Source: a virus (taxonomy: Duplodnaviria; Heunggongvirae; Uroviricota; Caudoviricetes). Taken from it: a stretch of DNA of 64,000 nt. The notes below the pieces were generated by a model. That model did no database searches. It saw only the letters and a program-made list of their open reading frames with translations, and was not told the origin of the DNA. The stretch lies in IMG/VR virus record IMGVR_UViG_2571042690_000019. The stretch is one strand, 5' to 3'. A program made the translations under genes and the position numbers. Positions 1 through 64,000 of this stretch are shown here, piece by piece. How positions within the stretch are numbered: the first letter of the stretch is position 1; each line of letters begins with the position of its first letter.

Positions 1-267
1 CTGCCGGTTGAAATCCGCCTGTACGATCGTCTGTTCAGCGTGCCGAACCCAGGTGCTGCGGATGATTTCCTGTCGGTGATTAACCCGGAATCGCTGGTGA
101 TCAAACAGGGTTTTGCTGAACCGTCGCTGAAAGAAGCGGTAGCGGGTAAAGCATTCCAGTTTGAGCGTGAAGGTTATTTCTGCCTCGACAGCCGCCATTC
201 TACGGCGGAAAAACCGGTATTTAACCGCACCGTTGGGCTGCGTGATACCTGGGCGAAGTTAGGTTAA
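1..267 (+). CDS. glnS: glutaminyl-tRNA synthetase, 3' end (partial; gene continues upstream of window)
   Basis: In-frame translation from base 1 reads [32 protein letters not shown]...[18 protein letters not shown]-stop, matching the enterobacterial GlnS C-terminus from memory. The listed ORF start at 40 is only an internal Met. Confidence 0.8.
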
Positions 268-292
268 TAGGTATTTCGCCACATAAAAAAGT

Positions 293-318
293 AAACGCCG
301 CTACTGCGGCGTTTTTTA
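293..318 (+). terminator. rho-independent terminator after glnS
   Basis: GC hairpin aacgccgc-tact-gcggcgtt followed by a T6 run; the convergent methyltransferase gene stops inside the T tract. Confidence 0.6.
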
Positions 319-2610
319 CTTCATTATTGCAATTATATCGTTAGCAACTACACGTTTTGACGCCTTGCAGGACACCGACCGTCTGGCTGCCATATGATGT
401 ACTTTAAACCCGTTTCCTTCATATAGTTCACGGATGTTTGGCGCACCACTATTTGTTATCACTACCTTAGCGCCGCGCTGGTGGGCTTCCACCAATAGAG
501 ATACCAGCCGTTTCTGTTCGTCGAAACGGAAGCTATTTCCTGAATAACTGGTAAACCCTTCTGTATCCGGCAGCGGTTCATACGGCGGATCGCAAAAAAT
601 CACATCGCCTTCACCAGCCGCCTCGATGACGCCAGCAAAGTCACCTGATACAAAGGACGTGTTTTTGAGTACGTCATCAGCCAAAAATGCCTCCATCTCT
701 GCATGTGGGAAGTAGGGCGCTTTGTATTTGCCATACCCCACGTTGAACTCGCCATTTTGGTTGTACCGCGTTACGCCATTAAAACAGTGCCGATTAAGGT
801 ACAAAAAGGCGGCAGCATGATGTAGCTGGTCATACTCTCCTCTGTTAAATGCCTCACGCACTTCGAGGTAAGCGTCAGCGTTGTTGTAATTTTGGAAAAA
901 ACTATATGACAGCGTGACGAGCGAATGTCCTTCTCGCTGCAATGTCTGATAGAAGTTAATCAGGTCACCGTTAATATCATTAAGCAGGTTGTGGCGAAAT
1001 CCTGCATTCGTAAATACAGAACCGCCACCAACGAACGGTTCTATTAACCGCTTGCCGTGTGGTAGATGCTCAAGCACTGTAGGCAACTCTGAGAATTTAC
1101 CGCCTACCCATTTGAAGATCGGACGCTCATATTCATCCGGAGTCCGGAGTTTTCTTGTGTAGGTAATGGTATTTATTTTTTTTGGCTGTTTAGCTTCCAC
1201 AGTCGCAAGAATGCGACACCCAATCCATTGCATAACAGGAACTGCCATGCTGTTGCCAATCGCTTTGTAACGCGGCCCGTCAGCAGCGAGCATCGCGGCC
1301 TCTTCTTCGCTTAAATCTGGATAGTGATTGCGAAGGTATGCCAGTTCATCTGAGGAAATTGTTTTACGCTTTTCCGTAGGGATCAACGTATGCCCATCAG
1401 GAAAACCTTGCAGCCTTTCACATTCGACAGGGGTAAGACGGCGGACAGCTACTTCTGCGTTTCTTACTTCATAGCAAACGGCTGTTGGATTTTGAGCCAT
1501 TAGAGATGGTGAAGTATTCTTAGTTGCAGCATGTTGTGTACCGCTCATACGCTCAGGAAAAGCTAATGTAACAAGATGCTCATGGCTTTCTTGCTCACGC
1601 GCCCGCAATGTACCATGCCCCTCTGACCAAAAACCTGCTCCTGTGCTGCTAAAAACGGCAAGGTCAGTGGCATCTTTAAAGTCTCTTGCCTTTACTGTCG
1701 ATGCGGTTTCATCGTCAATATATTCCCCAAATGCCGCCATCCTGAAAGCGTTTACGGCTTTCGTCGATTTCATACCGGGGGGCATGTCAGCGTGTAGGCA
1801 TGGATTTAGGCTTTCGCCACTGATTGCAGCGCCATTTGCAATAATGGCGGAAGCGATTTCCTTCTTTTTTCGGCTCGGCGCAATATTCCGGCGCACGCCT
1901 TCGAACTCAAAAAGTATCGTTGCGGGATCGAGGTCTGTTCGAGCACTTGCGACAACAAACACGCGTCGGCGTCGTTGCGCCACTCCGAAGTATTGGGCAT
2001 CAAGGATTCTCCAGGCCACTTTTCGCTGCGGTCCATAAATACAACCACACTGCGGCCACTTTGGAGCATGGCAACTGGTTTTGACATCCCACCGCCAGAA
2101 CGCGTTACTTTTTCGCGATTCAGGTCGAGCACCTGGTTCGAATGGCGCATCTTCTCCAGCCAATCCGGCAAGGAAACATCCGAAGGCGTTATCTGCCGAT
2201 GACAAGACTCCTGGGACATTTTCCCAGACGATAACGGCTGGTTTGAGAAATGACTCAGCCCGTTTGTCGTCAATTGCATTTGCAAGCTCCACATACTTTA
2301 AAGTTAGCGCGCCACGCTCATCATCAAGCCCACCACGTAATCCAGCGATACTGAATGCCTGACAAGGTGTTCCCCCGACGAGCACATCAGGGGATTCGAT
2401 TTCCCCAGCCAGGACTTTTTTGGCAAGTTTTGTCATATCGCCAAGGTTGGCGACATGGGGCCAGCGGTGCGCAAGAACGGCAGATGGAAAAGGCTCGATT
2501 TCAGCAAACCACGCCGGACGCATACCCAACGGTTCCCAGGCAATGCTCGCTGCTTCAATTCCACTGCAAACTGAACCATATCTAAGGTTAACGTTCTGCT
2601 TCACCACCAA
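316..2610 (-). CDS. dmt: fused DNA methyltransferase: N-terminal C5-cytosine MTase domain and C-terminal Dam-like N6-adenine MTase domain
   Basis: N-terminal half has m5C motifs ([26 protein letters not shown]); C-terminal half has Dam motifs ([18 protein letters not shown]). P1 encodes a fused Dam/Dcm-type methylase (dmt), from memory. Confidence 0.7.
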
Positions 2611-3493
2611 CGGCCTCCACTAGCGAAGTGAACATCGCGGATAATTCAGCAGTAAACAGGATAAAGTCAGCGTCAAATCGTTGCGCAACATCCTCTCGAT
2701 CAATATCGTCGTTCTGGTCGTACAATTCGTCGCTGAACGACAAAGCCTTGATACTCATATCGTCATTCAGTCTGAAAAATGCACGGTCTTGCCAGTTAAC
2801 CGCAACTGTGGTTGCAACCTTACCAGCTTCTATATGACTCATGATCTCGTCGGATAGCAGGTCCACTTTTTTGCAGCGGACCGCGCCGCCATCATCAAGC
2901 AATGCTTTTAAGGTCGCTTCCTCACCGGCACGGAAACCGTTCGGGAAGCCATTTTTAATCCAGCCAGTGATGGTCAGTTCTAATGGGTCTTTCGGAGAGA
3001 AGGGGACAACGGGCAAGCTGCCAAGCGATTTCCGTAACAAAGCCAGCTGATCCTCTGCTTTTTTAGCACTGCTGGCCTCGACAAAAACCAGATGATTGCT
3101 TCGGTCTATCAGGATTTTAGCTACTGATTTTCTCGTGAAAGCGCGAGGAAGAAGAGAGTGAAGCACTTCATCCTTCAGCGAATCTTTTTCGGTCTTCTTC
3201 AGCTTTCTGTCTTGCTCTTCTTCAAGTTTCAGGATTTTTTTCTGTAACTCTTCTTTGAGTACTTGAGAAGGTAGGATTTTTTCCTCTCGTTTATGCTGCA
3301 TCAGAAGAAAACCCTGGTATTCATGGGTGAGGTTGTCGCCAAGAACGGGGGTCCAACCAGCTTTAGCCATATCCTGAGAACCGCATGGGGTAAACACAAA
3401 CTTGCTAAGGGCTGCATTTACTTCTGCAGTATCCCAGCTAACTTCGCGTGAAAGACGATAGATGAAGATATTTTTGAAAGCGACTGATCTCAT
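2588..3493 (-). CDS. rdgC: recombination-associated protein RdgC homolog
   Basis: 301 aa, alignable by eye along its length to E. coli RdgC ([73 protein letters not shown]...GGEAER). Confidence 0.8.
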
Positions 3494-3503
3494 GTCTCAC
3501 CAT

Positions 3504-3540
3504 TTGTGTTAGAAAATACATATTAATTATCTAACACAAA
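3504..3540. promoter_or_regulatory. inverted pair of C1-operator-like half sites upstream of rdgC-dmt
   Basis: tttgtgttagaaaata...ttatctaacacaaa: perfect inverted repeat containing the TTCTAACA core recurring across the window. Confidence 0.45.
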
Positions 3541-3552
3541 TGGGTGCATTTT

Positions 3553-4206
3553 CTATCCTTTCTTGAAATCGAAGTTGCCAGCAGTGGCCTGAAAGGTTCC
3601 CCCAGCCTTGAAAGCTATGTCCCCGTTAGCGGTGACAGCTATATTTTCCCCATTAACATTGATGTTGTTGGCTGATTTGACGTTAACACTCCCTCCTGCA
3701 TTCACGATTACATCAGCCGGACCAATGATATATATCTGCCCGGACTCATTCATGCCAATCCTTGAGCCTGCTGCCGTATTGGCAATTTCATAGCCGCCAC
3801 CAGCAGTTCGTACTTCAAGAATATTGTTGCGGTGAATAACGAAGTCTTTCGTTGCTGAGATTTGGGGGCGGGGAGGTGCTCCATCTACTTCCGGCGGCGT
3901 CCAGCCGTTGCCTTTGCCAGATGCTTCTGGTGCAACGTTTGGAATTCCTCCCGGTGCATCCTGAGCGGCACCAACTATCATTGGGCGTCTGGTGTCTATT
4001 CGACCGTTAACATCTAAATAAGGAAACTCTACCCAGACCAGGTCACCTTTGACTGTAGGTACAAAAGCGTTCCCGATGGGTAACTGGTATTCCGCCCAGG
4101 GTAGATCGTCATCAGGAACGCCATTCCAGTCAGGTAAAACACGGACTTGAGCACGCATAAGCCCTGCCGGGTGCACAGTTCCAACAATTTGCGCTCTACG
4201 CTTCAT
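3553..4206 (-). CDS. putative baseplate central spike / gpV-gp45-like protein
   Basis: 217 aa; N-terminal OB-like region (GDLVWVEFPYLDVNGR) then Gly/Asn-rich repetitive C-terminus typical of spike beta-helices. Family assignment is a by-eye guess. Confidence 0.35.
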   Translation of the reverse strand: MKRRAQIVGTVHPAGLMRAQVRVLPDWNGVPDDDLPWAEYQLPIGNAFVPTVKGDLVWVEFPYLDVNGRIDTRRPMIVGAAQDAPGGIPNVAPEASGKGNGWTPPEVDGAPPRPQISATKDFVIHRNNILEVRTAGGGYEIANTAAGSRIGMNESGQIYIIGPADVIVNAGGSVNVKSANNINVNGENIAVTANGDIAFKAGGTFQATAGNFDFKKG

Positions 4207-5183
4207 TTGTTAGGCACTCCCAATATCATTCGTGTTGTGTAGCCTACGCGGTCCTCAAAGTGCGCAACATTTTTTACTATCAGCTTACGGGGCATTGATT
4301 CATCAATGCGGTTTTCCTGGTCATAGCGGTATACGATAATCTCTATTACCATCCCCGGTTTTATATCAGGATTGCCTGCGACTTCTATATCCATTTTGGG
4401 GACGAGAGACAGCTGCATATTGCGAAGAGTTTCCATATCAGAGTCGGATATATAACGTACTGGGAGTGAGCTATCGCCATATTCGACGTAGCCATCGGTC
4501 ATGGAATACCCAACAAAACGATATTGATTCTTTGCTGTTGTCGCATGTTCCTGTTGGAGTAGGCGCATTTTGGACAAAGTGTATTCTGCTTTAGGGTTAT
4601 TCCCCTCGTAGGTAAATGATGGCGTTTGCTTCATCAGATCAGCCAGGGTGTAAAAGTTAAATTCCCCCCGGCATACCCAACATAATGCACCTTTGTCTCG
4701 CGCTATCTCCGAAAGCATTTTTGACGGTTTGTCACCGGCATTCAGATGATATGTAACTGCGCGTTTTAGCACGCTGCTGGTAATTTTAAGCTTGCCGGAA
4801 TATGCCTTGAATATAGCGTCTGGTGTTTTGTTGGTATGTAAATTTGTGCGCGGGGAGGGGATCTTAAACCTGCGCACGTCTTCACTGACAGCAATAACGG
4901 TAACAACATCACCAGCCAGCATTGCAGACGTAACAAAGAAATCTGTTTTAAAAGTGCCTGCATTACCGTTTGGATCGCCCATTTCAGCCACCAGCGATGC
5001 ACCGTATTTGGCTTTCCAGTCATCAATTACGGTGCCGGTAGCGTCATGAATTTCCAGTTTTAGCAAAGGGGCTTTGAGGCTGGTTTTTTCTACATATACT
5101 GCGGTAAAAATCCAGTCTCGTGGCACTTTGTTATCGTTAATGAGCACTGACTGTAGAAAATATTGTTGTAACTCCTGGGCCAC
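4203..5183 (-). CDS. hypothetical protein (same operon as spike-like gene)
   Basis: 326-aa ORF; stop overlaps downstream start (ATGA-type coupling). Confidence 0.5.
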   Translation of the reverse strand: MAQELQQYFLQSVLINDNKVPRDWIFTAVYVEKTSLKAPLLKLEIHDATGTVIDDWKAKYGASLVAEMGDPNGNAGTFKTDFFVTSAMLAGDVVTVIAVSEDVRRFKIPSPRTNLHTNKTPDAIFKAYSGKLKITSSVLKRAVTYHLNAGDKPSKMLSEIARDKGALCWVCRGEFNFYTLADLMKQTPSFTYEGNNPKAEYTLSKMRLLQQEHATTAKNQYRFVGYSMTDGYVEYGDSSLPVRYISDSDMETLRNMQLSLVPKMDIEVAGNPDIKPGMVIEIIVYRYDQENRIDESMPRKLIVKNVAHFEDRVGYTTRMILGVPNK

Positions 5184-5186
5184 TTA

Positions 5187-5954
5187 TCACCCCATAGATA
5201 TCGAGGTTTCGGTAATAATACGTTTTGCGTCCAACTCCCATGCTGTGATCACGTCTGCAATCACACTTATCGGCGCTTGTGTGGCATAAATACGCTCTTC
5301 TCCAATTGGTGCTGAAACATCCGTAAAGCCGACTTCTTTGGCATCCTGTATCGAGCAAATCAGCGGGACCGGAACACGAACAAGGTGAGTGGTTGCTTCA
5401 AATTGTGTACCTGTCATCAGGCGAAGCCGTGCGCCCAGCGAATTACACATCAGACTCATGGTCGCTTTATCAGTTGCCATTAACGTAACGTCATACGTCA
5501 GAATGGCCTGGGTGTATTCCAGTTCTGCTAAAGGCATTCCGGTATCCGGTTCGCAAAAACTGGCTACTTTTTTGCGGTCAATCTGCTGATCATCGTTGAT
5601 ATAATTGATATCCATAGTGCGTGAGATATTGACCAGGGGGAGAGCATCCCGGTTAATGTTCTGGTTTTCAGGTTTTCTCCCTTGCCCGGCATTTGCGCGA
5701 CGAACTGCTTTAAGAAACTCGATCGCATTGTCGAAACGGGCCACATAGACACGCTCTGCTGGTGGACGATTCAAGAATGACGCAAAGCGTTTTTCTTCCG
5801 GCGCGGGGGCCACCAGTAAGATATCAGAAAAAATGTTGCTGATTAGCGTCGCAAACGCGTTATCCACGTTTTCAAAGCCCGTGGTCTGGAATTTTCCTGT
5901 GCGTGAGGTTTGCCATTCACCTGTTCGCGCCAGGAGGGTTTTATTTGAAGTCAT
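5187..5954 (-). CDS. hypothetical protein
   Basis: 255-aa ORF tightly packed in the same minus-strand operon. Confidence 0.5.
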   Translation of the reverse strand: MTSNKTLLARTGEWQTSRTGKFQTTGFENVDNAFATLISNIFSDILLVAPAPEEKRFASFLNRPPAERVYVARFDNAIEFLKAVRRANAGQGRKPENQNINRDALPLVNISRTMDINYINDDQQIDRKKVASFCEPDTGMPLAELEYTQAILTYDVTLMATDKATMSLMCNSLGARLRLMTGTQFEATTHLVRVPVPLICSIQDAKEVGFTDVSAPIGEERIYATQAPISVIADVITAWELDAKRIITETSISMG

Positions 5955-6754
5955 TCGATCACTCCGTTTTGAGTCGTATCAAAATTCCTGGCTGGTATGC
6001 AGTAGTAAAGCGAACCAACATGCTGTGTGCCGTAGCTAAAAATACGGTGCACGTACCACCAGCGGCGGGCTACGCCGTTTACCATCTCTTCATTCCATTC
6101 AAGAATTGAGCCGACGGGGACGTTATTTGCTGCAATACGCAGAATCAGAACATCATCGGTTAAGCCATCCTGCTCACCGTCTGCGTCAATCGCATGGAAA
6201 GAGTCACGCCCGTCCGGGTTATCCAGCACATAAACGATTTCAGGTTCCTGGTAAGTCAGTTCGCGTTGGTTGTTATCCAGTTCAGTGAATGACTCTTCTC
6301 CTGTTTCGTCGCTGACTACCCCATATGTGCCAACATCTGGTCGATATAAGAGAGCCTGAAACGCGTCTGGGCTGGATTCAATAATCAGCATCCAGTCTGC
6401 GCGGATTTGGTCGTTAAAGGCTTTATGCCCGTTATAGCGTGCTTTTAACTGTGGAGTCGGTTCTCTGCCAGCCAGGGAAGATGGAAGTATGGCTATATCT
6501 GATTCGCCAGCATCCGGAGTAAGGCCACCGTTGCTATCAGCAAAATTATCATGGCTATCAGCTTTGGCGGCGGGTTGCTCTTCCAGAATGCTGAATGAAT
6601 CCGAACCGGTATTGCCATGTTCCGGCGCGCCTCCTGCATTCGCTTCAATCGGCGCTGGCGTTTCTCTCTGCGTGCTGTCATGTTCTGACTCCTTACTTGC
6701 CAGGTTTGCATCGTCAGCAAACCATTCGTCAAAACGGCCCATAAGCATCCTCAA
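5951..6754 (-). CDS. hypothetical protein with acidic low-complexity N-terminus
   Basis: 267-aa ORF, first gene of the 6754-to-3553 operon; stop overlaps next start. Confidence 0.5.
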   Translation of the reverse strand: MRMLMGRFDEWFADDANLASKESEHDSTQRETPAPIEANAGGAPEHGNTGSDSFSILEEQPAAKADSHDNFADSNGGLTPDAGESDIAILPSSLAGREPTPQLKARYNGHKAFNDQIRADWMLIIESSPDAFQALLYRPDVGTYGVVSDETGEESFTELDNNQRELTYQEPEIVYVLDNPDGRDSFHAIDADGEQDGLTDDVLILRIAANNVPVGSILEWNEEMVNGVARRWWYVHRIFSYGTQHVGSLYYCIPARNFDTTQNGVIE

Positions 6755-6904
6755 AGGTCGATCTGTCAGGTATCGAAAGGAAGATTTTCGGGAGATTGTG
6801 ATTTTGGATGAAGGAGGGGGAATTCATAAAATGCACTTGCGCACAGTGCAACGGTGCGCTATAGTTATGGCATTCGGTAATCATCACGGAGGATCAAATG
6901 ACTA

Positions 6905-7207
6905 ATGACCAAAAAAATTAACATAAAGGATTTCAGGGATGCGTGGCTTGATGATTTTTTTGAATTTTCAACACCACATAGAAAGATACCTCCTGATATT
7001 CATATGACATTGTCACGGAAGTTGGACATTATCAATGCCGCAACTACCTGTAAGGATTTAAGATCACCACCAGGTAATCGGTATGAGGAACTGTCAGGGA
7101 AGCTAAATGGCTATTCATCAGTAAGGGTGAATAAGCAATATAGGTTAATTTTTAAGTGGGTTAACGGAAAGGCCGAGGACTTGTATCTCGACCCTCACAA
7201 ATACTAA
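6905..7207 (+). CDS. higB: type II toxin HigB (RelE/ParE superfamily)
   Basis: 100 aa; toxin-first arrangement; C-terminal RLIFKWVNGKAEDLYLD resembles the HigB killer-protein family. Confidence 0.7.
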   Translation: MTKKINIKDFRDAWLDDFFEFSTPHRKIPPDIHMTLSRKLDIINAATTCKDLRSPPGNRYEELSGKLNGYSSVRVNKQYRLIFKWVNGKAEDLYLDPHKY

Positions 7208-7277
7208 AACAGATACCCGGTTACGGACCGGGTTCTGACCAGAGTCCACTTAATACGCACGCTAGTAAGGGCAAAAA

Positions 7278-7616
7278 ATGAAACAGGCAACCAGAAAACC
7301 GACGACCGTAGGTGATATCCTGCTGTACGAATACCTGGAGCCGTTAGAGCTGAAGATCAACGAGTTAGCAGAAATACTTCATGTTCATCGTAACACCGTA
7401 AGCGCTCTTGTTAATAACAATCGTAAGCTAACGATGGATATGGCATATCGCCTGGCAAAAGCATTCGATACTTCTGTAGATTTTTGGATTAATCTTCAGA
7501 CCGCAGTAGATCTGTGGGAAGTCGAAAATGATATGCGCGTCCAGGAAGAGTTAAGTCGTATCAATACTGCTGAAAAATTTATTTCTCAGCGGAACCTGAA
7601 TAAAAAAGCAGCCTGA
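7278..7616 (+). CDS. higA: HigA antitoxin (XRE-family HTH)
   Basis: 112 aa with HTH (INELAEILHVHRNTVSALVNNNRKLTMDMAYRLAKAF), immediately downstream of higB. Confidence 0.7.
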   Translation: MKQATRKPTTVGDILLYEYLEPLELKINELAEILHVHRNTVSALVNNNRKLTMDMAYRLAKAFDTSVDFWINLQTAVDLWEVENDMRVQEELSRINTAEKFISQRNLNKKAA

Positions 7617-7672
7617 TATAGTAAAACACATACAAAAAGCCCACTTAGCAAGTGGGCTTTCCTTTGTAATTA

Positions 7673-7873
7673 ATGAACATTAAACCTATCCGTACAGAAC
7701 AAGATTATGAGGCCGCACTGCGTGCGGTCGAACCGATGTTCGATAACGAACCGGAAATGAATACTCCGGAAGGTGATTTCTTTGAGGTTATGAGTCTTCT
7801 CATTGAGGAGTACGAGAAGAAACATTACCCAATTCAACCACCATCACCTGTTGAATCTTTTAACTATCCATAA
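7673..7873 (+). CDS. orphan antitoxin-like N-terminal domain (YgjM/HigA-type), no HTH
   Basis: 66 aa IRTEQDYEAALRAVEPMFDNEPE...LIEEYEKKHYPI resembles the N-terminal domain of YgjM-type HigA but ends before any HTH. Confidence 0.4.
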   Translation: MNIKPIRTEQDYEAALRAVEPMFDNEPEMNTPEGDFFEVMSLLIEEYEKKHYPIQPPSPVESFNYP

Positions 7874-7894
7874 TAAAAGTAATCAGGATAAGCT

Positions 7895-8623
7895 ATGATG
7901 TCAGAAAAAGTTAAAGATAATCCGTCTATAAATGAAACAGAACTAAAATCATTTTCTGAAATAATAAAAGATAAAATATTTAACAAGGTTTTTGCATATG
8001 TTGTCATTTCTTTTCTAATTTTTAACTGGAAGGATATTTTAATTATATTAAAGTCAAAGGACGACATCCTATATACATTATCTATTGTTTCTGTTGGTGG
8101 TAATGTCCCGTTCATTGATAATTGGATTGTATCCCCGTGGGTTTATCACGTTGTAATCCCATTTATTTATGGAGTATTTGCATCTGTGTTAGCTCCTGTT
8201 CTCACACTGAAGATATCTAAGCTAACAAGTAAATTATACACTGAAATAAGATATTTAGATGAAGTTGCTGATTATGATAAAAGAATAGAATTGCAAAGAA
8301 AGAAAACAAAGTTAAATCAAGCAACCAATGACGCTAAATATTCAAAACAAATCTTAGATGAAAATGAAAATAAACTTAATGACTTGGTTACGAAACAGCG
8401 AGAAATTTGTGGCGCGATAAAACTATTGCATACTGATGTTGGCAGTATTATTGAACTATATAAAAATAAGGGGGTTAGCATTGAATCTCCGCAAGATTTA
8501 TGTGATTTTATAGTCGCTATAAAAAGCACATCATTCTATAATGATGACAAGCATTTTAATAAATTGGTGTCTGATATTTCCAGTTTGTTTGATAATACTG
8601 GAATTGATCTTTCAAAAAAATGA
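7895..8623 (+). CDS. AT-rich membrane protein with C-terminal coiled coil (unknown function)
   Basis: 242 aa; three hydrophobic segments then a Lys/Asn-rich coiled-coil tail; local GC far below the rest of the window. Confidence 0.55.
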   Translation: MMSEKVKDNPSINETELKSFSEIIKDKIFNKVFAYVVISFLIFNWKDILIILKSKDDILYTLSIVSVGGNVPFIDNWIVSPWVYHVVIPFIYGVFASVLAPVLTLKISKLTSKLYTEIRYLDEVADYDKRIELQRKKTKLNQATNDAKYSKQILDENENKLNDLVTKQREICGAIKLLHTDVGSIIELYKNKGVSIESPQDLCDFIVAIKSTSFYNDDKHFNKLVSDISSLFDNTGIDLSKK

Positions 8624-8656
8624 AAGCCCAGCATAAACTACTAGGCTATGTGTGGT

Positions 8657-9850
8657 TTATGCTTTTTTTACATACTCCATGAACATTTTTTCAGCTTGTG
8701 CTGGTGGTGTTCCAGCCATGACAAGCGCATCAATGAACGCCTGCTTCTTCAGTGCGAACTGATCGGCAAGGCGTTGCTGAAGCTCCTTGTTTTTCTGTTT
8801 CTCACGTTGCAAGGCCGCTTCTTTTGCTGCCGCCCGTTTTTTCTGTGCATCTGACAACTTTCTGGCCTTGGTCAATTGGTCACGTAGTTTGTCGATCTTG
8901 CCGTTGTCCTTTGCCAGTTTTGTACTTAAAGCTGCCTGGCGCTTCTGATAGAGCCTCCATTCGCGTTTGGCGGCTTCAACGTTCGTTTTACTGCTACGAT
9001 TGCGATTAAACTCCTTCTCGTCTTCTTTTGAGAAGTGTTTGGTTGTACGGCGGCGATCGTCACCAAATGCAATTTGCGTTGCAGCCTTTTGTAGCGCACG
9101 AGCAATACTCATTTGCCAACTGGCGGACTGTAACCGCGTCATTGAGTGGATCACGTGTTTACAGGCGACGCCTTGCAGCTTCGGGTTGCGAACTTTTGGA
9201 TAGGCGTATTCTTTTGGCGGTGCCAGGGCAAAGTTACCCGCAGTGGCGATGTAACGATACCAGTATTGATGACGACCACAGTCACAATCGAAAGACACTC
9301 GCCCGGCGCACAGTGATTTAGTGATTTTGAGAGCTGATTTATCGTCTTCTGCGATGTCATCAACCATCTGATCCCATTCTTCAAAGCGTATCCGGACGAT
9401 ATGGTGCTGGTGGACGGATATATCCGATGCTTCTACGCGGATATTAATCACATTGTGGCGAAGAGATACGGGTGTAGCTCTTTTGATACCAGATCCGTCA
9501 TCCACGGCGTTATTTGCACGCTTAATATCGATTGCCTGGCTGGATGCCACCAGCTGGGCGTATGTGATGCCAGCCGTCTTGCTGTCATATTTTTCGCGCG
9601 TTTTACTCCGTAGCTTTTCGAAACCTTTCAGGTCGTCTCGCGTGAAGAACGTGCCGCCTTTTTTCTTCCCTAACTTGAGAATATCTTCGGCGGATTTGTT
9701 CCTCAGTCTACCTGGCGTCAGCGTCCGGTGAGCTTGTCGGCGCTTACGGGTTTGTTCTTTCCTGATAAGGTCGAATAAACGCGTGAAGTCCTTAGAGGAC
9801 AGGCCGTCAGTGATATAGCGCCCGTCCTGGTTTTTCAGGAAATCAGGCAT
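8657..9850 (-). CDS. hypothetical protein with SWIM-like zinc finger and basic coiled-coil C-terminus
   Basis: 397 aa; CDCGRHQYWYRY...GVACKHVIH fits CxC-Xn-CxH; C-terminal third is K/R/Q/A-rich. Confidence 0.5.
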   Translation of the reverse strand: MPDFLKNQDGRYITDGLSSKDFTRLFDLIRKEQTRKRRQAHRTLTPGRLRNKSAEDILKLGKKKGGTFFTRDDLKGFEKLRSKTREKYDSKTAGITYAQLVASSQAIDIKRANNAVDDGSGIKRATPVSLRHNVINIRVEASDISVHQHHIVRIRFEEWDQMVDDIAEDDKSALKITKSLCAGRVSFDCDCGRHQYWYRYIATAGNFALAPPKEYAYPKVRNPKLQGVACKHVIHSMTRLQSASWQMSIARALQKAATQIAFGDDRRRTTKHFSKEDEKEFNRNRSSKTNVEAAKREWRLYQKRQAALSTKLAKDNGKIDKLRDQLTKARKLSDAQKKRAAAKEAALQREKQKNKELQQRLADQFALKKQAFIDALVMAGTPPAQAEKMFMEYVKKA

Positions 9851-10172
9851 TTTCTATCTCCGGTTCCGCGCTTGCGTAATCACGGATCTTGTTCCTCAGC
9901 CATGCCACATCAGGAAGAGTTAACGTGGTCCCTGCGGGCATTTCTTCAATTTCTGACTCATGGCCCACCAGCACCCGGAATACCCAGCGCAAATCTGCAT
10001 TGCCATACGCCCTGTAGGCTGCAAGGTCTGAACGATATACTTCATCAATCTTTATCGTGTACTGGAAATTATCAGAGTGATACTCCGATACCCGCTTAAT
10101 CATTTCCTGGTGAAACAGCGCACGAAAAATATCGTCTTCAATGTACCTATCGTCGAGTCTGCTATAGCCCAT
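9843..10172 (-). CDS. hypothetical protein
   Basis: 109-aa ORF overlapping the start of the upstream gene by 8 bp. Confidence 0.4.
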   Translation of the reverse strand: MGYSRLDDRYIEDDIFRALFHQEMIKRVSEYHSDNFQYTIKIDEVYRSDLAAYRAYGNADLRWVFRVLVGHESEIEEMPAGTTLTLPDVAWLRNKIRDYASAEPEIENA

Positions 10173-10365
10173 AACAAAGCCTCTCAGTCATAACCTGGGG
10201 GAAACTGTATGCAGGGTGTGAAATGCGAGAAACAGACAGGCCACCAGTTCAGGGGGATGTGGTTCATAAATCCCCTCACTGGTGACAAGTGACTTTCATT
10301 AATCTTTATGCGGGGGCCAGCTTCATTTGCTGGCATTAGATTAAAAATCAAACGGAGTAAATGAC

Positions 10366-10500
10366 ATGGATGTTATCTTCGAATTATTAATGCTAATTGA
10401 TCTGTTTATGAACGCTTCATTGACCACTCAAATACTCGCGTCAATATTTTTGTTACTCTTCTACCTGGTATTGAGGGAGTTAACAAAGCTACTAATGTGA
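10366..10500 (+). CDS. small hydrophobic peptide (44 aa), possible membrane toxin-like
   Basis: ATG preceded by GGAG at about -10; MDVIFELLMLIDLFMNASLTTQILASIFLLLFYLVLRELTKLLM; below the ORF-track cutoff. Confidence 0.3.
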   Translation: MDVIFELLMLIDLFMNASLTTQILASIFLLLFYLVLRELTKLLM

Positions 10501-11196
10501 TCAAAGTATCACGGTATCTTCATCAACTTCTTTCCCAGTCAGCGACTTTGGCTGGGAGGTGCCTGCTTTAACTTTTTCATGCCCAATAATGGACAGGAAC
10601 GAAGCGAGTATGCCTGTTTTTTGCTCTTTCTCGACTGTACCGGTCATCTGCTCTACGTAATCCGCACTGGCAACATTGTGGTATACGGTCGCGTAGCAAC
10701 ACAGGATCATCAAAATATGTTCCGGCCTGATATCCTGCCAGTTCACCCGGTAAACTTCTTCTCCGTTACCGTTGTATTCGGTGTCAACGATGGAGTCGGG
10801 AATTTCGAAAGCACCTTTATTGTTTTGCGGCAGGGATAATAGCTTCTGGAGTTTTAGCTCTCTGTATCTTTCCATCCCTACGATGATCGCAGCTCTGCCG
10901 TCGGCATGACGTGTCTTGAGTGTTACCTGGCTTGCTCCGGTGCCAGCGGAGATCGTTGGCGTAATTTCGTCTACCAGCACCTTAAATTTGCTTTTCCGCA
11001 GGGCTGCTATAGCTGGAGGAATCTTTTGCTTTTGTTCCAATGCTGACGCGGGAAGGGGTTTTACTTCGTTAATCACGAGAGCACCGTCTTTCAGTATTGC
11101 AGTGAGCATTTGCGGTTTGCTGGTGGTCAGGCTGAATATTGCTATCTTCTCCATTGTCCTTCCTCCACGGATGACGGATACAAAAAAAGGCCGCAC
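10501..11196 (-). CDS. hypothetical protein
   Basis: 231-aa ORF, no recognisable motif. Confidence 0.5.
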   Translation of the reverse strand: MRPFFVSVIRGGRTMEKIAIFSLTTSKPQMLTAILKDGALVINEVKPLPASALEQKQKIPPAIAALRKSKFKVLVDEITPTISAGTGASQVTLKTRHADGRAAIIVGMERYRELKLQKLLSLPQNNKGAFEIPDSIVDTEYNGNGEEVYRVNWQDIRPEHILMILCCYATVYHNVASADYVEQMTGTVEKEQKTGILASFLSIIGHEKVKAGTSQPKSLTGKEVDEDTVIL

Positions 11197-11389
11197 ATGG
11201 CGGCCTGCTTTGGCGTTATGACTCCCTACCGCGCTTCGGCTGAAAGTTAATCGTCAAAAGAACCTTCAACGGGAGCCGTTAGCGCGATGGATTATGTGCA
11301 GTTTGTGATTTCCAGAATAGTGTCAACCACTTTTTGAGGATTTTATTATTTGACCGAAACTTGGCCTAAATCATGTTGATGTAGTTGAT

Positions 11390-11407
11390 TGTTTTTATAA
11401 CATAAAA
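11390..11407. promoter_or_regulatory. weak C1-operator-like variant
   Basis: gtttttataacataaaac, one mismatch from the TTTTCTAACATAAAA form; upstream of the secreted-protein gene pair. Confidence 0.25.
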
Positions 11408-11422
11408 CTTCATTTTGTTTAC

Positions 11423-12046
11423 ATGAAGGATGGTGTAGTGAAGTTAAGGGTTTTAGGGGCCGCGCTCGCGGCTATGTTGGGATGCGTATCTGCTAATACT
11501 GCCAATGCAACTGCGTTACCTGCACAATTCAGGGCAGGGCAGCAGGTTATGAATAACGCTGTTGGGGATCATTCACAAGCGGCCATTATGGACTTTTGCA
11601 AGAGGGAGGGCATTCCATTACGGCCTGTTGGAACTCAGTTTATTGGTAAAACTGACTTTTGCGTTTTTGCATATACAGCATATCTGACGGACAAAGCTAT
11701 AACAAAAACAGGTTATTCAACCAAAGATACTCTTTCCAGATTAAGTCAGGGATGGCAGCAATTCGAAGTGTATCGCCAGCAAGGATTAGGTGAGTTATTG
11801 CAACCACTTTTTATGCTTGCGTTGGTGCCAGAGGGGCAGCAATTTTTGGTTAAAAAGGGAATGCTTCGCCAAAGTGATATTGCCGGGTTCGATAGCATGA
11901 TGGCTTATGAGCGCAAACTAACCGAGCAGCGAAATAAAAAACCATCTGCTTCATGTGTGCAAAGTAAAACAGCAGAATACAGTGCAGTAGCCGGGCCTTT
12001 AGCCAAACAAATGGCAGAGCAATGGTGTAAAAAATACGGGCAATAA
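11423..12046 (+). CDS. secreted/periplasmic hypothetical protein
   Basis: 207 aa with N-terminal signal-peptide-like segment (LGAALAAMLGCVSANTANA). Confidence 0.5.
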   Translation: MKDGVVKLRVLGAALAAMLGCVSANTANATALPAQFRAGQQVMNNAVGDHSQAAIMDFCKREGIPLRPVGTQFIGKTDFCVFAYTAYLTDKAITKTGYSTKDTLSRLSQGWQQFEVYRQQGLGELLQPLFMLALVPEGQQFLVKKGMLRQSDIAGFDSMMAYERKLTEQRNKKPSASCVQSKTAEYSAVAGPLAKQMAEQWCKKYGQ

Positions 12047-12066
12047 GTTACGCAGCGGAGGCAGAA

Positions 12067-12459
12067 TTGAACAGATTGGCTATTGCTTTACTGGCGTCTT
12101 TCCCTTTGATCGCGAGCGCCGGAAATTTACAAGTTAAGTGCGGTCGGTTTGATATAAAAATCTATCCAGATGCCATATTTCTGAATGGGAATAAGGTTGA
12201 TAACGCACACCGAAAAACTGAATCTGACGTAATGAGCTATGTGTTCCAGGAGTATGCGGAGATGGGGGGAACTTACACGCTGTACTCGCTGGATGTTCCT
12301 TCTCGCGGTGATATGACATTATCCCATCAATGGCAGAACGCCGATGGCGAAGCTCTGCGCGAGGTTAAAACAGAAAAATGTGGCACTTTCCATTCTTTTA
12401 AAGGGAAAGCGCCAAATGTTAAATCTGTGCTTGAAAAACAGCGCGCAGGTGAGCTTTAA
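12067..12459 (+). CDS. secreted/periplasmic hypothetical protein
   Basis: 130 aa with signal peptide (MNRLAIALLASFPLIASAG). Confidence 0.5.
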   Translation: MNRLAIALLASFPLIASAGNLQVKCGRFDIKIYPDAIFLNGNKVDNAHRKTESDVMSYVFQEYAEMGGTYTLYSLDVPSRGDMTLSHQWQNADGEALREVKTEKCGTFHSFKGKAPNVKSVLEKQRAGEL

Positions 12460-12767
12460 ACACCTTTAACCACGGAGATGCCGTTCCCTGCACGATAGCT
12501 GCGGGGAACGGAATTCTCCATCAGGTCACGAATTACTCCCGCCTCATGTAGTTCCTCTGTTTCCCAGTATCTGTTTGTCACCAGATCCAGGCTGGCTATG
12601 ACCTTGTGCCGGTCATTCGGCATAGCCAATTTTTCTGCTATAACCATCAGTGAAAACTCTTCATCCAGTAGGATTTGATACCAGACTTTTGCCAGTTCCA
12701 ACTCTCTAATGAGGGTGAAGCGCCGCTCAAGTGTGGCGGCAGAATAAGTGAAATCTATTTTTTTCAT
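12456..12767 (-). CDS. hypothetical protein
   Basis: 103-aa ORF convergent with the secreted-protein pair. Confidence 0.4.
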   Translation of the reverse strand: MKKIDFTYSAATLERRFTLIRELELAKVWYQILLDEEFSLMVIAEKLAMPNDRHKVIASLDLVTNRYWETEELHEAGVIRDLMENSVPRSYRAGNGISVVKGV

Positions 12768-12826
12768 CGTGCGGATAATCCGATTATTTGGCAGTTAAAT
12801 CCCCGGCGTCGCCGGGGATGCAGCAT

Positions 12827-14005
12827 TTAACTAACAATCCAGTCCATAGCAATAACATCCTCTGGAGCTAAATCAATAGCATGGATTTTCCCGTCACGGA
12901 TGGTGCGCCAGTGCTTTCGTGATCCACCTTCGGGCCACACCCATATACCTTCAGGCCAGGAAGAACGACGACACACTGTTGCGTATCCAGTCCTGATCTT
13001 CTCTCTGACGGTATGTAGTGACAGATTATCCTTTGGGCTTTCAGGCACAGGATGGTGGATTGCCTGAAACATCCCCATCTTTGGATGATACCAGCGTTTA
13101 TTGCGTGGTTCTGCCTCCGACATCACCTGCTTAAAGGCTTTCCGGAAGGGGGCACGTGATCCACCTTCGGGCCACACCCATATACCTTCAGGCCAGGAAG
13201 AACGACGACACACTGTTGCGTATCCAGTCCTGATCTTCTCTCTGACGGTATGTAGTGACAGATTATCCTTTGGGCTTTCAGGCACAGGATGGTGGATTGC
13301 CTGAAACATCCCCATCTTTGGATGATACCAGCGTTTATTGCGTGGTTCTGCCTCCGACATCACCTGCTTAAAGGCTTTCCGGAAGGGGGCCAGGGCCACA
13401 ATGGAACGTCGCGCAAGCAAACCGTCGGGAGTTAAAAACTCATGCGTATCTGTGGGGATCCGGTAAGCGTTGACCAGGTTGCGGCATTTGGCTTCAGTCA
13501 GGCCGCATTTCGCCGCTAACTGGCGATAGCCAATGTAGCCTTCCGGAATATTGCCTTTCTTTATTTGCTCGACGGTTTCAGCGACTTTGGTCACTTGTGC
13601 CGATACTTCGGCTACCTGGGCATTAACGGCGTTGATCCGGCGTTCATGCTCAAGATGCATTTGCGCCATTTCAGCCAGAATTTCGGCTTTTGATTTTAAC
13701 TGTACCCGGGCATTCTCCAGTTCGCGCCAGCGGTCCACCAGCCGGGCGGTGAATTCGGGAGAGAGCTGCGCGACGACGACAATACTATCGCGCTTGCCTT
13801 GCTCGCCTTCGAAGAAATAGGCTTTTGTGTATTTATTAGGGCTAAGTGATTGATTATTCTCAACTGTAGCCAATGGCGTATGTTGGATAACTCCTTTAGC
13901 AACAAGTCTTTCGATGCTGCGTTTAACATCAGAGTGACGACTTCCCACCAGTTCCGCGATCTCAATGCTGGTCATTGTCGCTTTTTGAGAGATGGACAGA
14001 TTCAT
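12827..14005 (-). CDS. Rha/Ant-family antirepressor (immI-like module 1) with internal duplication and C-terminal fusion
   Basis: N-terminal Rha-type HTH (MTSIEIAELVGSRHSDVKRSIERL); paralog of 53204..53956; a 79-aa segment occurs twice in tandem; C-terminus matches the separate small ORF 53007..53207 of module 2. Confidence 0.65.
   Translation of the reverse strand: MNLSISQKATMTSIEIAELVGSRHSDVKRSIERLVAKGVIQHTPLATVENNQSLSPNKYTKAYFFEGEQGKRDSIVVVAQLSPEFTARLVDRWRELENARVQLKSKAEILAEMAQMHLEHERRINAVNAQVAEVSAQVTKVAETVEQIKKGNIPEGYIGYRQLAAKCGLTEAKCRNLVNAYRIPTDTHEFLTPDGLLARRSIVALAPFRKAFKQVMSEAEPRNKRWYHPKMGMFQAIHHPVPESPKDNLSLHTVREKIRTGYATVCRRSSWPEGIWVWPEGGSRAPFRKAFKQVMSEAEPRNKRWYHPKMGMFQAIHHPVPESPKDNLSLHTVREKIRTGYATVCRRSSWPEGIWVWPEGGSRKHWRTIRDGKIHAIDLAPEDVIAMDWIVS
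12918..13391. repeat. perfect tandem direct duplication, 2 x 237 bp, inside the antirepressor gene
   Basis: Sequence from about 12918 to 13154 repeats at 13155 to 13391 (gtgatccaccttcgggccacaccc...cttaaaggctttccggaaggggg); 237 is a multiple of 3, so in frame. Confidence 0.9.
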
Positions 14006-14220
14006 CAGTGCACCTCCACGCAGTTCATTGGCAGATTCCAGTAATTGAGGATCTCCATCGCATCAAGAGTGAAGCGAGCAGCAAAAATGCAGGGTTCTTC
14101 GGGAAGGTATGAGCGCGCCTCTGCTTCGGTAGCAGCCATTACGCAGATATAAAGGTGTTTTTGGCAGGAATAGAAACGCCAGATAAATTCAGAATGAGTT
14201 GGGGTAGGGATAGTAGCCAT
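14005..14220 (-). CDS. Icd-like small protein (immI module 1)
   Basis: 71 aa directly upstream of the antirepressor; paralog of 53911..54135 (shared EFIWRF..LQKH...AATE.EARS); size and position match P1 icd from memory. Confidence 0.45.
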   Translation of the reverse strand: MATIPTPTHSEFIWRFYSCQKHLYICVMAATEAEARSYLPEEPCIFAARFTLDAMEILNYWNLPMNCVEVH

Positions 14221-14224
14221 ATTG

Positions 14225-14400
14225 GCAGCCTCCTTTGACTAAGTTAAGGAGCTACCGCGTGAGGTTCCAATCTCAATGGCGGTAGCACTGACTGGGTTGG
14301 AACTACCGGCGTCAAAGGGAACCGGCCTGCCTTTCGGCAGCCCAGCCAGCACTACCATTGATCTCTGAGCTAAACGCTAAGTATGGCTGTGCGATGGCAT
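14225..14400 (-). ncRNA. candidate c4-like antisense RNA / structured leader (immI module 1)
   Basis: Non-coding stretch with nested hairpins (gctaccgc...gcggtagc; ggcctgcc-tttc-ggcagcc) and GGTTCCAA / TTGGAAC complementary heptamers. Coordinates approximate. Confidence 0.25.
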
Positions 14401-14404
14401 GACA

Positions 14405-14427
14405 CAAAAAAAGACGCGTTCGGCGTC
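14405..14427 (-). terminator. rho-independent terminator (minus strand)
   Basis: Minus-strand RNA gacgccgaacgcgtc followed by U7. Confidence 0.5.
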
Positions 14428-14469
14428 TGTGTCGCCTTTGACATTATCCGGGGTTCCAATCCCGGCACC

Positions 14470-14486
14470 CGTTTTTCTAAGGTGCC
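14470..14486. promoter_or_regulatory. C1-operator-like variant upstream of immI module 1
   Basis: ccgtttttctaaggtgc, TTTTCTAAGG variant of the recurring core. Confidence 0.3.
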
Positions 14487-15020
14487 GTAGAAATATACCC
14501 CACGATAATGCCATGGCGCAACAGTCAGTATTTTATGCTTTGGCGGATTTCTTCCGGGCTTGCTTGCAGGCGTAGGCCATTGCTTTAGCTTTCACTTCAT
14601 CCAGCTTCCCGGTGATCACTTCTTTTCCGAGAGTGACAAACCAGTCATAGCAACCGCCAGTAATGTTCTTGATTTGAAAGTTGAGGTAGCGAACAGTCAT
14701 TTTGACACCCCCAGCGCGAGTAAAGAATGCAGATTATCGCGTGAGTGGTGGACGACGAGTGATGGGAAAAGACTGTAGTTGTTCATAGTGTAGTGACTCC
14801 TTGCTTTCGGAGCCGCCATTGACTGTTCCACGGTCTGGTGGCGGCGCAATAAAGGCTGGAACACCGTGAGTCAACGGGGGCTTTTCAGCCACCTATATTG
14901 CACCGCCATAGGTATAGCGGCGGCAATAATACGAAAAACTAAACAGTTTGTCTCAAAAAGTTGACCGGTGTGCCAATCGGTAGTGAATGTACATCGGGGA
15001 AATTTACAATTCAACTTAAA

Positions 15021-15033
15021 ATGTTAGAAAACT
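15021..15033. promoter_or_regulatory. C1-operator-like site
   Basis: atgttagaaaact (reverse complement AGTTTTCTAACAT) at the 3' end of the ref-like gene. Confidence 0.4.
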
Positions 15034-15610
15034 AATTTATCAATTCAATCGCCATCTGATACAACGCCATTTCATCGGCATTGTGCCGTATGAAATCTGC
15101 TTTTCCGCCTATTTTTCCATCAGCATGAACAGGGACCAGCCAGGGATATTGTTCTCGGACCTCGGCTGGCGCTGCGTACTGGTGGTGCCATTTACACAAA
15201 GGGAGGACATATTTATGCGCGTTCTCTGCCGTTCTCCCGAAGATATGGTGCAGGGATACTACTGGGCTATGTTGCCCGTGAATATGGCAGGCAATGCAGG
15301 GGAGAGTACCGATAGCGGTCTGTATCCGGCGTTCATCGGCTGTGAGTGATCTGCCCTTCAGGCCGCGTGACGTGCGTGTTTTTTTGGGCGGAGCGGATAC
15401 AGCTTTATCTTTTCTCCGCTGTTCATATTGCTTTGCTTTTTCAATTTTCTTTTGCCGATATTCAGGCGATGCGGCTTTTTCTCTCGCTCGCTGCTGCTGG
15501 CGTTGAGCTTGTTGAAGGCGCTTTGCCCTTTGTTCCTCTCGCCAGGCCGGGTCAGCCAATTTTTGCATGGCTTTTTGTCTCTGTTTCTCCCAATAACTCT
15601 GTTTCTGCAT
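15032..15610 (-). CDS. ref: Ref-like HNH endonuclease (RecA-dependent nuclease)
   Basis: 192 aa; highly basic Q/R/K-rich disordered N-terminus then Cys/His core (LPCIACHIHG...SLHHIFGRT...LPLCKWHH), as recalled for P1 Ref. Confidence 0.55.
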   Translation of the reverse strand: MQKQSYWEKQRQKAMQKLADPAWREEQRAKRLQQAQRQQQRAREKAASPEYRQKKIEKAKQYEQRRKDKAVSAPPKKTRTSRGLKGRSLTADERRIQTAIGTLPCIACHIHGQHSPVVSLHHIFGRTAENAHKYVLPLCKWHHQYAAPAEVREQYPWLVPVHADGKIGGKADFIRHNADEMALYQMAIELIN

Positions 15611-15677
15611 GATGGCAGTCTCTTACTTTTCAACGATTTTTCTATGATTGATCAAAATGGTTAGATATTCAAAATTG

Positions 15678-15695
15678 ATTTTCTAACATAAAACA
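15678..15695. promoter_or_regulatory. C1-operator-like site in divergent promoter region (ref / 15856 operon)
   Basis: gattttctaacataaaac. Confidence 0.45.
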
Positions 15696-15855
15696 TTAAT
15701 ATCATTCCTGATAACTGTTTGGAGGACATGATGCTTATAGCTTTAAGTGCGATCCACCAGCCATCTGTGAATGAGATTGGCCTGTTCTATGTGTTGGTTT
15801 TCGGGGCGTTGGCGCTACTTGAGCTTGGTATTGAGCTTTTCGCAGTGCTTATGTT

Positions 15856-16506
15856 TTGCGTCACGATTCTGGGGAAATTTTGATGGTGAAACGTGTTTTG
15901 AAAATTTACATCGCGGGGCCGATGACTGGTTATCCAGATTACAACCGTGCGGCGTTTAATGCGAAAGCGAGCGAGCTGATGTCTGAAGGGCATATCGTTC
16001 TGAATCCAGCTGTGTTACCTGGTGGCCTTTGCCAGAGTGAATACATGGATATTTGCCTGGCAATGGTGCGTTCTGCTGATGCGATCTATCTGCTCAATCA
16101 ATGGGAAGAATCGGTTGGTGCTCGCGCAGAGCACGCGCTGGCTGAAAAGCTGGGGCTGACTGTAATTTATGAGTCACAAACCAACATTGAATGCCAGGTT
16201 GCTCCGCATATTTACCGTGAACTGGTAAATGCGTTACGTGATGTTGCTATTGAATGTCACGGCACGGATCAGCTTCGCGCCCGCTTAAGCAAAACCCTTT
16301 CCAGTTACCTGTCTTTGGCTGAAGGATACAACCTCCGGCAGCGGAGAATGGTCAAATTAATCACGCGTTTATCTCAATCCCTGGCAAATGCCGAACCAAC
16401 TAATCCGCTACCTAATGACGCAATGAATTACCTGAAGTCATGCGGCGTTGTTTCTGAAGATGCAGTTCGTTTTGTGGAGTTTATGTCTCAGAGGATGTCA
16501 GCGTGA
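15856..16506 (+). CDS. nucleoside 2-deoxyribosyltransferase-like (DUF4406-type) protein with extra C-terminal module
   Basis: N-terminal IYIAGPMTGYPDYNRAAFNAKASEL...ADAIYLLNQWEESVGARAEHALAEKLGL; C-terminal HIYRELVNALRDVAIECHGTDQLRARLSK is shared with the 538-aa protein at 24449..26065. Confidence 0.45.
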   Translation: MRHDSGEILMVKRVLKIYIAGPMTGYPDYNRAAFNAKASELMSEGHIVLNPAVLPGGLCQSEYMDICLAMVRSADAIYLLNQWEESVGARAEHALAEKLGLTVIYESQTNIECQVAPHIYRELVNALRDVAIECHGTDQLRARLSKTLSSYLSLAEGYNLRQRRMVKLITRLSQSLANAEPTNPLPNDAMNYLKSCGVVSEDAVRFVEFMSQRMSA

Positions 16507-16820
16507 GCTGGCGGGGATGGGGAAGGGCGGAAATCATGATACTCCGCCAGTGCGCCGGGACTATGACAGTCGTGAGTATTGGGAGGCTGATCGGGCGTAC
16601 CGGTAGTGCTGTCAGAACCAAAGCGCGGCAACTGCGGATCTGCATGATTCTGAAAGGAGACTTTCACCCGTCAGCCAAATACCGGCAGGGCGATATAGAA
16701 CTGGCACGGCAGCTTCATCGGTGTGGTGTTCCCCGCCGTGAGATCGCAGAAAAACTCGAAATGCCCTTGAGCATGATTAATCAGTACGTTTATTTCGAAA
16801 GGAGAGTACATGAAGTCTGA
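16503..16820 (+). CDS. small HTH DNA-binding protein
   Basis: 105 aa; C-terminal HTH-like GVPRREIAEKLEMPLSMINQYV; start overlaps upstream stop. Confidence 0.45.
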   Translation: MSWRGWGRAEIMILRQCAGTMTVVSIGRLIGRTGSAVRTKARQLRICMILKGDFHPSAKYRQGDIELARQLHRCGVPRREIAEKLEMPLSMINQYVYFERRVHEV

Positions 16821-17313
16821 AGGTTTAACGCCAGCACAACTGGCAGAGCGTAACGCTGAGTATGTAACGGAAATTTCCCGACTTGAGAAAGAACGCTCGG
16901 CGCTGGCGGCGGAGAATGAACTGGCTCGTAAGGCAGTTCAGGCATTCTGCGATGTTGTTGGCGACAACACCGAGGTTATCGCTGAGGAGGTTGGGCGAGA
17001 TGGCGTTCTGGTTATTTTGGAGGCCATGAAGGCAACAGGAAATATGCCAGCCACCGATGCTTTCCTGGCTGAAATTCGTGCGGAGGCTCGCAACGAGGGG
17101 ATTAACTATACCGCAAGCCGTCTTGCTGCTGCTTTCAACCACGGATTTATCAATAAGTCTTTACGTGAAGTTTTCGACGTTACACGCATGATTCTGTCAG
17201 CGAAAGAAGAGTTGGCTAATGAACCGCACCCGATTGATGGCCTGTCCGGTGAATATGCGGAGAAATCCCTTGAAGAATGGGCGGAACAGATTCGCAAAGG
17301 AGCTGACAAGTGA
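16810..17313 (+). CDS. coiled-coil paralog family member 1
   Basis: 167 aa; family motifs SALAAENELARKA, PATDAFLAEIRAEA, AEQIRKGADK. Confidence 0.5.
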   Translation: MKSEGLTPAQLAERNAEYVTEISRLEKERSALAAENELARKAVQAFCDVVGDNTEVIAEEVGRDGVLVILEAMKATGNMPATDAFLAEIRAEARNEGINYTASRLAAAFNHGFINKSLREVFDVTRMILSAKEELANEPHPIDGLSGEYAEKSLEEWAEQIRKGADK

Positions 17314-17720
17314 AGAAGATGATTTTTGTCGCGGCATTGTTGGTGAATATCCAACAAGTGCATGCTTCAGCAGCTATTGTAGCCTCTACCGCCGCGACTA
17401 CGGCTGCTGTAGCTGCTGCGAACTCTGCGAATATCGCAAACCAACAGGCACAGCGTGCTGCTAATGCATCAGCCAGCGTTCACTCAATCACCATTAAGAG
17501 CAGTAAGCAAAATCTGGGATTCATAACGTGCGGCACGCGTTCTAATGAAGCTGTAGGTTCACTTGGATGTACGGTATATGGGGGTAGTGAGAATAGAGAA
17601 ATTCCATGGAAAACGTGGCCCGGATACGTTCTTGGCTCGAAGCTCCCGGCCAGTTATGAAGTAAACGCCGTATCGTTTGATCACTATAACGGCGTGGCAA
17701 CGGTCTATTTTGCATATTGA
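17310..17720 (+). CDS. small secreted protein
   Basis: 136 aa with signal peptide and Ala/Thr-rich repeat. Confidence 0.45.
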   Translation: MKKMIFVAALLVNIQQVHASAAIVASTAATTAAVAAANSANIANQQAQRAANASASVHSITIKSSKQNLGFITCGTRSNEAVGSLGCTVYGGSENREIPWKTWPGYVLGSKLPASYEVNAVSFDHYNGVATVYFAY

Positions 17721-18514
17721 GGCTCCGCATGAAATTCTCCAAATTTTCTGAGTTGGTGAATCGTATTTTGTCCAACAACCACAGCCATCGTCGCGATATG
17801 GATGTAACGATCGTTGTTCATTCGCCTGGCAGCATTGGTTCAACACCCTCAGTTGAGGTTCAGTCAATTCACGCTGGTTTTGATTGGGATTCCGGGAAAG
17901 TGCTGATTTTCCCAGCACAGCCACTGACCACGCTAACACCAGAACAGATTACTGATATTACTGATAGTGTGCGCAAAGGTCAGTCCTGGCACGCATATCA
18001 GGAATACAAGAAGCATAAAGAGCAGTTGGAAAAATTATCGATTGAACTTGATACCGCAAAACAGCGCATTGCAGAGCTGGAGGGTAATCGCGCGGCGCTG
18101 GCTGCGGAGAATGCGAGACTGAAGGCGATATGTGAGGATCGCCGCACGTTCATTATGAATGGCGTGCAGCTTGGTTTTATCAAGGTGCCAACAGTGGAAA
18201 TAGATCCAGCTCTTGAAACAATTCGTATCGCCCTATCACCACAAAAAACCACTCCTGCGACCGACACTTTCCTAGATGAAGTGAAGACTGAAGCACGCAA
18301 GGAGGGCGCTTACTTTGTGGCGAATAGAATGCTGGCTGCCTGGGAAGCTGGTTTTATTGATGATACTGCGAAGAACGCCGCGGATATTGCCCGGATGATT
18401 CTTACCTCTACTGAGTTTATGGCTAATGCGCGGGAAGGCGATTTTGACCGCTCATTCTCTGATGGTGTTCTCGAAGATATCGCTGAACAGCTTCGCAAAG
18501 GAGGCAGCCAGTGA
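17717..18514 (+). CDS. coiled-coil paralog family member 2
   Basis: 265 aa; AKQRIAELEGNRAALAAENARLKA, PATDTFLDEVKTEARKEG, C-terminal AEQLRKGGSQ overlapping the next GTG start. Confidence 0.5.
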   Translation: MRLRMKFSKFSELVNRILSNNHSHRRDMDVTIVVHSPGSIGSTPSVEVQSIHAGFDWDSGKVLIFPAQPLTTLTPEQITDITDSVRKGQSWHAYQEYKKHKEQLEKLSIELDTAKQRIAELEGNRAALAAENARLKAICEDRRTFIMNGVQLGFIKVPTVEIDPALETIRIALSPQKTTPATDTFLDEVKTEARKEGAYFVANRMLAAWEAGFIDDTAKNAADIARMILTSTEFMANAREGDFDRSFSDGVLEDIAEQLRKGGSQ

Positions 18515-19152
18515 GCGAGCTTTACTATCAGACGTTACGTGAACGTTTTTCACCGAAACCAGCGCCTAAATGCTCTGTTTGTGGCGAGGAAATGTCAATG
18601 CAGCGCATATCTGGATCACATGTTGTTTATGCCTGTTCCGGCATGGAGGACGACGGATGCTTCAAAACTGGACGAACTTATGCTGACGAGCATTACAAAA
18701 AATCGCGCATAACAGTAGTTGATGATAGCGATCCTGATGTGATTGAACTGCTGGAAGAGAACATGGAGATGGCTCTAACGCTTGAGAAGCTGCGTGTTGA
18801 GCTGGAGGCTGCTAAACAGCGTATTGCCGAATATGAAAGCAATTGCGGGGCGATGGTGGCGGAATGCCAAAGCAAAAAAGCAGCTCTTGAGGCAATTCTT
18901 AGCCATTGCCCAATTAATCATCCAGATATAGACATCGCATGTATAGCGAACATCGCTCATAACGAATTAGGCGGGGCGAAAAGCACTACATCTAAGGCAT
19001 ACCTTGTAGAAATACAGGCACAAGGGGTGGAGGCATTCGCTTTGACGATGCGCGATACCGGAGATGATCCATTTTTTGATTCCGTTGCTTCTGCTTGCGC
19101 GGATGCAGCTGATAGGTTCGCTGCCCAGCTTCGAAAAGGAGGCAAACAGTGA
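18511..19152 (+). CDS. coiled-coil paralog family member 3
   Basis: 213 aa from GTG; N-terminal VSELYYQTLRERF module, CxxC...C, LEAAKQRIAEYE, C-terminal AAQLRKGGKQ. Confidence 0.5.
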   Translation: MSELYYQTLRERFSPKPAPKCSVCGEEMSMQRISGSHVVYACSGMEDDGCFKTGRTYADEHYKKSRITVVDDSDPDVIELLEENMEMALTLEKLRVELEAAKQRIAEYESNCGAMVAECQSKKAALEAILSHCPINHPDIDIACIANIAHNELGGAKSTTSKAYLVEIQAQGVEAFALTMRDTGDDPFFDSVASACADAADRFAAQLRKGGKQ

Positions 19153-19397
19153 GTAATACCGCACGACTACAGCTTGGTTTTTTACCGCTATCAAAAACCA
19201 TCGTGTTGGCAAAAATGCGTGACTTAGGGGATGGAACAAAACGTCGTGTCGGCAATGATCGCGGTCGTGATGTAACCAACGAGGCCGCACAACTCGTTTG
19301 GCATCTAGTCATGGCTGAAGGCGGTGAAATTAATTGGGAGCTGGATGATGGTTCTCGCATGGTATTAAAGGCAGAAAAGCAGGAGCCACCACAGTGA
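19149..19397 (+). CDS. hypothetical small protein
   Basis: 82-aa ORF from GTG overlapping the upstream stop. Confidence 0.35.
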   Translation: MSNTARLQLGFLPLSKTIVLAKMRDLGDGTKRRVGNDRGRDVTNEAAQLVWHLVMAEGGEINWELDDGSRMVLKAEKQEPPQ

Positions 19398-19687
19398 ATA
19401 TCGACACCACGATAACGATTGATACGGCCCTAAATACCGGTCTGGCACTTCTCGGTTGGCTTTACATCATGTCCAGTACATGGCGATGGCTGGGTTCCAT
19501 TTTCCTGAAACAGTGGAAAAAACGGCGCAAACAGGAATTACGCCAGAAGGCATTAGAAGCGTTCTATGACGCATTTGAACTTAGCCGCATTGAACCAGGC
19601 ACAACAGCCAGGATAGCGACAAAAGGCGACCTGATGATAGTGATGTTCCGACAGGAGAAAGCAAATGGCAGCAAAGCGAATGACTAA
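19394..19687 (+). CDS. hypothetical small membrane protein
   Basis: 97-aa ORF with one hydrophobic segment; translationally coupled. Confidence 0.35.
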   Translation: MNIDTTITIDTALNTGLALLGWLYIMSSTWRWLGSIFLKQWKKRRKQELRQKALEAFYDAFELSRIEPGTTARIATKGDLMIVMFRQEKANGSKAND

Positions 19688-19889
19688 TCGCGAACTTGTT
19701 GATGCCGCGATTGAACTTGCTGGCGATTTTTATTCCATGATGGGGTACACGCATCGCCCCGGCTTCAAATATTGGGAGTCTCCGCACCCGCAAGAGCAAC
19801 GGGTATTTCAAATGGCCTGTCGCGCTTTTGAAGTTATTCGCGGTTCTGATGTGATGGACGCGGTTGCTGATTTGGAGGATGAAGAGTGA
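19665..19889 (+). CDS. hypothetical small protein
   Basis: 74-aa ORF in the operon. Confidence 0.35.
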   Translation: MAAKRMTNRELVDAAIELAGDFYSMMGYTHRPGFKYWESPHPQEQRVFQMACRAFEVIRGSDVMDAVADLEDEE

Positions 19890-20197
19890 ACACAATTAAA
19901 GAAATGCCGGTAGAACGTGATGAATATGGCTGCTGGACACATCCGGAGTATGAAAAGTTTTGCGCAGGTCGTGAATATATATCCACTGAGGAATTTGACG
20001 CCTGGATGAAGGAAAATAATCTTCAGTGGACTATTCGCAGTATGGATGAAGATGATTTTGGTCTGGACGCAGCTGGTCCCGATATTGCCGCCTGGGAACC
20101 GGAGCGACCAGAGGGTGAAGGCTGGTTTGTTGGCTCTATTCATGACACTGAAGATGGTCCGGTTTGTATCTGGCTGCGGGAGAAGGTTGCCGCATGA
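19886..20197 (+). CDS. hypothetical small protein
   Basis: 103-aa ORF; stop overlaps the phosphatase start. Confidence 0.35.
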
Positions 20198-20886
20198 TCC
20201 AGGCTATGCATGAAATGAATTTATATAGCCGTATTGATGGTTCTGGCTACAGAAACATATGGGTTGTTGGTGATCTGCATGGTTGCTACACCAGACTGAT
20301 GTCCGAACTCCATCGTGTGGATTTTGACCCGACGCAGGATTTACTGATATCGGTTGGCGACCTTATCGATCGCGGTACTGAAAATGTCGAATGTCTGGAA
20401 CTATTGCAGATGCCCTGGTTCAGGGCAGTAATGGGGAACCATGAGCGGTTGATGCTTGATGCGTTAAGTCCTGATGGCAACGTGAATAACTGGCTAATGA
20501 ATGGCGGACAATGGTTCTTCATGCTGGACACTGATCAGGAAATATTAGCCAAGGCGCTGGTGGAGCTGGTAAAGCGTCTGCCATATATCATTGAGTTGAA
20601 CACCGGGCATGAAACTATCGTTATAGCCCATGCCGACTATCCAGGTGGAGAGTACCAGTTCGGTAAGGATGTGTCGTTTTTTGATGTTGTCTGGTCGCGC
20701 AGTCGCGTCGGTGATTCGATAGATGGCATTGGTGGAGAAATCACAGGCGCAGATCGCTTTATCTTTGGGCACACACCGGTACGAAGACCAAAAGCATACT
20801 GGAATCAGCACTACATAGACACGGGCGCGGTTTTTTGCGGAAATCTGACGCTAATGCAGGTGAAGGGAGGGCAGCTTAAAGTCTGA
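20194..20886 (+). CDS. ppp: Ser/Thr protein phosphatase (lambda PPase-type metallophosphatase)
   Basis: Motifs GDLHG, GDLIDRG, GNHE; start placed at the ATGA-overlapping ATG (20194) rather than the upstream in-frame Met. Confidence 0.75.
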
Positions 20887-20907
20887 TCAAATCATTTACG
20901 CACTCAA

Positions 20908-20948
20908 AATGCGTTAGAACATTGATTTTAGTTTTCTAACATATTATT
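20908..20948. promoter_or_regulatory. inverted pair of C1-operator-like sites upstream of 20984 gene
   Basis: gcgTTAGAAcattgattttagtTTTCTAACatattatt. Confidence 0.45.
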
Positions 20949-20983
20949 TTACCGCTCGGAACAAAACAGAGTCGGTATACATT

Positions 20984-21979
20984 ATGAGTGCAATAATCAC
21001 ACCTCATTTCGTGAACGGAGCTGGTGTGGCTGTCTTTCCGGTAGACAAGCCCACCAGTAACTACATTGGCGCAGGCCGCCGTTTCATTATCTCCCCACTT
21101 CCGCGTGAACAGGCTGAAAACACGCCAGATGGCGTAGTGGATCTGAACTATTCGCTGGTTGCCAACCAGTCTCTGAAACCGTTTTTTCAAAGCGAGCGCG
21201 TATTTAACGCGTTGGGCGGTGAAGATTCGCTTGTTCATTGGGTAAGTTCCAATATCCACGATTGCCAGGCGCACGATAAGCGCGATTGCAGCCACCAGCT
21301 AACCACTCATTTCTATAACGGCTCTGCCGTTCGCCTGTGCTGGAAGCATGATGCGGAATACATGATGAAGGGGTACAGCAAGCTGGACGACCAGTTATCC
21401 CTGAATCGTGCCAACTGGGTTATGAACTGGGCTGCGAGCGAGTTAAAACTACCGCCAGAACGCGATCTGAGCATGGTTGAACTCACTTTTTGGGCCATTC
21501 GCCGGAATCTGAAAGATGAGCTGCCAGATGAAGCCGGTCGCATTGCATTTTGTCAGCCAAAAACTGAAATCCCTACCGGTACGCTGAAAGAATCAGATAT
21601 CACCTGGGAGCACAGTACCCGCGAGCTGGTGGACATAACCGCAGAGCAGATCGTCAACCTGTCTGTAGATGAGGATTCCGGCCTGCTTTATATGCGCCGA
21701 CCAAAAGCGGTCCTCGGTAAAAGCCCGGCTTATCTCCGGTTTGTGGTTTCTCGTCCGTGCATCGGATGCGGTGGCAAAGTTAACCACCCGTTCATGTACC
21801 GCGCCCGCTCGTTAAACGAACACGACCGCTGGGCTGTTCCTCTTTGCGATGACTGCGCCAGAAGCGCAGAAAACGATGTCCGGGCATGGGAAAAAGCACA
21901 TGGCATACGCCTTTACGTAGCCGCTAACCAGCTTTTTGACTTCGCCATCGAGCGCGGAGTGATCACTTTCAATAACTGA
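20984..21979 (+). CDS. hypothetical protein with C-terminal Cys-rich (Zn-binding-like) region
   Basis: 331 aa; CIGCGG...HDRWAVPLCDDCAR cysteine cluster. Confidence 0.5.
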   Translation: MSAIITPHFVNGAGVAVFPVDKPTSNYIGAGRRFIISPLPREQAENTPDGVVDLNYSLVANQSLKPFFQSERVFNALGGEDSLVHWVSSNIHDCQAHDKRDCSHQLTTHFYNGSAVRLCWKHDAEYMMKGYSKLDDQLSLNRANWVMNWAASELKLPPERDLSMVELTFWAIRRNLKDELPDEAGRIAFCQPKTEIPTGTLKESDITWEHSTRELVDITAEQIVNLSVDEDSGLLYMRRPKAVLGKSPAYLRFVVSRPCIGCGGKVNHPFMYRARSLNEHDRWAVPLCDDCARSAENDVRAWEKAHGIRLYVAANQLFDFAIERGVITFNN

Positions 21980-21983
21980 TGAG

Positions 21984-22685
21984 GTGGATCAAAAAATGAA
22001 AGAACGCGGGATGATTTTTAACGATGAGATGGTCAGGGCCATCCTCGAAGGAAGGAAGACGCAGACTCGCCGACCTGTAAAAAATGTCAGGGCCGATAAC
22101 TGCCTGGTTATCCGTAAACCGACAAAGAAACGCAATGGTATCTATACCCACGTTATGGATGCACCTGAACATGGTTTATGCCCGTTCGGTAACGTTGGTG
22201 ATCGCATATGGGTCCGTGAGGCGTGGGCGATATTAGGCAATGAGGATGGTTGCAGTGTGGACTGGAACGACAACCTTTGTCGTGGCGATGAGAAGAACGC
22301 AGCAAGGATTTATCGGGCCAGTTGTGAGCAAAAGCCGGGTGATTACGGCTTGTGGTCGATACCCGATGATGCCGACTGGAAACCTCACACTGTGAATGAA
22401 AAATTTGATGGCGGGTGGTGTCCATCAATTCACATGCCGCGCTGGGCATCGCGCATTCTTCTGGAAATTACCAACGTGCGCGTTGAGCGGTTGAACGATA
22501 TCAGCGAATGCGATGCAAGGGCTGAGGGCGCACCAACAGAATCGACCCTCATTGGCGATAAGCATTACCCAAGTTTCCGTAGCCTATGGAAATCAATTTA
22601 TGGCGAAGATAGTTGGAACGCTAATCCTTGGGTGTGGGTAATCGAGTTTAAGCGTATTCAGGGGGCAACCAGTGAGCAAAATTAA
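21984..22685 (+). CDS. putative ASCH-like domain protein
   Basis: 233 aa; N-terminal MIFNDEMVRAILEGRKTQTRRP resembles the ASCH signature from memory; tentative. Confidence 0.35.
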   Translation: MDQKMKERGMIFNDEMVRAILEGRKTQTRRPVKNVRADNCLVIRKPTKKRNGIYTHVMDAPEHGLCPFGNVGDRIWVREAWAILGNEDGCSVDWNDNLCRGDEKNAARIYRASCEQKPGDYGLWSIPDDADWKPHTVNEKFDGGWCPSIHMPRWASRILLEITNVRVERLNDISECDARAEGAPTESTLIGDKHYPSFRSLWKSIYGEDSWNANPWVWVIEFKRIQGATSEQN

Positions 22686-22854
22686 CTATCAAGAACTGCG
22701 CGAGGCGGCGGAACAGGCAACGCAAGATGAATGGGTAGCATATATTTTGCCGGTCATAACGGCATTTATCCTGCGCGCACGTCTGAGGGTAGGCATTGCG
22801 GATACTTTATTGACTGGCCTGGCGTCTGTCAGGGGCGGGAGAGCATCAGCATGA
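22672..22854 (+). CDS. paralog-family N-module small protein
   Basis: 60 aa from GTG; VSKINYQELREAAEQ matches the N-terminus of 23261..23707. Confidence 0.35.
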   Translation: MSKINYQELREAAEQATQDEWVAYILPVITAFILRARLRVGIADTLLTGLASVRGGRASA

Positions 22855-23264
22855 GCATCAGAACCTACGCAGTGAATTGCAATGACGCATGGCTAAACAC
22901 CGAAGGTGATGACATCTCCGGCTCATACGTTAAGTACAAAGACCATCAGGAAGTGGTTGCCGCTCTTGAGGCCAGGTGCGCGGCGCTGGCAGCGGAGAAT
23001 GCGGCGCTTAAACAGTCGGAGAAGGAATTTAATAACTTCTGTCGTCAGGAGTACTACGGTTGGGAGGACAACTTCACGGAAACCCCAGCTACCGACGCTC
23101 TCCTGGCTGAAGTACGTGCGCAGGGGGTGGATATGGCTCGTAACGCGATGATTGATTTTGTTGATGGTGAAGTTGGGCCAAACAAGAACGTTCCGGGGCT
23201 GATTAGAGGCGCAGAGATATGCGTAAGTATTGCTGAACAGCTTCGCGAAGGAGGCAACCAGTGA
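22851..23264 (+). CDS. coiled-coil paralog family member 4 (C-module)
   Basis: Start moved to the ATGA-overlapping ATG; AALAAENAALK, PATDALLAEVRAQG, C-terminal AEQLREGGNQ. Confidence 0.45.
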   Translation: MSIRTYAVNCNDAWLNTEGDDISGSYVKYKDHQEVVAALEARCAALAAENAALKQSEKEFNNFCRQEYYGWEDNFTETPATDALLAEVRAQGVDMARNAMIDFVDGEVGPNKNVPGLIRGAEICVSIAEQLREGGNQ

Positions 23265-23707
23265 GCAAGATTGATTATCAAAAGCTTCGTGAAATCGCTG
23301 AAAAAACAAAAATTGCTGGTGAAGCACCTGTAATGCCTTTCGATCAGCGAATTAATGCGCTTAACGATTTTATGAAGCACTTTTCGCCAGATATCGCGCT
23401 GGCATTGTTGGATGAACGGGAAAGAAACCAGCAATACATCAAACGCCGCGACCAGGAGAACGAGGATATTGCGCTAACGGTAGGGAAGTTGCGCGTTGAG
23501 CTTGAGGCAGAAAAACAGCGGGCAAAGGATCTGTTTATGGAAAATGCTCGGCTTAAGTCAGGTATAGCCGGTCTGATACACCTCGGTATTCGATATGCAG
23601 ATGTTGATGTCATGAAAATTGCTGGAGATGCCCAGCTTTCTACCCCATGCACTGACAGCATCATAAACAGCATTGCAACAGGCATTCGCATCAACGGAGG
23701 TGAGTAG
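23261..23707 (+). CDS. coiled-coil paralog family member 5 (N-module type)
   Basis: 148 aa from GTG; VSKIDYQKLREIAEK...LRVELEAEKQRAKDL. Confidence 0.45.
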   Translation: MSKIDYQKLREIAEKTKIAGEAPVMPFDQRINALNDFMKHFSPDIALALLDERERNQQYIKRRDQENEDIALTVGKLRVELEAEKQRAKDLFMENARLKSGIAGLIHLGIRYADVDVMKIAGDAQLSTPCTDSIINSIATGIRINGGE

Positions 23708-23879
23708 TGCGTGTGGCATGTATTGGCTTGTTACCGTACCCGACTCGTTTTTGGGCTTCTGCGCTAATTGCAAAGCCGTATGTCCTGATGGCTGACAACA
23801 TCATCCCGGCACCAAAGCGCCGCCATACCGGTATTGCAGCGGCACGACGAGCAGCAAAGAGACGCAGGAGAGCAAAGCG

Positions 23880-24056
23880 ATGAAAAACCGTAAGGCAAAA
23901 CGACTTTTTTTACAGCGACCTGTGCGTGTGGTGGAGCTGGTTATTAGCAACCATAAGATAGCGGTACTCCATCCATTTGGTCAGGTGGCTTTTGCCGCAA
24001 AGCGTAAGCCTACTGCGTCACAGAACAGGCGGAAGAAAGGGTACGCTGTAAGATGA
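23880..24056 (+). CDS. small basic protein (tandem paralog 1)
   Basis: 58-aa ORF MKNRKAKRLFLQRP...; the same MKNRKAK N-terminus restarts at 24053. Confidence 0.3.
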   Translation: MKNRKAKRLFLQRPVRVVELVISNHKIAVLHPFGQVAFAAKRKPTASQNRRKKGYAVR

Positions 24057-24241
24057 AAAACCGTAAAGCAAAGATTCTGTTAGTTCGTAGAAACGCTCCT
24101 GGCGTCTGGCAGTGGGTGAGACTCAGCAACCGACGGATGGGGTTGATGAAATATTACGGGATGATGGATTGTGGTTTTTGCAAAAAGCCCAGCGCGGCGC
24201 AAAACCGCTGGAAAAACCACTTGCGCACTAAAGGAGAGTGA
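24053..24241 (+). CDS. small basic Cys-containing protein (tandem paralog 2)
   Basis: 62 aa MKNRKAKILLVRRN...; ATGA overlap with the previous ORF. Confidence 0.3.
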   Translation: MKNRKAKILLVRRNAPGVWQWVRLSNRRMGLMKYYGMMDCGFCKKPSAAQNRWKNHLRTKGE

Positions 24242-24242
24242 T

Positions 24243-24452
24243 ATGGCTATTGCCGCAAGTTACACAATGCATCTCTATTGTGACTGCCGCCAGTGTACGG
24301 AAGGTGTATATCCAGTGCCAGACTTCGGTGAGTATATAGGTACGTCATGGGCTGGCTGTGCAAAAGAGGCGCGCAAGGATGGCTGGCGAATAAGCAAAGA
24401 CAAAACGCGTGCTTTTGCGCCCGGGCATAAAGTTTTGAGGATTAACAAATGA
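24243..24452 (+). CDS. small Cys-rich protein
   Basis: Start at the ATG with a strong AAGGAG RBS; MAIAASYTMHLYCDCRQCTEG.... Confidence 0.35.
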   Translation: MAIAASYTMHLYCDCRQCTEGVYPVPDFGEYIGTSWAGCAKEARKDGWRISKDKTRAFAPGHKVLRINK

Positions 24453-26065
24453 CCACTATTACCAGAGAACAAGCTCTGAAAATTATTGAGGCAGCCGATG
24501 AGGTTATTAGTGCGCTTGCCGGAACTAACGAGGATGTTCACCCTGGTAGCGATAACATGCTACGCCTGTGGGATGACCTGAATGACCGTTACGCGCCGCC
24601 GGAAGTTGTGCGTGAGCTGGCACGAATTGCACTGGCATCGCTGGAAGCAGAACCAGTTAAACGAGTTAACTCAGATCAGATGCGCCGAGTCTGCTTAGAA
24701 GCTAATCGCCATTTAGATAAATATGACGCGATGGCGAAAGAGGTAAATAAGTTGCTTGGACGCATCGCCCCGCCAGCACCGGTAGTGCCTGAAGAAGCAA
24801 CTCCGGAAAACGTAGAAATGCTCTCTGGCTATGTTTCAACGTACAAATTAACCGATAGCGAGCGCGATATTGCTGCCGAAATATGGAACGCCTGCCGCGC
24901 CGCCATGCTTCAGTCCGGAAACTTTCGGGAAAACAAGAATTCGTCAACCAATAATTTTCGGGAAATCGCGGAAACGTCAACCAGCTATCCGGCAATTCCT
25001 AGTGAGGTGTTGTCCGCAATCCTGAAGGTTGCCAGGATTCGTGCCGATTTCGATGATTTTGACGGTGACAGGCGAGGTATCGGTGATTGTCTGGATGAGG
25101 CCGAGCAAGAGCTTATCGTTACCATTAACAAATATGCCAGTCAGTTGGCAGCAGAACCGATAGCGGCTAATGACGTTCGAGAGCAGCAGACAGCCGTTCC
25201 GCCAGTTCCAGAAATACAGGCTGATGTCGCGCAAGCAATTGAAAATCTCAAGCAGAAGTTAGTGGAATGCAATCGCTATAACTACTGCGCAGATGCAGTT
25301 AAAGGCGTAGAGGATGCCAGCCGCGTCTTGGCACTCCAAAATCAAAATATGTCAGCACCGGTAACGCCGGAGGCCATTGAAAACGCAATTGAATATATCC
25401 GCAGTATCGCTTTTCACATCGATGAAGACGATTACCACGGCAAGCATATTGCGTATTTCATGCGACAAGCATTGGCCTGGCTGGAAGGGCATTCATGCAG
25501 CGACGACAGGCTGGGTAAGGCCGACAATCAACCCGCATCTGGTAACCAGGCTGCCGAATCCAATCGCGGTAATGAGTGGACCGGCAATCCTGATATTGAT
25601 AACGCCATCATCATGCTCGACCGCATAGATACGGCGGAAAGTTGCGATGATGACCGTATTGAGGCCGTTAAGGCTGTGTTGCGTAGACTGGCAGGCAACT
25701 ATCCGGATATTCCGGATAGTTCGGTGCCAGCGCCAGGAAAGGGCGTCACCGGTGAACGTATCCGCATTAAGCCGCATGTTTATCGCGAACTGGTTAACCG
25801 TCTCCACGATACAGCGATCAAGTGTGCTGGCACCCAGCAATTACGAGAAAGAATTAGCCGTGTTTTGGGCGACGTTATTACACCAGATCATCATAAACAA
25901 GCCGAGAAAAGTGGCCTGGAAAGGTGTCGCCTTGAGGCGGCATTAAACATTAAGCCGGGGCATACGCTTGGCATTATTGATGCACTATTGGTTCATAAGA
26001 TGGCCAGGGCTTTATTGCCGCTGGTGGCTGAAAAGCATGAGGTGGACCATGCCAACGAAAGCTGA
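24449..26065 (+). CDS. large hypothetical protein (538 aa)
   Basis: Long ORF; C-terminal KPHVYRELVNRLHDTAIKCAGTQQLRERISR is shared with 15856..16506. Confidence 0.5.
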   Translation: MTTITREQALKIIEAADEVISALAGTNEDVHPGSDNMLRLWDDLNDRYAPPEVVRELARIALASLEAEPVKRVNSDQMRRVCLEANRHLDKYDAMAKEVNKLLGRIAPPAPVVPEEATPENVEMLSGYVSTYKLTDSERDIAAEIWNACRAAMLQSGNFRENKNSSTNNFREIAETSTSYPAIPSEVLSAILKVARIRADFDDFDGDRRGIGDCLDEAEQELIVTINKYASQLAAEPIAANDVREQQTAVPPVPEIQADVAQAIENLKQKLVECNRYNYCADAVKGVEDASRVLALQNQNMSAPVTPEAIENAIEYIRSIAFHIDEDDYHGKHIAYFMRQALAWLEGHSCSDDRLGKADNQPASGNQAAESNRGNEWTGNPDIDNAIIMLDRIDTAESCDDDRIEAVKAVLRRLAGNYPDIPDSSVPAPGKGVTGERIRIKPHVYRELVNRLHDTAIKCAGTQQLRERISRVLGDVITPDHHKQAEKSGLERCRLEAALNIKPGHTLGIIDALLVHKMARALLPLVAEKHEVDHANES

Positions 26066-26333
26066 ATTACAGGTGCGCGTAGATGAGCTTGAAAAAGAGA
26101 ACGCGAGCCTCAAAAAAATGCTGTCGCGGGCGGAAAGGGAATTATCAGGCAAATTATTGCCAGAAGAACTGCCACCAGCAGATATACCTGATCGAGTGTC
26201 CTGGTGGATGAAGTATTTCCGTGCACCGTGGGAGGCGTTTTGGTGCTACGACCATCGCAGATGGTGTGATGAACTTGATAGCAATTTTCCCTACTTTGCG
26301 GAAGGGAACACCTGCCCTCAATGCAGGGGATAG
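26049..26333 (+). CDS. small coiled-coil protein with C-terminal zinc ribbon
   Basis: Start at internal ATG (MPTKAELQVRVDELEKENASLKK...); ends ...CPQCRG. Confidence 0.4.
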   Translation: MPTKAELQVRVDELEKENASLKKMLSRAERELSGKLLPEELPPADIPDRVSWWMKYFRAPWEAFWCYDHRRWCDELDSNFPYFAEGNTCPQCRG

Positions 26334-26700
26334 CATTTGACGAAATCGATCACCCTATCCTGAACTTCAGAAAGAAGGTCTTTTTCACGCGCCAGGACGT
26401 CAGGATATTGACGTTCTGGCCTTACCAGATGCCGGAGCTTCCCATTAAGCAGAATGGCCTCAGAAAACACTTTTACGCTGTGCTTTATCCCCTCTGTTTC
26501 ACTTTTCAGCGTCAAAATAAAGCGCAATTGCTTATTAGCCTGATTCGGATTCAATACACGAATTTGCAGTTCGTCTATGCTGTTTCGCAATGGGATTGAT
26601 GCCACCACACTGGTGCAGTCTCTGATTGTCTGAATTGAACGGCTAACATTGAGAACGTTATTGTGCATGTGCCTGATCCACTAACTCCTGGAGGTTTCTT

Positions 26701-26952
26701 GTGTCAGATCGAAATATAGCAGCTAAAAGCCAGGAAGAGCGAGACAAGGTGAACGTAGACCTTGCCGCCAGCGGCGTTGCTTACAAAGAACGGCTGAATA
26801 TACCTGTGATTGCAGAGCAGGTGGCCCGTGAGCAACCGGAAAACCTGCGCGCCTATTTCATGGAACGGCTACGGCACTACCGGCAGTTAAGCCTCCAGTT
26901 GCCAAAAGGGAGCGATCCGGTGTATCAGAACGAGGATGCACCAAAAAAATAA
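26701..26952 (+). CDS. hypothetical small protein
   Basis: 83-aa ORF from GTG with GGAGG 7 nt upstream. Confidence 0.4.
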
Positions 26953-27037
26953 CGGCAAGATGGGGGAGAAATGTGATTAGCCCCCAGCGTGGCGCGCCTA
27001 CAAACCCCGCTTTCACAAACTATGCCTTTTCAATGTA

Positions 27038-27057
27038 TACTGTATGAATAAACAGTA
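27038..27057. promoter_or_regulatory. LexA (SOS) box upstream of humD
   Basis: TACTGTATGAATAAACAGTA fits CTGT-N8-ACAG. Confidence 0.6.
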
Positions 27058-27075
27058 TCATTGAGGTAAAACGCT

Positions 27076-27465
27076 ATGGGCTTCCCTTCTCCTGCGGCGG
27101 ATTATGTTGAAAGCCGAATTTCTCTTGATCAGCAGATAATTAGACATCCTTCAGCGACCTACTTCATGCGGGCAGCTGATAGCCATCACCGTGAGGGAAT
27201 ATTGCAGGGTGCTTTGCTGGTGGTTGATTCCTCGCTTACTCCGGTTGATGGTTCTCTGCTTGTGTGCGCTATGGAGGGTGAATATCGCATAAAGAGATAC
27301 AGGAAGTATCCGCGCCAGCACCTGGAGGACTTAAGCACCGGGAAGAAAGAGGCGTTACCAGTAGATGACGATGGATACACGGGCAGTAATGCTGTTTTTG
27401 GTGTGATCACTCATGTCATCAATGATGCCCGAAGTGGGGAATTTGATGATTGTCCGGTTATTTAA
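27076..27465 (+). CDS. humD: UmuD'-like protein
   Basis: 129 aa; GFPSPAADYVESRISLDQQIIRHPSATYFMRA...FGVITHVI aligns with the UmuD C-terminal domain and lacks the N-terminal cleavage segment, as recalled for P1 HumD. Confidence 0.75.
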   Translation: MGFPSPAADYVESRISLDQQIIRHPSATYFMRAADSHHREGILQGALLVVDSSLTPVDGSLLVCAMEGEYRIKRYRKYPRQHLEDLSTGKKEALPVDDDGYTGSNAVFGVITHVINDARSGEFDDCPVI

Positions 27466-27500
27466 GCTGCAAAGTGCTGGTGCTTTATGCCTGTGAAGTT

Positions 27501-27531
27501 TATAATTGTGTACACATAACGAGTACACGAG
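27501..27531. promoter_or_regulatory. phd-doc promoter/operator
   Basis: TATAAT -10 element followed by palindrome tgtgtacaca and a second gtacac half-site just upstream of phd. Confidence 0.45.
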
Positions 27532-27537
27532 GTGTTT

Positions 27538-27759
27538 ATGCAATCCATTAACTTCCGTACCGCGCGTGGCAACCTTTCTGAAGTGCTCAACAATGTTGAA
27601 GCCGGGGAAGAGGTTGAAATCACCCGCAGAGGCCGTGAGCCAGCAGTAATTGTCAGCAAGGCTACTTTTGAAGCCTACAAAAAAGCGGCGCTGGATGCCG
27701 AATTTGCATCCCTGTTTGACACCCTGGACTCCACCAACAAGGAACTGGTTAACCGATAA
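27538..27759 (+). CDS. phd: Phd antitoxin
   Basis: 73 aa [49 protein letters not shown]..., as recalled for P1 Phd; the ORF-track start 27532 is 2 codons too far upstream. Confidence 0.9.
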
Positions 27760-28139
27760 TGAGGCATATATCACCGGAAGAACTTATTGCGCTTCATGAT
27801 GCGAATATAAGCCGCTACGGCGGCCTGCCGGGAATGTCAGATCCGGGTAGGGCAGAGGCCATTATCGGGAGAGTTCAGGCCAGAGTTGCCTACGAAGAGA
27901 TCACCGACCTTTTCGAAGTCTCCGCCACCTACCTGGTGGCTACGGCGAGAGGGCATATATTCAATGATGCCAATAAGCGTACCGCGCTAAACAGTGCGCT
28001 GCTATTTCTACGCCGTAACGGTATACAGGTATATGATTCTCCCGTGCTGGTGGAACTTGCGGTGGGGGCCGCAACTGGTGAAATCCCCGTATCTTCAGTA
28101 GCGGAAAAACTACGTGAATTATTTGGTTCCAATATTTGA
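27759..28139 (+). CDS. doc: Doc toxin (Fic-fold kinase)
   Basis: 126 aa [39 protein letters not shown]...[19 protein letters not shown]; overlaps phd stop. Confidence 0.9.
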
Positions 28140-28174
28140 AAAGAAGCCCGCTCAACCAGGCGGGCTTCCTACTA

Positions 28175-29269
28175 TCACTCAATGATTTTTTCTGCTGTCA
28201 GCCAGCTAATTTCTTGCCTGTCTTTCGGCGGTTTTAGCATGTGGGCGTATTCAGCGACATTCTCCCACGAAATTGTTTTTGCCCACTCAACGATAGCATT
28301 GTGATCTGCAGTGAAGAGTGGAATGGTGTGCGATTTCAACCATTCTAATGTCGTGACGCCATGTTTTTTGGCGTGGTGCTGCGCATGATGCCGGGCTATC
28401 ACTCGTAATGGTATTGTCCATTCACTACCATCAGGCATCGAAAAGCGCATTGTCTTCGGCATATCTGATTCAAGAACAGCCTCCCTAATACCAGGGAACT
28501 CACCAAGAATCATACGACGATAGTCATCACTATTTCGCCCGCCATACCTTTCGGCAAAATGATCAAGATATTCTTGGGTAATAAATGGTGAATCCTCCGC
28601 ACTCAGCTTAATGGCTTTATATACACCACTCGGATTATCTTCAGCTAAAGCACGTCCATGATGTGAATCATAAAAAAAGCCTATTTCCTCTGGTGACGGA
28701 ATTGAAGTGAGCAATATGCGTGAATCACCACTAGTCATGCTTGCCCACACAATGCTGTATGCCTGATCGCTGATATGTGCGGAATCCACAATAATGAATA
28801 AAAGATGGTCGGCGTAGTGACCTGCAATGCTATCTTCATAGTTAAGGCGGAAGTTACAAAAGCACATTCCCCAAAATTCATTGAACATCAGACCGCTATC
28901 ACCGACCTTAAAATACTCAATGATAAAAGGTTGTTTTTTCAGCAATGCCTCCCAACATTGCCACACATATGCAACAATTCCTCTTTTGCAAACATTTGAT
29001 TTTGGATAAACAATTACTGTCCGGGAATCAGGATACATAATCGTATAAAGGGTACTAATAACAGCAAGCACTTGCGGTCGTCCGATCCCATACGGAGTGG
29101 TGACAGTAGCTTTTGCATTATTGGGCTGTATAGCTTCAACAATTTGTTGTTGCTGGTGGCTTAAATCAATATCAAACAATTCTTTTGCTGCCAGTACCCA
29201 ATTGTCTTTATATTTCTCCACCAGCGACAGCCAGCGCGGATCTTTATAAATATTGCTCTTAGTCGCCAT
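28175..29269 (-). CDS. terminase large-subunit (PacB) paralog with degenerate ATPase motifs
   Basis: Start moved to internal ATG (MATKSNIYKDPRW). Aligns with pacB at 34358..35866 but Walker A is PYGIGRP (vs GHGTGKS) and Walker B FIIVDSA (vs LILDEAS). Confidence 0.5.
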   Translation of the reverse strand: MATKSNIYKDPRWLSLVEKYKDNWVLAAKELFDIDLSHQQQQIVEAIQPNNAKATVTTPYGIGRPQVLAVISTLYTIMYPDSRTVIVYPKSNVCKRGIVAYVWQCWEALLKKQPFIIEYFKVGDSGLMFNEFWGMCFCNFRLNYEDSIAGHYADHLLFIIVDSAHISDQAYSIVWASMTSGDSRILLTSIPSPEEIGFFYDSHHGRALAEDNPSGVYKAIKLSAEDSPFITQEYLDHFAERYGGRNSDDYRRMILGEFPGIREAVLESDMPKTMRFSMPDGSEWTIPLRVIARHHAQHHAKKHGVTTLEWLKSHTIPLFTADHNAIVEWAKTISWENVAEYAHMLKPPKDRQEISWLTAEKIIE

Positions 29270-30026
29270 CTGCCACTTCCTTAACTTCTTCTTTGGCCTG
29301 TTCTGCAATCGCCGCACGGCATTTCGCCCTGGCTGTAGCGATTGCTTCAGCTCGCACATCGTCTGGAATCGTTGACGTGATATACATATCCAGTTCTTCG
29401 GCACGGAATACTGTTTGGTCCAGATATTCGCGTAGCATCCAGGTAAATTCGAAATCACACGCGATAATCTCTGCGCTACCTTCTGCACCATTTGGGAAAT
29501 GAATAAATGCCTGTTTAGCCAAACCGATAACACGACATGCGGTTGCCAAAACAGCGACAACCAGGTTTACATTTTCACACGCTACGGGCTGGTTAACGCC
29601 GGAGATTACTCCATTTAACTGTCGGTTATATGGAAGGTAGTTTGAGATGCGTTCTACGCGCCATGTGCCAGTCAGGCTGCCATTTTTAAATATAATTGGT
29701 GTAACGGATAGCCCAAGCTCGCGTATAAGTCGTTGCGCTATAGCAGGATCATTAAACAGGTCTAATGCTACACATTCGAAAGACTGCGCAAGGGCAAACA
29801 GTTCTTCCAGAGAGTAGTCTTTGCCCCTGGCGGTGATGTAACGACGAACGCCGCTGTCTGCATCACTCCATATAGCTACGCCATGCTCTTCATTCAGCTC
29901 TTCATTAAAGCCGAGATACGTCATGATAGTGCGTTCAATCGTGTCAAACGGCAGTGACATGTCGGCGTTAACAGCCACCAGCAGGCCATTACGCAAGCGG
30001 TATTGAATTGTTTTAGTGCTTTCCAT
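29259..30026 (-). CDS. hypothetical protein
   Basis: 255-aa ORF in the same minus-strand operon. Confidence 0.45.
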   Translation of the reverse strand: MESTKTIQYRLRNGLLVAVNADMSLPFDTIERTIMTYLGFNEELNEEHGVAIWSDADSGVRRYITARGKDYSLEELFALAQSFECVALDLFNDPAIAQRLIRELGLSVTPIIFKNGSLTGTWRVERISNYLPYNRQLNGVISGVNQPVACENVNLVVAVLATACRVIGLAKQAFIHFPNGAEGSAEIIACDFEFTWMLREYLDQTVFRAEELDMYITSTIPDDVRAEAIATARAKCRAAIAEQAKEEVKEVADGD

Positions 30027-30032
30027 GTCAAA

Positions 30033-30473
30033 TCACTCCACAACAAACCAGTCACAGGCCAGCAGGTCGCCAACTGAAGGCACCCACGGAACAACTACAC
30101 CTTGTGCATTTTTTAAGGCGAAATAAGCACCATACGGAACGAGGTCGCCGGGGAAATATCCCTTAATGGCTTCCATTCGTGCCGGGTACTGTCCTTCAGG
30201 AACCAGCCAGCAGAATTGGTTTTCGCCGTTCCACCCGCGTCGAGCAACTTTCTTGCCTTCCTTCAGCCACATCAGCGCGTCTGAAAAGTCGGCTGCTTCA
30301 AGGTCGATTTCTTCTTGCTGGGTGGTGATGCCACCAGCAGAAATAGTTACGCTCCCGGTAAGATTAATCATCACGCCGTTGTCATCCGTAATGATGACCG
30401 TGGTTCCATTTTTTTTGTGAGCTTTGTATTTGGGACGGAACTTAAAAAGCTCTTTCGTTGCCATGTTATTCAT
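30033..30473 (-). CDS. DUF2829-like (Tad2-like) protein with N-terminal extension
   Basis: 146 aa; DALMWLKEGKKVARRGWNGENQFCWLVPEG resembles the DUF2829 signature from memory; DUF2829 is the fold of the Thoeris anti-defense protein Tad2. Confidence 0.4.
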   Translation of the reverse strand: MNNMATKELFKFRPKYKAHKKNGTTVIITDDNGVMINLTGSVTISAGGITTQQEEIDLEAADFSDALMWLKEGKKVARRGWNGENQFCWLVPEGQYPARMEAIKGYFPGDLVPYGAYFALKNAQGVVVPWVPSVGDLLACDWFVVE

Positions 30474-30487
30474 AGTCTTTTCTCTGC

Positions 30488-30982
30488 TTATAACTTTTCG
30501 TACTGAAGCGGTGAACGCTTAATTTCAAAGTGGCCTTCCGATGTGCTACCAAAGCCACCAGCACCACGCTCCGTTTCGTTGAGTTCCTCAACCTCGACTA
30601 GTGAGACTTGTTCAACACGCTCAAAAATTCCTTGCATGACAGCCATTCCAGGCTTGAGACAAACGCCTTCCCCGCCTGGATCAGTAATCAGTTTTGCCAT
30701 GATTTCGCCGCGATAATCGGAGTCGATAATTCCTACGCAGTTAGCCAGGCGAGTATGTTTTTTGCAGCCCAATCCTGATCGCGGATAGAGTTTCAGACAC
30801 CAGCCGGGCGGGATCTCCATAGCCAGTCCGGTATACACCCACCAGCTTGAGGAAATTGCACCATTGCTATCGACGCATGGTTTTATTTCAACAGCCTCAA
30901 AATCCATCGCCGCCGATCCGGAGGTGGCATAAGCTGGAAGTTTTGCTGCCGGATGTAGGCGTTTCACTTTTACGTAAATCAT
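30488..30982 (-). CDS. dut: dUTP diphosphatase
   Basis: Trimeric dUTPase motifs: RSGLG, GIIDSDYRGE, RGAGGFGSTS. Confidence 0.8.
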   Translation of the reverse strand: MIYVKVKRLHPAAKLPAYATSGSAAMDFEAVEIKPCVDSNGAISSSWWVYTGLAMEIPPGWCLKLYPRSGLGCKKHTRLANCVGIIDSDYRGEIMAKLITDPGGEGVCLKPGMAVMQGIFERVEQVSLVEVEELNETERGAGGFGSTSEGHFEIKRSPLQYEKL

Positions 30983-31455
30983 TGTTTTTTAGCTCTCTGC
31001 GTGAAGGTGTAAACCCGACGTTTGATATGTGGAACGGTAGGAACAGGAAGACAGGAACTTTCAATAACTCCTTGCTCCTCCAGCGATCGCACCGCCCGCA
31101 AGAACTGCGACGTGTCGCCGCCAAACTGGCGGGCATAGGTGCTGCCGTTATGAAGTATTTGAGCTATTACCCGAGCTTTTGTCTGGCTGTCACGATATGC
31201 GAATAGCCGCACGGCCTCTTCTGGCGCAATCGCTAACTGATAGCCTTTCCCGGCACGGTGTCGAATGAATCCATGCGCCAGTAGGTTTTTGAGTTCGTTA
31301 CGAGTGCGAACAGATCCGTAACCCAGGAAGTGTGGATTGATAACGACTGGCTTAAACCATTCCGTAGGTGCTTTAGCTAATAGAGCTAACAGCTTCCCGG
31401 ATAATTCTGGATAGGAAGACGGGTAACAATTCAGAGATGGGTAATAAGTTTTCAC
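30979..31455 (-). CDS. hypothetical protein
   Basis: 158-aa ORF; start overlaps upstream stop. Confidence 0.4.
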   Translation of the reverse strand: MKTYYPSLNCYPSSYPELSGKLLALLAKAPTEWFKPVVINPHFLGYGSVRTRNELKNLLAHGFIRHRAGKGYQLAIAPEEAVRLFAYRDSQTKARVIAQILHNGSTYARQFGGDTSQFLRAVRSLEEQGVIESSCLPVPTVPHIKRRVYTFTQRAKKQ

Positions 31456-31796
31456 CGACGCCCCCTTGCAGGATATCGACCGGCATTAGTATCCGGTGCA
31501 ATAAAGCCGGTAGTGGGGCGAGTGAAAGCGAGATTAATCTTCTCGACCATAGTGCGATAATTTTCCTGATAGTGGGCCAGGAGTTTTTCGGCGGCAATGA
31601 TGGTTACTTTCCGGACGTAGCTTTCTGCTTCCTCCAGATTTCGCCAGTTTTTTTCGAGGGTAAACACAGGGACGGCCTCAAGCCCGGTCATGATGCCGAA
31701 CACAACGACAGCATGACTGTTCTTAACACCAGCGGCGAAGGTTACGGTGTAACCATCCACCTTGAAGCGTCTTGATTCCGTGATTTGACTCTGCAA
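31452..31796 (-). CDS. hypothetical protein (first gene after operator, downstream of cre)
   Basis: 114-aa ORF. Confidence 0.4.
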   Translation of the reverse strand: MQSQITESRRFKVDGYTVTFAAGVKNSHAVVVFGIMTGLEAVPVFTLEKNWRNLEEAESYVRKVTIIAAEKLLAHYQENYRTMVEKINLAFTRPTTGFIAPDTNAGRYPARGRR

Positions 31797-31850
31797 AGCA
31801 CCCTCCTAAATAGGCGAGGGTACTTTACAGCAAAGGCGTTAATCTAAAAA

Positions 31851-31870
31851 GATGTGTTAGAATTTTAATT
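31851..31870. promoter_or_regulatory. C1-operator-like site between cre and downstream operon
   Basis: gatgtgttagaattttaatt. Confidence 0.4.
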
Positions 31871-32898
31871 TACGAATCCATCAGGCGGCTATTAGCCCCC
31901 ACAGACACGCCGCCACGGCGAAGATACCGCATAAGTGTTTCCGGTTTCTTCCAGGTTCCTTCCTGCATGATCTCCACCATAGACACCTGCTTTTCAGCCA
32001 TATCAATAGCGGCCCCGACGCGTGCACTATGCCCAGTCCACGTCCGGTATCTTCCTTTGTTTGGCGTAGCATCTCTTTTATTCAGCAACACCCAGGCGTC
32101 GCTGAATATTTTCTCCATTGCAGGTGCAGTAAGGGGCGTTGTCGTAATCCTGGCCTTATTGCTACGGTGTATCGGCGGGAACAGCACCGCGTCAGGATGT
32201 TCACGAAGCCCGGAAACATCCAGCCAGTCATTCAGCACAGCAGTAGTGCGACGGGAAAGCACCTTATCAAGCCCGGCGGCGGTCGTTATTGTCTTCGTGT
32301 GTGAAATATGTAGCGTGACAGTGTCACCTGTTTGGTCCAGATCTCCTACACGAATACGCGAGATTTCCGACATACGCATCAGCGTATTGTATGCAACAAA
32401 GAGAAAAGCCCGGTTGCGCTGGTCCACCAGCCGTTCTGACCTGGACAGCAGGACGTCGAGCAGTTTCAGGTCGTCCCACCGCAACGGTATAGCCTGGCCT
32501 GTTCGCTCGCCTTTTTCCGTTGCCGCTTCACGCCGGATGCGCCGCATGGCCAGAGACACACTTTTATCGTCCGACAGCGGCGGGAGGCCACATTGCGAAA
32601 GCAGCATGTTAAGCATGGCATAGTGCTTATCAATGGTGGTCGAAGCCAGATCAGCATCATGCAGCTGAAGAAAATACTCGCGGGCCATCTCTGGTGAGAT
32701 CGGGAACCAGGCGAGCTGGCGAGCGTGACACCATCTCGCCCAGGAGTGAAACACTAACCGGAGATCGCGCAAAGTATTCGGCGCGTAAGCCCCCTGGTCA
32801 TTCATGAACCGCATAAAGTTTTCTGCGGCCTCCTGGTACTCTTTGCCAATGTTGCGCAGAAAACCACCGGAGCTGCCAGAGATAATTAATTTACTCAT
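31870..32898 (-). CDS. cre: Cre-like tyrosine recombinase
   Basis: 342 aa (P1 Cre is 343 from memory); aligns by eye along its length (WFPISPEMAREYF, AVSLAMRRIRRE, AYNTLMRMSEISRIRVGDL, GHSARVGAAIDMA, catalytic-Tyr region TLMRYLR). Confidence 0.8.
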   Translation of the reverse strand: MSKLIISGSSGGFLRNIGKEYQEAAENFMRFMNDQGAYAPNTLRDLRLVFHSWARWCHARQLAWFPISPEMAREYFLQLHDADLASTTIDKHYAMLNMLLSQCGLPPLSDDKSVSLAMRRIRREAATEKGERTGQAIPLRWDDLKLLDVLLSRSERLVDQRNRAFLFVAYNTLMRMSEISRIRVGDLDQTGDTVTLHISHTKTITTAAGLDKVLSRRTTAVLNDWLDVSGLREHPDAVLFPPIHRSNKARITTTPLTAPAMEKIFSDAWVLLNKRDATPNKGRYRTWTGHSARVGAAIDMAEKQVSMVEIMQEGTWKKPETLMRYLRRGGVSVGANSRLMDS

Positions 32899-33049
32899 GA
32901 AACTATTTAACCTCTATATACAGATGACGCTACGCGAAAAATATAAAAATGACAGGGTAGCTATAAGTTAATTTTCAAGATTCAAGCCTTTGATCCGAGG
33001 CACGTATTTTCAGTGATGTCAACACTGATCATCTACCCATGATTATAGC

Positions 33050-33083
33050 CTAACTTTAAATAATGCCAATTATTTAAAGTTAT
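33050..33083. other. lox-like recombination site (13-bp inverted arms, 8-bp asymmetric spacer)
   Basis: cTAACTTTAAATA-ATGCCAAT-TATTTAAAGTTAT; arms match at 12 of 13 positions; compare loxP ATAACTTCGTATA-GCATACAT-TATACGAAGTTAT; about 150 bp upstream of cre. Confidence 0.6.
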
Positions 33084-33180
33084 AAAATGCCGATTTTTTT
33101 TAATCCATCATAGATTGATGATGACCAGTAACACGTTGCCTTCATGGTCTTTAATTTGCGAAGTGTGGTTTCTACGGTTG

Positions 33181-33197
33181 GTTTTCTAAAATTGATG
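33181..33197. promoter_or_regulatory. C1-operator-like variant
   Basis: gttttctaaaattgatg, TTCTAAAA variant. Confidence 0.25.
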
Positions 33198-33259
33198 ACA
33201 AAAAATCACAGTTCGATCCTTTACTCACTCTGTTATTCGACATAAATTTGTCATAGTAA

Positions 33260-33280
33260 TTTTATGTTAGAAAACTAAAT
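33260..33280. promoter_or_regulatory. C1-operator-like site overlapping promoter of 33293 gene
   Basis: ttttatgttagaaaactaaat. Confidence 0.45.
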
Positions 33281-33292
33281 CGAGTAGGAATA

Positions 33293-34330
33293 ATGAGTAA
33301 GAAGTCGATCGAGAAAGAGTACAAACGGTTCCTGCAAACCGCTGAACGGTGGAAAGAGCTGGTGGTCGCAAACTCTGTTTTCCATGATACCAGTTATGCT
33401 GGCGAGGAATTCCGCCATGTTGCATTAACGCATGACCAAAACATATTAGAAGAAGCTGAAAAATGTCTTGCTGAATGGAAAGCCTTCGTTGACATGTGCC
33501 GCGATGCCGACGGCAAAGCGTCGAACATTGTTGAGTCTGTATATTCTCCGATCCCATTCATCATTGAGGACACCAATCAAAGCACGCATGTCGTTGTGCA
33601 AAGCGCTACAACAACACGTACATTTACACGTGAACAATTGCTAAAAAAATACGACAAAATCATAAAGAAAAGCCTTAAAAATAGGGTTTTTTCTCAAATC
33701 GTAGGTGATCTTGAAGAAGAACAGCGCTTCTTTGAAGCTGAGCCTGAAGGCGAGATCTACCGGGCGCGTAAAGAGGCATATACAGATGTTGTGCTGACAA
33801 CAAACATCGAAGGCAGCAATGCCCTTTCTCGCTTTAGAGTTGGCGCACATGGTGCATTGGTTTTCGCAAGACTACCGAAGACAACGATCCCCGTTGTCAA
33901 TAATGTTGGTGAACGCCGGAGCATTACAATTTATTCTGGCGTCGAATCGGTACCTTGCAGCCTTCTCGGCGATTTTAACTTATATCGTGTTCGTGACCTG
34001 GAAAAACACCAGCCAAGCTATGTTGCGAAGTCGTACATCTTAAGGAACATCGATATTCGCAATGAAAGCCTTAAGCAGAAATCCGCTAAGATGCTGGAGG
34101 ATGCCGATCCGGCTATTCGCCATATCATTGAGCGTAAGATACGTACATCACGTGAAGCAATGGCAAGGCTGGATAAAATGGATCTGGAATTGTTAGACGT
34201 AATGATGGCCTCTGGAGACGACCTGACCGGCATTAAACTGAATGAAGCTCGTAAAAAATACGGCAAAGCAATCGAAGAACGTTACGGATACACATTCCCC
34301 CAAACGCAGTACGCCGCGAAGCTCTGGTAA
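33293..34330 (+). CDS. hypothetical protein; candidate primary repressor (C1-like) by position only
   Basis: 345-aa ORF with an operator in its own promoter, divergent from cre/lox and convergent with pacB, as c1 is in P1. No sequence-level recognition. Confidence 0.3.
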   Translation: MSKKSIEKEYKRFLQTAERWKELVVANSVFHDTSYAGEEFRHVALTHDQNILEEAEKCLAEWKAFVDMCRDADGKASNIVESVYSPIPFIIEDTNQSTHVVVQSATTTRTFTREQLLKKYDKIIKKSLKNRVFSQIVGDLEEEQRFFEAEPEGEIYRARKEAYTDVVLTTNIEGSNALSRFRVGAHGALVFARLPKTTIPVVNNVGERRSITIYSGVESVPCSLLGDFNLYRVRDLEKHQPSYVAKSYILRNIDIRNESLKQKSAKMLEDADPAIRHIIERKIRTSREAMARLDKMDLELLDVMMASGDDLTGIKLNEARKKYGKAIEERYGYTFPQTQYAAKLW

Positions 34331-34357
34331 TCACAACCGGCCCCGCATCGCGGGGCT

Positions 34358-35866
34358 TTATATATCCAGATCCGGCATTTCGATATCCGCCAGAACCTGA
34401 TCTCGGAAAGTTGCCATTTCGGCACCAATATCTTCATTAGCAGGCACATAGTCCACCAGCATAGTGAAGCAGTAGGTATCCCATCGGTCAGGCGATTTGA
34501 TGTTTAGCTTTTGCCGCATGTGCTCTTTGCGCATCATCGCCATTTTCCCTTCTTCATTCAGTAAAAAGGGGATTTTTGACGCTTGCTCTGCCGTTTTAGG
34601 GTCACTGTCTATCCGCATACGCCCTGACTTTATGGCATCACGCGCCATAATGTTTGCGTAGGCACGCTGATTAACAAATCGCTCCCTGTCTTTGTTCGCA
34701 AACATGGGTTTTCCCCACCGAATACGTACCGGGTTCGCACCACGACGCACCAACTGCGCACACGTATCAGAACCAAAACCATCAGCATCAACCGCGATTG
34801 TTATATTCGGGTATTTTTCCGGCGTACATTCGTTATATATGAAGTCAGCAAAGGCCAATGGGTCCATAGTGCCAGGCATCTCCATTACCTTAAAGTTAAC
34901 AACGCGCCGCTTATCCCTGTGACCTGATACCTTGCAGATGTTGAGGACCGACTTATCTCGCCCATTACCAACGTCAGCCGTTGCCACCCATCCCCAGTTT
35001 TTCTCCAACAACACCTTGCGGCGAGCAGAGCGATCGCATTCATCACGACCAAGCAAATAGCCGTTAATTTCTCGTGGGAACTGACCAAGCACCTTGACCA
35101 TGTACTCAATAGAATCGCGCCCACCATATTCCAGAAGCTTCTCCTTGATGAATTGTGGTGTGACGAACGGTGATTCTTCCGAGTTAAGAACAATTGCTGT
35201 CCAGATCCCTTTCGGGTTGTCTGGGGTTTTTGCTCGAGAATGGTGCGAATCGTAGAAATAACCACTTGGCCTTGTTGGCTGGGATAGCATCAACATCCGG
35301 TTATCTTCTTCAGTAAGAGCACCGGTCATTACGCCGATCGCCTTATCAGATATACCAGATGCTTCATCCAGAATTAGAAGCAAATGTGCCGCGTGTTCCC
35401 CCGCCAGCGCTTCTTCGTTGCCGAGTCGATAACCTTTGCAGAGAACTTCCCAAATCCCCTTACGGGAGCGCTCATAAAACATGGTGTCAGAGAGGACAAA
35501 ATAGGTCTGCAACCACCCATGACGCTTAACTGCATTCGCCCAATACTGTTTAACGTATTTGAATACGCCTGTTTTTACCTGGCCTATCTTGTTAGCAACA
35601 ATGATGACACGGGCATCGGGGAACAGGATCATAAAAATCAACAGCAACATCGCGGTAAGGGACGACTTCCCCGTTCCGTGTCCGGACGTGACGGTCGTCC
35701 TACTCCCCGTTTCCTGCACTGACTGAATGATCTGCTGCTGCTGGTGGGAGGGGAACATCCCAAAAATATCGACTACAGCCTGGGTAAAGTTGTAGCGGTA
35801 TTTGATTACCATATCGCGCCAGCGTGGATCGCTGGTGACGCATTTAATCTTGCGCCCGCCAGCCAT
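34358..35866 (-). CDS. pacB: terminase large subunit
   Basis: 502 aa; Walker A GHGTGKSSL, Walker B LILDEASG; directly downstream of pacA. Confidence 0.7.
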   Translation of the reverse strand: MAGGRKIKCVTSDPRWRDMVIKYRYNFTQAVVDIFGMFPSHQQQQIIQSVQETGSRTTVTSGHGTGKSSLTAMLLLIFMILFPDARVIIVANKIGQVKTGVFKYVKQYWANAVKRHGWLQTYFVLSDTMFYERSRKGIWEVLCKGYRLGNEEALAGEHAAHLLLILDEASGISDKAIGVMTGALTEEDNRMLMLSQPTRPSGYFYDSHHSRAKTPDNPKGIWTAIVLNSEESPFVTPQFIKEKLLEYGGRDSIEYMVKVLGQFPREINGYLLGRDECDRSARRKVLLEKNWGWVATADVGNGRDKSVLNICKVSGHRDKRRVVNFKVMEMPGTMDPLAFADFIYNECTPEKYPNITIAVDADGFGSDTCAQLVRRGANPVRIRWGKPMFANKDRERFVNQRAYANIMARDAIKSGRMRIDSDPKTAEQASKIPFLLNEEGKMAMMRKEHMRQKLNIKSPDRWDTYCFTMLVDYVPANEDIGAEMATFRDQVLADIEMPDLDI

Positions 35867-37230
35867 TAATCATCCTCCGGCGGTTCTATCGCGATATCAT
35901 CATCTCCGGCGTCATACCCTGCATCAGATGCATCATAATCACCGTAAATTTCAGCCGTTGCCGAAGGGTCAATATCCAGCTCTTCGTCGTTGGCCTCGAA
36001 TTCTCCAGCTTTACGCTCGCCATTGCGGTCGTAATCTCCGCACCCCAATTCTTCAACAATGGTTGCCACATCCGCCCGGCGCTCTGCCAGCCATTGCGGA
36101 TGGTTAGCCTGAAGCGTTGCAAACTCCCTTGCCTCTTTGTCCAGCTGTTCATCATCAACATCATTGACGTCAGAAACAGGTGGTTCGAGAAGAGTGATAG
36201 CTTTCGCCGCGCGCGCCGCGAGGATAGCCGGGACGCTGACACCCTGGCGCTCGATGTATTCAGCAACACCGATATCATCCAGTTCCTCGCGCTCACGCAT
36301 ACGTATAGCGGCGGCGATAACTCTGGCTGCGCGTGCGTCAGCGCCAATGCGATATTCAATCTCTTTGCCACGCTGTTCGGCCTGTAGGCGTGCTAATTCG
36401 AGTTTTTCTCTGGCCTCAGCCTCTTTGAATGCTTGCTGGCGAGCGCTCTGACGAAGCTTTTCATCCCCCTGTCGCAGCTTTTGTTCGGACTGATATATAG
36501 CTGCCAACCTACTGATAAAATCATTCATGTAGTAGGCCGCGTCACTGATTAGACCGAGAAGGCGCTGCCCAGGGTGCATTCCTTCTGGCTCTTTATCGCC
36601 CAAGGCGTCTATTTCCGCCTGTAGACGTTCGGCCTCCTGATCAACAATGCTTTGATACTGAAGTGCGCGCTCTTGCGCCATTTGAATTGCTAACCGCAGG
36701 TGTTCTTCTGCGCCGTTCTTCATCATATCGCGAGCCACATTCGTAGTTGGCAATGTGGCACGCTGCACAGCACCGTCAGGGATCATTGCAGAAGATCCCT
36801 CAATTTTTGGGGCGTTTTTATCTTCTTCGGGGATCATTTTCGCCATTTTTTCGCGCAATGATCTCCTGACAGATTCTTTTATCTCATTGTTATTATTTGA
36901 ATTATTTTCATGATCCGAAGTTTTCTTTCTCGGCATACTTCGGAAAGAACCTGCGCCCTGCGAATTGTCAATTTCTGTAAATTTTGTTTTTTCTGCACCC
37001 TCTTCCAGCTTTTTTGTTGCTCTTCCCGCCCGTTTTTTTTCAGGTGATTTGGTGCTTTTTTTTGTTGTCTTTACCTGCGACCGCACCTCATTTTTTTTCA
37101 TATTGAGATGCTTTCTGGCTGTATTGAAGCTAAGGCCATGCTCCTCACAGTATTCCTTTACAGTGATCCCTTTTTCTTCACGCAACGCTATAAAGCGGGC
37201 GCGGTGCTCCTCCCAATTAACCAGACTCAT
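35866..37230 (-). CDS. pacA: terminase small subunit / pac-recognition protein
   Basis: 454 aa; N-terminal HTH-like region, long charged middle, acidic tail; position upstream of pacB; contains a GATC cluster. Confidence 0.55.
   Translation of the reverse strand: MSLVNWEEHRARFIALREEKGITVKEYCEEHGLSFNTARKHLNMKKNEVRSQVKTTKKSTKSPEKKRAGRATKKLEEGAEKTKFTEIDNSQGAGSFRSMPRKKTSDHENNSNNNNEIKESVRRSLREKMAKMIPEEDKNAPKIEGSSAMIPDGAVQRATLPTTNVARDMMKNGAEEHLRLAIQMAQERALQYQSIVDQEAERLQAEIDALGDKEPEGMHPGQRLLGLISDAAYYMNDFISRLAAIYQSEQKLRQGDEKLRQSARQQAFKEAEAREKLELARLQAEQRGKEIEYRIGADARAARVIAAAIRMREREELDDIGVAEYIERQGVSVPAILAARAAKAITLLEPPVSDVNDVDDEQLDKEAREFATLQANHPQWLAERRADVATIVEELGCGDYDRNGERKAGEFEANDEELDIDPSATAEIYGDYDASDAGYDAGDDDIAIEPPEDD
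36781..36915. other. candidate pac site (GATC-hexamer cluster inside pacA)
   Basis: Five GATC within 135 bp, each in a TGATC(C/T) hexamer on one strand or the other; P1 pac is a TGATC(A/G) hexamer cluster inside pacA, from memory. Confidence 0.25.
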
Positions 37231-37619
37231 AAAGCAACACCACGCTTTTTAACGGCGGCATTCCACAGCTTATTCGCCATGTCCACCAGCTCTCGTTGCT
37301 CTTTTCGCGCCTGTTCGACTGATTTCCTGCTACAGTTTTTAACCAGTAAACTGCCATATTCAGGGGTTCGCCCACGCACCTTGAACTGATATCCGTTCAG
37401 GCCATGCAACCAGTATTTTCGTGGGTAAACACGATCATCAAGCTCACAGATTGCCCTGCTTGAACGAACAAAATGACGAATGATGTTAGTTACACTTACT
37501 CGTGAAACATGGAGATGAGGGTATTTTTCTTTGGCGAGAGTGGTAATTTCAGTGACTGTCAGATAGCAGTCAGCCCTGATCATGATATCCGCAATTTCTG
37601 CGCTGCTGATTTGTTCCAT
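37227..37619 (-). CDS. putative late-promoter activator (Lpa-like), by position
   Basis: 130-aa ORF immediately upstream of pacA, coupled stop/start, operator-like site upstream. Confidence 0.3.
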   Translation of the reverse strand: MEQISSAEIADIMIRADCYLTVTEITTLAKEKYPHLHVSRVSVTNIIRHFVRSSRAICELDDRVYPRKYWLHGLNGYQFKVRGRTPEYGSLLVKNCSRKSVEQARKEQRELVDMANKLWNAAVKKRGVAL

Positions 37620-37696
37620 TAATCCCCCGGGCAGGAAATGACCGAGGGGATGATAATGAGAATGTTAAAACTGTATAGACTGGTAAAAAGATGATT

Positions 37697-37728
37697 GTAT
37701 TAGAAAATTAATACTAAATATCTAATGC
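37697..37728. promoter_or_regulatory. weak C1-operator-like pair
   Basis: tgtattagaaaattaatactaaatatctaatgc, with ATTAGAAAA / ATCTAAT half-sites. Confidence 0.3.
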
Positions 37729-38120
37729 TACCAGCGAGACAAACGAACAACATGTTTCACTTTTGCGATCCACTGTCCGCGATAACTATTGATTACGGCC
37801 TGTGCCAGCTTCAAATTGGCTTCAAAATCAGCCTTACTACCATCAGACTCCACCAGCATTCCTCCATCTATTTCTGGTAAACATAGATAATCCTGCTCAA
37901 CCTGCAGCGGCATTGATGGCTCTCTGAATGGGGTTACTTGCTCTGCTTTCCAGCGAAATCTAACCCTTATCCCCCTGGTGGTCATTACTAGATAGCCTGT
38001 TATAGTGCTTTTATGGCCCACATCAGTACGCGTGGCATTGCATGACACGATCTTACAGTTAGCGATAGACCACTCCATATTGGTGGCCTGTTGAGTGCTT
38101 AATTTGGTAGTCCCGTACAT
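37728..38120 (-). CDS. hypothetical protein
   Basis: 130-aa ORF; start abuts upstream stop. Confidence 0.4.
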   Translation of the reverse strand: MYGTTKLSTQQATNMEWSIANCKIVSCNATRTDVGHKSTITGYLVMTTRGIRVRFRWKAEQVTPFREPSMPLQVEQDYLCLPEIDGGMLVESDGSKADFEANLKLAQAVINSYRGQWIAKVKHVVRLSRW

Positions 38121-38695
38121 CAGAAAGCCTCCCAGTCAGTCGCGATAATATCCACACCAGTTGCAAACCAGTCTGTCTGCGCCTGTAAATCCCCATTCAT
38201 CATTACCAGGCGAGGCATCACCATCACATCGCACCCTTCCACAATATCGAATGCCTCTTCCGGCAAGAATTCGAAGAGCTTTTCTTTGCTGCCAATACTG
38301 CCACGGAACATCGATATATAGCTCCCTTTGGGCCATGATGTCCGCCGGGCATCAAGCCCTTTCATCATCCAGTAAAAAGCCGAGGAAAAAGGGATATTCT
38401 TTTTGCCAATGATTACATTATTCGCTTCTGTGTACTTCAGGAACTTAACTAACCTTACCATTGACTCGGATAACGCAACGTATGGCTCATGATTGATTGC
38501 TGACACGCTTACACCGTGCAATCCAACGCTTACCACTGTCATATCGCCGCTCTGTGCGGTTTCGATATTGACGCCTTTGCGAACTAATGAGGCGTAAAGT
38601 TCCTCTCGCTTTTGGGTCCAGCGTTCCCGCTTCCCTATGAAGTCACTCAAAATGAGATCTTCTTCTGCATATGCGTTATCGTTCGCCATTAACAT
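38120..38695 (-). CDS. hypothetical protein, possibly with DUF2829-like segment
   Basis: 191 aa; AFYWMMKGLDARRTSWPKGSYISM loosely resembles the motif in 30033..30473. Confidence 0.4.
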   Translation of the reverse strand: MLMANDNAYAEEDLILSDFIGKRERWTQKREELYASLVRKGVNIETAQSGDMTVVSVGLHGVSVSAINHEPYVALSESMVRLVKFLKYTEANNVIIGKKNIPFSSAFYWMMKGLDARRTSWPKGSYISMFRGSIGSKEKLFEFLPEEAFDIVEGCDVMVMPRLVMMNGDLQAQTDWFATGVDIIATDWEAF

Positions 38696-38916
38696 AACGT
38701 CTCCTTTTTACACGCGCGACCATCTCTCGGTTAAACCGATAGAGATGTCGAAACTTCGTATTAATTAAGGGTTACAGCCTGAGCGGCTATATGATGAATT
38801 GAAAGGAGTTGTGGCGGTGGTGCCTCCACCTGCCAGGTCAGCCACGCCCGGCGACGACACTTATCAGAACCTCAATGAATGAAAATGGCTTCGTCACGAG
38901 CGCATAGCCGCAATTA

Positions 38917-38965
38917 CCACAACGGAAACGGCGCTCGCGTTAATTAAACGCCTTTTCCTGTTGTG
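38917..38965. repeat. long-stem hairpin element (family copy 1)
   Basis: ccacaacggaaa...tttcctgttgtg arms enclosing a smaller hairpin; flank gcgcatagccgca also recurs at 40081. Confidence 0.4.
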
Positions 38966-39149
38966 CGCCGTACTCTTCCGGCTGTCACACCGAATCGCCA
39001 GGATGGTGAGTCCTCGGTCCGACGATATGAACGGGGCTTGCACATTCCGGCTACCTGGTTTGTTGCCTGAGCTAGGGGAAAAGGTAACCCCTTTAACGTC
39101 ACCAGACCGCTAACGACGCATGTGCCAGACGCCGTGTTACAACCAAATA

Positions 39150-39225
39150 TGGTGGCCCCTACCGGACTTGAACCGGTGACCGTGCGATTATGAGTCGCCA
39201 GCTCTAACCACTGAGCTAAGGGGCC
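39150..39225 (-). tRNA. tRNA with CAU anticodon (Ile2-lysidine type, or Met)
   Basis: Minus-strand GGCCCCTTAGCTCAGTGGTTAGAGCTGGCGACTCATAATCGC...GGTTCAAGTCCGGTAGGGGCCACCA; close to E. coli ileX from memory. Confidence 0.85.
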
Positions 39226-39236
39226 AATTAGTTTTT

Positions 39237-39350
39237 ATTTTCGACGCCTGAGATTCTTCGCTACTTGTTCTACTCCGTATACGATCACAAGCAGAAATAG
39301 CAAAGACCATCCAGGGTTCTTATCAATATACGTCCAAAAATCCATCATGA
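39237..39350 (-). CDS. tiny membrane peptide (about 37 aa)
   Basis: MMDFWTYIDKNPGWSLLFLLVIVYGVEQVAKNLRRRK; below ORF-track cutoff. Confidence 0.25.
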
Positions 39351-39509
39351 GTTCCTGAACGCAGCTTTAATAATCGGCAATAGCAATACCACAGCTACTG
39401 AAACCAGTGCCCCATCAGCCAACACCGACATCACTTTGCTGGTGAAATCCACCAGCACGGACAAAACGAGAAAACCAATGGCGCACGCAATACGCGCCTT
39501 GCCAATCAT
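39346..39509 (-). CDS. small membrane peptide (54 aa)
   Basis: MIGKARIACAIGFLVLSVLVDFTSKVMSVLADGALVSVAVVLLLPIIKAAFRNS; ATG overlaps the TerB-like stop. Confidence 0.3.
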
Positions 39510-39943
39510 TACAGATAATCTTCCACACGAAGGCCCAAACGACGGCCTACTTCTTCCAGTACTTTGTGTTCTGCTGGCTCGATTTCACCGTCCGCTTCTG
39601 CAATCGTCAGCATGTTAACGAATACTTCTTCCGCTTCTTTTGGATCATTTTTGATATCTTCAATTTCGCGAAGGATATTCATGCGACCAACACGGAAACC
39701 AGCTTCCAGTTGCTCAGTAAAACGGGTGATTGTTGCGGTAATTTCGTTGCCAAAATGACTTAAGCGAGGATTAGAGCGGACAAGCTGATCAAGTTTCGCT
39801 GTTTCTTCCTTTTCGATTTCACCATCTGCGGCAGACACCAACAAACAGCCACCGATAATGGCCTCCATCAGATCGCGATTCTCAACCCTTTTCAGCTCTA
39901 CTTTTGCTGAAGCGACTTTCTTACCGAAAAATTTACCGAACAT
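39509..39943 (-). CDS. TerB-like tellurite-resistance-family protein (TciA-like)
   Basis: 144 aa with the paired-helix acidic pattern of TerB (LLVSAADGEIEKEE...LTIAEADGEIEPAE). Confidence 0.55.
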   Translation of the reverse strand: MFGKFFGKKVASAKVELKRVENRDLMEAIIGGCLLVSAADGEIEKEETAKLDQLVRSNPRLSHFGNEITATITRFTEQLEAGFRVGRMNILREIEDIKNDPKEAEEVFVNMLTIAEADGEIEPAEHKVLEEVGRRLGLRVEDYL

Positions 39944-40098
39944 TGGTTATCCCTCAATAAACATGACGTATTTATTAGGTTGCGGTGCCTGGTGCCTCCA
40001 GGTGACGTTAACCAGTTAACAATTAACGCCGGGATGTTTGACTTAACCACTAAGGAGGATTGTTTTAACTGTTCCGCGTGCGCATAGCCGCATTCACC

Positions 40099-40208
40099 GC
40101 AATGGTAAGAGCACTTGGCTGGCTGGGCGGCGATGACGCCTGTACGCATTTGGTGATCCGGTTCTGCTTCCGGCATTCGCTTAATTAGCCAAATACTCTT
40201 AACGTTGC
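40099..40208. repeat. long-stem hairpin element (family copy 2)
   Basis: Arms gcaatggtaagagcacttgg / ccaaatactcttaacgttgc, about 20 bp with a few mismatches, about 70-nt interior. Confidence 0.4.
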
Positions 40209-40210
40209 AC

Positions 40211-40297
40211 TGGCGGAGAGTAATGGAATCGAACCATCATCGCTTGCGCAATGGGACGGTTTTCAAGACCGTTTGAGCACCATGCTCCCTACTCTCC
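40211..40297 (-). tRNA. non-canonical class-II tRNA-like gene, anticodon UGA (Ser-like)
   Basis: 7-bp acceptor GGAGAGT/ACTCTCC, discriminator G, CCA; anticodon arm ACGGT-CTTGAAA-ACCGT; long variable arm with GCAA tetraloop; T arm TTCGATT; D arm unusually short. Confidence 0.35.
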
Positions 40298-40399
40298 AGT
40301 GATTGTGATGGTCGGTGCTGAACTCCGACACAGGGTTGTAGCAAGCCCCGCAAAGCGCGCACTACTGTAGTTGCGGCACATCAGCCTGTGCATTCACCA

Positions 40400-40488
40400 C
40401 AATGTTGAGAACACTGGTTGTCACGCTGCAACGCAACATTTATTCGTAGATTGGGATATGACCCCGTTACGCCAGTGTTCTCAACGTT
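40400..40488. repeat. long-stem hairpin element (family copy 3)
   Basis: Arms caatgttgagaacactgg / ccagtgttctcaacgtt, 17 bp; interior about 54 nt. Confidence 0.4.
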
Positions 40489-40630
40489 ATAGTGCCGGTT
40501 ACGGTTCCGGCCAGGCCTCTTCCTCAACGGGGTGTTCTCCATACGGACTACCGTTTATTGGTCGTTCCTGCGGTTTATGTTGTGAAGCCAGATGCTTATC
40601 TTCTGGTTGCTTCAAAGAGCTGCACTTCAT

Positions 40631-40698
40631 CACAACGGTAAGAGCACTCGATGCATTTAAGCCAAGCCCCATAAGGGAGAATGCCCTTACCTGTTGTG
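40631..40698. repeat. long-stem hairpin element (family copy 4)
   Basis: Arms cacaacggtaagagca / tgcccttacctgttgtg with a one-base bulge. Confidence 0.4.
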
Positions 40699-40826
40699 TT
40701 GTGATGACCGGTGCTGATCTCCGGCTTGCGGTTATTTCAGACTCTCACGGGCGTTTAATTGCCCCGCCGAACAGCTCTTTTCCGCAATAGCTGCAATGTC
40801 TTTCGCGCATCAGCCTGCGCATTCAT

Positions 40827-40913
40827 CACAACGGTAAGGGTACTTCGTAGGGATTCGAACCCTCTGCCAAGCTCGGCGATCTCCGACGTCGCAAAATACC
40901 CTTACCTGTTGTG
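40827..40913. repeat. long-stem hairpin / tRNA-like remnant (family copy 5)
   Basis: Arms cacaacggtaagggta / tacccttacctgttgtg; interior has a T-arm-like gggattcgaaccc and a D-arm-like hairpin but no anticodon arm; abuts tRNA-Thr. Confidence 0.4.
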
Positions 40914-40914
40914 C

Positions 40915-40990
40915 TGGTGCCGATTAACGGACTCGAACCGCTGACATCCTGCTTACAAGGCAGGCGCTCTACCAACTGAGCTAAACCGGC
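40915..40990 (-). tRNA. tRNA-Thr (anticodon UGU)
   Basis: Minus-strand GCCGGTTTAGCTCAGTTGGTAGAGCGCCTGCCTTGTAAGCAGG...GGTTCGAGTCCGTTAATCGGCACCA. Confidence 0.9.
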
Positions 40991-40992
40991 AT

Positions 40993-41068
40993 TGGCGATG
41001 GTGGATGGATTTGAACCATCGACCCGTTGATTAACAGTCAACCGCTCTAACCGCTGAGCTACACCATC
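40993..41068 (-). tRNA. tRNA-Asn (anticodon GUU)
   Basis: Minus-strand GATGGTGTAGCTCAGCGGTTAGAGCGGTTGACTGTTAATCAAC...GGTTCAAATCCATCCACCATCGCCA. Confidence 0.9.
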
Positions 41069-41267
41069 ACTTGCCGGGTACGTCTCCGGCGAGGGCTTCC
41101 ACCTCCGTATGCTTTTCGGCGCACCGCGCCCTGGGTGCAATTCGGTAACAGGGGATGCACAACCCTGGCTTCCAGCGTGATTAGCGCCTTCAGCATGACG
41201 GGATATACCCGTAGTAGGATGTTATCCCAGAAAGCCATTAACCAATGGCTGTTACGCGGGAGGGACG

Positions 41268-41344
41268 TAACAGGTAAGGGCGCTGACCAGAAAGACCTGA
41301 CCCTTCTCATTCATCTGGTTAATCACACCAGCGCCCTTGCCTGT
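41268..41344. repeat. long-stem hairpin element (family copy 6)
   Basis: Arms aacaggtaagggcgctg / cagcgcccttgcctgtt, 17 bp with one mismatch. Confidence 0.4.
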
Positions 41345-41524
41345 TATGCCTCCCCGTTCCCTAATACACAGACGGGGACACTCTGCGGTCGATTTTTTGA
41401 CGGGGGACGACTCATACCCCGTGGCGTCAGGCTTCTTAGGCCGCTACCATCATCAGATCATCGTTTGCATTTACTTTAATGGTCGGGTTCTAAACCGCCG
41501 CAAAGTCGCTAACCATGACGAAAA

Positions 41525-41552
41525 CCCTAAAAAAGCCCACCCGAAGATGGGC
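41525..41552 (-). terminator. rho-independent terminator (minus strand)
   Basis: Minus-strand RNA gcccatcttcgggtgggc followed by U6. Confidence 0.4.
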
Positions 41553-41571
41553 AAATACGCTACATCTCACA

Positions 41572-41650
41572 CAAGAAAGAAGCCGACTGCCTGAGCTGGA
41601 TTCACTTTCAAATGCCCGCTGAAAGGGATCACAAGTCGGCTTCTTTCTTG
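41572..41650. other. perfect 17-bp-stem hairpin in non-coding region
   Basis: caagaaagaagccgact ... agtcggcttctttcttg with a 45-nt loop. Confidence 0.5.
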
Positions 41651-42132
41651 ATGCGGCACTCTCTCCGCCCGTCACCGCTCTGTCTCGGTTGTCGCGTTTG
41701 CCACGCCAGCCGTAACGAGGTTTAAAGTCTTTGCACGTTTCCATCACTCGACTGCCGTCTGTGGCTGTTCGTTGCAGCGGGGGTGCCTCCCCCTGGGGAT
41801 ATCCCCGGCCTTACCCCATTCTTTCAAGACACAATGCAAGGCCACATCCGCATAGGTGCATTACCGCAACATTAAGGAGACTCAGGGCAAAAGGTAACCG
41901 CCACAAAAATCCCTATGCCTCCTTAATGTTGAAGATGTGCATTGATGATTAGATGCAGCATGTACCGTTACTCTCTGCCGGACCATCATCAATGAACACC
42001 TTAAAAAGACCTTCCGTGGCTCAACATGTATTGTCGTTTACTCCGCAAAGTGCTCTCTCTGAAACCACTTTCCGCACTAAACCTGTTGAACTTTGGTCTG
42101 CTCGGTGCCAAAGCGTGCTCTTGGTTTACTAT

Positions 42133-42153
42133 ACTTTTCTAACACTTTAATTT
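42133..42153. promoter_or_regulatory. C1-operator-like site
   Basis: acttttctaacactttaattt. Confidence 0.4.
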
Positions 42154-42288
42154 GTTAATTGCTGGTGGGCATACAATAACCAATAAGTGACTATCAAGCC
42201 CAGCAAGCGAAACGTGGGTACCGCCCACCAGCAAGGAAAATTCTATGTTAAGTCATCTTCACAATCAATACATTCAAATTGTGATTTT

Positions 42289-42308
42289 AGATTTCTAACA
42301 CATTATTT
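42289..42308. promoter_or_regulatory. C1-operator-like site
   Basis: agatttctaacacattattt. Confidence 0.4.
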
Positions 42309-43511
42309 CCCGTAAAGATCTTCTACACCCCCATTCTTCTTATCCCATTCGTTCGCCCATACCCGGCAAGCGTCAATGATTTCCTGACGACGATCTCCTT
42401 GCATGAACGGAATGCTTTCATGGAAACAGCTTGGAATGCAGGCCACACTGAATACAGTATCAAACTCCGTCTGCTTGATTGCCTCCAGCGTCTCCGGACG
42501 CATTTTTAATTCATCGATTGGCGCATCCTTAGAGTCCATAATCCGGCGATATAAGCGCGGAAAATCCGTCTCCAGGTACGCCATAATTTTATCTGCGAGA
42601 CATTCGTCTATGTCGGTATTCCAGTCCTTTTCGAAGCCCGGCAGGCGATAGTAAAGCGGCGTTCCCCATACCGATGGGATCACATCCATCGTTAACAGGC
42701 GATTAGTTCTGATTTGTTGATGGTAATTAGCCGTCAGCAGTGCTTCGCCACGCTGCCCAGTTTCCGCAACCAGGCTGTGCGGATACTCATGGATGTAGGC
42801 AATGGCATCCCTTCCATCATACATAAGTGGAAATGTCTCTGGTCTTTGTCCCATGCCACAAGCACGGTTCAGATCGTGACCAAGCTGTGAACACTCTCGC
42901 TTTAATGTTTCGATAATGCTCTGCGCTGTAGCCAACTTTTTACGCAGTGTGACGCCTTCGCCTTGATAATCAATGCATTGCTGATTGAGCTTGGTTAAAC
43001 GCTCTTTTAGTTCCCGGCGCTCTCTTTTCAGCGTGCGGTTATCCTTCTCCGCAACATCCAGCCGCTTTGTCAGGCTTGGCGGATAGTCTTTTTTGTAACG
43101 GTTCAAATCGGCTTCGGCAGATTTACGCAGTGTATTTGCCTGTTCAAGACGCGCTTCCAGATTGCCGATCTCATTACGCATATTCGCGGCAAATTGATTA
43201 ACTGCATCGCCCAGGCTTTCAACTGTCGCTGATACGCCTGTGACTTGTGAAAAACGGATCAAGCCATCATTAACGGCTTGTTGGTATTCCTCAAACTGAT
43301 CCACCAGCTTATTGTAATCAACTGCCCCATCATCAAGCAGCTTGTTGATTTCCGCCACTAGGTTATCTGTAGTGGCAATGACACTCTCGTGCAGTCGCTT
43401 TGACAGGTCATCACCCGGATTCCGTTTCTGTATAAGAGCGATTTGTGTGCGCAGCGTTTCAATTGCTGTCGAGATAATTTCCAGATTAGAAGTATCAGTG
43501 TGTTGACTCAT
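42303..43511 (-). CDS. hypothetical operator-controlled protein with N-terminal coiled coil
   Basis: 402-aa ORF flanked by operator-like sites; N-terminal 200 aa predicted coiled coil. Confidence 0.5.
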   Translation of the reverse strand: MSQHTDTSNLEIISTAIETLRTQIALIQKRNPGDDLSKRLHESVIATTDNLVAEINKLLDDGAVDYNKLVDQFEEYQQAVNDGLIRFSQVTGVSATVESLGDAVNQFAANMRNEIGNLEARLEQANTLRKSAEADLNRYKKDYPPSLTKRLDVAEKDNRTLKRERRELKERLTKLNQQCIDYQGEGVTLRKKLATAQSIIETLKRECSQLGHDLNRACGMGQRPETFPLMYDGRDAIAYIHEYPHSLVAETGQRGEALLTANYHQQIRTNRLLTMDVIPSVWGTPLYYRLPGFEKDWNTDIDECLADKIMAYLETDFPRLYRRIMDSKDAPIDELKMRPETLEAIKQTEFDTVFSVACIPSCFHESIPFMQGDRRQEIIDACRVWANEWDKKNGGVEDLYGK

Positions 43512-43525
43512 TGCTATTCCCGTTA

Positions 43526-43549
43526 CTTTGTTAAATTATTTTTCTAACA
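43526..43549. promoter_or_regulatory. C1-operator-like site in promoter of 42303..43511
   Basis: attatttttctaacatatattatt, 15-35 bp upstream of the start codon. Confidence 0.45.
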
Positions 43550-43624
43550 TATATTATTAGTTTGATGACAGTATCGAAAGATGCAATAAACAAAAAACCC
43601 GCTAATTGGCGGGTTTTTATGCAA

Positions 43625-43939
43625 TTACTGTGTTGCAGCCTGATAAATAAGATACGCGATAAATACAGGTACGATGGCCAATTGCAGCAATGAAAGTAGC
43701 CTCATTACTGTTATTGGGGTAACTCCATCCACGTATTGTTTCTCTGACATTTTCCCGAACCAACTAACCGACAACAGTGCCGAGTTTTCCCCCAATTCCA
43801 GCTCTCTGAGAGCTTCACGGATTAACGGCGCTGTCACAGCCTTAACCGGTGTGCTCAACGTGATACTCCGCGTCCTCCCCGCATCGTCAGCGAACGCCAG
43901 ACTCACATAATATTTTTTGCTCAATGTACAAACTCCCAA
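43625..43939 (-). CDS. small membrane protein
   Basis: 104 aa with C-terminal hydrophobic helix. Confidence 0.35.
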   Translation of the reverse strand: MGVCTLSKKYYVSLAFADDAGRTRSITLSTPVKAVTAPLIREALRELELGENSALLSVSWFGKMSEKQYVDGVTPITVMRLLSLLQLAIVPVFIAYLIYQAATQ

Positions 43940-44121
43940 TCATCAGCGCTTGCACTTTCCGGGGTTATGTGAACCTTATCGCCAGTAACAATATTGCGAG
44001 CTTCAAAACTTCCATTGATACGTTTCGAGATCTCAATACATAGAGCCTGCTGCCATGAGCGACGACGAGCGATAGCATTAGTTCCTGCAGGGATAAGTTC
44101 TGCCACGTTAAGTAACCGCAA
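43921..44121 (-). CDS. hypothetical small protein
   Basis: 66-aa ORF coupled to the downstream gene. Confidence 0.3.
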   Translation of the reverse strand: MRLLNVAELIPAGTNAIARRRSWQQALCIEISKRINGSFEARNIVTGDKVHITPESASADDWEFVH

Positions 44122-44135
44122 AACGATTTCTCCGT

Positions 44136-44630
44136 TTAATCAAGACAAACATACTCCGTGATAGCTTTTATGGCTTCAGCGGCACTGCGCGCCTCAAAGC
44201 AGTAGTAACCGGCTTCTGTGAGGCGAGTCATCCAGACGAGTTGTTCGGGAGTCAGGCGATTTCTCCCATGTTTCATCTCAATGCGCATTCCGTGGTATCC
44301 CCCACAAGCAAGGTCTATAGAAAGATCGGGATATCCCTTCTTTTGGCCCTCTGCCACCATTTTTATTGCCGTCCTTATGCCTCGCAGGCCACCGTTTGGA
44401 GTGGCGTGAGTATGCTCATACACATAACGCATATTGCGATACATCCAGTCCAGGACGCGAACCTGCTCGTAATGCTCATGGTTCCTTTTGATTAGATCTG
44501 GGTTTTTCTCCAGTTCTCTAAGAGCTGCGGCATGTGGGGATGTTTCAGAATATTCACTGCGACGCCTTCTCTTTCGCGCTATTTTTCTAACACACCCATT
44601 GATAGTAAATATGCGAAATAATAACAACAA
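44136..44630 (-). CDS. VRR-NUC-like nuclease domain protein
   Basis: C-terminal GYPDLSIDLACGGYHGMRIEMKHGRNRLTPEQLVWMTRLTEAGYY resembles VRR-NUC; an operator-like site lies inside the annotated N-terminus, so the true start may be a downstream Met. Confidence 0.45.
   Translation of the reverse strand: MLLLFRIFTINGCVRKIARKRRRRSEYSETSPHAAALRELEKNPDLIKRNHEHYEQVRVLDWMYRNMRYVYEHTHATPNGGLRGIRTAIKMVAEGQKKGYPDLSIDLACGGYHGMRIEMKHGRNRLTPEQLVWMTRLTEAGYYCFEARSAAEAIKAITEYVCLD
44581..44598. promoter_or_regulatory. C1-operator-like site
   Basis: atttttctaacacaccca. Confidence 0.4.
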
Positions 44631-44766
44631 CGTTAGATTTGTAAAACAAGAGAGATACTACTCAAGGATGGTCTATATGCAACAGGTCGGATTTGCTTTT
44701 AGAGTAAAGAGTGACCTTAATCAACAAGGAGGGTAAATCGCATGGCATTTACCCAACCTGTTATTT

Positions 44767-45027
44767 TTAAAGGGTTATTTTATCCTGTTCGGATAATTCT
44801 TTGATTGTCTTGTCGATTGCGATCAACCAACCTTCATAGGTTAAATCATCAACAAGTTCTACCAACTTATCATCGGTGTGAGGAAAGTATATCCAGCTCC
44901 AGTTCGCAGGGTTTTCTGCTTTTCGCAGCGTAAAAACCTTCTTGTATCGGTGGAACTCAAGGATATACCCCTTCGATATGGAATATTCCTTTAGGTCTTC
45001 GACCGTAAACCTACGATTCTTTCGCAT
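44767..45027 (-). CDS. hypothetical small protein
   Basis: 86-aa ORF. Confidence 0.4.
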   Translation of the reverse strand: MRKNRRFTVEDLKEYSISKGYILEFHRYKKVFTLRKAENPANWSWIYFPHTDDKLVELVDDLTYEGWLIAIDKTIKELSEQDKITL

Positions 45028-45029
45028 GG

Positions 45030-45464
45030 CTACCCCATAATTCGATATTTCTCTATAGACTCGTCGTAACTTGTGTACACGTATGGCTCTGTATCATCGG
45101 CATAAGGTGCGACTTCCAGAGCATGAACAGGATTGTTTACCGCGTCATTTTCCAGGCGATCGCTCGAATACAGATGCCCAGCCAAAACCGTAAGCGCCGG
45201 GCGACTCATTTTGTAGATCTCTGCCACATCACTATCTACAACTTGTCCAAATGATATGTCGCCGCGCTCCAGCAATAACGTTTTAAGCGCAGGCCACCAC
45301 GGCCCATAAAGGTGATAAAGCTGTGGATCTCGTTTCAGCCTTTCCACCATGCCATTCAGATATGCATCCAGAAACGCCTCTTCACTCCTGCCATTGAGCG
45401 CCTGCGGCAAAATGTCCTCAAGGTAGGATTCCGTCGGTTTTACAGTGTCAATTAATGTCGTCAT
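45030..45464 (-). CDS. hypothetical protein
   Basis: 144-aa ORF directly downstream of the giant gene. Confidence 0.4.
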   Translation of the reverse strand: MTTLIDTVKPTESYLEDILPQALNGRSEEAFLDAYLNGMVERLKRDPQLYHLYGPWWPALKTLLLERGDISFGQVVDSDVAEIYKMSRPALTVLAGHLYSSDRLENDAVNNPVHALEVAPYADDTEPYVYTSYDESIEKYRIMG

Positions 45465-45500
45465 TCAAATTCGGCCCCAGTTGGGGCCGCTCCTTATCTG

Positions 45501-48500
45501 TTAGGCCGCATCGGCGATTATTTTACGCAGTTCATCTACCGAGTAACGCGTAGATACCATCCATGCAGGACGGTCAAAGTTCACATCAGCAACCGGGTTT
45601 GCTTCAAAATTCCAGAAACGTCCGCCAATCTTCTTAATCGCGTCTTTGGCGTTCCGTATTGTCGAGGAACCTGGTTGGTCGGCAATGAGATAAACCGCGC
45701 CAACGTCCTCGCTGACGCTCCACCAGCGCCCGCGAACACGCGCCTTAGCGCGAATCGGCTTATCATTAACCACAATGATATAGTCATCATTCGCCGCTTC
45801 ATCAGCTCTGGCTTCAGCCACTGCCGCCTGCTCTTCTCTTTTGCTTTCAGCCTGCTCAAGCCTTTCCGCGATCTCTGATTCAGTGGCCCCGCCGTTTTTC
45901 AGCGATACATAGTCCTGCCACGTTGCCGATTTGAGCGTATCCGGCAACTCATTCACATAGTCGCCGTCTTTCAACTCACGGGCGCGGCGGGTAGCCATTT
46001 CTACCAGGCGATTAACAGAAACAGCATCAGCAAAATCGTCCTTACTAATGTGTTTTTCATCAAATGCATTGATGACAGCCCCCACCTTAATCCACTGTGC
46101 TGCCGGTGATTCCAGGGGGTTATCAGCCTGAACAATGGCGAGTTTCGCTCCATCTACCCCATTATTCGCCAGCTGTTCCAATGCCGCCCATCCATCTGCA
46201 TCACTGAGTGATTTATATTGCTCAAACAATGCATCGCGCCAGGCCACCAGCGCAGAACGTGTTTTTTCGATCTTCGCCTTAATTTTCGCGATCTTGACCT
46301 GATTAAACATCCGTTCAATATCATCGATATTGCTAAAGGCTTTCATCCTGCCCTGGAATAAACGGTATGCCAGCACGGTCCTCCAGAATGATTCCAGACC
46401 TTCTCCGGACGGTTTGCGGAACAAGCTAAGAATATCTTCAGAAGTGACTTTATTAAGCGAACGACCTGACAGACCACGCCCAGCCATCCAGTTTTCGAAC
46501 TCATGGGCAACATCATCCATCGTTGCCTGTGCGCCCCATGCCTGCATTCCCTGGGTGTAATCATACCCATACAATGCCTGGAGGAATCCCTCGCCGTCCA
46601 CGATATTCAGCGGGTTATCACTGGCTTGTATTTTTGCCACTTCACGCTTCAGCGCCTCGTCGTTGCCATCAGGATATATCCATCGCTCAGGTGCTATATC
46701 CGATGCTCGCCCGATTTTTTGGCCTATCACGCCATCATAGGCCGATGACAGCGCGATCTGACCATCATCTGTGCGATATGCCCAGTATTTAATAGCTGAC
46801 CCACCGCCCCATGCATTACCAGGTTTACCAGCAATAACATTCATTACCCCATTGCGAATAGCATCATAGAACTGATCGCGAGTAAGTATTGTTGATAGCT
46901 GGTGGCACTGAACACCACGCGCAGCCGTTGCGCGCGATTCAGCTACCCCCTCTTCAAAAGTTACCGCTTCAATCACAGAGTCAAACGGCAATGTAACGAT
47001 TGACCCCGGTGCTCGAGCGTAACGACTTGCTCTATCCAGCCAGGCGATACGGCAGAGGTATTGTGCTTTTTCACCGTCAATTTTTTCCACCCGGACAATC
47101 GCTGTTGTTTCGCGATCATCAATGACTGCACGGTAATAACTACCTTTATGCAACAGGATATTCTTGTCAGTGCGCATATATTCCTGTGGGTTCTGAATAA
47201 CATCGATACTGATATCCAGCACACCAGACTTAATAGCGCGCTCCACATCACCACGAGAGCGTTTCATTATGGTATCCGCGTCTTTTGCCCTGGTGATCGC
47301 AAACCGCAGCACCCGCGCACGTTTTCTGTAGCTACTCAACTGCTCAAGCGCGTATTTTTGCCCATTCCTGTTCGTACCCGCTTTTATCAGGTCGTCAAGA
47401 TTGCGCTGGTAATACTCTATCTGTTCCATCGCGCTTTTCAGTTCTGTCTCCATCATGCCGATATCTTTTCCGGCGGCGTTTGCCGCTTTCAGGTAGATAT
47501 CGAGAGCATTGTTGGCCTCGCGCTGTGCTTTCAGTTTCAGACGTTCTTCACGCTCTTGCGCCTGGCGAGCCATGATTGCGCGGCGTTCTTCCGGGTTTGC
47601 CGCCAGCATAATGGCGCGTTCATCAGCATCATCCGCATCACCATTGGCGATCTCTGACATGTCGGATGTCATCACCATCTTGATCCAGTCTTTCTTACGT
47701 TTCAGCGTATCCAGACGGAAGTCGTCGAATGTGCCTTTGCCACAATAGTAGTGAACATTGACCTTTTCTTGCGGTGAACCTACGCGCGCACCGCGCCCAT
47801 TTCGTTGGTCGATACTGGCTGGTGTCCAGGGTAGTGTCAGGTGGTGGATATCGGTTGTCCCGATGTGCAGGTTAATACCTACTTCAGCCTTCTTGTTACA
47901 GATTATGATGCGCGTGCGACCTTCGTTATAGTCGGCGGCAATACCTTCCATGCCCTCAAGGCCAGCATCATTTTTAGCGGAGAGATAATCCTCATATTGG
48001 GCAAGTTTGCTGTAGTAGGTTTCCCATGTCCCTTCTTTGTATTCACCGTTTTTGTTTGGAGTAGGTTCGGTCGGCTTATTCACCTTCTTCAGCTTGATGC
48101 CACCAGCCTGGCTAACTGTCGTCGCATTGATAATGCCAATCTCCTGCTCCGGCATTTGCAGTGCACTGGCGATAATACGGCGCAGCTTCTGGTGCTGGGC
48201 TTTTTCATCAATAAAGACGATCTGCTTACCGTTCTTCAGACCTTCACGAAGATTTTCGATCAGCGCGGCATACTTCGGCGGGATGGGGTGCGACACCTGC
48301 TGCATATCAATGCCGGCAGCCGCAATGGCCTTCAGTATTTCAGCTTCCAGTTCAATGCTGGCACGTATTTCAACATGCGTCGGATGTTCACTAAAAGCGG
48401 TCTTCACTACCTTGCTGGTACGCGTACTGACCAGCCCGCCAGCGCCGTCTTCCTCGGCCTCATCAACATCATCTGCCACTTTACCGCCAGCTACTTTTGG

Positions 48501-51500
48501 CAAGGCATCAGCAATAGCTTTTACCTGGTCTGCAAGCTCAACGGGGAACTGGAATGTAATCGCACTGGCATACAGATCCGGGTCTATAGCAACCTTATCC
48601 ATGTCACGGATGATGGAGAAGATGAAATCATCCGGTTTGTCGTTAGTGATATGCCCGTTTTCATCGACTGTCAGCTCATCATTGCGACTTAACTCCTGAG
48701 CACGCTTACGAAGCTCTTCATAAGCAGTCTCCTGCTCCCCTGTCATCGGGATCTGCAAGGTGTTCTCGATGATGTCGGGAATTTTAACCGTCGCTCCGAC
48801 ATCTGCAGCAGTCTTCAGAGTGGTCCAACGATGGAAAATACCACGCAGGCCGTCAAGGTTCTGGAAGCCCACCAGCCCCTGCTTCTCTTCCACTTCCCCG
48901 GAAATTTTCTGGACCTGAACTGTGGCTGTTTTGCCAAACACACGAACGAAATCATCAGGCGTAATGATGCCCATACGCATCCACTCTTCCTGCGGAATGA
49001 CAGTAGACAGCATGTTGAAGGCATCAATCGGACTGTTCACCAGCGGTGTTGCCGTCAGCATGACTACACCACGCCCGTTGTTGCGTTTCATCATGTACGC
49101 AGCTTTTACAGCCATGTCGCGGGCCATCTTGGATACTGCCGGGTTAGGCAAATATGCCAGTTGTCCCGCTTCACGCCCGGCATTAAAGGAGTTGCGGTAA
49201 TTATGCCCCTCGTCGGCAATCACGCTATCGAAGTTCATATCCTCAAAGTACGGGATATTCTGCTTCTTCGTTGTACCGGTATTCGCGGCCTGATCCTTAA
49301 TCTTGTTCTTCTTCTGCGCATCACGGTGTTTACCGGACGCCAGGTCAAGACGCCCCATTTCCACAGCATTAAAGACAGCTTGCTGTGAGTTCTCCTCGAT
49401 GGTTTTTTCTCGTAGCGGGATAGACGCGAATTGTTCTTTTGTCATGATGACCGTTCGCCAATTTGACGACGGGATCATGTTCATACGCTGAACGATAACG
49501 GCGCTGGCGGACTCTTTCACAACATTTCTGGTAAGAGGCTGCCCGTTACTGTCGAGGCGTGGTTCGCCATTTTCATCAAGCACCGGCGCGGTCAGAATAT
49601 TTCCGCTGTCATCACGAACTTCATCCAAACCGATAAACATCATATTGGCGAAGGCATCAGCACTGTAGAAACTCTGTGCCTCGTGATACCAGTTCTGATA
49701 AACCGCCTTCGGAACAACAATACACGTGCGTTTAGTGCGACCTGTTTCGAAGTTATACGCCTCAAGCGCAAGCGCGGTCGTGGTTTTACCCAGCCCGGTA
49801 CCAAATCCCATGATGCCGCGCCCATCTTCTGACAAGCGCCGAACTTCTTCATTCTGATAAGTAAGAGGAATGCGCTTTCCACTAAGCCCTTCCAGGCCAA
49901 GCGGTGCGTCAGAATGCGTGAACGGAATGAAACCATTGAATGCGTCGTTATACTCGCGGGCTATCTGATCAGCCTGCGGGTGAGTGCGTAACCAGTCGTT
50001 AAAACTAACTTCCAGTTGAGCAATTTTATCCAGGTACTCGTTAGCGTTCTGCCCACGCGGTTTAACACCGTTCAGGTAGTTTTCTAACTGGTTCAGGAAG
50101 CCGTCTTTATTGTTGGCCTTCTTGAACTCATTCCCGTTTTTGCCGTTTACGGTTCGTAGCTGATAGCCGGTAAATACACCGTCCTTACCTTCGTAATCGT
50201 CCGGAGATACCAGAATGCCATCGACGACCTTCAGATCAGGTTCAGTGTACTTAAACTCGTCATAGCCCTGCTCTGCCAGGAACTCTTTTATCAAGCGGCG
50301 ATCCAGCCAGCGGGCATTCAGATTAACGGTGACTTTATTTAGTGGCGTGAAAATACGTTTCTCTTCGATTTTCGCCAACTGACGCTCAAAGTTCGCTTTC
50401 TGCTCACCTGTTGACGCATCACGCCAGCCCATCAGCAATGCTGTTTTGGTTGCAATATCGCCGCTGGTGGCGCGGTCCATCGGCAGCAGGCAGCCATACC
50501 CATCAATAGCGATATCATCAAATTTCGCCAGGTATTCAAGGGCCGCGTCGTCGTCCTCTGGCAGTTCACCAGCAAACGCCTCACGAAAGTCTCCCAGCGT
50601 TATAGGATTAAGGGCTACATCACTGAAAAGATGTGCTATCACTTGTTCAGGACGTGTAAAGTCAATACCGGCAGCACCATCCGTTACATCAAGTCGCCCT
50701 GCCAGAAGGTCAGAAGTGGAACCATCCTGTTTCACATTGCCAGTGAACGTCATCCAGTTTTTAGCGCCAGCTTCAGCAAGCCCATTCAGCTTAATGGCGT
50801 GCGGTGGTCCATACTTCGCAACTTCTGCTGCCGCCAGGCGGGATGCATCTGCCAGTTTGTCATCAACGTTCACACCCAGGTTACGCAAATCAAGTGCCTT
50901 GTTGATCAACTGACCTATCAGCGCACCGCGCATAACGCGCTCCCTGTCTTTTTCTCGCTGCTTGCCAGCAAAGCGAATCATTGCTGCCACTTCATCACTG
51001 ACAACCGATGGATAGTCGGACGCGATCGCCGATATCTGGTCCCATGACAAAGCCAGAATCCCGTTTGTTGACTGGAACGCGATCTGCAGATCGCCAAACG
51101 TCGAAACACCATATCGACTTACATCAAGCGCGGAGGATTTGGTTGTCGTGTCCTTAACCCATTTCAGACCATCAAACTCATGCCAGATACCGCCTACAAG
51201 GCGTTTATCGCCCACTTTCGCGCCCTGCCATGCCTGAGTAGTTACGCCGAGCAAATCCCAATTGATGCGACTATCAAAGCGACGAGATAGCGCGGTTTTC
51301 ATCGACTCATTGGATACACGACCGTCTTTTTTCACCACCAAGGTATTGCGGAAGCTGGTACGTTCCATGTCGCCGTAAACAAATCGCTTCCCTTCGGTTG
51401 TAAACCATTTTCCTTTGAGGAAGGTATCCCAAAGGACGTTTGCCGATTTGAGTGTTGAATCATCCGTGTCGGGGATCATCTCCAGGAAGGTTTCCGGGTG

Positions 51501-52337
51501 TTTACGCAATACCCATACGTCCACCACGGTATCTGTACCGGATTCGCTGAACGTACCAGAAGGCATACGATGTGCGCCCAAAAATTCCGCTTTACGGCTG
51601 ACTTTATCGCGCAATTTTTTATATTTCGCACCATCGGTCATGCCATTCGGCACCACCAATACGATAAGCCCACCAGGTTTAACCTTGTCGATCGTGCGCA
51701 GCACAAAGTAATTGCCAACGTTCTTCTCGTTTGCATATGCCGGATCAAGCCCGGCGACACCGGAACGCCCTTCACCAAACGGTACGTTACCAACAGCGTG
51801 ATCATACATTGCGTCTTTCGCCGCCAGCGCCTCAAACGCCCCGATATTCACATCGTCTTCCGGGTGCAAAAGCTGGTTTATTCGACCGGAAATCTGAGAC
51901 AGTTCGGCGCTGGTCATTATCATGCCCTGCCGTTTTGTCTCCTGGAAAATACCTGTGCCCGCTGATGGTTCCAGTACGTGCCCGCCATCAATACCGTAGT
52001 CAGCAAACAGATCCCATATACCTTCAGCCATAAACTGTGGCGTGTAGTATTCGTATTGGCTGCCCTCACCATCTGTCAGGCCGCCTTCACCGGTATACCC
52101 GGCAAGAATCTGACGTTGTTCGTCAGTTAATTTCGCCCCATCGAAGCCGGGCGGAAGGGAATTAAGAAGATTTACTGCGGCATTATTTGCTGCCCGGCGT
52201 GTTTTCTGAATACTGACGCCATCGGCTTTCCTGACGCCAAAGGTCGCAACAGCACGTAATTTATGCAACCGACTAACAATTTCAATCAGTTCGCCTAAGC
52301 TGGAGGCTTCACTGATTGAATGAAGTAGTTTGTCCAA
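45501..52337 (-). CDS. darB: giant DarB-like protein: N-terminal adenine-MTase-like domain plus SF2 helicase
   Basis: 2278 aa (P1 DarB about 2255 from memory); N-terminal MTase-like motif (HAVGNVPFG); helicase Walker A GFGTGLGKTTTALALEAY and DEGH box IADEGHNYRN. Confidence 0.6.
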   Translation of the reverse strand: MDKLLHSISEASSLGELIEIVSRLHKLRAVATFGVRKADGVSIQKTRRAANNAAVNLLNSLPPGFDGAKLTDEQRQILAGYTGEGGLTDGEGSQYEYYTPQFMAEGIWDLFADYGIDGGHVLEPSAGTGIFQETKRQGMIMTSAELSQISGRINQLLHPEDDVNIGAFEALAAKDAMYDHAVGNVPFGEGRSGVAGLDPAYANEKNVGNYFVLRTIDKVKPGGLIVLVVPNGMTDGAKYKKLRDKVSRKAEFLGAHRMPSGTFSESGTDTVVDVWVLRKHPETFLEMIPDTDDSTLKSANVLWDTFLKGKWFTTEGKRFVYGDMERTSFRNTLVVKKDGRVSNESMKTALSRRFDSRINWDLLGVTTQAWQGAKVGDKRLVGGIWHEFDGLKWVKDTTTKSSALDVSRYGVSTFGDLQIAFQSTNGILALSWDQISAIASDYPSVVSDEVAAMIRFAGKQREKDRERVMRGALIGQLINKALDLRNLGVNVDDKLADASRLAAAEVAKYGPPHAIKLNGLAEAGAKNWMTFTGNVKQDGSTSDLLAGRLDVTDGAAGIDFTRPEQVIAHLFSDVALNPITLGDFREAFAGELPEDDDAALEYLAKFDDIAIDGYGCLLPMDRATSGDIATKTALLMGWRDASTGEQKANFERQLAKIEEKRIFTPLNKVTVNLNARWLDRRLIKEFLAEQGYDEFKYTEPDLKVVDGILVSPDDYEGKDGVFTGYQLRTVNGKNGNEFKKANNKDGFLNQLENYLNGVKPRGQNANEYLDKIAQLEVSFNDWLRTHPQADQIAREYNDAFNGFIPFTHSDAPLGLEGLSGKRIPLTYQNEEVRRLSEDGRGIMGFGTGLGKTTTALALEAYNFETGRTKRTCIVVPKAVYQNWYHEAQSFYSADAFANMMFIGLDEVRDDSGNILTAPVLDENGEPRLDSNGQPLTRNVVKESASAVIVQRMNMIPSSNWRTVIMTKEQFASIPLREKTIEENSQQAVFNAVEMGRLDLASGKHRDAQKKNKIKDQAANTGTTKKQNIPYFEDMNFDSVIADEGHNYRNSFNAGREAGQLAYLPNPAVSKMARDMAVKAAYMMKRNNGRGVVMLTATPLVNSPIDAFNMLSTVIPQEEWMRMGIITPDDFVRVFGKTATVQVQKISGEVEEKQGLVGFQNLDGLRGIFHRWTTLKTAADVGATVKIPDIIENTLQIPMTGEQETAYEELRKRAQELSRNDELTVDENGHITNDKPDDFIFSIIRDMDKVAIDPDLYASAITFQFPVELADQVKAIADALPKVAGGKVADDVDEAEEDGAGGLVSTRTSKVVKTAFSEHPTHVEIRASIELEAEILKAIAAAGIDMQQVSHPIPPKYAALIENLREGLKNGKQIVFIDEKAQHQKLRRIIASALQMPEQEIGIINATTVSQAGGIKLKKVNKPTEPTPNKNGEYKEGTWETYYSKLAQYEDYLSAKNDAGLEGMEGIAADYNEGRTRIIICNKKAEVGINLHIGTTDIHHLTLPWTPASIDQRNGRGARVGSPQEKVNVHYYCGKGTFDDFRLDTLKRKKDWIKMVMTSDMSEIANGDADDADERAIMLAANPEERRAIMARQAQEREERLKLKAQREANNALDIYLKAANAAGKDIGMMETELKSAMEQIEYYQRNLDDLIKAGTNRNGQKYALEQLSSYRKRARVLRFAITRAKDADTIMKRSRGDVERAIKSGVLDISIDVIQNPQEYMRTDKNILLHKGSYYRAVIDDRETTAIVRVEKIDGEKAQYLCRIAWLDRASRYARAPGSIVTLPFDSVIEAVTFEEGVAESRATAARGVQCHQLSTILTRDQFYDAIRNGVMNVIAGKPGNAWGGGSAIKYWAYRTDDGQIALSSAYDGVIGQKIGRASDIAPERWIYPDGNDEALKREVAKIQASDNPLNIVDGEGFLQALYGYDYTQGMQAWGAQATMDDVAHEFENWMAGRGLSGRSLNKVTSEDILSLFRKPSGEGLESFWRTVLAYRLFQGRMKAFSNIDDIERMFNQVKIAKIKAKIEKTRSALVAWRDALFEQYKSLSDADGWAALEQLANNGVDGAKLAIVQADNPLESPAAQWIKVGAVINAFDEKHISKDDFADAVSVNRLVEMATRRARELKDGDYVNELPDTLKSATWQDYVSLKNGGATESEIAERLEQAESKREEQAAVAEARADEAANDDYIIVVNDKPIRAKARVRGRWWSVSEDVGAVYLIADQPGSSTIRNAKDAIKKIGGRFWNFEANPVADVNFDRPAWMVSTRYSVDELRKIIADAA

Positions 52338-52488
52338 AGGATTTCCCCCTCTAAACCGTAAAAAATTCCGCTATGCGGTACGGTTGAGAGGGTATGGAGA
52401 ATGTTATTTTCAGGGGGACGATACTACCGTCAAAATCACATACTCCCCATAGTTTGCCTACTTATTAACCCATGACCGGGGGAAAAAT

Positions 52489-52974
52489 ATGGCAAACATT
52501 GAACCTCGCTGGCTAATTGAAGCCCGTAAGCACATTGGCCTGACTGAAATAAAAGGCGCTAAACACAACCCTGAAATCGTTCAGTTCTGGCGCGACATCA
52601 AGCGCGGCGGAATTAAAGACGATGAAACGCCGTGGTGCGCAGCATTTGTCGGTGCAATGCTGGAACGTGTAGGCATCCGCTCAACAAGATTTGAGTCGGC
52701 AAAATCCTATCTGGATTGGGGCGAGAAATTAGATACACCGGCATACGGATGTATCGTTGTATTTACCCGCGTAGGCGGTGGGCACGTAGGCTTCGTTGTC
52801 GGACGCCGCGCCAATGGCGATCTGCTTGTCTTGGGTGGGAACCAGGGGGATGCGGTAAATATTCGCGCATTCCCAACATCAAGAGTGTCTGGCTATCGCT
52901 GGCCTGCTGGCGAACCACGCAATACCGCTCTGTTACCAGTCGGAGACGCAGCAACCTCAACTAATGAGGCATGA
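52489..52974 (+). CDS. CHAP/NlpC-P60-like cell-wall hydrolase family protein
   Basis: 161 aa; candidate catalytic Cys (TPWCAAFVG) and His (GGGHVGFVVG); resembles phage peptidase family from memory. Confidence 0.45.
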   Translation: MANIEPRWLIEARKHIGLTEIKGAKHNPEIVQFWRDIKRGGIKDDETPWCAAFVGAMLERVGIRSTRFESAKSYLDWGEKLDTPAYGCIVVFTRVGGGHVGFVVGRRANGDLLVLGGNQGDAVNIRAFPTSRVSGYRWPAGEPRNTALLPVGDAATSTNEA

Positions 52975-53006
52975 AAAAAGCCCCGGCCTGGCCGGGGCAT
53001 CACGCT

Positions 53007-53207
53007 TCAAGTCACGATCCAATCATTACCGACTATATCAGCCGTCGATAAATCAACTTCCCGGATCTGGAGTCCATTAATACAAAACCATCCGGTAGTA
53101 GAGTAATTATCAGGCCAGGCCCATACACCAACACTCCATGCTTTACGGCGGCACACTTCAGCCTGTCCTTCCCTGATTTTTTTTACCGCCTGCATGATGT
53201 CCATCAC
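53007..53207 (-). CDS. small protein downstream of antirepressor 2
   Basis: 66 aa; homologous to the C-terminal segment fused onto the module-1 antirepressor. Confidence 0.4.
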   Translation of the reverse strand: MMDIMQAVKKIREGQAEVCRRKAWSVGVWAWPDNYSTTGWFCINGLQIREVDLSTADIVGNDWIVT

Positions 53208-53956
53208 TCACCTCCCCAACCGATCACCTGGAATTGCCCCATTTTGGGGTGATACCAGCGTTTTCCTCGGTGTTCAGCCTCCGACATCATCCGGTTAAAA
53301 GAATTCATGAAGGGAGATAAGGCCACGATGGAACGACGCGACAATACCCCCTCTGGAGTTAAAAACTCATGTGTATCGGTGGGAATCCGGAAAGCGTTAA
53401 CCAGGTTGCGGCATTTGGCTTCGGTCAGGCCACATTTCGCCGCCAGCTGGCGGTAGCCAATGTAACCTTCCGGCATATTGCCCTTCTTGATTTGCTCGAC
53501 GGTTTCAGCGACCTGGCTAACCTTTGACTCAACAGCATGAAGCCGCTTTTGCTGCTGAACTGCATTTGCAGCCATTGCGGCGATCATCTCTATTTCGGTC
53601 AACGGCTGGCGTACTTGTTCTTCCAGTTCGCGCCAGCGGTCCACCAGCCGGGCAGTAAACTCAGGACAAAGCTGTGCGACTACAATGATACTGTCTCGTT
53701 TGCCTTGCTCGTCGCTAAATCGGAACACCTGAATTAATCGAGAACGCCCCATTACATCTATTTTTGGTTCATCCTCAATTTGAGGACGAACAATAACGCC
53801 GGATTCGGCTAATGTTTCAATGGTACGCTTCACATTGTCATGACGTTTTCCCACCAGCTCCGCGATCTCAATGCTGGTCATTGATGGCTTTTCAAGAATG
53901 CAGATATCCATCAGTGTGCCTCCGCAATGCCGGGATTGGTAATATTGCGATACCAA
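53204..53956 (-). CDS. Rha/Ant-family antirepressor (immI-like module 2)
   Basis: 250 aa; paralog of 12827..14005 (MTSIEIAELVGKRHDNVKRTIE, QLCPEFTARLVDRWRELE, YIGYRQLAAKCGLTEAKCRNLVNAFRIPTDTHEFLTP). Confidence 0.65.
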   Translation of the reverse strand: MVSQYYQSRHCGGTLMDICILEKPSMTSIEIAELVGKRHDNVKRTIETLAESGVIVRPQIEDEPKIDVMGRSRLIQVFRFSDEQGKRDSIIVVAQLCPEFTARLVDRWRELEEQVRQPLTEIEMIAAMAANAVQQQKRLHAVESKVSQVAETVEQIKKGNMPEGYIGYRQLAAKCGLTEAKCRNLVNAFRIPTDTHEFLTPEGVLSRRSIVALSPFMNSFNRMMSEAEHRGKRWYHPKMGQFQVIGWGGE

Positions 53957-54135
53957 GGATTAGTGTTTGGTTGTGGGGAAGTAGAGAAACGACCAGTAAG
54001 AACACCATGCTGATCAGGGATCAGAGAACGGGCTTCTTTTTCGGTTGCGGCAATTGCGAAGTGATCGCAGTGTTTTTGCAGGGAGTGGAAACGCCAGATG
54101 AATTCTGGACGTGAGCAAGGATTGGCATTAACCAT
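53911..54135 (-). CDS. Icd-like small protein (immI module 2)
   Basis: 74 aa, overlaps antirepressor start by 46 bp; paralog of 14005..14220. Confidence 0.45.
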   Translation of the reverse strand: MVNANPCSRPEFIWRFHSLQKHCDHFAIAATEKEARSLIPDQHGVLTGRFSTSPQPNTNPWYRNITNPGIAEAH

Positions 54136-54139
54136 AGTT

Positions 54140-54420
54140 ACGGCCTCACTAACAGGTTTAACAACCTGCTACCCGCTGTCAAACAGGTGGCAGGACGTGA
54201 CAGGGTTGACAGACTGGCGTTAGTGAAACCAGCAGGCCGAAGCCTCCCCATCACGCCCCACCATAATTCGGGCGTAACGTGGTTTACGGACACAAAAATA
54301 CCGCAATATCGGAAATCTGCGGTTGTCCGCACTAACATTCAGGCTGTCAAACCTGGTCGCAGAATTTGCTACGACGGCATGAATATAAGCCTGAAAACAT
54401 GGAAGATCAACTAAAAATTT
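54140..54420 (-). ncRNA. candidate c4-like antisense RNA / structured leader (immI module 2)
   Basis: Non-coding stretch with TTGACAG and complementary CTGTCAA heptamers at 54177, 54206 and 54344. Coordinates approximate. Confidence 0.25.
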
Positions 54421-54482
54421 CAGCAATGGATGACTTCAGTCGATGATGCAGATCATACATTCCGATTTAGAAACAGCAAATT

Positions 54483-54500
54483 AATTTTCTAACATAAATC
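54483..54500. promoter_or_regulatory. C1-operator-like site upstream of immI module 2
   Basis: aattttctaacataaatc. Confidence 0.45.
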
Positions 54501-54548
54501 ATCGAGCGGGCATTTTCCGATCATTGGGATGCTTTGTAGACACACAGG

Positions 54549-55511
54549 TCATCCCCTAAAGCCCGCCGGGATTGACCAATCCTCACGGTCAAATTCAGAC
54601 CGATAGCCACGCTGTTTCATCAGGTCAAAGGCTTCACCAATGGTTGCACACCCCTGGGAGCCAGAATAATCCATTGAGAAATCCAGGGCACTGGATTGTT
54701 TAGGCTTATTCACTGCGGTAGCGGCACTACGTATCCATGCAAATTTTTTTGCCAGCTTTTCAGCGGTACGATACAGAGCCTGCCGTTTTGCGTGCCCCTC
54801 GTCTGAACGACGCTTTGCAGCTCTCGCTTTTGCCGCCGCCAGGCAGTGGTTGGTATGTTCTTCCCTGATTACTGGTTTTTTATCCAGCACCCCATTATCC
54901 GCTTGAGAACTATCTGCTGGTGAAGCCTTTGGCTGAACCGCGCATGATCTTTCTCTTCTTTTTGCTATAGAGTGACTCTTATTTTCTATTGGCTGTTCAT
55001 TTTGAACATGGGGGGGCTTGTTCAATTTGAACAGGGGGTTCCCAGTTTCAAAAAAATAACGAACCTTTGAAATCAACTGCTTAACCAGTTTTGTGGCGTT
55101 GGCAAATTTGATGCCCTGCTTACCCCCTATCTCCATTGCTACATGAATGAAGTGGAGAAATTGTGTCGTAAACCGATATACGTTACACACCTGGGCATTG
55201 TTATTCGCTACCTGATGTTGCTTAACAAGCATTCCGCACTTCGTCGCTTCAGCAAATGCCCTGCGCACAGTAGAAATACTGCGTCCTGTAATCTCGGACA
55301 TATCAGCATATGAGCGACGGATCATGTATTCATCGGTAGCCCCTGCCAGGTTGGCGAACTCGGCAATAATGGCGCTATGTGAAGGGGAAAGAAGACCGCT
55401 ATGACGGGCAAAAAAACTCAACTGATGACCTTTGATTTTTTTGTGGTATTCAGTGTTGTTTTTATACTCAGAAGTGTTGAAAGTTACTGAAACTGAATTT
55501 AAAATACTCAC
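54549..55511 (-). CDS. HTH DNA-binding protein, possibly replication initiator (RepL-like)
   Basis: 320 aa; HTH-like ITGRSISTVRRAFAEATKCGMLVK; operator-controlled promoter upstream; RepL assignment is a guess. Confidence 0.3.
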   Translation of the reverse strand: MSILNSVSVTFNTSEYKNNTEYHKKIKGHQLSFFARHSGLLSPSHSAIIAEFANLAGATDEYMIRRSYADMSEITGRSISTVRRAFAEATKCGMLVKQHQVANNNAQVCNVYRFTTQFLHFIHVAMEIGGKQGIKFANATKLVKQLISKVRYFFETGNPLFKLNKPPHVQNEQPIENKSHSIAKRRERSCAVQPKASPADSSQADNGVLDKKPVIREEHTNHCLAAAKARAAKRRSDEGHAKRQALYRTAEKLAKKFAWIRSAATAVNKPKQSSALDFSMDYSGSQGCATIGEAFDLMKQRGYRSEFDREDWSIPAGFRG

Positions 55512-55681
55512 CAGATAGTTCCGTGAAAAAATCTATCTACCGTATAAATCTATGCCAGTGGATTTATACACCAAAAAGCCGCTTCTCAGCGGCTTTTGCT
55601 TTTTTTGGCAGTCGCTACCGGAGCAGTGACCGCGATCCTACTCGATCCCATCCACCAGGATCAACAGTGTATATAAATACA

Positions 55682-55700
55682 CTATGTTAGAAATTTAACT
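55682..55700. promoter_or_regulatory. C1-operator-like site
   Basis: ctatgttagaaatttaact. Confidence 0.4.
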
Positions 55701-55711
55701 TAACAAGGCGA

Positions 55712-56710
55712 TCACCCCCTTCTGGAAACGAAGAGTAACGGGGTGGTGTTTTTGTTCTCCTTCGGTGATAACTCTGGTTCTTTCTTGCCTGATACCGGTA
55801 AGCCATAAGTAGCATTTGCCCCAAGAGATTCAAGCATCGCAGCCACTATGCGGGCATCATCTTCAGACTGCATACGGCAGAGCGCCCGGCGCTGTTCTGC
55901 GCTGATAAAAACAGGCATTTCCTGGATAGCGTCACGCAAAATCCGGCGGCATTGCTTTGCATTTTCCCCCTGGCTTTCCATCATCGCTGTTTGAGCGCGC
56001 AGCTTATCTCGAAGCTGTATGTTTTCCACTTCAAGGAGCATCAATTCTGATTCCAGGGCTTCACGATGTGCAGATTCGAGCATGGCTTGCTGATTTTTCA
56101 TTGCCGAAAAGTGGTGAACCAGATCCGTAGCAGCGTTATCGGTAAAACCTTGTTCGATAAGTGCTGCATGAATAGCCGCATCGCGCTCTTCTGCTGATTC
56201 AAGCATCAGGCTTTTCTTGTCGAGGCTGATATAGTTAGGCACAGTTACGTAATCAAAGCCGTGGAAAGACTTTACCAGGGATACCGATGAATCTGGACCA
56301 GATGTAGCCCACGACCAACCACCAGCACCAGAATTAATCATGCCCTGAACAATACGCCCGGTGTCTGTATCCAGTATTTCCTGCGTATGAGTAACAATGC
56401 CGTTGTCGTCAATCGAAATGTCGATAGTCCTGTTTGACGGCACGTTCTCCAATACAACAGGCTTCCCATCTACCATCACAACAGAGACTTCCGGCAAGTT
56501 CAGGCTTTTCGTTTTGTTATAGTGCATCGCCCGGCGACCATGACCGTAATAACCATACATCTCACCCAGCGCGATACGCTCTTTTGTTTCTGGCGAGTTG
56601 AATGTGTCTCGTACCGACTGAATGACGTAATTTCGGTTGTTCTGCGGTGTGTGTTTGCGGATTTTCTCTACCAGGGAGAAGCGATCCGTAACAGTATTCA
56701 GTGATTGCAT
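55712..56710 (-). CDS. hypothetical protein (last gene of long minus-strand late-type operon)
   Basis: 332-aa ORF. Confidence 0.5.
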   Translation of the reverse strand: MQSLNTVTDRFSLVEKIRKHTPQNNRNYVIQSVRDTFNSPETKERIALGEMYGYYGHGRRAMHYNKTKSLNLPEVSVVMVDGKPVVLENVPSNRTIDISIDDNGIVTHTQEILDTDTGRIVQGMINSGAGGWSWATSGPDSSVSLVKSFHGFDYVTVPNYISLDKKSLMLESAEERDAAIHAALIEQGFTDNAATDLVHHFSAMKNQQAMLESAHREALESELMLLEVENIQLRDKLRAQTAMMESQGENAKQCRRILRDAIQEMPVFISAEQRRALCRMQSEDDARIVAAMLESLGANATYGLPVSGKKEPELSPKENKNTTPLLFVSRRG

Positions 56711-56723
56711 TATTTCCCTCCGG

Positions 56724-58406
56724 TTAATTGCTCATCACAAATTTTGCAAAGTTTATTAACTGTTCTGGCGTCCAGTTTTCCGGATCGTCACCGGACGACA
56801 ACGGCGCGGATTCGTACATACCATGCTCGTTGTTTTGCTCTGATTCATTCGCCTTAAACTCTTTGATCATGGTGTTGAGAGTGTCATCGTCGATGTGCAA
56901 CTGCTCAGTGAACAGATAACGCATAAACGCGTCGCTACCAGCCAGTTTCGGGTTGTTCTGGATCTGGTCCATAATTTGGGAGATGACAGCAACAAAGTTG
57001 GCGCGTGCATCCAGTTCTCGGTTTTCCTCTTCCTGGATAGCAGTGTTCATTGAGTTGAATTGCACGTCATAAGGGCGGTTTGTTTCGGTGTAAACCTTGC
57101 CGTATTTATAAGCGAGGTGAATGTCCAGAAGCCGATAAATAGTTCGCTGGGCGGCCTGTCTGATCCAGTTCGCACGCAATGCAGCCTGGATAGCAGTTTG
57201 CTGCCAGCCGCCTTCTCCAAGCCCTCCGCTCATCTGATCAGCCCAGCCAAGCATTGTTGCGTCAATGCCGAGGCTTGCAGCAAGCTGCCGGAGGTGAAAC
57301 ATAACGTCTTCGATACCACTGATATCTGCGGGTATGGATTGCGTATCAATGGTGATGCCGTTCTTCCCGTCTCCCATAACAGGTATCAGATGGTTAAGCA
57401 CAGTCGGAATAGCGTTGGCATTAATCGACCTTTGCGCCACCAGGTCACTATGACGCTTCAATGCCTGGCTGACGCCACGCGTATAGTTCGCCGCATTAAC
57501 CGGGTCCAGTGTGTTCGTCGTAAGAGCAATCAGGCGGTCAATTTTGGCTGCATTATTTCGCGTTGATTTCAGCGCGGCGAGCGAAGCACATAAATTAAGG
57601 TAAGGTTCATAGCTGTATTCCAGGAATGAAGTTCCGTAATTCTGCGTCTCCATTAACGGCTTATCAGCCTGATCACTTAACAGTGAGTACCCTTTTGTGC
57701 CGTAGCTAACCGGAATAACTTTATGCTGTGGCGTCCAATAGGGATTTTTCATGGAAACCAGATTCCACGGTTCGGTTATTACTCTGCGCAAACTATGCGT
57801 ATCCAGAATGTAATCACCACTGAAACCTACCAGCTGGCTACCACGATAAAACTCCTGGACGAAGTGTGGCAGAGTGTAATAACTGGACTCAATGCCTGTT
57901 ATCCCCCTGCCCTGTTCAGCATAAGGTCGGACATAAGACACCCCAAAGATAGCCATAATCATGGCCCATGAAGGAAGTCCGTCATTAATCATCGCCCCCA
58001 AATCAGCGGTTAACTCTTCACATCTACTTACTGCCTCGGCATCGGAACCATCCTTTGGCGAAAGGATGAATGCTTGTCCGGTTTTTTTTGAAGGCGCAAG
58101 CGCATGTGCAATGTGAATGTTTAAAGCCGTCGAGATAGTCGGGCTTTTAGCCATCGTTTCCAGGATGTTGTACTTTTGCAGGCGCTCGCCGGGCAGTTCA
58201 GCGGATAAAGAAATTGAATCTGCTGCACTCGTCATGCCATCGCTGTTGCTCCCCAGTATACCTGGACGTAAAGCAGACAGGCCGGAACGAGCAACGACAC
58301 TATGCCCGCTCGTAAAAACGACCGGATCGGCGGGCGTAACATCACCACCGTTGAAGGCTTTCTTCAATGCTGACAGAAAGCCTTTGTTTTTGTCTTTCGT
58401 TGCCAT
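56724..58406 (-). CDS. hypothetical virion-associated protein
   Basis: 560-aa ORF; function not recognisable. Confidence 0.5.
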   Translation of the reverse strand: MATKDKNKGFLSALKKAFNGGDVTPADPVVFTSGHSVVARSGLSALRPGILGSNSDGMTSAADSISLSAELPGERLQKYNILETMAKSPTISTALNIHIAHALAPSKKTGQAFILSPKDGSDAEAVSRCEELTADLGAMINDGLPSWAMIMAIFGVSYVRPYAEQGRGITGIESSYYTLPHFVQEFYRGSQLVGFSGDYILDTHSLRRVITEPWNLVSMKNPYWTPQHKVIPVSYGTKGYSLLSDQADKPLMETQNYGTSFLEYSYEPYLNLCASLAALKSTRNNAAKIDRLIALTTNTLDPVNAANYTRGVSQALKRHSDLVAQRSINANAIPTVLNHLIPVMGDGKNGITIDTQSIPADISGIEDVMFHLRQLAASLGIDATMLGWADQMSGGLGEGGWQQTAIQAALRANWIRQAAQRTIYRLLDIHLAYKYGKVYTETNRPYDVQFNSMNTAIQEEENRELDARANFVAVISQIMDQIQNNPKLAGSDAFMRYLFTEQLHIDDDTLNTMIKEFKANESEQNNEHGMYESAPLSSGDDPENWTPEQLINFAKFVMSN

Positions 58407-58470
58407 GAATCACCGCAAATTGTTTCCAGTTTTGCGGCAGCATAATCAGTATGTGATTTCAGCGGTTGGT

Positions 58471-59868
58471 TTAGTTTTCCATACTGCAATTATTTAGAAC
58501 TGTAGAATTTTCAAACATAGCAAAGTTCAGACCTTTCCCTTCGCCAAATTCACCCTCAATTTCATCAGATACAGCAGACAAAATACGACGCAGATCAACA
58601 TCGCCACCGCCGAACATATCGCCCAATGCCTGTTGTTTATGAGTCAGCTCGTCGTTGATTTTTTGCGCCATTTTTTTGAATGCGGCCCCCATACGCTTCG
58701 CACTGCGATTATTTGCTACGATGAATAGCGCCAATGCCTCAGCTTCCGGTGTACTGTCGCCGAATAACCCCCTTTGGGCGATCACTTCTTCAACGGCCTG
58801 ACCGTTGTCTTTGGCTTCACGTACAAGATTAATTGCTTCCTGGAGTGCTGCTATCGCCTGTGTATCCAGGCCATTAACCTGCTCTATACCGTCCACTAAG
58901 CCTGTTACTGCGTCATGGTGAGCGTCGCCAGACAGCGACTGCATTTGCGCAAAATCGCTGGCTGCCGTATTTAATGCGGTCAGGATATTACGCATTTCCG
59001 GATCTGGCTCTTCCGACACCAGCCGAACAAGCCTTTCATCCTTGTACGCTTTGGCAAAAATTGCATTCTGGATGCGATCGATAAGCTGTTTCGTGGGACG
59101 CCCATCGGCAGTAAGCAAGCCTGCCGTCGCTGTATCGCCAATTTCGCGCAAAAAAGCACGAATAAACGCATCATTGGACCGCGCCAGCAGATTTCCATCA
59201 TCTGAAGGATTAAATAGCGCCATGACGCTCTCAGTGAGAAATTGCGCATCCGCATACGCTTTTTCACTTGCTGCCATCTCTTGCAGATCGCTAATGTTTG
59301 AATCGCGGGCAAATTGAGCGCGGTCTACATCTGTGAGTCTTTCTCGCACCAGTACGGGCATAGACATTTGCGAAATTTCGTCAGGATTCAGACCAAACTC
59401 TTTCGCATGGTCGATCAGGTACTGACGATACTCATCCGCCTGTCCTTGCTCATAGGCACGCCAGATACCCATACTCCTTCCGTTGCCGGATTCAACAACG
59501 TTGTCCGGACCAACTATCGGCGCTCCGTGGCTGCTCATACCGGAATCCGTTAATTGTGCCGGGCGTAAATTAGAGGCAATACGGTTAACCTGGAGTTTGC
59601 TGGATAACCGGGTACGATCTCGTGGTTGGAGTTCTTCCGGGAAGGCCGGGTTAATCGTACCGTCAAGGTTGTTCGAAATGATCAGACTGCTGGCATCAAC
59701 GACCTTAAAAGCCGTCTTTACCTCTGCACCTTTGCTGGTGACTACGTAGCTACTTCGCCCCAGGCGTGTTTCTTTCCTCTCTAATGAAGAAACCAGAGCA
59801 ATGACGCTGTTAATATCTGTGGCCCCGGAAAGCGCAGAAGTAACTGATTTGTTCAAAATACACTCCAA
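58471..59868 (-). CDS. hypothetical virion-associated protein
   Basis: 465-aa ORF. Confidence 0.5.
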   Translation of the reverse strand: MECILNKSVTSALSGATDINSVIALVSSLERKETRLGRSSYVVTSKGAEVKTAFKVVDASSLIISNNLDGTINPAFPEELQPRDRTRLSSKLQVNRIASNLRPAQLTDSGMSSHGAPIVGPDNVVESGNGRSMGIWRAYEQGQADEYRQYLIDHAKEFGLNPDEISQMSMPVLVRERLTDVDRAQFARDSNISDLQEMAASEKAYADAQFLTESVMALFNPSDDGNLLARSNDAFIRAFLREIGDTATAGLLTADGRPTKQLIDRIQNAIFAKAYKDERLVRLVSEEPDPEMRNILTALNTAASDFAQMQSLSGDAHHDAVTGLVDGIEQVNGLDTQAIAALQEAINLVREAKDNGQAVEEVIAQRGLFGDSTPEAEALALFIVANNRSAKRMGAAFKKMAQKINDELTHKQQALGDMFGGGDVDLRRILSAVSDEIEGEFGEGKGLNFAMFENSTVLNNCSMEN

Positions 59869-59950
59869 CTATAGAGAAAGCTGTGAGTGTAAAAAGTGTG
59901 TGATTTATGTGAGAACAGATAAGTGAAAGGGGCATTTCAGCCCCTTTTGA

Positions 59951-60319
59951 TTACCCGGCATAACCGTTAGCTTTCACCCAGCTTATGGTCTGCTCTTTAG
60001 CCTGCTCCAACGTAAGGAACTCGCCAACATAGTTTGAGATCCCACGCAGCGCATCAATAAATTCCATTTGTGTGGACTTTGTGAAGACACCGCCCAGGAA
60101 GTCAGTCACTATCTTAGGGGCTTCATCTACAACAGGATCAGTCTGTTGTTGCGGTTCCGCTGCCGGTTGCGCGGCAGTCCCCAGGCCCAATTTCAGCATC
60201 ACATCAACAATCTGCTTACCAATGGTGACGCGTTGCAATACTGGCGCAGTTTTCTGCGCCTGCATTAGATCTGATAGCTCTTTACCTAATTTCAGGCGGT
60301 CTAAAACAGAGATGGTCAT
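59951..60319 (-). CDS. small protein (DdrA-like by size and position)
   Basis: 122-aa ORF directly downstream of the 652-aa gene. Confidence 0.35.
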   Translation of the reverse strand: MTISVLDRLKLGKELSDLMQAQKTAPVLQRVTIGKQIVDVMLKLGLGTAAQPAAEPQQQTDPVVDEAPKIVTDFLGGVFTKSTQMEFIDALRGISNYVGEFLTLEQAKEQTISWVKANGYAG

Positions 60320-62277
60320 TAAGCACCTCCCTGCTGAATTTCAGCCAGAATGTTGATCAGGTAGTCAACTGCTGCACCAACAGTGGCTTCGTTCTCGTCG
60401 TATCGACCTGCACTGATTAGAGCGTTTGCTGCTTCCTGCACATGATCAAGTTCAGCACTGATGACCGTCAGATCGCGGGATGTAAACTGCTCCGGCACGG
60501 ATTTCAGGTACTCCAGTGCTTTATCTGCCTCCTGATCAGCTTCACTTGCTGATTCACCCGTTTCTTCTGGCTCCTGTTCTGGTGCTGGTTGTGGTTGTGA
60601 TTCTGGCTCAACCATATGCTCTGTTTTTACTTCGCTTGAATGATTTTGAAGGGCGTTATACACGTCCATAATGAAAAGGTTCTCCCCATCACTAAGTGGA
60701 TACGCCACGTTTGGAAACGCTTTGCGGAAAAGAATTTTCACTTGCGCCTTGAATGTTTTCAGGTCACTGCCAAACAGGTCCACATAGCCATCAATATGTT
60801 TCGACATGCTGGACGCAACCAATTGGTCTGCAAAATCTTTCAGCTCATCTTCATCAGGAAGATAGAGCAACTCGTACTGGCTGACTTCTTCATCTGTCAG
60901 TTTACGGTCATACGTAATGATACCGTGACGAGCATATTCGTAATACTGATCAGCCTGGTCAGGACGATCAAGCACGGCTTTATTTCCATCCGGAACAGCA
61001 CCAACACCAGCCGGGCGAGATTGAAGTGCATAGTGGTATTTACCTACATCTTGGCTCTCTGGTTGTAATACTGGGTTCGTTTCGGGGTCTGTCTGTGGTA
61101 GTTCGGAGTCTTCCAGCTGGCCTGGTAACACATCAACTTTATATTTATCTGCGTTATGCTCTCGGTAGGCTTTAAGTAATTTGGTTGCAGCATCTGCCAA
61201 ACTGCCTCCTTTGACAGCACTGGCATCAATACTGAATTTACCTTCAGGTGCTACTATCGTAACGAAATTATCACTGCCGGACGTGACATAATTAACTTCA
61301 GCGCCATTATCCAGCACTGTTTTTCCGTCAATGGCAAGATTATGTTTTACATGTCGCAGCTGGTCACTAAACGCTCGTTCTTTCGTTTTTTCACCTTTAG
61401 CAGACAACAATTTATCGCGTTTTGCTTGTAATTCCTCGTTGATGGCTTTCTGGGAATCAAGTTTTTTTTGCATCTCCGTAAGAGCAGCACGCTTTTCAGT
61501 CAGCCCACGTTGCGCAACTTCCACCTGATCAATCATTATTGACCGTTCTTCTGCCAGTTTATCTGCTTCATTGAGATAACTCTCAATATCTGCCTTCATT
61601 TTGTCCTGGCGCTCTTTTGCTTTCTTAAATTTTTCGCTGTTACGCTCAATCAAATTAGATAGCGCCTGGCATACCTGGCTTAAAGAAACATCTCTCCCAC
61701 CAATCGGGGCGACAACGTGAGTTACGTTACGCTTATTAAGTAAAAACTGAAATGCAACAAGCTCGTCGTTACTCTTTATTTTTGCCCCGTCAGCTGTTGG
61801 AGAGTGGAAAATTATGCTTGTAGTCTGCCCGTCAGTAAGCGGTATCTGCGCGGTCAAAACAGGGATATTAGCTACCCGACGTACACGACCGATAATCGCA
61901 CCACCAATACAATTACGTCCATTTTCATCGGTCCCAGCTTCATCAGTCCCTGCCATAATATTCGTACCATTCAGGCCACGATTCAGCGCACGGACGAAAG
62001 CTCGCATTGTTTGAGCTAACCGAATTCTGGTTGTAGTTATGGACTCAAACATAGCTTCGTCAGACACAACCAGAATTTCATTGCCCATATAGGCAAGCTC
62101 AATATCTTCTAAGGTCGCCGCCTCAAAAATCAGGTCATCTTCGCTTAATTCTTCTGAAGACCAGCGACTTGGCATATAGCCGGGGATCGTATCAGCAAAA
62201 GTAGACTGAATATTAATTCGTAAAGGATTGTTAATCATGCTCATCCTCCAGGCGCGCGATTTCTTCTTTAAGAGCAC
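60319..62277 (-). CDS. large head-internal / antirestriction-type protein (DarA-like by size and synteny)
   Basis: 652 aa (P1 DarA about 639 from memory); coiled-coil centre, acidic C-terminus; follows holin-like and membrane-anchored genes. Confidence 0.35.
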   Translation of the reverse strand: MLLKKKSRAWRMSMINNPLRINIQSTFADTIPGYMPSRWSSEELSEDDLIFEAATLEDIELAYMGNEILVVSDEAMFESITTTRIRLAQTMRAFVRALNRGLNGTNIMAGTDEAGTDENGRNCIGGAIIGRVRRVANIPVLTAQIPLTDGQTTSIIFHSPTADGAKIKSNDELVAFQFLLNKRNVTHVVAPIGGRDVSLSQVCQALSNLIERNSEKFKKAKERQDKMKADIESYLNEADKLAEERSIMIDQVEVAQRGLTEKRAALTEMQKKLDSQKAINEELQAKRDKLLSAKGEKTKERAFSDQLRHVKHNLAIDGKTVLDNGAEVNYVTSGSDNFVTIVAPEGKFSIDASAVKGGSLADAATKLLKAYREHNADKYKVDVLPGQLEDSELPQTDPETNPVLQPESQDVGKYHYALQSRPAGVGAVPDGNKAVLDRPDQADQYYEYARHGIITYDRKLTDEEVSQYELLYLPDEDELKDFADQLVASSMSKHIDGYVDLFGSDLKTFKAQVKILFRKAFPNVAYPLSDGENLFIMDVYNALQNHSSEVKTEHMVEPESQPQPAPEQEPEETGESASEADQEADKALEYLKSVPEQFTSRDLTVISAELDHVQEAANALISAGRYDENEATVGAAVDYLINILAEIQQGGA

Positions 62278-62866
62278 GTGTCTTAGCTACTTCCTGAGAC
62301 AAGGCAGCTTTAACATTACCCGTATCTTGCATTACTTTGTCTGACTTGCTCTGGAGTTTAGACAGTTTGTCGTTAGCATTAGCGATATCTTCACGGAGTG
62401 CATCACGTGATTCTTTCGCTTCAGCTAATTTCTGAGCGTTAGATTTAACTCCCTGCCGCTTCTTATTTCCGTCATCAATATTTTTTGCTGCACGAGCAAG
62501 TTTTCGAGCTAATGACTTCTGGAAAGAAGTTGCTCCACGATTAAATAAAGCCGCAAGAGATTTCCCCAAAGCCGACATTGTTTTTACTGGCTTGAACGGT
62601 ACTGTTTTACCATTCAGTTTGATCCCAGATATATCACCGGTATCGTTAACCTGAACTTCCATTGTCTGTTCATCAATACCAATAAGGGTAAACGTGCGCG
62701 TCATGATCCCATCTTTCTTCCTGCCATTACTTGCAGGGATCACCCTCGCTATCTTGTAACCACCTTTGCTGATTTCTTTGACGAGTTTTGACAGCCCCTT
62801 TTCGTTTAACTCATCATAATTAAGAAGAACATAATTATTCTTATTTGACATCCCAGTCTCCTTCAC
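62231..62866 (-). CDS. hypothetical protein with basic coiled-coil C-terminus
   Basis: 211-aa ORF overlapping neighbours. Confidence 0.4.
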   Translation of the reverse strand: MKETGMSNKNNYVLLNYDELNEKGLSKLVKEISKGGYKIARVIPASNGRKKDGIMTRTFTLIGIDEQTMEVQVNDTGDISGIKLNGKTVPFKPVKTMSALGKSLAALFNRGATSFQKSLARKLARAAKNIDDGNKKRQGVKSNAQKLAEAKESRDALREDIANANDKLSKLQSKSDKVMQDTGNVKAALSQEVAKTRALKEEIARLEDEHD

Positions 62867-63287
62867 GCTTTTCGATCGTAAACTGGCGCTCTATGCAGTC
62901 ATTGATAGGGAAAATGCGATAAAGCGGATTCAGTCGACAGTTACCGTTAGTCAATGTGACTTTCAGATCCCACTTCGTTGGCTCAAGATATTTCGTATCG
63001 ATGAGCAAATACTCTTCTCTCTCACCGCGTTTTGAGGCGTCAACTGGTCGCGTTTTCCCTGAAATAACCACAGATGGATTTTTCAGGTCTTGCAACCAAT
63101 ATTCGATTTGAGCATTGCTGACCCAGCTTCGCTTAACACGTAGCGAAACAGGAAATGCTATAGCGGATTCTTTCACTACAGCGTCACCAATACTCAAAAT
63201 CTCAACACTCTTGCGACGAAAAATGAAACGGTCAATGATGGCAACAAATGCCATGATAAAAATGAAATAATTTCCAAAGTTACCCAT
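62841..63287 (-). CDS. membrane-anchored protein (LydB-like position)
   Basis: 148 aa with N-terminal TM helix. Confidence 0.35.
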   Translation of the reverse strand: MGNFGNYFIFIMAFVAIIDRFIFRRKSVEILSIGDAVVKESAIAFPVSLRVKRSWVSNAQIEYWLQDLKNPSVVISGKTRPVDASKRGEREEYLLIDTKYLEPTKWDLKVTLTNGNCRLNPLYRIFPINDCIERQFTIEKREGDWDVK

Positions 63288-63613
63288 TATTTCTCTCCAC
63301 CTTTTCCCCCATTCGCTATTACGCTTAAGAGATTCAAGACGTTACTAGCTCTGGACTTCAAGCCCTGTAAAATTTCACTACCGTTGTTACTGGCAATCAG
63401 AACAACGCAGAAAATGATACCTTCAGGCCATTCTTGGCTAACCGCCACCCCATACCCCGCAAGCCCGGCTGTTACCGCAGTAAACAATTCACTCGCAAGA
63501 TTGAGCAGGGACGCAGAAATGCGCCCGTCTCTAACTCCGAGAAGGAATACGCCGGTTCCACTTAGTAGGGATGTTATGACTACTACAGCCAGATTTTCAT
63601 AATCTGCAAACAT
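63287..63613 (-). CDS. holin-like small membrane protein (LydA-like)
   Basis: 108 aa with three hydrophobic segments and a charged C-terminus; first gene of the operon. Confidence 0.4.
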   Translation of the reverse strand: MFADYENLAVVVITSLLSGTGVFLLGVRDGRISASLLNLASELFTAVTAGLAGYGVAVSQEWPEGIIFCVVLIASNNGSEILQGLKSRASNVLNLLSVIANGGKGGEK

Positions 63614-63716
63614 ACCCCTCCAGAAATAACATCTAATGCGCCACTAACTTAGTCAGTTTGTTATTTCCTTACAGGACATCTTCTAGGATCGTATCCTTAG
63701 CATACAAGGGAGACAT

Positions 63717-63760
63717 ATGCTTATTGGATACATTCGCATATCAACAAATGATGATGCGCC
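63717..63760 (+). pseudogene. N-terminal fragment of a serine invertase gene (Cin/Gin/Hin type)
   Basis: ATG with AAGGGAG RBS encodes MLIGYIRISTNDD (compare Cin/Gin MLIGYVRVSTNDQ), then the frame runs into unrelated sequence antisense to the invertase C-terminus below. Confidence 0.4.
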
Positions 63761-63829
63761 GCGCGATAAATGCACTCTATCTTGTGCGATAAATGGCATC
63801 CACGCGGCGTTTCATTATTTGAAAAAGAA

Positions 63830-64000
63830 TTACATTTCAGGTTGCGTTATGACAGTCCCAACAGGGTGATAGCGGTAGATCGTTGACAGTCCAATATCAT
63901 AGATAATTGCCAGCCGCTTTCTGTCATACCCTTTCTGGAGCAATCTTGCGATCTGCTCATGCTGCTCCTTCGTCAGTTTCGGGCGACGTCCTCCAACTCT
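63830..64000 (-). CDS. serine DNA invertase, C-terminal HTH part (partial; gene continues beyond window end)
   Basis: Minus-strand translation ...RVGGRRPKLTKEQHEQIARLLQKGYDRKRLAIIYDIGLSTIYRYHPVGTVITQPEM-stop matches the Cin/Gin/Hin C-terminal HTH. Confidence 0.6.
   Translation of the reverse strand, partial: RVGGRRPKLTKEQHEQIARLLQKGYDRKRLAIIYDIGLSTIYRYHPVGTVITQPEM

Follow-up and report, generated by a model that had tools for sequence, protein, structure and literature searches.

A catalytically dead paralog of the PacB terminase in an operator-headed operon of a D6-like phage-plasmid

What use does a phage element have for a second terminase-like protein encoded away from its packaging genes? 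This question is raised by a gene in a 64,000-nt stretch of DNA (IMG/VR record IMGVR_UViG_2571042690_000019, below called the window), which belongs to an E. coli phage-plasmid of the P1 family that is D6-like. The original prediction, made from the letters of the window, placed a degenerate PacB paralog in an operator-controlled operon of three genes next to cre, and suggested a decoy or anti-defence role.

The operon and its operator-like site

The following features make up or flank the operon.

28146..28161, minus strand: weak terminator-like hairpin, 3' of the paralog stop codon and convergent with doc (consensus match only)
29259..30026, minus strand: IsaA homolog, 255 aa, acidic (pI 4.7) (same gene family as P1 isaA)
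30033..30473, minus strand: Tad2-like (DUF2829) protein, 146 aa (PF11195 at 5.9e-23, residues 62-145)
30488..30982, minus strand: dUTPase, trimeric-type, 164 aa (PF00692 at 1.7e-14; phrog_135 at 5e-62)
30979..31455, minus strand: orf116, hypothetical, 158 aa, basic (pI 10), 4-nt overlap with orf117 (phrog_6669 at 2e-97)
31452..31796, minus strand: orf117, 114 aa, TTG start, SD AGGAGGG (phrog_1968 at 4e-48)
31841..31868, minus strand: weak sigma-70 promoter candidate, TTAAAA, 16-nt spacer, TAGATT (by eye)
31855..31871, minus strand: 17-bp C1-type operator-like site AAATTAAAATTCTAACA, overlapping the dre stop codon at 31870-31872 (recurrent pattern)
31870..32898, minus strand: Dre tyrosine recombinase (PF00589; 98% DNA identity to the D6 dre region)
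33051..33082, no strand assigned: rox site TAACTTTAAATAATTGGCATTATTTAAAGTTA (sequence; annotated in D6 as "rox site (lox in P1)")

Behind dre and the operator-like site lie six genes, namely orf117, orf116, dut, the tad2-like gene, isaA and the PacB paralog, with overlapping or tight junctions between the genes. The predicted count of three had left out isaA, which is coupled to the paralog, and the two leading ORFs. The operator-like site, the dUTPase and the Tad2-family gene were all recovered, but the recombinase is Dre of phage D6 rather than Cre, as follows from its identity to D6 and the adjacent rox site. The gene orf117 is present after dre in all relatives compared and is the positional counterpart of P1 c8, although its similarity to P1 C8 (24% identity over 85 aa, pairwise E 0.06) is not significant. 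For orf116, a Pfam search gave no match and a comparison with P1 Ref no similarity. In the translation of the dUTPase, the motifs PRSG, GIIDSDYRGE and RGAGGFGST are legible. The operon cargo differs among relatives, the paralog being present in some and absent in others; in Enterobacter relatives the dut slot is taken by an N6/N4 DNA methyltransferase. The Tad2-type nucleotide-signal sponge and, in these relatives, the orphan methyltransferase belong to the island of the paralog. The hairpin downstream of the paralog consists of a 5-bp stem with a T-rich tail behind it.

The proposed site at the operon head recurs in the window and is conserved. The pattern AWWTTRNWWTTCTAACA has 10 sites against 0.04 expected in the window, a partly circular comparison, as the pattern was derived from the same window; its core TTTTCTAACA occurs 18 times, with 5.25 occurrences expected. 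The site is kept at the dre stop in D6 and in the relatives L002-L004 and L014. A scan of the window with the P1 operator consensus yielded 0 matches. The candidate promoter matches at 8 of 12 positions, which is under the scan threshold, and was not listed by the automated scan; its −35 hexamer and spacer are covered by the operator-like site. No terminator-like sites were found by scanning the interval between dre and orf117, and therefore read-through from dre is also possible.

The arrangement resembles early C1-controlled units of P1. C1 of P1 controls the genes behind cre via Oref and Omat (cre-c8-[Oref]-ref-[Omat]-mat), and the ssb-isaA unit, whose IsaA is of the same family, lies behind Ossb ([Ossb]-ssb-isaA). 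Like these, the operon starts with an asymmetric 17-bp operator heading early accessory genes, and it occupies the same place after the recombinase. Unlike them, it has the operator AAATTAnnTTTCTAACA instead of ATTGCTCTAATAAATTT, and where P1 has ref and mat, it carries dut, tad2-like, isaA and the paralog. With or without the paralog, the IsaA module hence lies 3' of a C1 operator in either genomic context. By analogy with P1, the unit is probably an early accessory operon whose operator would be bound by C1.

The DUF2829 assignment held under profile search, with a score far over the gathering threshold. The PDB matches are ModTad2 (9eib at 8e-21, 46% identity over the whole domain), Tad2 (8v3e at ~1e-20), HgmTad2/AcrIIA7 and SPO1 Tad2. 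The protein is therefore a member of the Tad2 family (PF11195; ModTad2 9eib, SPO1 Tad2 8sme, HgmTad2/AcrIIA7 8kbi), which comprises sponges of Thoeris, Pycsar and CBASS signals with ligands including 3'cADPR, His-ADPR, N7-cADPR, cUMP/cCMP and cyclic dinucleotides (PMC12393519). It differs from this family by its N-terminal 60 aa. This extension had been considered unusual, but alignment with forms of 212-233 aa identifies it as the remnant of a ~140-aa region with an internal deletion of ~80 aa, and N-terminal extensions are frequent in DUF2829 proteins (PHROG families of 172-262 aa; AcrIIA7 9kzr). Among relatives, the gene differs in the N-terminus and in the loop after beta2, which forms a pocket in ModTad2 (10.1101/2024.01.03.573942).

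A pseudoenzyme with the terminase ATPase fold

The paralog and its reference are as follows.

28175..28483, minus strand: domain X, uncharacterised, ~100 aa, paralog residues 263-364, in the place of the nuclease domain (homolog search)
28484..29269, minus strand: catalytically dead terminase ATPase-like domain, paralog residues 1-262 (alignment, AlphaFold2, Foldseek)
28487..29286, no strand assigned: sharply bounded variable cassette with the ATPase-like domain (sliding identity, blastn, D6 match boundary)
34358..35866, minus strand: resident PacB, the terminase large subunit (PF03237 at 0.0014; terminase annotation in related plasmids)

The paralog ORF (28175-29269, minus strand) encodes 364 aa from an ATG preceded by SD AAGGAAG, and overlaps the isaA stop by 11 nt. 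Pairwise alignment confirmed its similarity to the resident PacB through the ATPase domain (37% identity over 258 aa, E 7e-57). The Walker A equivalent reads TTPYGIGRP in the paralog and SGHGTGKS in PacB, and that of Walker B, LLFIIVDSA and LLLILDEAS, respectively; both the lysine and the Walker B Asp/Glu pair of PacB are missing from the paralog. The predicted degeneracy extends to every allele examined: none has the Walker A lysine, the Walker B aspartate or the nuclease domain. Across all lineages examined, R, Q, H, E, C or T stands at the lysine position and V, T, A, M, I or P at that of the Walker B Asp. In the AlphaFold2 model, pLDDT exceeds 90 over residues 1-260, with a beta-strand/loop/helix where the P-loop belongs, and Foldseek ranks terminase ATPase domains highest, namely those of P74-26, Sf6, T4 gp17 and the Avs3-bound PhiV-1 terminase. 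The paralog is a pseudoenzyme that has kept the terminase ATPase fold and lost the catalytic motifs and the nuclease domain. Judged by its sequence, with the lysine, the aspartate and the whole nuclease domain gone, it cannot be a working terminase.

The paralog is homologous to PacB of P1- and D6-type phages over the whole ATPase domain and has the same predicted fold, but carries domain X where PacB has the RNase H-like nuclease domain. It lies in an early operator-headed operon, not beside pacA in the packaging operon; PacB is a core protein with 98% conservation, the paralog a hypervariable accessory one. Similarity to PacB is highest in the N-terminal helices (DPRW..KY..W.LA) and in the GFFYDSHH...NP.G segment, at 45-57% identity versus 17-37% elsewhere. 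Only a subset of the alleles has an acidic N-domain, so that DNA binding may have been retained. Searches of Pfam and PADLOC gave no family match for the paralog.

Domain X has homologs in 245 cluster representatives (E<=1e-3), mostly stand-alone proteins of ~100 aa; in Pfam and PDB we found no relative. The homologs are mostly acidic (median pI 4.6), and the copy in the window is near neutral. Outside the paralog, domain X occurs as a small early protein of phages in its own right: both Cronobacter phage JK004 and Salmonella plasmids have a stand-alone domain X after dnaB. In Xanthomonas phages it forms the C-terminus of a 470-aa protein that has a weak, sub-threshold DUF1351 match and adjoins recombinase, exonuclease (recT/exo) and ssb genes; DUF1351 is present in two further homologs.

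The SD and ATG of the paralog lie inside the end of isaA, a conserved arrangement pointing to translational coupling. IsaA, which has a weakly nuclease-like fold, and the paralog form a tightly coupled two-gene module, also located between ssb and hxr in P1-type plasmids. IsaA is common without the paralog in many elements.

The claim that no such paralog had been described stands in part. A literature search found no paper on the dead PacB paralog of the P1 family, but databases hold the family as the hypothetical protein phrog_5902 and, once, as "terminase large subunit" (MH422554), and a comparable protein, T4 vs.8, has been published. Like the paralog, T4 vs.8 is an extra phage-encoded terminase ATPase domain without a nuclease domain and is confined to one phage lineage. 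Unlike the paralog, it has intact Walker A and B motifs and is modelled with a bridging ATP in the Avs2 pocket; it binds and activates EcAvs2, and a role in anti-defence was suggested by its authors (PMC13601566). The P1-family paralog lacks both motifs, carries domain X, and descends from PacB rather than gp17.

Distribution, cassette exchange and selection

The full-length paralog was found in 163 of the 760 PLSDB plasmids with a PacB-like match, approximately one-fifth of P1-family plasmids, and also in complete E. coli genomes. We looked for it in P1 and D6, and it is absent from both; hence it is dispensable for phage growth.

The cassette at 28487-29286 has ~60% nucleotide identity to the relative L003, while its flanks are 97-100% identical, and position 29286 is also the end of identity to D6. 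In the same ~98%-identical background, PacA and PacB are 98% identical. The domain boundary coincides with a recombination point in a P1-type pair as well. The ATPase-like domain is therefore swapped between near-identical genomes as a divergent cassette. Neither this variability nor domain X had been noted in the original prediction. The reading frames stay intact at 364-368 aa, though the alleles are 45-53% identical in the ATPase-like domain, and dN/dS is 0.17-0.27 with saturated dS. Thus the paralog is kept by purifying selection.

Other dead lineages exist. A Citrobacter P1-like plasmid encodes an N-domain-only dead paralog, translationally coupled to ref, and a permuted X-TerL' gene, with domain X first, adjoins a ref gene. 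The same two domains have been fused independently, in both orders.

Possible roles of the paralog

We tentatively favour the possibility that the paralog is a terminase mimic occupying a host or rival terminase sensor of the Avs2 or Upx kind, the module being a putative counter-defence device. The paralog would act through binding, without ATP hydrolysis or DNA movement. Made early together with IsaA, it would occupy a protein that would meet the real PacB late in infection; our best guess for this partner would be a host or rival factor recognizing terminase. The terminase ATPase domain alone triggers EcAvs2 and Upx (PMC13601566), and a mimic that has lost the ATP site could engage a sensor but would not provide the ATP-dependent contacts that trigger it. 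However, Avs2/Avs3 sensors read terminase-bound ATP and active-site residues (PMC13601566). As the paralog lacks these, a decoy for them is mechanistically awkward: the sensors may be blind to a protein without an ATP site, leaving no competition with PacB. Upx activation is reported irrespective of catalytic residues (PMC13601566), and Upx might be triggered rather than blocked. The contexts beside ssb, coupled to ref, or with domain X after dnaB or beside recT/exo are nearer to replication and recombination, which also speaks against a mimic.

An unlikely alternative is interference with, or control of, packaging, in which the dead domain keeps PacB surfaces for the small subunit PacA or the portal, and could poison the motor of co-resident or superinfecting P1-family elements or delay cleavage of the element's own pac. 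The two best-kept segments suggest a common partner with PacB, and the allele diversity would suit diverse rivals as targets. In pathogenicity islands, terminase-directed interference via small-subunit binding is known (Ppi, Rpp), and the paralog would similarly be a non-enzymatic protein binding a terminase component; Ppi and Rpp, however, are not known to be terminase homologs and are satellite-borne. Variation in the paralog is not matched by variation in the resident PacA and PacB, and the viability of P1 and D6 shows that it is not a core packaging regulator. By analogy, the early operon with its C1-type operator would not be expressed in the lysogen, where exclusion is needed, nor, as its operon suggests, together with the late packaging genes. 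If the paralog were a poison subunit, the motor of its own element would suffer too.

It is quite doubtful that the dead domain, domain X and IsaA serve early DNA metabolism as an accessory to replication, recombination or end protection, with SSB, DnaB, RecA/Ref or RecBCD as candidate partners. The position of the module after ssb in P1-type plasmids, the two links to ref, and the places of domain X, after dnaB in some elements and next to genes for recombinase, exonuclease and ssb in others, all agree with such a role. Yet these are neighbourhoods only, in early regions that hold many unrelated genes, and in the D6-type context the module adjoins tad2-like and dut rather than recombination genes. 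The acidic domain X homologs have no recognised fold or partner in Pfam and PDB, and presence/absence together with cassette hypervariability is unusual for replication accessories.

Still more improbable is a defence module of the phage-plasmid itself, with the paralog as a terminase-like bait or sensor for the small terminase or portal of an invader and IsaA as the effector. The pair is tightly coupled, and variable regions of the P1 family do carry defence cargo such as res-mod (PMC9603915). However, PADLOC gave no match, IsaA is widespread without the paralog, and the operon, with a C1-type operator at its head, would presumably be switched off in the lysogen.

That the gene is a leftover of pacB duplication or recombination and has no function, as the lost motifs and nuclease domain and the many relatives without the gene might suggest, is hardly credible given the intact frames across divergent alleles, the dN/dS values, the conserved SD and coupling to isaA, the confident AlphaFold2 fold, and the independent fusions in both orders.

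Returning to the terminase mimic, a decoy or counter-defence role of the paralog is plausible. Its absence from D6 and P1, the hypervariability of the cassette and the varying operon cargo amount to accessory, conflict-type behaviour. With its variable dut slot, Tad2-like gene and presence or absence of the paralog, the neighbourhood behaves as an accessory island of the counter-defence type.

The element and the operon downstream of dre

Sequence comparison places the element among the D6-like phage-plasmids of the P1 family: Escherichia phage D6 shares 98% identity with it at 29286-31870 (the match ends at 29286), and E. coli plasmids of ~90 kb, NZ_AP027688 among them, are 99.9% identical to it along the whole length of the region. 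The original prediction named the recombinase gene cre, but this gene has 98% DNA identity to dre of D6, and both features of the D6 Dre/rox system, the rox sequence and a Dre-type recombinase, are present instead of Cre/loxP. Upstream of dre lie a C1-type repressor gene and pacA-pacB, and downstream of it are six genes on the same strand. The features of the region are as follows.

28146-28161, weak terminator-like hairpin 3' of the paralog gene, convergent with phd-doc
28175-29269, minus strand, paralog of PacB (the resident terminase large subunit), sixth and last gene
29259-30026, minus strand, IsaA homolog
30033-30473, minus strand, Tad2-like gene
30488-30982, minus strand, dut
30979-31455, minus strand, orf116, second gene after dre
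31452-31796, minus strand, orf117, first gene after dre
31855-31871, operator-like site AAATTAAAATTCTAACA, overlapping the dre stop codon
31870-32898, minus strand, dre, encoding the Dre recombinase
33051-33082, 32-bp rox site TAACTTTAAATAATTGGCATTATTTAAAGTTA, by sequence match and D6 annotation
33293-34330, C1-type repressor homolog of 345 aa, by PF27008 in relatives

A near-consensus promoter (TTGGCA, 16-nt spacer, TATAAT; 33042-33069, minus strand) overlaps rox. The operon genes either overlap by 4, 4 and 11 nt or are separated by gaps of 6-14 nt, and the Shine-Dalgarno sequence AAGGAAG of the paralog is located within the final codons of isaA. One plasmid, NZ_OY754373.1, is otherwise 99.9% identical but carries the IS21-family element ISEc62 (istA/istB) inside this operon.

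The P1 operator consensus ATTGCTCTAATAAATTT has no match in the window with up to three mismatches, and we therefore derived an operator pattern de novo. The resulting asymmetric 17-bp pattern, AWWTTRNWWTTCTAACA, occurs at ten sites (3520, 15022, 15672, 20925, 31855, 33265, 42284, 43533, 54478 and 55685) compared to 0.04 expected, in a test that is partly circular, as the pattern comes from the window itself; still, the excess is far beyond chance. The copy at the dre stop codon is kept in the same position in D6 and three relatives, and a weak promoter candidate read by eye (TTAAAA, 16-nt spacer, TAGATT; 31841-31868) overlaps it. The ten copies probably form the operator set of a D6-type C1 repressor, unlike the P1/P7 consensus. 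The copies at 15022 (minus strand) and 15672 (plus strand), as well as the pair 42284/43533, could point to further early units. In P1, early units are headed by C1 operators, Oref and Omat controlling the genes after cre and Ossb controlling the ssb-isaA unit, whereas the operon studied here has a 17-bp operator of its own. As this operator is recurrent and conserved and the post-cre genes of P1 are C1-controlled, the predicted operator-controlled operon downstream of the recombinase stands in substance, and by analogy with P1 we infer that it is early and C1-controlled.

The dut product belongs to the trimeric dUTPase family: it matches PF00692 (54 bits, cut-off 22) and phrog_135, and its translation contains the motifs PRSG, GIIDSDYRGE, and RGAGGFGST. 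The IsaA homolog aligns in full length with IsaA of P1 (48% identity over 258 aa, E 3e-89); BLASTP against PacB and PacA showed nothing that would make it a hidden piece of either. In all relatives, orf116 keeps the second position downstream of dre, and its product may be a regulator that binds DNA; it had no similarity to Ref, and the similarity of orf117 to C8 was weak and not significant (E 0.06). The orf116 product has 158 aa, is strongly basic (pI 10), and by eye contains two winged-helix-like segments. Pfam gave no match for the paralog, IsaA, orf116, and orf117.

The assignment of the Tad2-like protein to DUF2829 in the original prediction survived a profile search (PF11195, 81.6 bits, cut-off 25, E 5.9e-23). 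Moreover, this protein aligns over the whole domain with solved Tad2 structures (9eib, 8e-21; 8v3e, 1e-20; also 8kbi, 8sme, and 8wjd) and across the domain is 46% identical to ModTad2, which sequesters His-ADPR of type II Thoeris, as well as cUMP and cCMP (10.1101/2024.01.03.573942; PMC12393519). Judging from these matches, the protein is a Tad2-family member and a candidate sponge for a nucleotide signal of Thoeris, Pycsar or CBASS. When 84 sponge homologs (Acb2, Tad1 and Tad2 pooled) were tested on seven systems, 19 of them, about a quarter, had no inhibitory effect on any (PMC12393519). The 60-aa N-terminal extension noted as unusual is indeed present, but it is what remained of a longer form after an internal deletion of ~80 aa. 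The short form (146 aa) is found in the window and in D6, while contigs of relatives carry long forms of 212-233 aa with an extra N-terminal segment of ~80 aa (L003, 6500-7201; L012, 3881-4519; L014, 4332-4994). The loop after beta2 of the domain also varies between relatives. No similarity was found between the Tad2-like protein and IsaA of P1.

Comparison of relatives indicates that the tail of the operon is a variable cargo region. In relatives from Enterobacter hormaechei (L012/L013, 2711-5004), the dut slot is occupied by a gene for a 385-aa N6/N4 DNA methyltransferase. In a relative from Raoultella (L011, 5997-10744), arsenic-resistance genes follow isaA in the slot of the paralog, encoding an ArsR-type regulator, an FMN reductase, a sigma-70-family ECF-like factor, ArsD, ArsA, and ArsC. 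In D6 this slot holds pdcA, and in P1 isaA is followed by IS1 and an unrelated isaB. IsaB was rejected as a remnant of the paralog, as the two have no similarity. The E. hormaechei contigs also have a further ORF of 169 aa, lacking any Pfam match, that separates the Tad2-like gene from isaA.

Loss of terminase features in the paralog

The 364-aa paralog is 37% identical to PacB of the window over 258 aa (BLASTP, E 7e-57). The alignment stops at residue 259, and hence the paralog has no nuclease domain. In the AlphaFold2 model, built from a 47-sequence alignment, residues 1-260 have pLDDT above 90, and Foldseek ranks terminase ATPase domains first in both PDB and BFVD (E 6e-8 to 1e-13). Thus, the model retains a terminase-type ASCE ATPase fold.

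The other four defining features of a working terminase are missing. Instead of a Walker A motif GxxxxGK[S/T], the paralog has PYGIGRP (GHGTGKS in PacB), and across paralog lineages the lysine position is taken by R, Q, H, E, C or T. In place of Walker B (hhhhDE with the catalytic glutamate) it has FIIVDS (LLFIIVDSA aligned with LLLILDEAS of PacB); other alleles have IIVTEA, FIVINS or FICPNA, with T, A, M, I or P at the aspartate position in other lineages, and shifting the alignment by one residue does not recover both acids. Residues 263-364, where the C-terminal RNase H-like nuclease domain would be, are occupied by a different domain, here called domain X. Finally, the gene does not adjoin the small subunit gene in a packaging operon, but is ~6 kb from pacA-pacB, after isaA and downstream of dre. 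With four of the five features absent, annotation of the gene as a working terminase, as in MH422554 and one metagenomic record, must not be used; the family is also present in databases as hypothetical (phrog_5902). The pairwise alignment, with clear homology and degenerate Walker motifs, together with the predicted fold and the lost Walker lysine and acids, agrees with the catalytically dead PacB paralog of the original prediction.

The paralog frame stays open upstream as far as a TTG at 29560 (28175-29560, minus strand, 461 aa), where it runs over isaA in a different frame, and a start of this kind is used in the metagenomic record P0002 (438 aa, "Terminase large subunit"). The likely start is the ATG at 29269, favoured both by the Shine-Dalgarno sequence and by how the protein aligns with the N-terminus of PacB. 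The pI of D6-type alleles is 5.7-6.3, compared to ~9 for PacB; this shift is not seen in P0007 (a paralog cluster), P1-type or Citrobacter alleles, and we therefore did not use it as evidence of lost DNA binding. Our first protein search, based on word-seeded candidates, recovered the paralog family only, and PacB relatives were recovered when an alignment was used as the query.

Domain X is a widespread early-phage domain. A search at E<=1e-3 gave 245 cluster representatives, for the most part proteins of ~100 aa that consist of this domain alone, and its homologs are typically acidic (median pI 4.6). A profile search against PDB yielded nothing significant. Pfam scans of 60 homologs revealed no Pfam relative, only scattered fusions (DUF1351 in two and Lar in one).

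Alleles, distribution and selection

Full-length alleles of the paralog were all recovered as intact ORFs of 364-368 aa; shorter clusters also occur (P0003, 263 aa; P0007, 266 aa; P0203, 166 aa). In the ATPase-like domain, the alleles are 45-53% identical among themselves and 34-40% identical to PacB. The dN/dS ratio is 0.27 relative to the L003 allele and 0.17-0.18 relative to P1-type alleles, with dS saturated.

The window and L003 are 98.3% identical in pacA, pacB, c1, dre, orf117, orf116, and dut, and 97-100% identical in isaA and phd-doc. Within 28487-29286, exactly the ATPase-like domain, identity is only ~60%, returning to 97% in domain X; the boundary of the D6 match coincides with the same cassette edge, 29286. 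The P1-type pair L005/L006 has the reverse pattern, the N-domain being 99% and domain X 87% identical. These opposite patterns mark the domain boundary as a recombination point. The paralog is accessory and modular, and phage-plasmids that are otherwise nearly identical exchange it as a divergent cassette.

A paralog with 51% identity comes after isaA in the ssb-hxr interval of MH422554, MH445380, vB_EcoM-813R1, and many PLSDB records, and the isaA stop and the paralog start overlap again in these P1-type phages and plasmids. Because the pair recurs in the D6-type and P1-type contexts, IsaA and the paralog form a two-gene module, in each context behind a C1-type operator. Of the 760 PLSDB plasmids in which PacB-like sequence was matched, 163 hold a full-length paralog. 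The cassette allele of the window is present in 36, and the D6-type isaA in 83, of 5,426 complete E. coli genomes (both at >=95% identity).

There are further degenerate lineages. A P1-like plasmid of Citrobacter freundii (L016, NZ_CP114569.1, 4309-5765) encodes a 263-aa dead PacB-like protein comprised of the N-domain only, without domain X (motifs PSGIGCK and FFICPNA); its gene is flanked by ref and mat and shows translational coupling to ref, which encodes a RecA-dependent nuclease. In another assembly (L015, 6001-8384), domain X precedes the PacB-like domain (Walker A GSGTGTT), the gene being cut short by a Tn3-type transposase gene. Linkage in both orders argues that the two domains work together. 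Genes for a Ref-type nuclease and AbiH lie near this reverse-order gene. In every lineage examined, the family is predicted to have lost catalysis.

Possible roles of the paralog

The paralog is a non-catalytic protein with the terminase fold, selected, accessory, hypervariable, coupled to IsaA, and encoded in an operator-headed operon beside a Tad2-family gene. It may work through binding, mimicking the ATPase domain of PacB. Among conserved phage proteins, the terminase large subunit is the one that bacterial pattern-recognition immunity (Avs1-3, Upx) senses most often. As our leading explanation, we tentatively propose that IsaA and the paralog form a device for counter-defence against a factor that recognises terminase, in which loss of the ATP site would permit binding to this factor without triggering it. 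For EcAvs2 and Upx, the terminase ATPase domain alone suffices as a trigger; Avs2 and Avs3 contact the terminase-bound ATP; and the T4 terminase ATPase paralog vs.8 fits the Avs2 pocket, an anti-defence function having been suggested by its authors (PMC13601566).

A more specific version, which we consider rather unlikely, is that dead PacB-like proteins of the P1 supergroup are the first terminase mimics disarming terminase-sensing immunity, be it Avs1-3, Upx or another sensor. As an early product of the C1-controlled operon, the ATP-site-less domain would occupy the terminase pocket of the sensor and would not supply the ATP-dependent contacts needed for oligomerisation, while domain X and IsaA would serve to stabilise the block or extend it. 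In this scenario, the divergence and recombination of the cassette alleles would reflect an arms race with a range of host sensors.

Interference with packaging, or its control, via PacA or the portal is an unlikely but serious candidate; in the genomes compared, the paralog allele does not covary with the resident PacA or PacB. A slightly smaller chance is left to some explanation not listed here. An early accessory role in DNA metabolism is also rather unlikely. In other P1-like elements, a gene for stand-alone domain X comes immediately after the dnaB/ban helicase gene, as in Cronobacter phage JK004 (L009, 2360-4297) and in Salmonella plasmids (e.g., H133, NZ_CP146848); in Xanthomonas phages, it is the end of a 470-aa protein (with a weak, sub-threshold DUF1351 match) adjoining recombinase, exonuclease, and ssb genes. 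Plasmid-borne defence is improbable, and PADLOC gave no credible match for the five unknown proteins, IsaA and the paralog included. A functionless remnant is scarcely credible, as the gene seems to be kept by selection and is not debris.

In the literature on terminase paralogs, decoy or inactive terminases, and isaA, we found no description of the paralog. The nearest described relative in kind is vs.8 of T4; compared by description, both have the terminase fold, but vs.8 keeps the Walker motifs that the paralog has lost. Extra phage copies of the terminase ATPase domain have been noticed only recently, with vs.8, and the paralog is a second and clearer case, with catalysis apparently lost in all lineages examined, selected, fused to domain X, and exchanged as a cassette. 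The long-known variable isaA-IS1-isaB region of P1-like plasmids is also given content, as in many relatives it holds the module of isaA and the paralog. Because the E. coli elements with this paralog, which lies next to a candidate sponge of the Tad2 type, are amenable to genetics, the role of terminase mimics is directly testable. If it only tunes packaging or recombination, the result would be a useful annotation of modest interest; the interest would rise sharply if the paralog proves to disarm terminase sensors.

Follow-up and report, generated by a model that had tools for sequence, protein, structure and literature searches.

When a gene for a Cre-like tyrosine recombinase lies beside a short inverted repeat, two questions arise: whether the repeat is the target of the recombinase, and whether the two together form a new system or one that has already been described. 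Both are raised by a locus in the 64-kb stretch of viral DNA analysed here in its entirety (referred to below as the window), where a preliminary description had picked out a lox-like site next to a Cre homologue and proposed that the pair, if orthogonal to Cre/loxP, might provide a useful new tool. From the comparisons set out below, the site is almost certainly rox, the target of the recombinase Dre, and the element that carries it is a natural D6-like phage-plasmid from Enterobacteriaceae. The pair is already known: Dre/rox dates from 2004 and has since served as a standard orthogonal tool in genome engineering.

Sequence and symmetry of the site

Direct reading of the window sequence gives cTAACTTTAAATAATGCCAATTATTTAAAGTTAT at positions 33050-33083. 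These 34 bp had been described as 13-bp arms, symmetric at 12 of 13 positions, around an 8-bp spacer, some 150 bp upstream of the Cre-like gene, and every one of these details holds: the sole mismatch between the arms is the outermost pair (c33050/T33083), and 152 bp separate the left edge of rox from the start codon (ATG, 32898) of the Cre-like open reading frame (ORF). A better parse, returned by a repeat finder as repeat I2, nonetheless consists of perfect 14-bp arms separated by the 4-bp spacer GCCA (Table 1); the 13-8-13 reading is the DNA of this 14-4-14 core with one base added on each side. Within the 64-kb window, this is the only perfect inverted repeat with 14-nt arms and a gap of 0-10 nt, and no equivalent repeat appeared in 20 shuffles. 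The rox 32-mer is likewise present as a single copy in the window, even with up to 3 mismatches allowed (0 expected by chance).

Table 1. Coordinates in the window of the features of the dre–rox locus and of the neighbouring genes
Feature	Position	Strand	Basis
dut, orf3-like and orf2-like genes, downstream of dre	30488..31796	-	D6 gene order
dre allele, Cre-family tyrosine recombinase, 342 aa	31870..32898	-	339/342 identical to D6 Dre (AAV84949)
Putative σ70 promoter directed towards dre	33042..33069	-	11/12 consensus match; prediction only
rox, Dre target, 32 bp, TAACTTTAAATAAT-GCCA-ATTATTTAAAGTTA	33051..33082	.	Identical to AY753669 misc_recomb and to the roxP oligonucleotide
Left 14-bp arm, Dre monomer binding element, dre-proximal	33051..33064	+	Perfect inverted repeat I2
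Octamer ATGCCAAT, probable crossover region, functionally equivalent to the loxP spacer	33063..33070	+	PMC4777119 mutagenesis; cleavage positions presumed
4-bp asymmetric centre GCCA, sets site direction	33065..33068	+	Published as 4-bp spacer
Right 14-bp arm, second Dre binding element	33069..33082	-	Perfect inverted repeat I2
c1-like prophage repressor gene, divergent from dre	33293..34330	+	D6 synteny and annotation
pacB terminase gene	34358-35866	-	D6 annotation
pacA terminase gene	35866-37230	-	D6 annotation

The published layout of rox is also one of 14-bp inverted repeats with a 4-bp spacer. When the centre of rox was randomized, however, the bases just outside this 4-bp spacer were found to govern compatibility, in the manner of loxP positions 2 and 7 (PMC4777119); in the octamer ATGCCAAT, it is again positions 2 and 7 that control the compatibility of one rox site with another (PMC4777119). 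This supports a functional crossover region of 8 bp, with cleavage presumably at the positions equivalent to those in loxP. The 8-bp spacer originally proposed thus departs from the published 14-4-14 layout and yet coincides exactly with the mutagenesis-backed octamer at 33063-33070.

A 24-nt direct repeat (33051-33074 and 33075-33098, 75% identical) was considered as a further element of the locus; it occurs only where the flank is of the D6 type, other lineages having different sequence there, and was treated as non-functional.

Identity with Dre/rox of phage D6

A megablast search of phage records with the region 31800-33300 returned Escherichia phage D6 (96%), and the D6 features under the match are annotated as 'dre: tyrosine recombinase', 'region of crossover (rox) site for Dre recombinase' and 'c1'. 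The site itself, TAACTTTAAATAATGCCAATTATTTAAAGTTA, is identical at 32 of 32 positions to the rox misc_recomb feature of AY753669, and the same 32-mer is, again base for base (32/32), the wild-type roxP oligonucleotide printed in PMC4777119. The whole intergenic region between dre and c1 is 99% identical to that of D6, with no difference inside rox, and the gene order dut–orf3–orf2–dre–rox–c1–pacB–pacA is common to both.

The similarity extends well beyond the locus. Of the 64 kb of the window, 55 kb are collinear with D6, at 87-99% identity, over a span that runs in D6 coordinates from ~61.3 kb, through the origin of the record (which was set inside rox), to ~31.6 kb. Site sequence, orthologous recombinase, catalytic residues and genomic context all agree with a Dre/rox system of the D6 type, the context being a rox in the dre–c1 interval, ~150 bp upstream of dre and next to pacB/pacA, in a P1/D6-like phage-plasmid. 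Since site, protein, gene order and collinearity all match D6, we take the window to be a natural D6-like phage-plasmid and the locus to be its Dre/rox module. That the repeat is a lox-like target of the adjacent Cre homologue is therefore borne out, with a site matching D6 rox at 32/32 positions and a protein 99% identical to Dre; the preliminary interpretation was right in substance because the pair is Dre/rox itself, and for the same reason its suggestion of a new tool does not stand, this tool having been described in 2004 and being widely used.

Membership of the Cre/loxP system proper can be set aside: the loxP sequence is not matched, and the recombinase, which is 41% identical to Cre of phage P1, is a homologue and not Cre. 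Dre was first identified in phage D6, as a Cre homologue with rox, and not loxP, as its substrate (Sauer & McDermott 2004, as cited in later papers). Recombination by D6 Dre at rox has been documented in E. coli, B. subtilis and mammalian cells. In E. coli, both excision and integration at the 32-mer are efficient, with no cross-reaction with the sites of Cre, VCre and Vika; in B. subtilis, Dre and Cre are strictly orthogonal; and Dre/rox is routinely combined with Cre/loxP in mice, zebrafish, cell lines and bacteria. The orthogonality that had been raised as a possibility was thus published for D6 Dre two decades ago, and the window allele, judging by its sequence, should be heterospecific with respect to Cre/loxP as well.

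The recombinase allele

The ORF at 31870-32898 contains a Pfam Phage_integrase domain and its product matches the Cre chains in the PDB (E = 2e-68). Over its full length, the protein is 99.1% identical to D6 Dre, from which it differs by E3K, H102Q and L160Q (that is, K3, Q102 and Q160 in the window). The six catalytic residues – R175, K202, H290, R293, W316 and Y325, in the numbering of PMC4777119 – are all present in the window protein, and the K3/Q102/Q160 allele would be expected to be active.

It might still be asked whether the pair is a decayed copy, with the site intact and the recombinase disabled by private substitutions. Three differences from D6 Dre do exist, one of which (L160Q) puts a polar residue in place of a hydrophobic one; in a site-by-site comparison with eight alleles from D6 and plasmids, K3 and Q160 were both absent. 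We nevertheless consider inactivation improbable: the reading frame is full-length, the catalytic residues are complete, 339 of 342 residues are those of D6 Dre, an identical Dre protein is encoded by an independent viral contig (L014), and Q102 is shared with another lineage (L007).

Natural variation among relatives

Relatives of the locus are numerous. The dre–rox region is found in 144 PLSDB plasmids – 118 from Escherichia, 16 from Salmonella, nine from Shigella and one from Enterobacter – that are mostly ~90 kb in size and non-mobilizable, as well as in 124 of 5426 complete E. coli genomes. Relatives were sampled across identity tiers, and 23 loci came from a scan of viral contigs in which both arms were required and the spacer was left free. 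Wherever the contig reaches far enough, a Dre homologue lies ~150 bp from the site, and always in one orientation.

The site is conserved out of proportion to its surroundings. In three plasmids (L003, L004 and L007), rox is intact at 32/32 positions, despite recombinases that are 90-94% identical to that of the window and 60-bp flanks that are 30-70% identical; in L018, whose Dre homologue is 70% identical, all 28 arm positions are kept around a GCTA centre. Loss of the repeat from relatives that keep the recombinase, which the preliminary description had named as evidence against its reading, was looked for among these relatives, and the repeat was found to be kept.

Across the 30 rox-bearing sequences scored (29 loci and the window), the left arm is invariant in 29, the exception being L005, with a change from A to G at position 3. 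The only kind of natural variant seen in the right arm is T to C at its sixth base, which occurs in L005 and L008. Three further centres were encountered: GCTA (L018, 3706-3737), CCCC (L025, 12405-12436) and ACTA (L005, 2706-2737), the last in a Shigella dysenteriae plasmid whose site combines the altered centre with one change in each arm. Conservation ends at the edges of the 32-bp core: most diverged relatives have G at the position of T33083, and the left flank varies too, so that the two bases by which the 34-bp reading exceeds the core, one at the outer end of each 13-bp arm, are not conserved.

Variation is thus concentrated in the 4-bp centre; the AT on either side of this centre, within the octamer, and nearly all 28 arm positions are fixed, a pattern that fits arms recognized by the protein and a centre whose only requirement is to match that of its partner. 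The centre variants of L018, L025 and L005 may accordingly form separate compatibility classes, although the CCCC centre of L025 could be a sequencing error. Small as it is, this picture of natural variation in rox offers, in its spacer variants, a minor lead for those who engineer rox sites. One further record, L006 (pSa1423-90k), has a disrupted right arm and was left out of the variants; being only 88% identical overall and carrying no full-length recombinase annotation, it probably contains sequencing indels.

Strongly conserved blocks of the dre–c1 intergenic region were also observed outside rox, at 32899-32990 (for instance GACGCTACGCGAAAAA...TGACAGGGTAG, next to the start of dre) and at 33215-33240 (for instance GATCCTTTACTCAC, upstream of c1). 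They are kept even in the lineage with 70% identity and may represent regulatory elements or operators.

Copy number and the question of integration

The site had been put forward as marking a place of either dimer resolution or integration, with a second copy to be sought in the host genome and in the rest of the element. No such copy was found: rox is single in the window, and the bare 32-mer occurs once in each of 94 E. coli genomes, in 91 of them on a plasmid that is almost always ~90 kb in size.

For rox to be an attP-like site, the recombinase would have to insert the element at a matching chromosomal site. Cre can integrate P1, at low frequency, at a chromosomal pseudo-lox site, and three of the 127 matches to the dre–rox region in E. 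coli genomes are chromosomal. These three copies, however, are intact 32-mers, whereas integration through rox would leave hybrids of half-sites; none of the 94 genomes holds a second target; and the carriers are circular plasmids of ~90 kb with replication and partition genes of their own. A search of 185,579 species-representative genomes for the rox arms with a free spacer likewise gave no real match, its one hit being an unrelated AT-rich palindrome. With no partner site seen in the host chromosome, we regard an attP-like function as very improbable indeed. Of the two roles first suggested, integration is thus left unsupported, because each E. coli genome has a single rox and no chromosomal partner for it, whereas resolution agrees with the role that Dre/rox would be expected to play: the copy number fits the resolution of plasmid multimers and the cyclization of infecting DNA, not chromosomal integration.

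The palindrome just mentioned belongs to a Clostridia metagenome-assembled genome (OZ007016.1; L012, 6381-6412), in which both arms are perfect and the centre reads TAAT. The palindrome is perfect and flanked by A and T runs, in a locus of 24% G+C that contains no Dre homologue, and was rejected as a chance match or an AT-rich bidirectional terminator-type palindrome.

The three complete E. coli chromosomes that carry the dre–rox region with an intact rox would imply D6-like elements that were integrated by a route other than rox recombination.

A putative promoter overlapping rox

A consensus scan of the dre–c1 intergenic region picked out one promoter-like site, a predicted σ70 promoter on the dre strand. 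Its -35 element (TTGGCA, 33069..33064) lies inside rox, where it is the reverse complement of the spacer and the first bases of the right arm, and its -10 element (TATAAT, 33047..33042) lies three bases outside the left arm, the two being separated by a 16-nt spacer. On both strands of the 64 kb, this is the only match of at least 11/12; shuffles of the whole window (128 kb, both strands) gave a mean of 0.8 such matches, and the expectation for the dre strand of the 394-bp dre–c1 spacer is ~0.0025. Of the 30 scored sequences (29 loci and the window), 28 have a perfect TATAAT, among them the diverged L004 and L018; the -10 element is weakened in L003 (CATGAT) and L005 (TGTAAT). As many of these loci are near-identical, the number of independent lineages is only ~5, of which three have a perfect -10 element.

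A promoter at rox is not annotated in either D6 GenBank record (AY753669 and MF356679). In P1, the cre promoters P1cre to P3cre lie between lox and cre, and P4cre lies just upstream of lox and reads through it; there is thus no annotated cre promoter inside lox, in contrast to the predicted -35 element inside rox in the window. Our tentative suggestion, which we would put at rather less than an even chance, is that the centre of rox doubles as the -35 element of the main dre promoter and that bound Dre would shut off its own transcription. The rox-embedded promoter may already have been noted in the 2004 description of Dre. If the suggestion were true, autorepression by Dre would keep the recombinase at a low level in the plasmid prophage, and changes of the spacer (GCTA, CCCC and ACTA) would alter partner compatibility and dre expression together. 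The overlap is a minor lead both for rox engineers and for studies of phage-plasmid maintenance.

The same observations might be turned into a quite different reading, in which the repeat is mainly transcriptional – an operator, a promoter or a hairpin terminator between dre and c1 – and its likeness to lox is incidental; besides the near-consensus promoter that overlaps the repeat, a T-run ~10 bp to its right in most relatives would speak for this. Yet the stem has a single G:C pair per arm and fails a terminator scan, and a promoter role could add to a recombination role without replacing it. What decides the matter is that the exact 32-mer is recombined by Dre in plasmids and genomes unrelated to D6: its function as a recombination target is established because Dre acts on it when it is moved into unrelated DNA. 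A purely transcriptional repeat is accordingly hardly credible.

Mechanism and role in the life cycle

With rox taken as the recombination target of Dre, recombination would be expected to begin with the binding of one Dre monomer to each inverted arm, after which two Dre-bound rox sites would synapse to form a tetramer. Tyr325 would then cleave one pair of strands within the central ATGCCAAT region, exchange of these strands would proceed by way of a Holliday junction, and exchange of the other pair would follow. The asymmetric GCCA centre would give rox its direction; because the centre is directional, two directly repeated copies would be resolved by excision.

As for the purpose of such recombination in nature, the roles of Dre/rox in D6-like elements may be modelled on those of Cre/lox in P1. 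There, Cre/lox keeps the plasmid prophage monomeric, hence stably inherited, and for D6-like plasmid prophages, too, multimer resolution has been assigned to the recombinase and its site by authors who named them Cre and lox. By this analogy, Dre/rox would convert plasmid multimers into monomers for stable segregation, and would probably also circularize infecting linear DNA, terminally redundant and with rox at both ends.

The second of these roles involves the place at which packaging starts. In P1, pac sits within pacA, ~4 kb from lox; in the window, pacA is ~3-4 kb from rox. By homology with P1, the start of packaging should fall within pacA, at a distance of roughly 3-4 kb from rox; this would be compatible with a rox that lies within the terminal redundancy and serves cyclization. 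A P1-type pac, that is, a cluster of TGATCA/G hexamers, was sought in pacA; there was no cluster and only one hexamer, so the D6-type pac must differ from that of P1.

A mosaic backbone

Around the conserved module, ~9 kb of the window have no counterpart in D6. The segments that D6 lacks (1147-2587, 11481-12502, 16919-18488, 21982-23249, 23511-24189, 24453-25197 and 28130-29285) are mosaic accessory regions, in which most ORFs belong to no Pfam family.

An observation of a different kind concerns the terminase genes. An ORF of ~362 aa on the minus strand (28175-29263), inside the last of these segments and with no Pfam match, encodes a protein that is 37% identical to amino acids 10-264 of the window's own PacB (E = 6e-57). 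It corresponds to the N-terminal ATPase half of PacB without the C-terminal half, in place of which there is an unrelated tail of ~100 aa, and both of its Walker motifs look degenerate (Walker A, TPYGIGRP compared with SGHGTGKS; Walker B, FIIVDSA compared with LILDEAS). The product could be a decoy or a regulatory paralogue of the terminase. Near the start of the window, also on the minus strand, a fused methylase of 735 aa (316-2523) joins an N-terminal C5-cytosine methylase domain to a C-terminal D12-class N6-adenine methylase domain; at the place of this fusion, separate cytosine and adenine methylase genes are annotated in D6.

Comparison with known systems

As a discovery, the locus adds little to a system known since 2004. 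What it does illustrate is that a genuine functional pair of recombinase and site can be recognized from raw sequence alone.

The closest comparison is with D6 itself, where site and gene order are the same, the recombinase is 99.1% identical and the intergenic region 99% identical; the window differs by the three amino-acid substitutions in Dre and by its mosaic backbone, with the truncated PacB paralogue and the fused methylase. Cre/loxP of P1 is a more distant relative, which resembles Dre/rox in enzyme family and catalytic residues, in having inverted arms around an asymmetric centre and in lying beside c1 and pac genes. The likeness would extend, for the window by analogy, to a role in multimer resolution and cyclization. 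At the level of the site, loxP (ATAACTTCGTATA-ATGTATGC-TATACGAAGTTAT) and the window sequence are identical at 22 of 34 positions, with differences at three (right arm) or four (left arm) of the 13 arm positions, just as the preliminary description had stated in calling the arms similar to those of loxP. The two systems nonetheless differ in symmetry, 14-4-14 for rox against 13-8-13 for loxP, and in P1 the cra gene stands between lox and cre.

Further afield, the pairs VCre/VloxP, SCre/SloxP, Vika/vox, Nigri/nox and Panto/pox share with Dre/rox the same general plan: a tyrosine recombinase with a nearby lox-like site of its own specificity. These other Cre-like pairs are far more distant from the pair described here, Vika, for instance, being 23% identical to Dre and vox 33% identical to rox.

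What the first reader, a model, noticed from the sequence alone, without database searches (positions are those of the whole stretch)
38900..41350. Family of long-stem hairpin repeats interleaved with the tRNA genes
Six elements (about 38917, 40099, 40400, 40631, 40827, 41268) each form a 12-20 bp stem around a 45-75 nt interior, and several share the arm sequence cacaacggtaag(a/g)g ... cccttacctgttgtg. Copy 5 has a T-arm-like gggattcgaaccc and a D-arm-like hairpin but no anticodon arm, and it abuts tRNA-Thr. They are irregularly spaced (not CRISPR) and non-coding. They could be tRNA-derived small RNAs, processing or termination signals for the tRNA transcript, or protein-binding sites.
Basis: seen in the sequence. 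Interest (0 to 1): 0.7.

Follow-up and report, generated by a model that had tools for sequence, protein, structure and literature searches.

The report
Conserved phage RNA hairpins among tRNAs
The six hairpins are real, evolutionarily maintained RNA structures that punctuate a non-coding operon of tRNAs and a previously unannotated tmRNA-like RNA, and the same modules recur in hundreds of unrelated enterobacterial phages, but what they do has not been shown.

Summary
All six hairpins exist at the stated places in a D6/P1-like phage-plasmid, on the transcribed (minus) strand of the P1 'ban' operon. At least two more lie upstream.

They are selected RNA structures. Fifteen distinct copies from eleven phages keep 95% of stem positions paired (84% in shuffles, 0/500), and 8 of 19 pairs show compensatory changes. 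A bulged A, a U.U mismatch and a U.G wobble are conserved, and G.U pairs lengthen the stems only on the transcribed strand.

They are not tRNAs, CRISPR repeats, attC sites or any Rfam family, and nothing is annotated there.

They are one module of a larger conserved array: long hairpin, then a cloverleaf-like unit (two small covarying hairpins closed by GUUGUGGUG/CACCACAAC), then a tRNA or another hairpin.

Hairpin 6 is the 3' hairpin of a tmRNA-like RNA. That RNA has a 10-codon tag frame (ANDDLMMVAA), a stop codon in a hairpin loop and two covarying pseudoknots. No canonical tRNA-like domain was found. Related sequence occurs in 802 phage records.

My best guess (about 0.4) is that the hairpins are processing and end-protecting stems of this stable-RNA operon. 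Function is inferred, not shown.

The parts
38918..38965 (-). Long hairpin el1 (CACAACAGGAAAAGG...CCGUUUCCGUUGUG). It lies downstream of tRNA-Met/Ile(CAU) and a 160-nt conserved element.
   Evidence: Fold z -2.25; stem drawn; coordinates.
40097..40210 (-). Long hairpin el2. It starts directly after the CCA of tRNA-Ser(UGA).
   Evidence: (z -2.8).
40395..40494 (-). Long hairpin el3, with a 23-bp stem and a three-way junction inside.
   Evidence: Inverted repeat I2; z -5.85; orthologs in P1, P7, D6, RCS47 and CMS-2020a.
40631..40698 (-). Long hairpin el4 with conserved interior CUCCCUUAUGGGGCUUGGCUUAAAUGCAUCGAG.
   Evidence: z -3.65. The same interior sits inside a completely different outer stem in the FelixO1-like contig L101 and in lambdoid L032/L034.
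40827..40913 (-). Long hairpin el5 with a tRNA-like interior (small hairpin plus T-arm GAGGGUUCGAAUCCCUA). It abuts tRNA-Thr.
   Evidence: z -5.0. The same interior lies immediately 5' of the tmRNA-like RNA in L107, L044 and L052.
41259..41353 (-). Long hairpin el6, the 3'-terminal hairpin of the tmRNA-like RNA. It starts right after pseudoknot b.
   Evidence: I1; z -4.5; position after PKb in all 18 aligned phages. Compensatory U-A to C-G change between the window and P1.
41867..41931 (-).
40698..40832 (-). Cloverleaf-like unit U1 after el5. Closing helix GUUGUGAUG (40824-40832) with CAUCACAAC (40698-40706); hpB at 40805-40820; hpA at 40707-40725.
   Evidence: Coordinates; fold; closing-helix and hpA covariation.
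40302..40403 (-). Cloverleaf-like unit U2 after el3. Closing helix AUUGUGGUG/CAUCACAAU; hpB at 40376-40391; hpA at 40311-40329. It ends 4 nt before tRNA-Ser.
40579..40636 (-). Reduced unit after el4: GUUGUGAUGAAG...CUUCACAAC enclosing an hpA-type hairpin CCAGA-AGAUAAGCA-UCUGG (40588-40606).
41351..41527 (-). tmRNA-like RNA body. It comprises GGGUUUUCGUC (41517-41527), GCGACUUUGCGG (41498-41509), the tag frame GCA...UAA = ANDDLMMVAA* (41436-41468), a stop-codon hairpin (41423-41448), pseudoknot a (41388-41422) and pseudoknot b (41351-41387).
   Evidence: Weak Rfam tmRNA-family hits; tag frames; covariation; coordinates.
40211..40297 (-). tRNA-Ser(UGA).
   Evidence: ARAGORN.
40915..41068 (-). 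tRNA-Thr(UGU) at 40915-40990 and tRNA-Asn(GUU) at 40993-41068.
   Evidence: ARAGORN and Rfam.
39150..39225 (-). tRNA with CAU anticodon. The P1 record annotates the ortholog as tRNA-Ile2.
41073..41090 (-). hpA-like hairpin GCCGGAGACGUACCCGGC, 4 nt upstream of tRNA-Asn.

Best explanation
The hairpins are RNA-level structural modules of a long, mostly non-coding early transcript. In P1 this is the C1-repressed ban operon. The transcript carries a tmRNA-like RNA, three or four tRNAs and tRNA-like cloverleaf units.

Each module is a stem of about 20 bp with a conserved base: CACAAC-(bulged A)-GGUAAGRGCAUU paired with AGUGCUCUUWCC-GUUGUG. The stem closes a variable interior.

I propose that these stems act as punctuation. 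In this model they are cut by a double-strand-specific endonuclease, most plausibly host RNase III, and/or they block 3' exonucleases. That would separate the neighbouring stable RNAs (the tmRNA-like RNA ending in el6, and tRNAs whose CCA abuts el2 and el5) and give them defined, protected ends. The adjoining cloverleaf units would provide RNase P-type cleavage sites.

Shown: the structures, their strand, their conservation and their modular order. Inferred: transcription as one precursor (taken from the P1 annotation), every cleavage step and the enzyme.
For: (1) The stems are maintained by selection. Alignment A2 has 95.1% of cells paired against 84.0 +/- 1.2 in shuffles (0/500), 8 of 19 pairs changed on both sides, a covariation score of 0.354 against 0.122, and slid controls of 37-59%. 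Own arms pair far better than foreign arms: 16.7 against 8.3 over 39 hairpins.

(2) The evidence points to RNA and to the minus strand. G.U pairs lengthen the stems only on that strand. A U.G wobble is kept in 12 of 15 copies and a U.U mismatch in 9 of 15.

(3) The positions fit punctuation. el5 and el2 begin 1-2 nt after a tRNA CCA. el6 follows the last pseudoknot of the tmRNA-like RNA in every phage aligned. In FelixO1-like contigs that hairpin is followed within about 4-6 nt by a tRNA (L127) or a tRNA-like sequence (L101), so RNase P cleavage there would leave it as the 3' end.

(4) A stem of about 20-23 bp with an internal loop is the shape I recall for known RNase III sites (see Closest known systems).

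(5) The same modules occur downstream of early or late promoters in lambdoid, P22-like, siphovirus, Ackermannviridae and phage-plasmid genomes. With or without tRNAs, they are always on the transcribed strand.

(6) No coding signal: no Pfam hit to any overlapping ORF, and no annotation in D6, P7 or 661 E. coli genomes.
Against: There are no expression or cleavage data of any kind.

RNase III needs no particular sequence. Yet the stem base and its non-canonical features are conserved almost to the nucleotide across unrelated phages. That suggests a sequence-specific partner, or recent spread of a mobile module.

The GUUGUG strand can pair either with the upstream CACAAC or with the CACAAC after hpA. 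At one position (A in AUUGUG of el3) the covariation favours the downstream partner, so the lowest 6 bp of the hairpin may not be its working state.

Recurrent, conserved interiors (el4 and el5 types) suggest the cargo matters and not only the stem.

CRISPRi knock-down at targets in this region of P1, including trnT, plp, upl, tciABC, trnI and ban, gave no plaque defect (PMC10695390).
Confidence: 0.4

Rival explanations
1. The hairpins are scaffolds that deliver functional small RNAs. In this reading the conserved stem is only a handle and the variable interior is the active part. Some interiors are tRNA-like, for instance decoys or substrates for tRNA-binding or tRNA-cleaving host factors.
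For: Interiors fall into a few recurrent, conserved types shared by distant phages. The el4 type is kept in a FelixO1-like contig while the outer stem is entirely replaced. The el5 type has a T-arm. The KP591P1 interior scores 23 bits against tRNA-Sec. The elements are associated with phage tRNA clusters.
Against: Many interiors show no conservation, and their length ranges from 10 to about 100 nt. No target, partner protein or seed is identifiable. The stem base is more conserved than most interiors.
Confidence: 0.22
2. The hairpins are structural domains of a tmRNA-derived RNA, equivalent to the long helix 2 capped by a degenerate tRNA-like domain. The copies between the tRNAs would be duplicates. 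The system would then work in, or interfere with, ribosome rescue.
For: el6 follows the two pseudoknots exactly where helix 2 and the T-arm follow in tmRNA. In L107, L044 and L052 an el5-type hairpin with a T-arm lies directly 5' of GUUUUCGUC. The hpA hairpin plus CACCACAAC(ACCA) aligns with the ssrA T-arm plus CAGCUCCACCA.
Against: No G3:U70, no conserved NCCA end and no 5' acceptor strand were found in a scan of all MLD-bearing loci then held. There is no spare T-arm plus CCA in the window. ARAGORN calls no tmRNA. T-arms are absent from most copies, including el6. The topology (tRNA-like unit attached by its 5' end) does not fit entry into the ribosomal A site.
Confidence: 0.2
3. This is a DNA-level feature. 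The CACAAC/GTTGTG inverted repeats would be recombination linkers or remnants of a small mobile element that shuffles tRNA cassettes, with no RNA function.
For: Sequence similarity between unrelated phages breaks at the stem borders. tRNA genes appear inserted next to CACAAC motifs: tRNA-Ser sits between CAUCACAAU and GUGCAAC. Content is mosaic between D6, P1, P7, RCS47 and CMS-2020a.
Against: Compensatory changes, conserved G.U/U.G wobbles and strand asymmetry are not expected for a DNA site. No transposase or recombinase is associated. The motif does not fit the attC core GTTRRRY (read directly from the sequence).
Confidence: 0.1

Closest known systems
RNase III processing stems of polycistronic stable-RNA and phage transcripts (T7 early-region R sites, rRNA operon stems, the RNase III step in T4 tRNA-cluster processing, dicF in the Qin dicB operon). 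This comparison rests on my own knowledge, not on a test here.
   Same: Stems of about 20 bp with an internal loop or bulge, lying between mature RNAs of one precursor. Several copies per operon share sequence.
   Different: Cleavage is untested. The stem base is conserved in sequence across unrelated phage families. The interiors are large and in part tRNA-like. The 3' strand has an alternative partner.
tmRNA (ssrA; Rfam RF00023, RF01850, RF04321), for the RNA that ends in hairpin 6
   Same: AUAAAU|GCA AAC GA resume context. A 10-codon tag ending in hydrophobic-A-A or A-V-A. The stop codon sits in a hairpin loop. H-type pseudoknots follow. E. coli ssrA encodes ANDENYALAA.
   Different: Only 11-23 bits against gathering scores of 47-84. 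No acceptor stem with G3:U70 and no conserved CCA end. ARAGORN is negative. There are two pseudoknots after the tag instead of three, and no clear PK1.
tRNA punctuation of polycistronic transcripts (tRNA or tRNA-like structures as RNase P/Z signals, as in mitochondria or MALAT1-mascRNA). From my own knowledge.
   Same: tRNAs, cloverleaf-like units and hairpins alternate without spacers along one transcript.
   Different: The cloverleaf units lack canonical D and T loops and are not recognised by tRNA models. No RNase P data exist.
Bacterial Y RNA-like YrlA (RF02553)
   Same: A long stem formed by the two ends, plus a tRNA-like module with a T-arm and no anticodon arm (el5).
   Different: The Rfam model does not match the hairpins. 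Its only hit (25.6 bits, gathering score 69) spans the two real tRNAs. Most copies have no T-arm.
STnc100 / PasD prophage sRNAs (RF02076), for the small AGGCA-loop hairpins nearby
   Same: Window 39981-40101 scores 40.1 bits. The T765 locus scores 48.8 bits, above the gathering score.
   Different: This is a different element from the long hairpins and only a neighbour in the same operon.

Membership tests
tRNA | Cloverleaf recognised by ARAGORN or Rfam RF00005 | tested here: not met
   Only the four real tRNAs are called. None of the hairpins or cloverleaf units is called.
CRISPR array | Direct repeats of constant length at regular spacing | tested here: not met
   The arms are inverted, not direct. 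Spacing is 196-1180 nt.
Integron attC | R''/R' cores RYYYAAC ... GTTRRRY | tested here: not met
   The outer core is CACAAC...GTTGTG, and position 5 of the GTTRRRY-equivalent is T.
Intrinsic terminator | GC-rich hairpin followed by a U-tract | tested here: not met
   On the transcribed strand none of the six hairpins is followed by a U-tract. The scan's only hit inside one of them is a plus-strand sub-hairpin within el4. The clear terminator-like site on the transcribed strand is 41535-41552, upstream of the tmRNA-like RNA.
YrlA / Y RNA-like | Match to RF02553 at the gathering score | tested here: not met
   25.6 bits against a gathering score of 69, and the match lies over tRNA-Thr and tRNA-Asn, not over a hairpin.
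RNase III processing site | About two turns of dsRNA on the transcribed strand between mature RNAs | tested here: met
   19-24 pairs on the minus strand; positions next to tRNAs and the tmRNA-like RNA.
RNase III processing site | Cleavage by RNase III in vivo or in vitro | not testable with these tools
   No transcript or enzymatic data are available.
tmRNA (module ending in el6) | Resume codon plus short tag frame ending in a stop | tested here: met
   GCA AAC GAU ... GCC UAA = ANDDLMMVAA. Homologous units elsewhere keep a 10-codon frame with 12 different tags and with UAA, UAG or UGA as the stop.
tmRNA (module ending in el6) | Pseudoknots flanking the tag, supported by covariation | tested here: met
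   Two H-type pseudoknots and the stop-codon hairpin: 84.3% paired against 71.6% (0/500), 65 double-change cells against 21.
tmRNA (module ending in el6) | tRNA-like domain: acceptor stem with G3:U70, T-arm, 3' CCA | tested here: not met
   No consistent candidate in a scan of all MLD-bearing loci then held. No spare T-arm plus CCA in the window. ARAGORN is negative.
tmRNA (module ending in el6) | Rfam gathering score | tested here: not met
   11-23 bits against 47-84.
Protein-coding gene (P1 plp/upl-type ORFs on the + strand) | Conserved ORF with a family match | tested here: not met
   The 139-aa ORF 40371-40790 has no Pfam or PHROG hit. It is not annotated in D6 or P7. The P1 plp ORF overlaps el3, el5 and tRNA-Thr in antisense.

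The most novel reading that the evidence does not exclude
The hairpins and the cloverleaf units are the helical and tRNA-like parts of a previously unrecognised tmRNA-derived RNA system. It is carried by P1-like, lambdoid, P22-like, FelixO1-like, N4-like, Ackermannviridae and siphovirus phages of enterobacteria. It would be a split or rearranged tmRNA whose tag template (ANDDLMMVAA, ANEEMYLAVA and others) is used on, or blocks, stalled host ribosomes during infection.
Probability: 0.2. Interest if true: 0.9.

Novelty: new variant of a known kind. Interest (0 to 1): 0.62.

Why it matters
P1 is one of the best-studied phages. Even so, about 2.5 kb of its ban-operon leader consists of conserved structured RNA that current records either leave blank or annotate as doubtful ORFs (upl, plp).

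The same modules appear across hundreds of phage genomes of very different types. They are therefore likely to answer a common need, such as maturation of phage tRNAs or dealing with host tRNA or ribosome-rescue biology.

Defining the family would improve phage annotation. It would give Rfam several new models: the long hairpin, hpA, hpB and the tmRNA-like RNA.

If the tmRNA-like RNA is active, it would open a new case of viral interference with translation quality control.

Tried and rejected
- **Rfam.** Gathering and E<=10 scans of the region and of three related loci found no family for the hairpins.
- **Ribozymes.** No hammerhead, twister or other ribozyme model appeared even at E<=10.
- **Canonical tmRNA.** I looked for a 5' acceptor strand near GUUUUCG with a complementary 7-mer plus NCCA downstream. 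The only hits were spurious ones inside tRNA-Asn.
- **T-arm plus CCA elsewhere in the window.** None besides the four tRNAs.
- **Single MAFFT alignment of all 39 arm pairs.** It mixed the bulged and unbulged registers and was unusable for pair counts. I used the 15 bulged-class copies instead and a pairing-score matrix for all 39.
- **First stem-tracing script.** It broke at the conserved U.U mismatch.
- **Literature.** Ten searches, including searches for the literal sequences, found nothing on these elements. The P1 genome paper (PMC523184) is not held.
- **Lambda nut/boxA idea.** GCUCUUA in the 3' arm resembles boxA, but it lies inside a duplex. I did not pursue it.
- **U-unit thermodynamics.** The folds are not significant on their own (z -1.2 and -1.6). 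Support for them comes from covariation.
Full report
**Identity of the window.** The region is 97.7% identical to Escherichia phage D6, a P1-like phage-plasmid. It is 92-94% identical over shared parts to P1 and P7. A 311-nt piece is 100% identical to E. coli plasmids of about 90 kb. In the P1 record the homologous stretch lies between the C1-controlled promoter Pban and the ban gene. The order there is dicF-like region, tRNA-Asn, tRNA-Thr, (upl and plp on the other strand), tciA, tciB, tciC, tRNA-Ile, all on one strand. In the window all four tRNAs are on the minus strand: CAU 39150-39225, Ser 40211-40297, Thr 40915-40990 and Asn 40993-41068. I therefore read everything on the minus strand.

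The six hairpins are at 38918-38965, 40097-40210, 40395-40494, 40631-40698, 40827-40913 and 41259-41353.
- Each folds as a long stem, with energies 2.3-5.9 sd below dinucleotide shuffles.
- The arm motif is over-represented in the window: 17 matches against 6.4 +/- 2.5, with 0 of 100 shuffles reaching 17.
- A window-wide scan for long-range stems finds them concentrated between 40.4 and 42.2 kb. It adds two more, at 41572-41650 and 41867-41931.
- el5 and el2 begin 1-2 nt after the CCA of tRNA-Thr and tRNA-Ser.
- No hairpin is called by ARAGORN or by any Rfam model, even at E<=10.
- Overlapping ORFs have no Pfam match. D6 and P7 annotate nothing there. P1's plp ORF lies antisense over el3, el5 and tRNA-Thr.

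**They are selected RNA structures.** On the minus strand G.U pairs extend the stems to 19-24 pairs, against 15-18 on the plus strand. I collected 39 different copies from the window and from 20 other phage or viral-contig loci. A hairpin's own 3' arm pairs much better with its 5' arm than foreign arms do: mean score 16.7 against 8.3.

For the 15 distinct copies of the commonest register (alignment A2):
- 95.1% of cells are paired, against 84.0 +/- 1.2 after shuffling partners (0/500).
- 8 of 19 pairs change on both sides.
- The covariation score is 0.354 against 0.122.
- Sliding the partner by 1-3 columns drops pairing to 37-59%.

Three irregular features are conserved: a bulged A after CACAAC, a U.U mismatch (9 of 15) and a U.G wobble in GCAUU/AGUGC (12 of 15). 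These point to recognition of the RNA, not of a DNA site.

**The hairpin is one module of a larger repeated array.** On the transcribed strand the order is as follows.
- Long hairpin.
- GUGAAUG.
- Small hairpin hpB (GCRCA-GGCUGA-UGYGC).
- Variable spacer.
- Small hairpin hpA (5-bp stem, 9-nt loop AGAUCAGCA).
- CAYCACAAY.
- Then a tRNA or the next long hairpin.

The hpA stems covary (GCCGG/CCGGC, GUCGG/CCGAC, CCAGA/UCUGG) while the loop is kept. The 9-mer after hpA is complementary to the end of the preceding hairpin's 3' arm, and this pairing covaries too. Variants are GUUGUGGUG/CACCACAAC, GUUGUGAUG/CAUCACAAC, AUUGUGGUG/CAUCACAAU and GUUGUGGUU/AACCACAAC. The closed units fold as four-arm cloverleaves, with hpA abutting the closing helix as a T-arm abuts an acceptor stem. 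Their thermodynamic z-scores alone are weak. The GUUGUG strand therefore has two possible partners, and the lowest 6 bp of each long hairpin may be an alternative state.

**Distribution.**
- el3 and el5 with their flanks occur in P1, P7, D6, RCS47, SJ46, Ro157c2YLVW and the 108-kb phage-plasmids Cyrano and CMS-2020a.
- The 3' arm plus hpB alone matches 124 phage records. These include Klebsiella siphoviruses, Ackermannviridae, and P22-like and lambdoid phages.
- In mEp460 and Stx2 phages the modules lie upstream of the repressor gene, where I infer PL transcription starts.
- In HK620 they lie between qut/tR' and the holin gene.
- In KP591P1 they lie behind their own promoter and in front of three tRNAs.
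- In phage T765 they lie inside more than 3 kb without ORFs.

Interiors behave like cassettes. The el4 interior is kept in a FelixO1-like contig inside a completely different stem. The el5 interior, which has a T-arm, recurs in prophage-type contigs.

**Hairpin 6 belongs to a tmRNA-like RNA.** The sequence upstream of el6 gave weak but repeated hits to tmRNA, beta-tmRNA and permuted-tmRNA models at the same place in several phages. It reads ...AAAGUAAAU|GCA AAC GAU GAU CUG AUG AUG GUA GCG GCC UAA, which encodes ANDDLMMVAA. E. coli ssrA encodes ANDENYALAA.
- Homologous units keep a 10-codon frame with twelve different tags, for example ANEEMYLAVA, ANDEQFLAVA, ANDNTFLAVA and ANDDVVLMAA. The stop is UAA, UAG or UGA.
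- The stop lies in a hairpin loop, and two H-type pseudoknots follow.
- On 18 distinct sequences this structure has 84.3% of cells paired against 71.6% (0/500), 65 double-change cells against 21, and slid controls of 33-46%.
- The long hairpin follows the second pseudoknot in nearly all of them.
- A blastn search with the KP591P1 unit finds 802 phage records, mostly over this part.
- PGAP annotates nothing over it in 661 E. coli genomes.

I could not find a canonical tRNA-like domain. There is no G3:U70 acceptor, no conserved CCA end, no 5' acceptor strand and no ARAGORN call. hpA plus CACCACAAC(ACCA) does align with the ssrA T-arm and 3' end in KP591P1 and HK620. I therefore call it tmRNA-like, not a tmRNA.

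**Mechanism.** The best-supported reading is that the hairpins punctuate a polycistronic stable-RNA precursor. They have the length and internal-loop shape of RNase III sites. They sit exactly at the borders of the tRNAs and of the tmRNA-like RNA. In the compact FelixO1-type unit the hairpin would be the 3' end left by RNase P cleavage of the adjacent tRNA. I put this at about 0.4.

The near-identical stem base across unrelated phages, the conserved non-canonical pairs and the recurrent interiors leave three other readings open:
- a cargo-delivering scaffold (0.22);
- a structural part of a tmRNA-derived system (0.2);
- a DNA-level recombination linker (0.1), which is weakly supported because covariation and strand asymmetry argue against it.

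CRISPRi knock-down in this region of P1 causes no plaque defect (PMC10695390). Any function is therefore conditional.

**Novelty.** Within what I could search I found no Rfam family, no annotation and no paper covering the hairpins, hpA, hpB or the tmRNA-like RNA. Subscription literature, including the P1 and D6 genome papers, was not available. I file the hairpins as a new variant of a known kind: processing or structural stems in phage stable-RNA operons. The tmRNA-like RNA is the more novel lead.

Noticed in passing
window 41351-41527 (minus strand), continuing into hairpin el6 41259-41353: Unannotated tmRNA-like RNA. It has a resume context, a 10-codon tag frame ANDDLMMVAA*, a stop-codon hairpin and two covarying pseudoknots. 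No canonical tRNA-like domain was found. Related sequence occurs in 802 phage records and 661 E. coli genomes.
   Followed up: partly
window 41779-41793, 39988-40002, 38816-38830 (minus); Rfam hit 39981-40101: Three small hairpins with covarying 5-bp stems and a constant loop: GGGGG-AGGCA-CCCCC, CCUGG-AGGCA-CCAGG and GGUGG-AGGCA-CCACC. Each lies 60-130 nt upstream of an ORF start. The one before tciA is part of an STnc100-like match (40.1 bits, gathering score 47). The T765 locus L012 3497-3711 scores 48.8 bits. The shape is reminiscent of a boxB-type protein-binding hairpin.
   Followed up: partly
window 41529-41650 (minus): 17-bp long hairpin (CAAGAAAGAAGCCGACU...) followed by a strong terminator-like hairpin GCCCAUCUUCGGGUGGGC plus U-tract. 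It corresponds to the region the P1 record labels 'dicF-like'. The terminator sits upstream of the tmRNA-like RNA and the tRNAs, so read-through or a second promoter is needed.
   Followed up: no
window 38986-39148 (minus), between tRNA(CAU) and el1: A 160-nt non-coding element about 90% identical to the sequence lying just upstream of the repressor gene in lambdoid phages mEp460 and Stx2a_1447 (L004 2725-2885), where I infer PL transcripts start. This is the position of nutL/putL in other lambdoid phages.
   Followed up: no
window 14275-14485 and 54183-54388 (minus): Two separate C4 antisense RNA matches (77 and 69 bits). One has an isrK match next to it and the other a c4-a1b1 target match, so the window holds two immunity-type C4 loci.
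   Followed up: no
L002 (P1) 2660-3229, + strand of the locus: The annotated P1 genes upl and plp lie antisense over hairpins el3 and el5 and over tRNA-Thr. The equivalent window ORF (40371-40790) has no family match and is not annotated in D6 or P7. These ORFs are probably not genes.
   Followed up: partly
L012 (Klebsiella phage T765) 950-4108, e.g. 1632-1705: More than 3 kb without annotated ORFs in a virulent Ackermannviridae phage. It is packed with the same modules and holds a tRNA-like sequence with acceptor, D-arm and T-arm but only a 4-bp/3-nt stub in place of the anticodon arm. ARAGORN does not call it.
   Followed up: no
L101 (FelixO1-like viral contig) about 2117-2198: Directly after the tmRNA-like RNA lies a tRNA-like sequence with a T-arm, an acceptor stem CGGGGCG/CGCCUCG (G3:U70), A73 and CCA, and a UCU anticodon-like loop. 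ARAGORN does not call it. Sister contigs have a normal tRNA-Arg(UCU) at that position.
   Followed up: partly
window 40211-40297 (minus): The phage tRNA-Ser(UGA) scores best against the tRNA-Sec model (45.1 bits, just under the gathering score of 47). The D6 record notes that tRNAscan-SE did not assign its amino acid.
   Followed up: no
window 42240-42268 (minus): The only sigma-70-like promoter match on the transcribed strand of the scanned region (TTGATT-17-TAGAAT) lies upstream of all the hairpins. It is a candidate for the D6 equivalent of Pban.
   Followed up: no

Follow-up and report, generated by a model that had tools for sequence, protein, structure and literature searches.

A tRNA-Ser(UGA) gene of a P1/D6-like plasmid prophage and its probable 8/4 cloverleaf

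The 87 nt on the minus strand at 40211-40297 of the window (the whole 64,000-nt stretch of viral DNA analyzed here) are a genuine, already annotated tRNA-Ser gene of a P1/D6-like plasmid prophage. Judged by comparison with related sequences, the odd look of this tRNA is that of a rare published fold, with eight pairs in the acceptor stem, four pairs in the T stem, and a compact tRNA-Sec-like D hairpin. We consider it likely that the gene specifies a functional phage-borne tRNA-Ser(UGA) in this 8/4 cloverleaf, which would read UCA and probably the other UCN codons. Novelty is low because the gene was already annotated and the fold class already published; as a gene it is routine, tRNA-Ser having been called by public pipelines, and the interpretive point is the 8/4 assignment, which would put a little-studied noncanonical tRNA architecture into easily manipulated E. 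coli phages.

The gene, its annotation, and its layout

ARAGORN returned a tRNA-Ser with anticodon tga on the minus strand at exactly 40211-40297, where the minus-strand sequence is GGAGAGUAGGGAGCAUGGUGCUCAAACGGUCUUGAAAACCGUCCCAUUGCGCAAGCGAUGAUGGUUCGAUUCCAUUACUCUCCGCCA. The first-pass annotation of this DNA had left the choice between a phage tRNA-Ser and a tRNA mimic, and had proposed to run tRNA predictors, with the lack of any call to count against the gene; the ARAGORN run gave a call. The tRNA-Ser option is supported by this call, by public annotation, and by compensatory changes across many phage lineages, and we found no support for a mimic. The identical 87 nt are annotated as tRNA-Ser in RefSeq (E. 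coli plasmid NZ_CP028585.2), the copy in phage D6 (MF356679, 97.7% identical) is a tRNA-Ser in its GenBank record with the remark "AA not called by tRNAscan-SE", and the 91-nt copy in phage rV5 (DQ832317, ~89% identical) is recorded as a tRNA-Ser "discovered using ARAGON". The P7 copy (98.9% identical) is unannotated in the P7 record. The general tRNA model of Rfam (RF00005) made no call at this locus at its gathering threshold, against 66-75 bits for the three neighboring tRNAs. At relaxed thresholds, the best Rfam match of the locus was tRNA-Sec (RF01852; 45.1 bits, cut-off 47), and matches to sX4, snoRNA, and plastid families were set aside as chance.

The sequence features attributed to this element by the first-pass annotation are present in the 87 nt: the clean anticodon arm with the Ser-type anticodon UGA (also reported by ARAGORN), the 6-bp variable arm with its GCAA loop, the TTCGATT T loop, the discriminator G, and the encoded CCA (Table 1). 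Two of its structural readings had to be revised. The acceptor stem, given as 7 bp, is better read as 8 bp with A8 pairing U76, and the D arm, described as very short, is untruncated, with a stem of 4-5 bp, a loop of 3-5 nt, and the GG kept. The 87-nt sequence folds better than 200 of 200 shuffles (z = -3.24). Its plain minimum-free-energy fold is not a cloverleaf, and was for that reason not used for structure.

Table 1 Window coordinates of the tRNA-Ser(UGA) gene, its parts as laid out in the 8/4 reading, and nearby features (window coordinate = 40298 - tRNA position; tRNA position 76 is 65 in conventional numbering)
Feature	Window coordinates	Strand	tRNA positions	Basis or remark
tRNA-Ser(UGA) gene, 87 nt, CCA encoded	40211-40297	-		ARAGORN; RefSeq-annotated identical copy; annotated D6 copy
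Acceptor 5′ strand, 8 nt, GGAGAGUA, including A8	40290-40297	-	1-8	Layout; pair 8:76 in relatives
D hairpin GAGCA-UGG-UGCUC (5 bp with 3-nt loop, or 4 bp with AUGGU)	40275-40287	-	11-23	Fold; family
Anticodon arm ACGGU-CUUGAAA-ACCGU	40256-40272	-	26-42	Sequence; ARAGORN; family
Anticodon UGA	40263-40265	-	33-35	Plus strand reads TCA
Variable arm CAUUGC-GCAA-GCGAUG, 6 bp	40238-40253	-	45-60	Layout; family pairing
T arm AUGG-UUCGAUU-CCAU, 4-bp stem	40223-40237	-	61-75	Sequence; family
Acceptor 3′ strand UACUCUCC	40215-40222	-	76-83	
Discriminator G84	40214	-	84	
Encoded CCA	40211-40213	-		
Conserved noncoding core, 65 nt, 24 nt 3′ of tRNA-Ser	40122-40186	-		Comparison with lambda and rV5-like phages
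Trailer copies of the repeated module	40089-40116, 40389-40416, 40622-40649, 40818-40845	-		
tRNA-Asn(GUU)	40993-41068	-		ARAGORN; Rfam tRNA, 74.5 bits
tRNA-Thr(UGU)	40915-40990	-		ARAGORN; Rfam tRNA, 72.9 bits
TerB-family gene	39509-39943	-		Minus-strand cluster, after tRNA-Ser
DUF3927 gene	39345-39509	-		Minus-strand cluster
tRNA with anticodon CAU	39150-39225	-		Downstream cluster member; ARAGORN; Rfam

Among 60 distinct relatives of the window tRNA, the D stem has 5 bp in 27, 4 bp in 21, 3 bp in eight, and 6 bp in four, and the commonest D loop is AUGG (29/60). The discriminator is G in 51 of the 60 and U in eight. A sixth anticodon-stem pair is impossible in the window tRNA (A25, C43), and is possible in only 11 of the 60 relatives.

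Acceptor and T stems: 8/4 versus 7/5

The 6-bp variable stem claims a G without which the T stem cannot reach 5 bp; the T stem is thus left with 4 bp, and the pair A8-U76 brings the acceptor stem to 8 bp. The G in question, G60, is the last base of the variable arm and the base that would serve as conventional position 49 in a 7/5 fold. In the single sequence U76 has two possible partners, A8 and G60, so that the case for 8/4 depends on covariation in the family. We assembled 181 distinct tRNA-Ser(UGA) sequences from two pattern scans of IMG/VR and from phage loci. In the wider of the two scans, the anticodon and T loops could lie 24-40 nt apart (25 nt in the window's type). Positions 8, 49, and 65 (conventional numbering, used below for these pairs) were placed by anchors alone, i.e., the 7-bp acceptor pairing, the anticodon loop, and the T loop.

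The canonical sequences and those of the window's type differ at these positions. In canonical, U8-bearing tRNA-Ser(UGA) (n = 111), 8:65 was Watson-Crick in four sequences and 49:65 in 95; in the non-U8 sequences with a compact D arm, the window's type (n = 61), 8:65 was Watson-Crick in 50 (39 A-U, 11 G-C) and 49:65 in only 18, most of the class having G-U there (36). U8 is universal in canonical tRNAs. In the anchor-padded alignment of the 60 relatives, position 8 is A or G and never U, and pairs 8:65 as A-U in 38, G-C in 11, and G-U in three, the other eight relatives being without a standard 8:65 pair. Mutual information between positions 8 and 65 was 0.37 bit, a value reached in 0 of 20,000 permutations. 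An independent set from a scan of bacterial genomes (n = 26) gave the same picture, with 8:65 Watson-Crick in 23 sequences and 49:65 in eight.

The partner of position 49 is decisive. Against position 65, the 60 relatives have G-U in 35, G-C in 10, A-U in five, C-G in two, U-A in one, and other combinations in seven. Against the foot of the variable stem, position 49 forms C-G in 41, U-A in seven, U-G in two, A-U and G-C in one each, and other combinations in eight, and this pair is Watson-Crick in 43 of the 47 linker-free sequences. Since position 49 pairs with the variable-stem foot, the variable stem would abut a 4-bp T stem, and position 65 would be free for position 8.

A functional tRNA-Ser with an ordinary 7/5 fold would have a G49-U65 wobble closing its 5-bp T stem, A8 without a partner, and a D loop that is simply short. 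This reading is quite unlikely on these counts, although not every comparison separates it from the 8/4 fold. The ARAGORN output is that of an ordinary tRNA-Ser, whole-structure pair counts do not separate the two folds, and, if any standard pair is counted, 49:65 does as well (53/60) as 8:65 (52/60); a few relatives (A8/A65/U49 or A8/G65/C49) favor 7/5. What separates the two folds is how often each pair is Watson-Crick rather than wobble, and which base position 49 pairs with. Besides being seldom Watson-Crick (18/61), the 49:65 pair shows both-sided changes in three sequences vs. 11 for 8:65, and A49 stands opposite C65, a mismatch, in four phage and eight bacterial sequences. Position 49 covaries with the variable-stem foot instead, and in the window's class position 8 is A or G in step with position 65. 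In the window sequence, the 7/5 fold is also the less stable by 3.4 kcal/mol (-29.6 vs. -33.0 kcal/mol for the 8/4 cloverleaf, the unconstrained optimum being -33.6 kcal/mol).

The 8/4 fold has precedents. Mukai et al. (2017, Nucleic Acids Res, PMC5389517) found allo-tRNA and (8/4) tRNA-Ser classes as near-misses of tRNA-Sec searches, located (8/4) tRNA-Ser in bacteriophage tRNA clusters, and showed that tRNAs of the 8/4 and 9/3 types fold and are processed in E. coli, where they are also aminoacylated and delivered through EF-Tu, the 8/4 form being serylated. The window tRNA resembles this (8/4) tRNA-Ser in its 12-bp acceptor/T branch, split 8 + 4 on family-level evidence, in its long variable arm, G73 discriminator (the class has G73 or U73), and serine anticodon, and in its setting in a phage tRNA cluster, and it too is a near-miss of the tRNA-Sec covariance model. 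The likeness of the tRNA-Sec-like D arm is approximate, since the window loop has 3 or 5 nt (UGG or AUGGU) and the class a tetraloop of ~4 nt. It departs from allo-tRNAs generally, whose anticodon stem exceeds 5 bp (PMC5389517), in having an ordinary 5-bp anticodon stem, a trait that does not define the 8/4 class. The published phage (8/4) examples are marine and alpha-proteobacterial (PMC5389517), and in the literature and records searched we found none that places the tRNA-Ser of enterobacterial P1-like phages or rV5 in the 8/4 class. 8/4-type compact-D tRNA-Ser(UGA) with G8:C65 and A49 also occurs in assemblies of cyanobacteria, Saprospiraceae, Acidobacteria, Desulfobacterales, and Geobacteraceae (loci L297, L306, L313, L322, and others).

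With canonical tRNA-Ser(UGA) of the E. coli serT type, the window tRNA shares the loop CUUGAAA, a class II variable arm, G73, G1-C72, G2-C71, and A3-U70, and presumably the same synthetase and codons. The 111 canonical examples differ from it in having U8, a D stem of 3-4 bp closing an 8-11 nt loop, a 5-bp T stem with Watson-Crick 49:65, and one unpaired base separating the variable stem from the T stem, none of which is found in the window tRNA. Relative to RF00005, the locus scores below the gathering cut-off, carries A8, and would have G-U at 49:65. tRNA-Sec (selC) shares with it the extended acceptor stem, the compact D hairpin, and the long variable arm, but has a 13-bp branch and the anticodon UCA, which reads the stop codon UGA, whereas the window tRNA has 12 bp and the anticodon UGA, which reads the serine codon UCA. 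Given the 12-bp branch, the sense anticodon, and the score under the cut-off, the window gene is not tRNA-Sec, and no selenocysteine machinery is implied. The 8/4 fold would explain the trouble that general tRNA models and isotype callers have with this gene.

The tRNA-Ser genes of D6 and rV5 are orthologues of the window gene, both followed by the same 65-nt core, and neither record gives a fold. The rV5 gene has one extra D-loop base and a variable arm that is both longer and different; U1-A72 is found in some relatives.

Probable function and selection on the fold

E. coli SerRS identifies tRNA-Ser by the long variable arm, G73, G1-C72, G2-C71, and A3-U70, and all of these are kept in the window tRNA. 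Codon usage in the 38 long ORFs of the window is compatible with a supply role of the phage tRNAs. UCA is used 12.0 times per 1000 codons and makes up 20% of Ser codons, ACA makes up 29% of Thr codons, and AUA 19% of Ile codons, compared with rough values of 7 per 1000 (12% of Ser), 13%, and 7%, respectively, in E. coli K-12; the phage Ser(UGA), Thr(UGU), and Ile(CAU) tRNAs match exactly these A-ending codons. The assignment of the last of these to isoleucine follows P7 and RefSeq, in which the CAU tRNA is a tRNA-Ile (tRNA-Met by ARAGORN). It is presumably lysidine-modified and reads AUA, with which the AUA share among the Ile codons of the window fits.

The tRNA-Asn and tRNA-Thr genes (together 40915-41068) lie upstream of tRNA-Ser in the same minus-strand cluster. 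We propose that tRNA-Ser would be transcribed together with the adjacent minus-strand Asn, Thr, and Ile tRNAs, and would be processed by RNase P and 3′ exonucleases, the CCA being encoded. Host SerRS would then charge it through the long variable arm, G73, and the first three acceptor pairs. The length of acceptor plus T stem read by EF-Tu is 12 bp, and EF-Tu should accept the window tRNA since the two stems still total 12 bp. The charged tRNA would supplement the scarce host tRNA-Ser(UGA) in a phage that uses UCA ~1.6 times as much as E. coli. A promoter scan found nothing above chance near tRNA-Ser, and the window lacks the operator consensus of the P1 C1 repressor. A suppressor or recoding tRNA was rejected, the anticodon UGA reading the serine codon UCA. 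In the window tRNA, s4U8 is impossible, and E. coli phages would allow tests of the processing, modification, and charging of 8/4 tRNAs, and of any benefit they give against tRNA-directed defenses.

A tRNA-shaped RNA with a mainly nontranslational role, either as a decoy or resistant substitute facing host tRNA-targeting nucleases or as an operon processing or regulatory element, might account for the recurrence of the odd architecture in many unrelated phages, for its movement as a cassette with a conserved noncoding core, and for the presence, ~1.5 kb away, of a gene whose product has a Tad2-like anti-Thoeris domain. We regard such a role as very unlikely. All SerRS identity features and the host-type loop CUUGAAA are kept, and a pure decoy needs neither; the same fold is found in bacterial genomes, e.g., in cyanobacteria; and 8/4 tRNAs do translate in E. 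coli (PMC5389517).

The gene with the Tad2-like domain is a 191-aa ORF in the same orientation downstream of tRNA-Ser (38120-38695, minus strand; Tad2-like domain of Thoeris anti-defense, Pfam E = 1.1e-9), and RefSeq names its product Tad2 family protein. As to nucleases, we know of no defense nuclease that targets tRNA-Ser.

All helices of the proposed functional 8/4 tRNA show compensatory change. Across the 60 distinct relatives, 98.5-98.9% of cells are paired, compared with 68% in shuffles and 39-54% with slid partners, where the 100% pairing of the D and variable stems is so by construction because these stems were aligned by maximal pairing. Both-sided changes occur in 28-29 of 32-33 pairs. 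The covariation score is 0.68-0.69, compared with 0.18 in shuffles and at most 0.10 with slid partners; the relatives are phylogenetically linked (26 clusters at 80% identity, with both types of 8:65 pair inside the largest cluster), so that shuffle statistics overstate the significance. By helix, compensatory change was found in 8/8 pairs of the acceptor stem, 6/6 of the D stem, 5/5 of the anticodon stem, 7/9 of the variable stem, and 2/4 of the T stem, the remaining two T-stem pairs being invariant G-C. At short distances, C-G in the variable stem has become U-A in L175, one of the near-identical P1-like copies, and U-G there has become U-A in the close variant L171, and rV5 relatives have U1-A72 for G1-C72 and G5-C68 for G5-U68. 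The D6 copy has one D-stem mismatch.

A decaying pseudo-tRNA, left in an array of degenerate tRNA-like units, is extremely improbable. The surrounding 800 nt do contain four repeated long-stem units, one with a relic T arm, the gene is absent from P1, and the Rfam tRNA model fails. But every helix covaries across distant phages, and close variants keep their stems through compensatory changes, the variable stem changing by pairs even among near-identical P1-like copies, which rules out a relic in decay. The anticodon and T loops also remain intact, as do the discriminator and CCA.

Distribution, conserved core, and repeat array

The window is a P1/P7/D6-like plasmid prophage, with two C4 antisense RNAs and the late-promoter activator Lpa. 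Of the C4 loci (14275-14485, 54183-54388 (-); 77.1 and 68.8 bits), one lies beside an isrK match and one beside c4-a1b1 target sites, a pattern suggestive of two immI-type immunity regions within the 64 kb. The stretch with tRNA-Ser is 100% identical to several ~92-kb E. coli plasmids, and a 201-nt stretch around the gene matched 731 PLSDB plasmids, along with 811 of the 5,426 complete E. coli genomes searched (~15%). Carriers of the gene include P7, D6, and rV5-like phages, and Klebsiella phages of the T5-like and T4-like groups have more distant tRNA-Ser genes that align over their full length at 72-77% identity. P1 has no tRNA-Ser at the matching locus, where ARAGORN returned Asn and Thr tRNAs only; its sequence (L251:718-868) diverges exactly over 40114-40303 of the window, i.e., tRNA-Ser and the core 3′ of it, and has ~150 nt of unrelated sequence instead. 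As P1 does well without it, the tRNA-Ser gene is dispensable.

The 65-nt core matches lambda 44866-44930, in the part of the late leader that lies between orf-64 and S, at 98.5% identity. It recurs at ~88% identity directly after the tRNA-Ser of rV5-like phages and at 85% in Salmonella siphovirus ST1UNAM, and it is coinherited with tRNA-Ser in P7, D6, and rV5-like phages. It has no Rfam match and no conserved ORF. Its hairpin GGCG-UCAUCGC-CGCC is GUCG...CGAC in rV5, a compensatory change. The IMG/VR scan placed the core in at least 106 distinct contexts with only 28 core variants, with tRNA-Ser upstream in 25. An ORF over the core (39898-40176, 92 aa) was rejected, having no Pfam hit, no annotation in RefSeq, and a frame that is broken in rV5 and ST1UNAM. 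At 39981-40101 (minus strand), in the leader of the TerB-family gene, there is a subthreshold Rfam match to the STnc100 sRNA (40.1 bits, cut-off 47, E = 8e-7); the corresponding region of lambda has no STnc100 match.

Four copies of a repeated module lie on the minus strand at 40089-40916, each made of a long-stem unit between a leader CGGAGATCAGCACCGGTCATCACAAC and a trailer AAGTGCTCTTACCGTTGTGATGAATGCG that can pair with each other. One of the units is filled by tRNA-Ser and the core. Many enterobacterial phages unrelated to one another (lambdoid, Stx, Klebsiella, and FelixO1-like) carry scattered copies of the trailer. P1 is also without 40649-40821 of the window, which is one repeat unit, apparently lost through recombination between trailer copies. 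The boundary of presence and absence in P1, the repeat array, and the scattered trailer together suggest cassette exchange. More speculatively, tRNA-Ser may be the cargo of a small exchangeable cassette (tRNA plus 65-nt structured core, bounded by leader and trailer) that moves between the unrelated P7/D6-like plasmid prophages and rV5-like lytic phages, with the core alone in lambda, and in which the phage-typical 8/4 architecture would itself be adaptive; we think this unlikely as a whole. If true, the 8/4 form could, e.g., render the phage tRNA-Ser insensitive to a tRNA-targeting nuclease or modification enzyme, of the host or of a rival, whose recognition depends on U8, the D loop, or the elbow.

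In rV5-like phages (rV5 itself, L002:2690-2788, and L007 and L008:489-587), the stretch from the core to tRNA-Thr holds a 99-nt element that ARAGORN reported as "tRNA-???", giving its anticodon as four bases (atcc); it may be another degenerate or unusual tRNA-like unit. In the window, a tRNA-like relic or small structured RNA lies immediately 3′ of tRNA-Thr (40832-40908, minus strand), for which ARAGORN and Rfam gave no call. It has a 15-bp terminal stem (GGUAAGGGUAUUUUG/CGAAGUACCCUUACC) around a perfect T arm (GGGUUCGAAUCCC) and a fold z-score of -4.35, and its P1 equivalent is annotated within the opposite-strand ORF plp.
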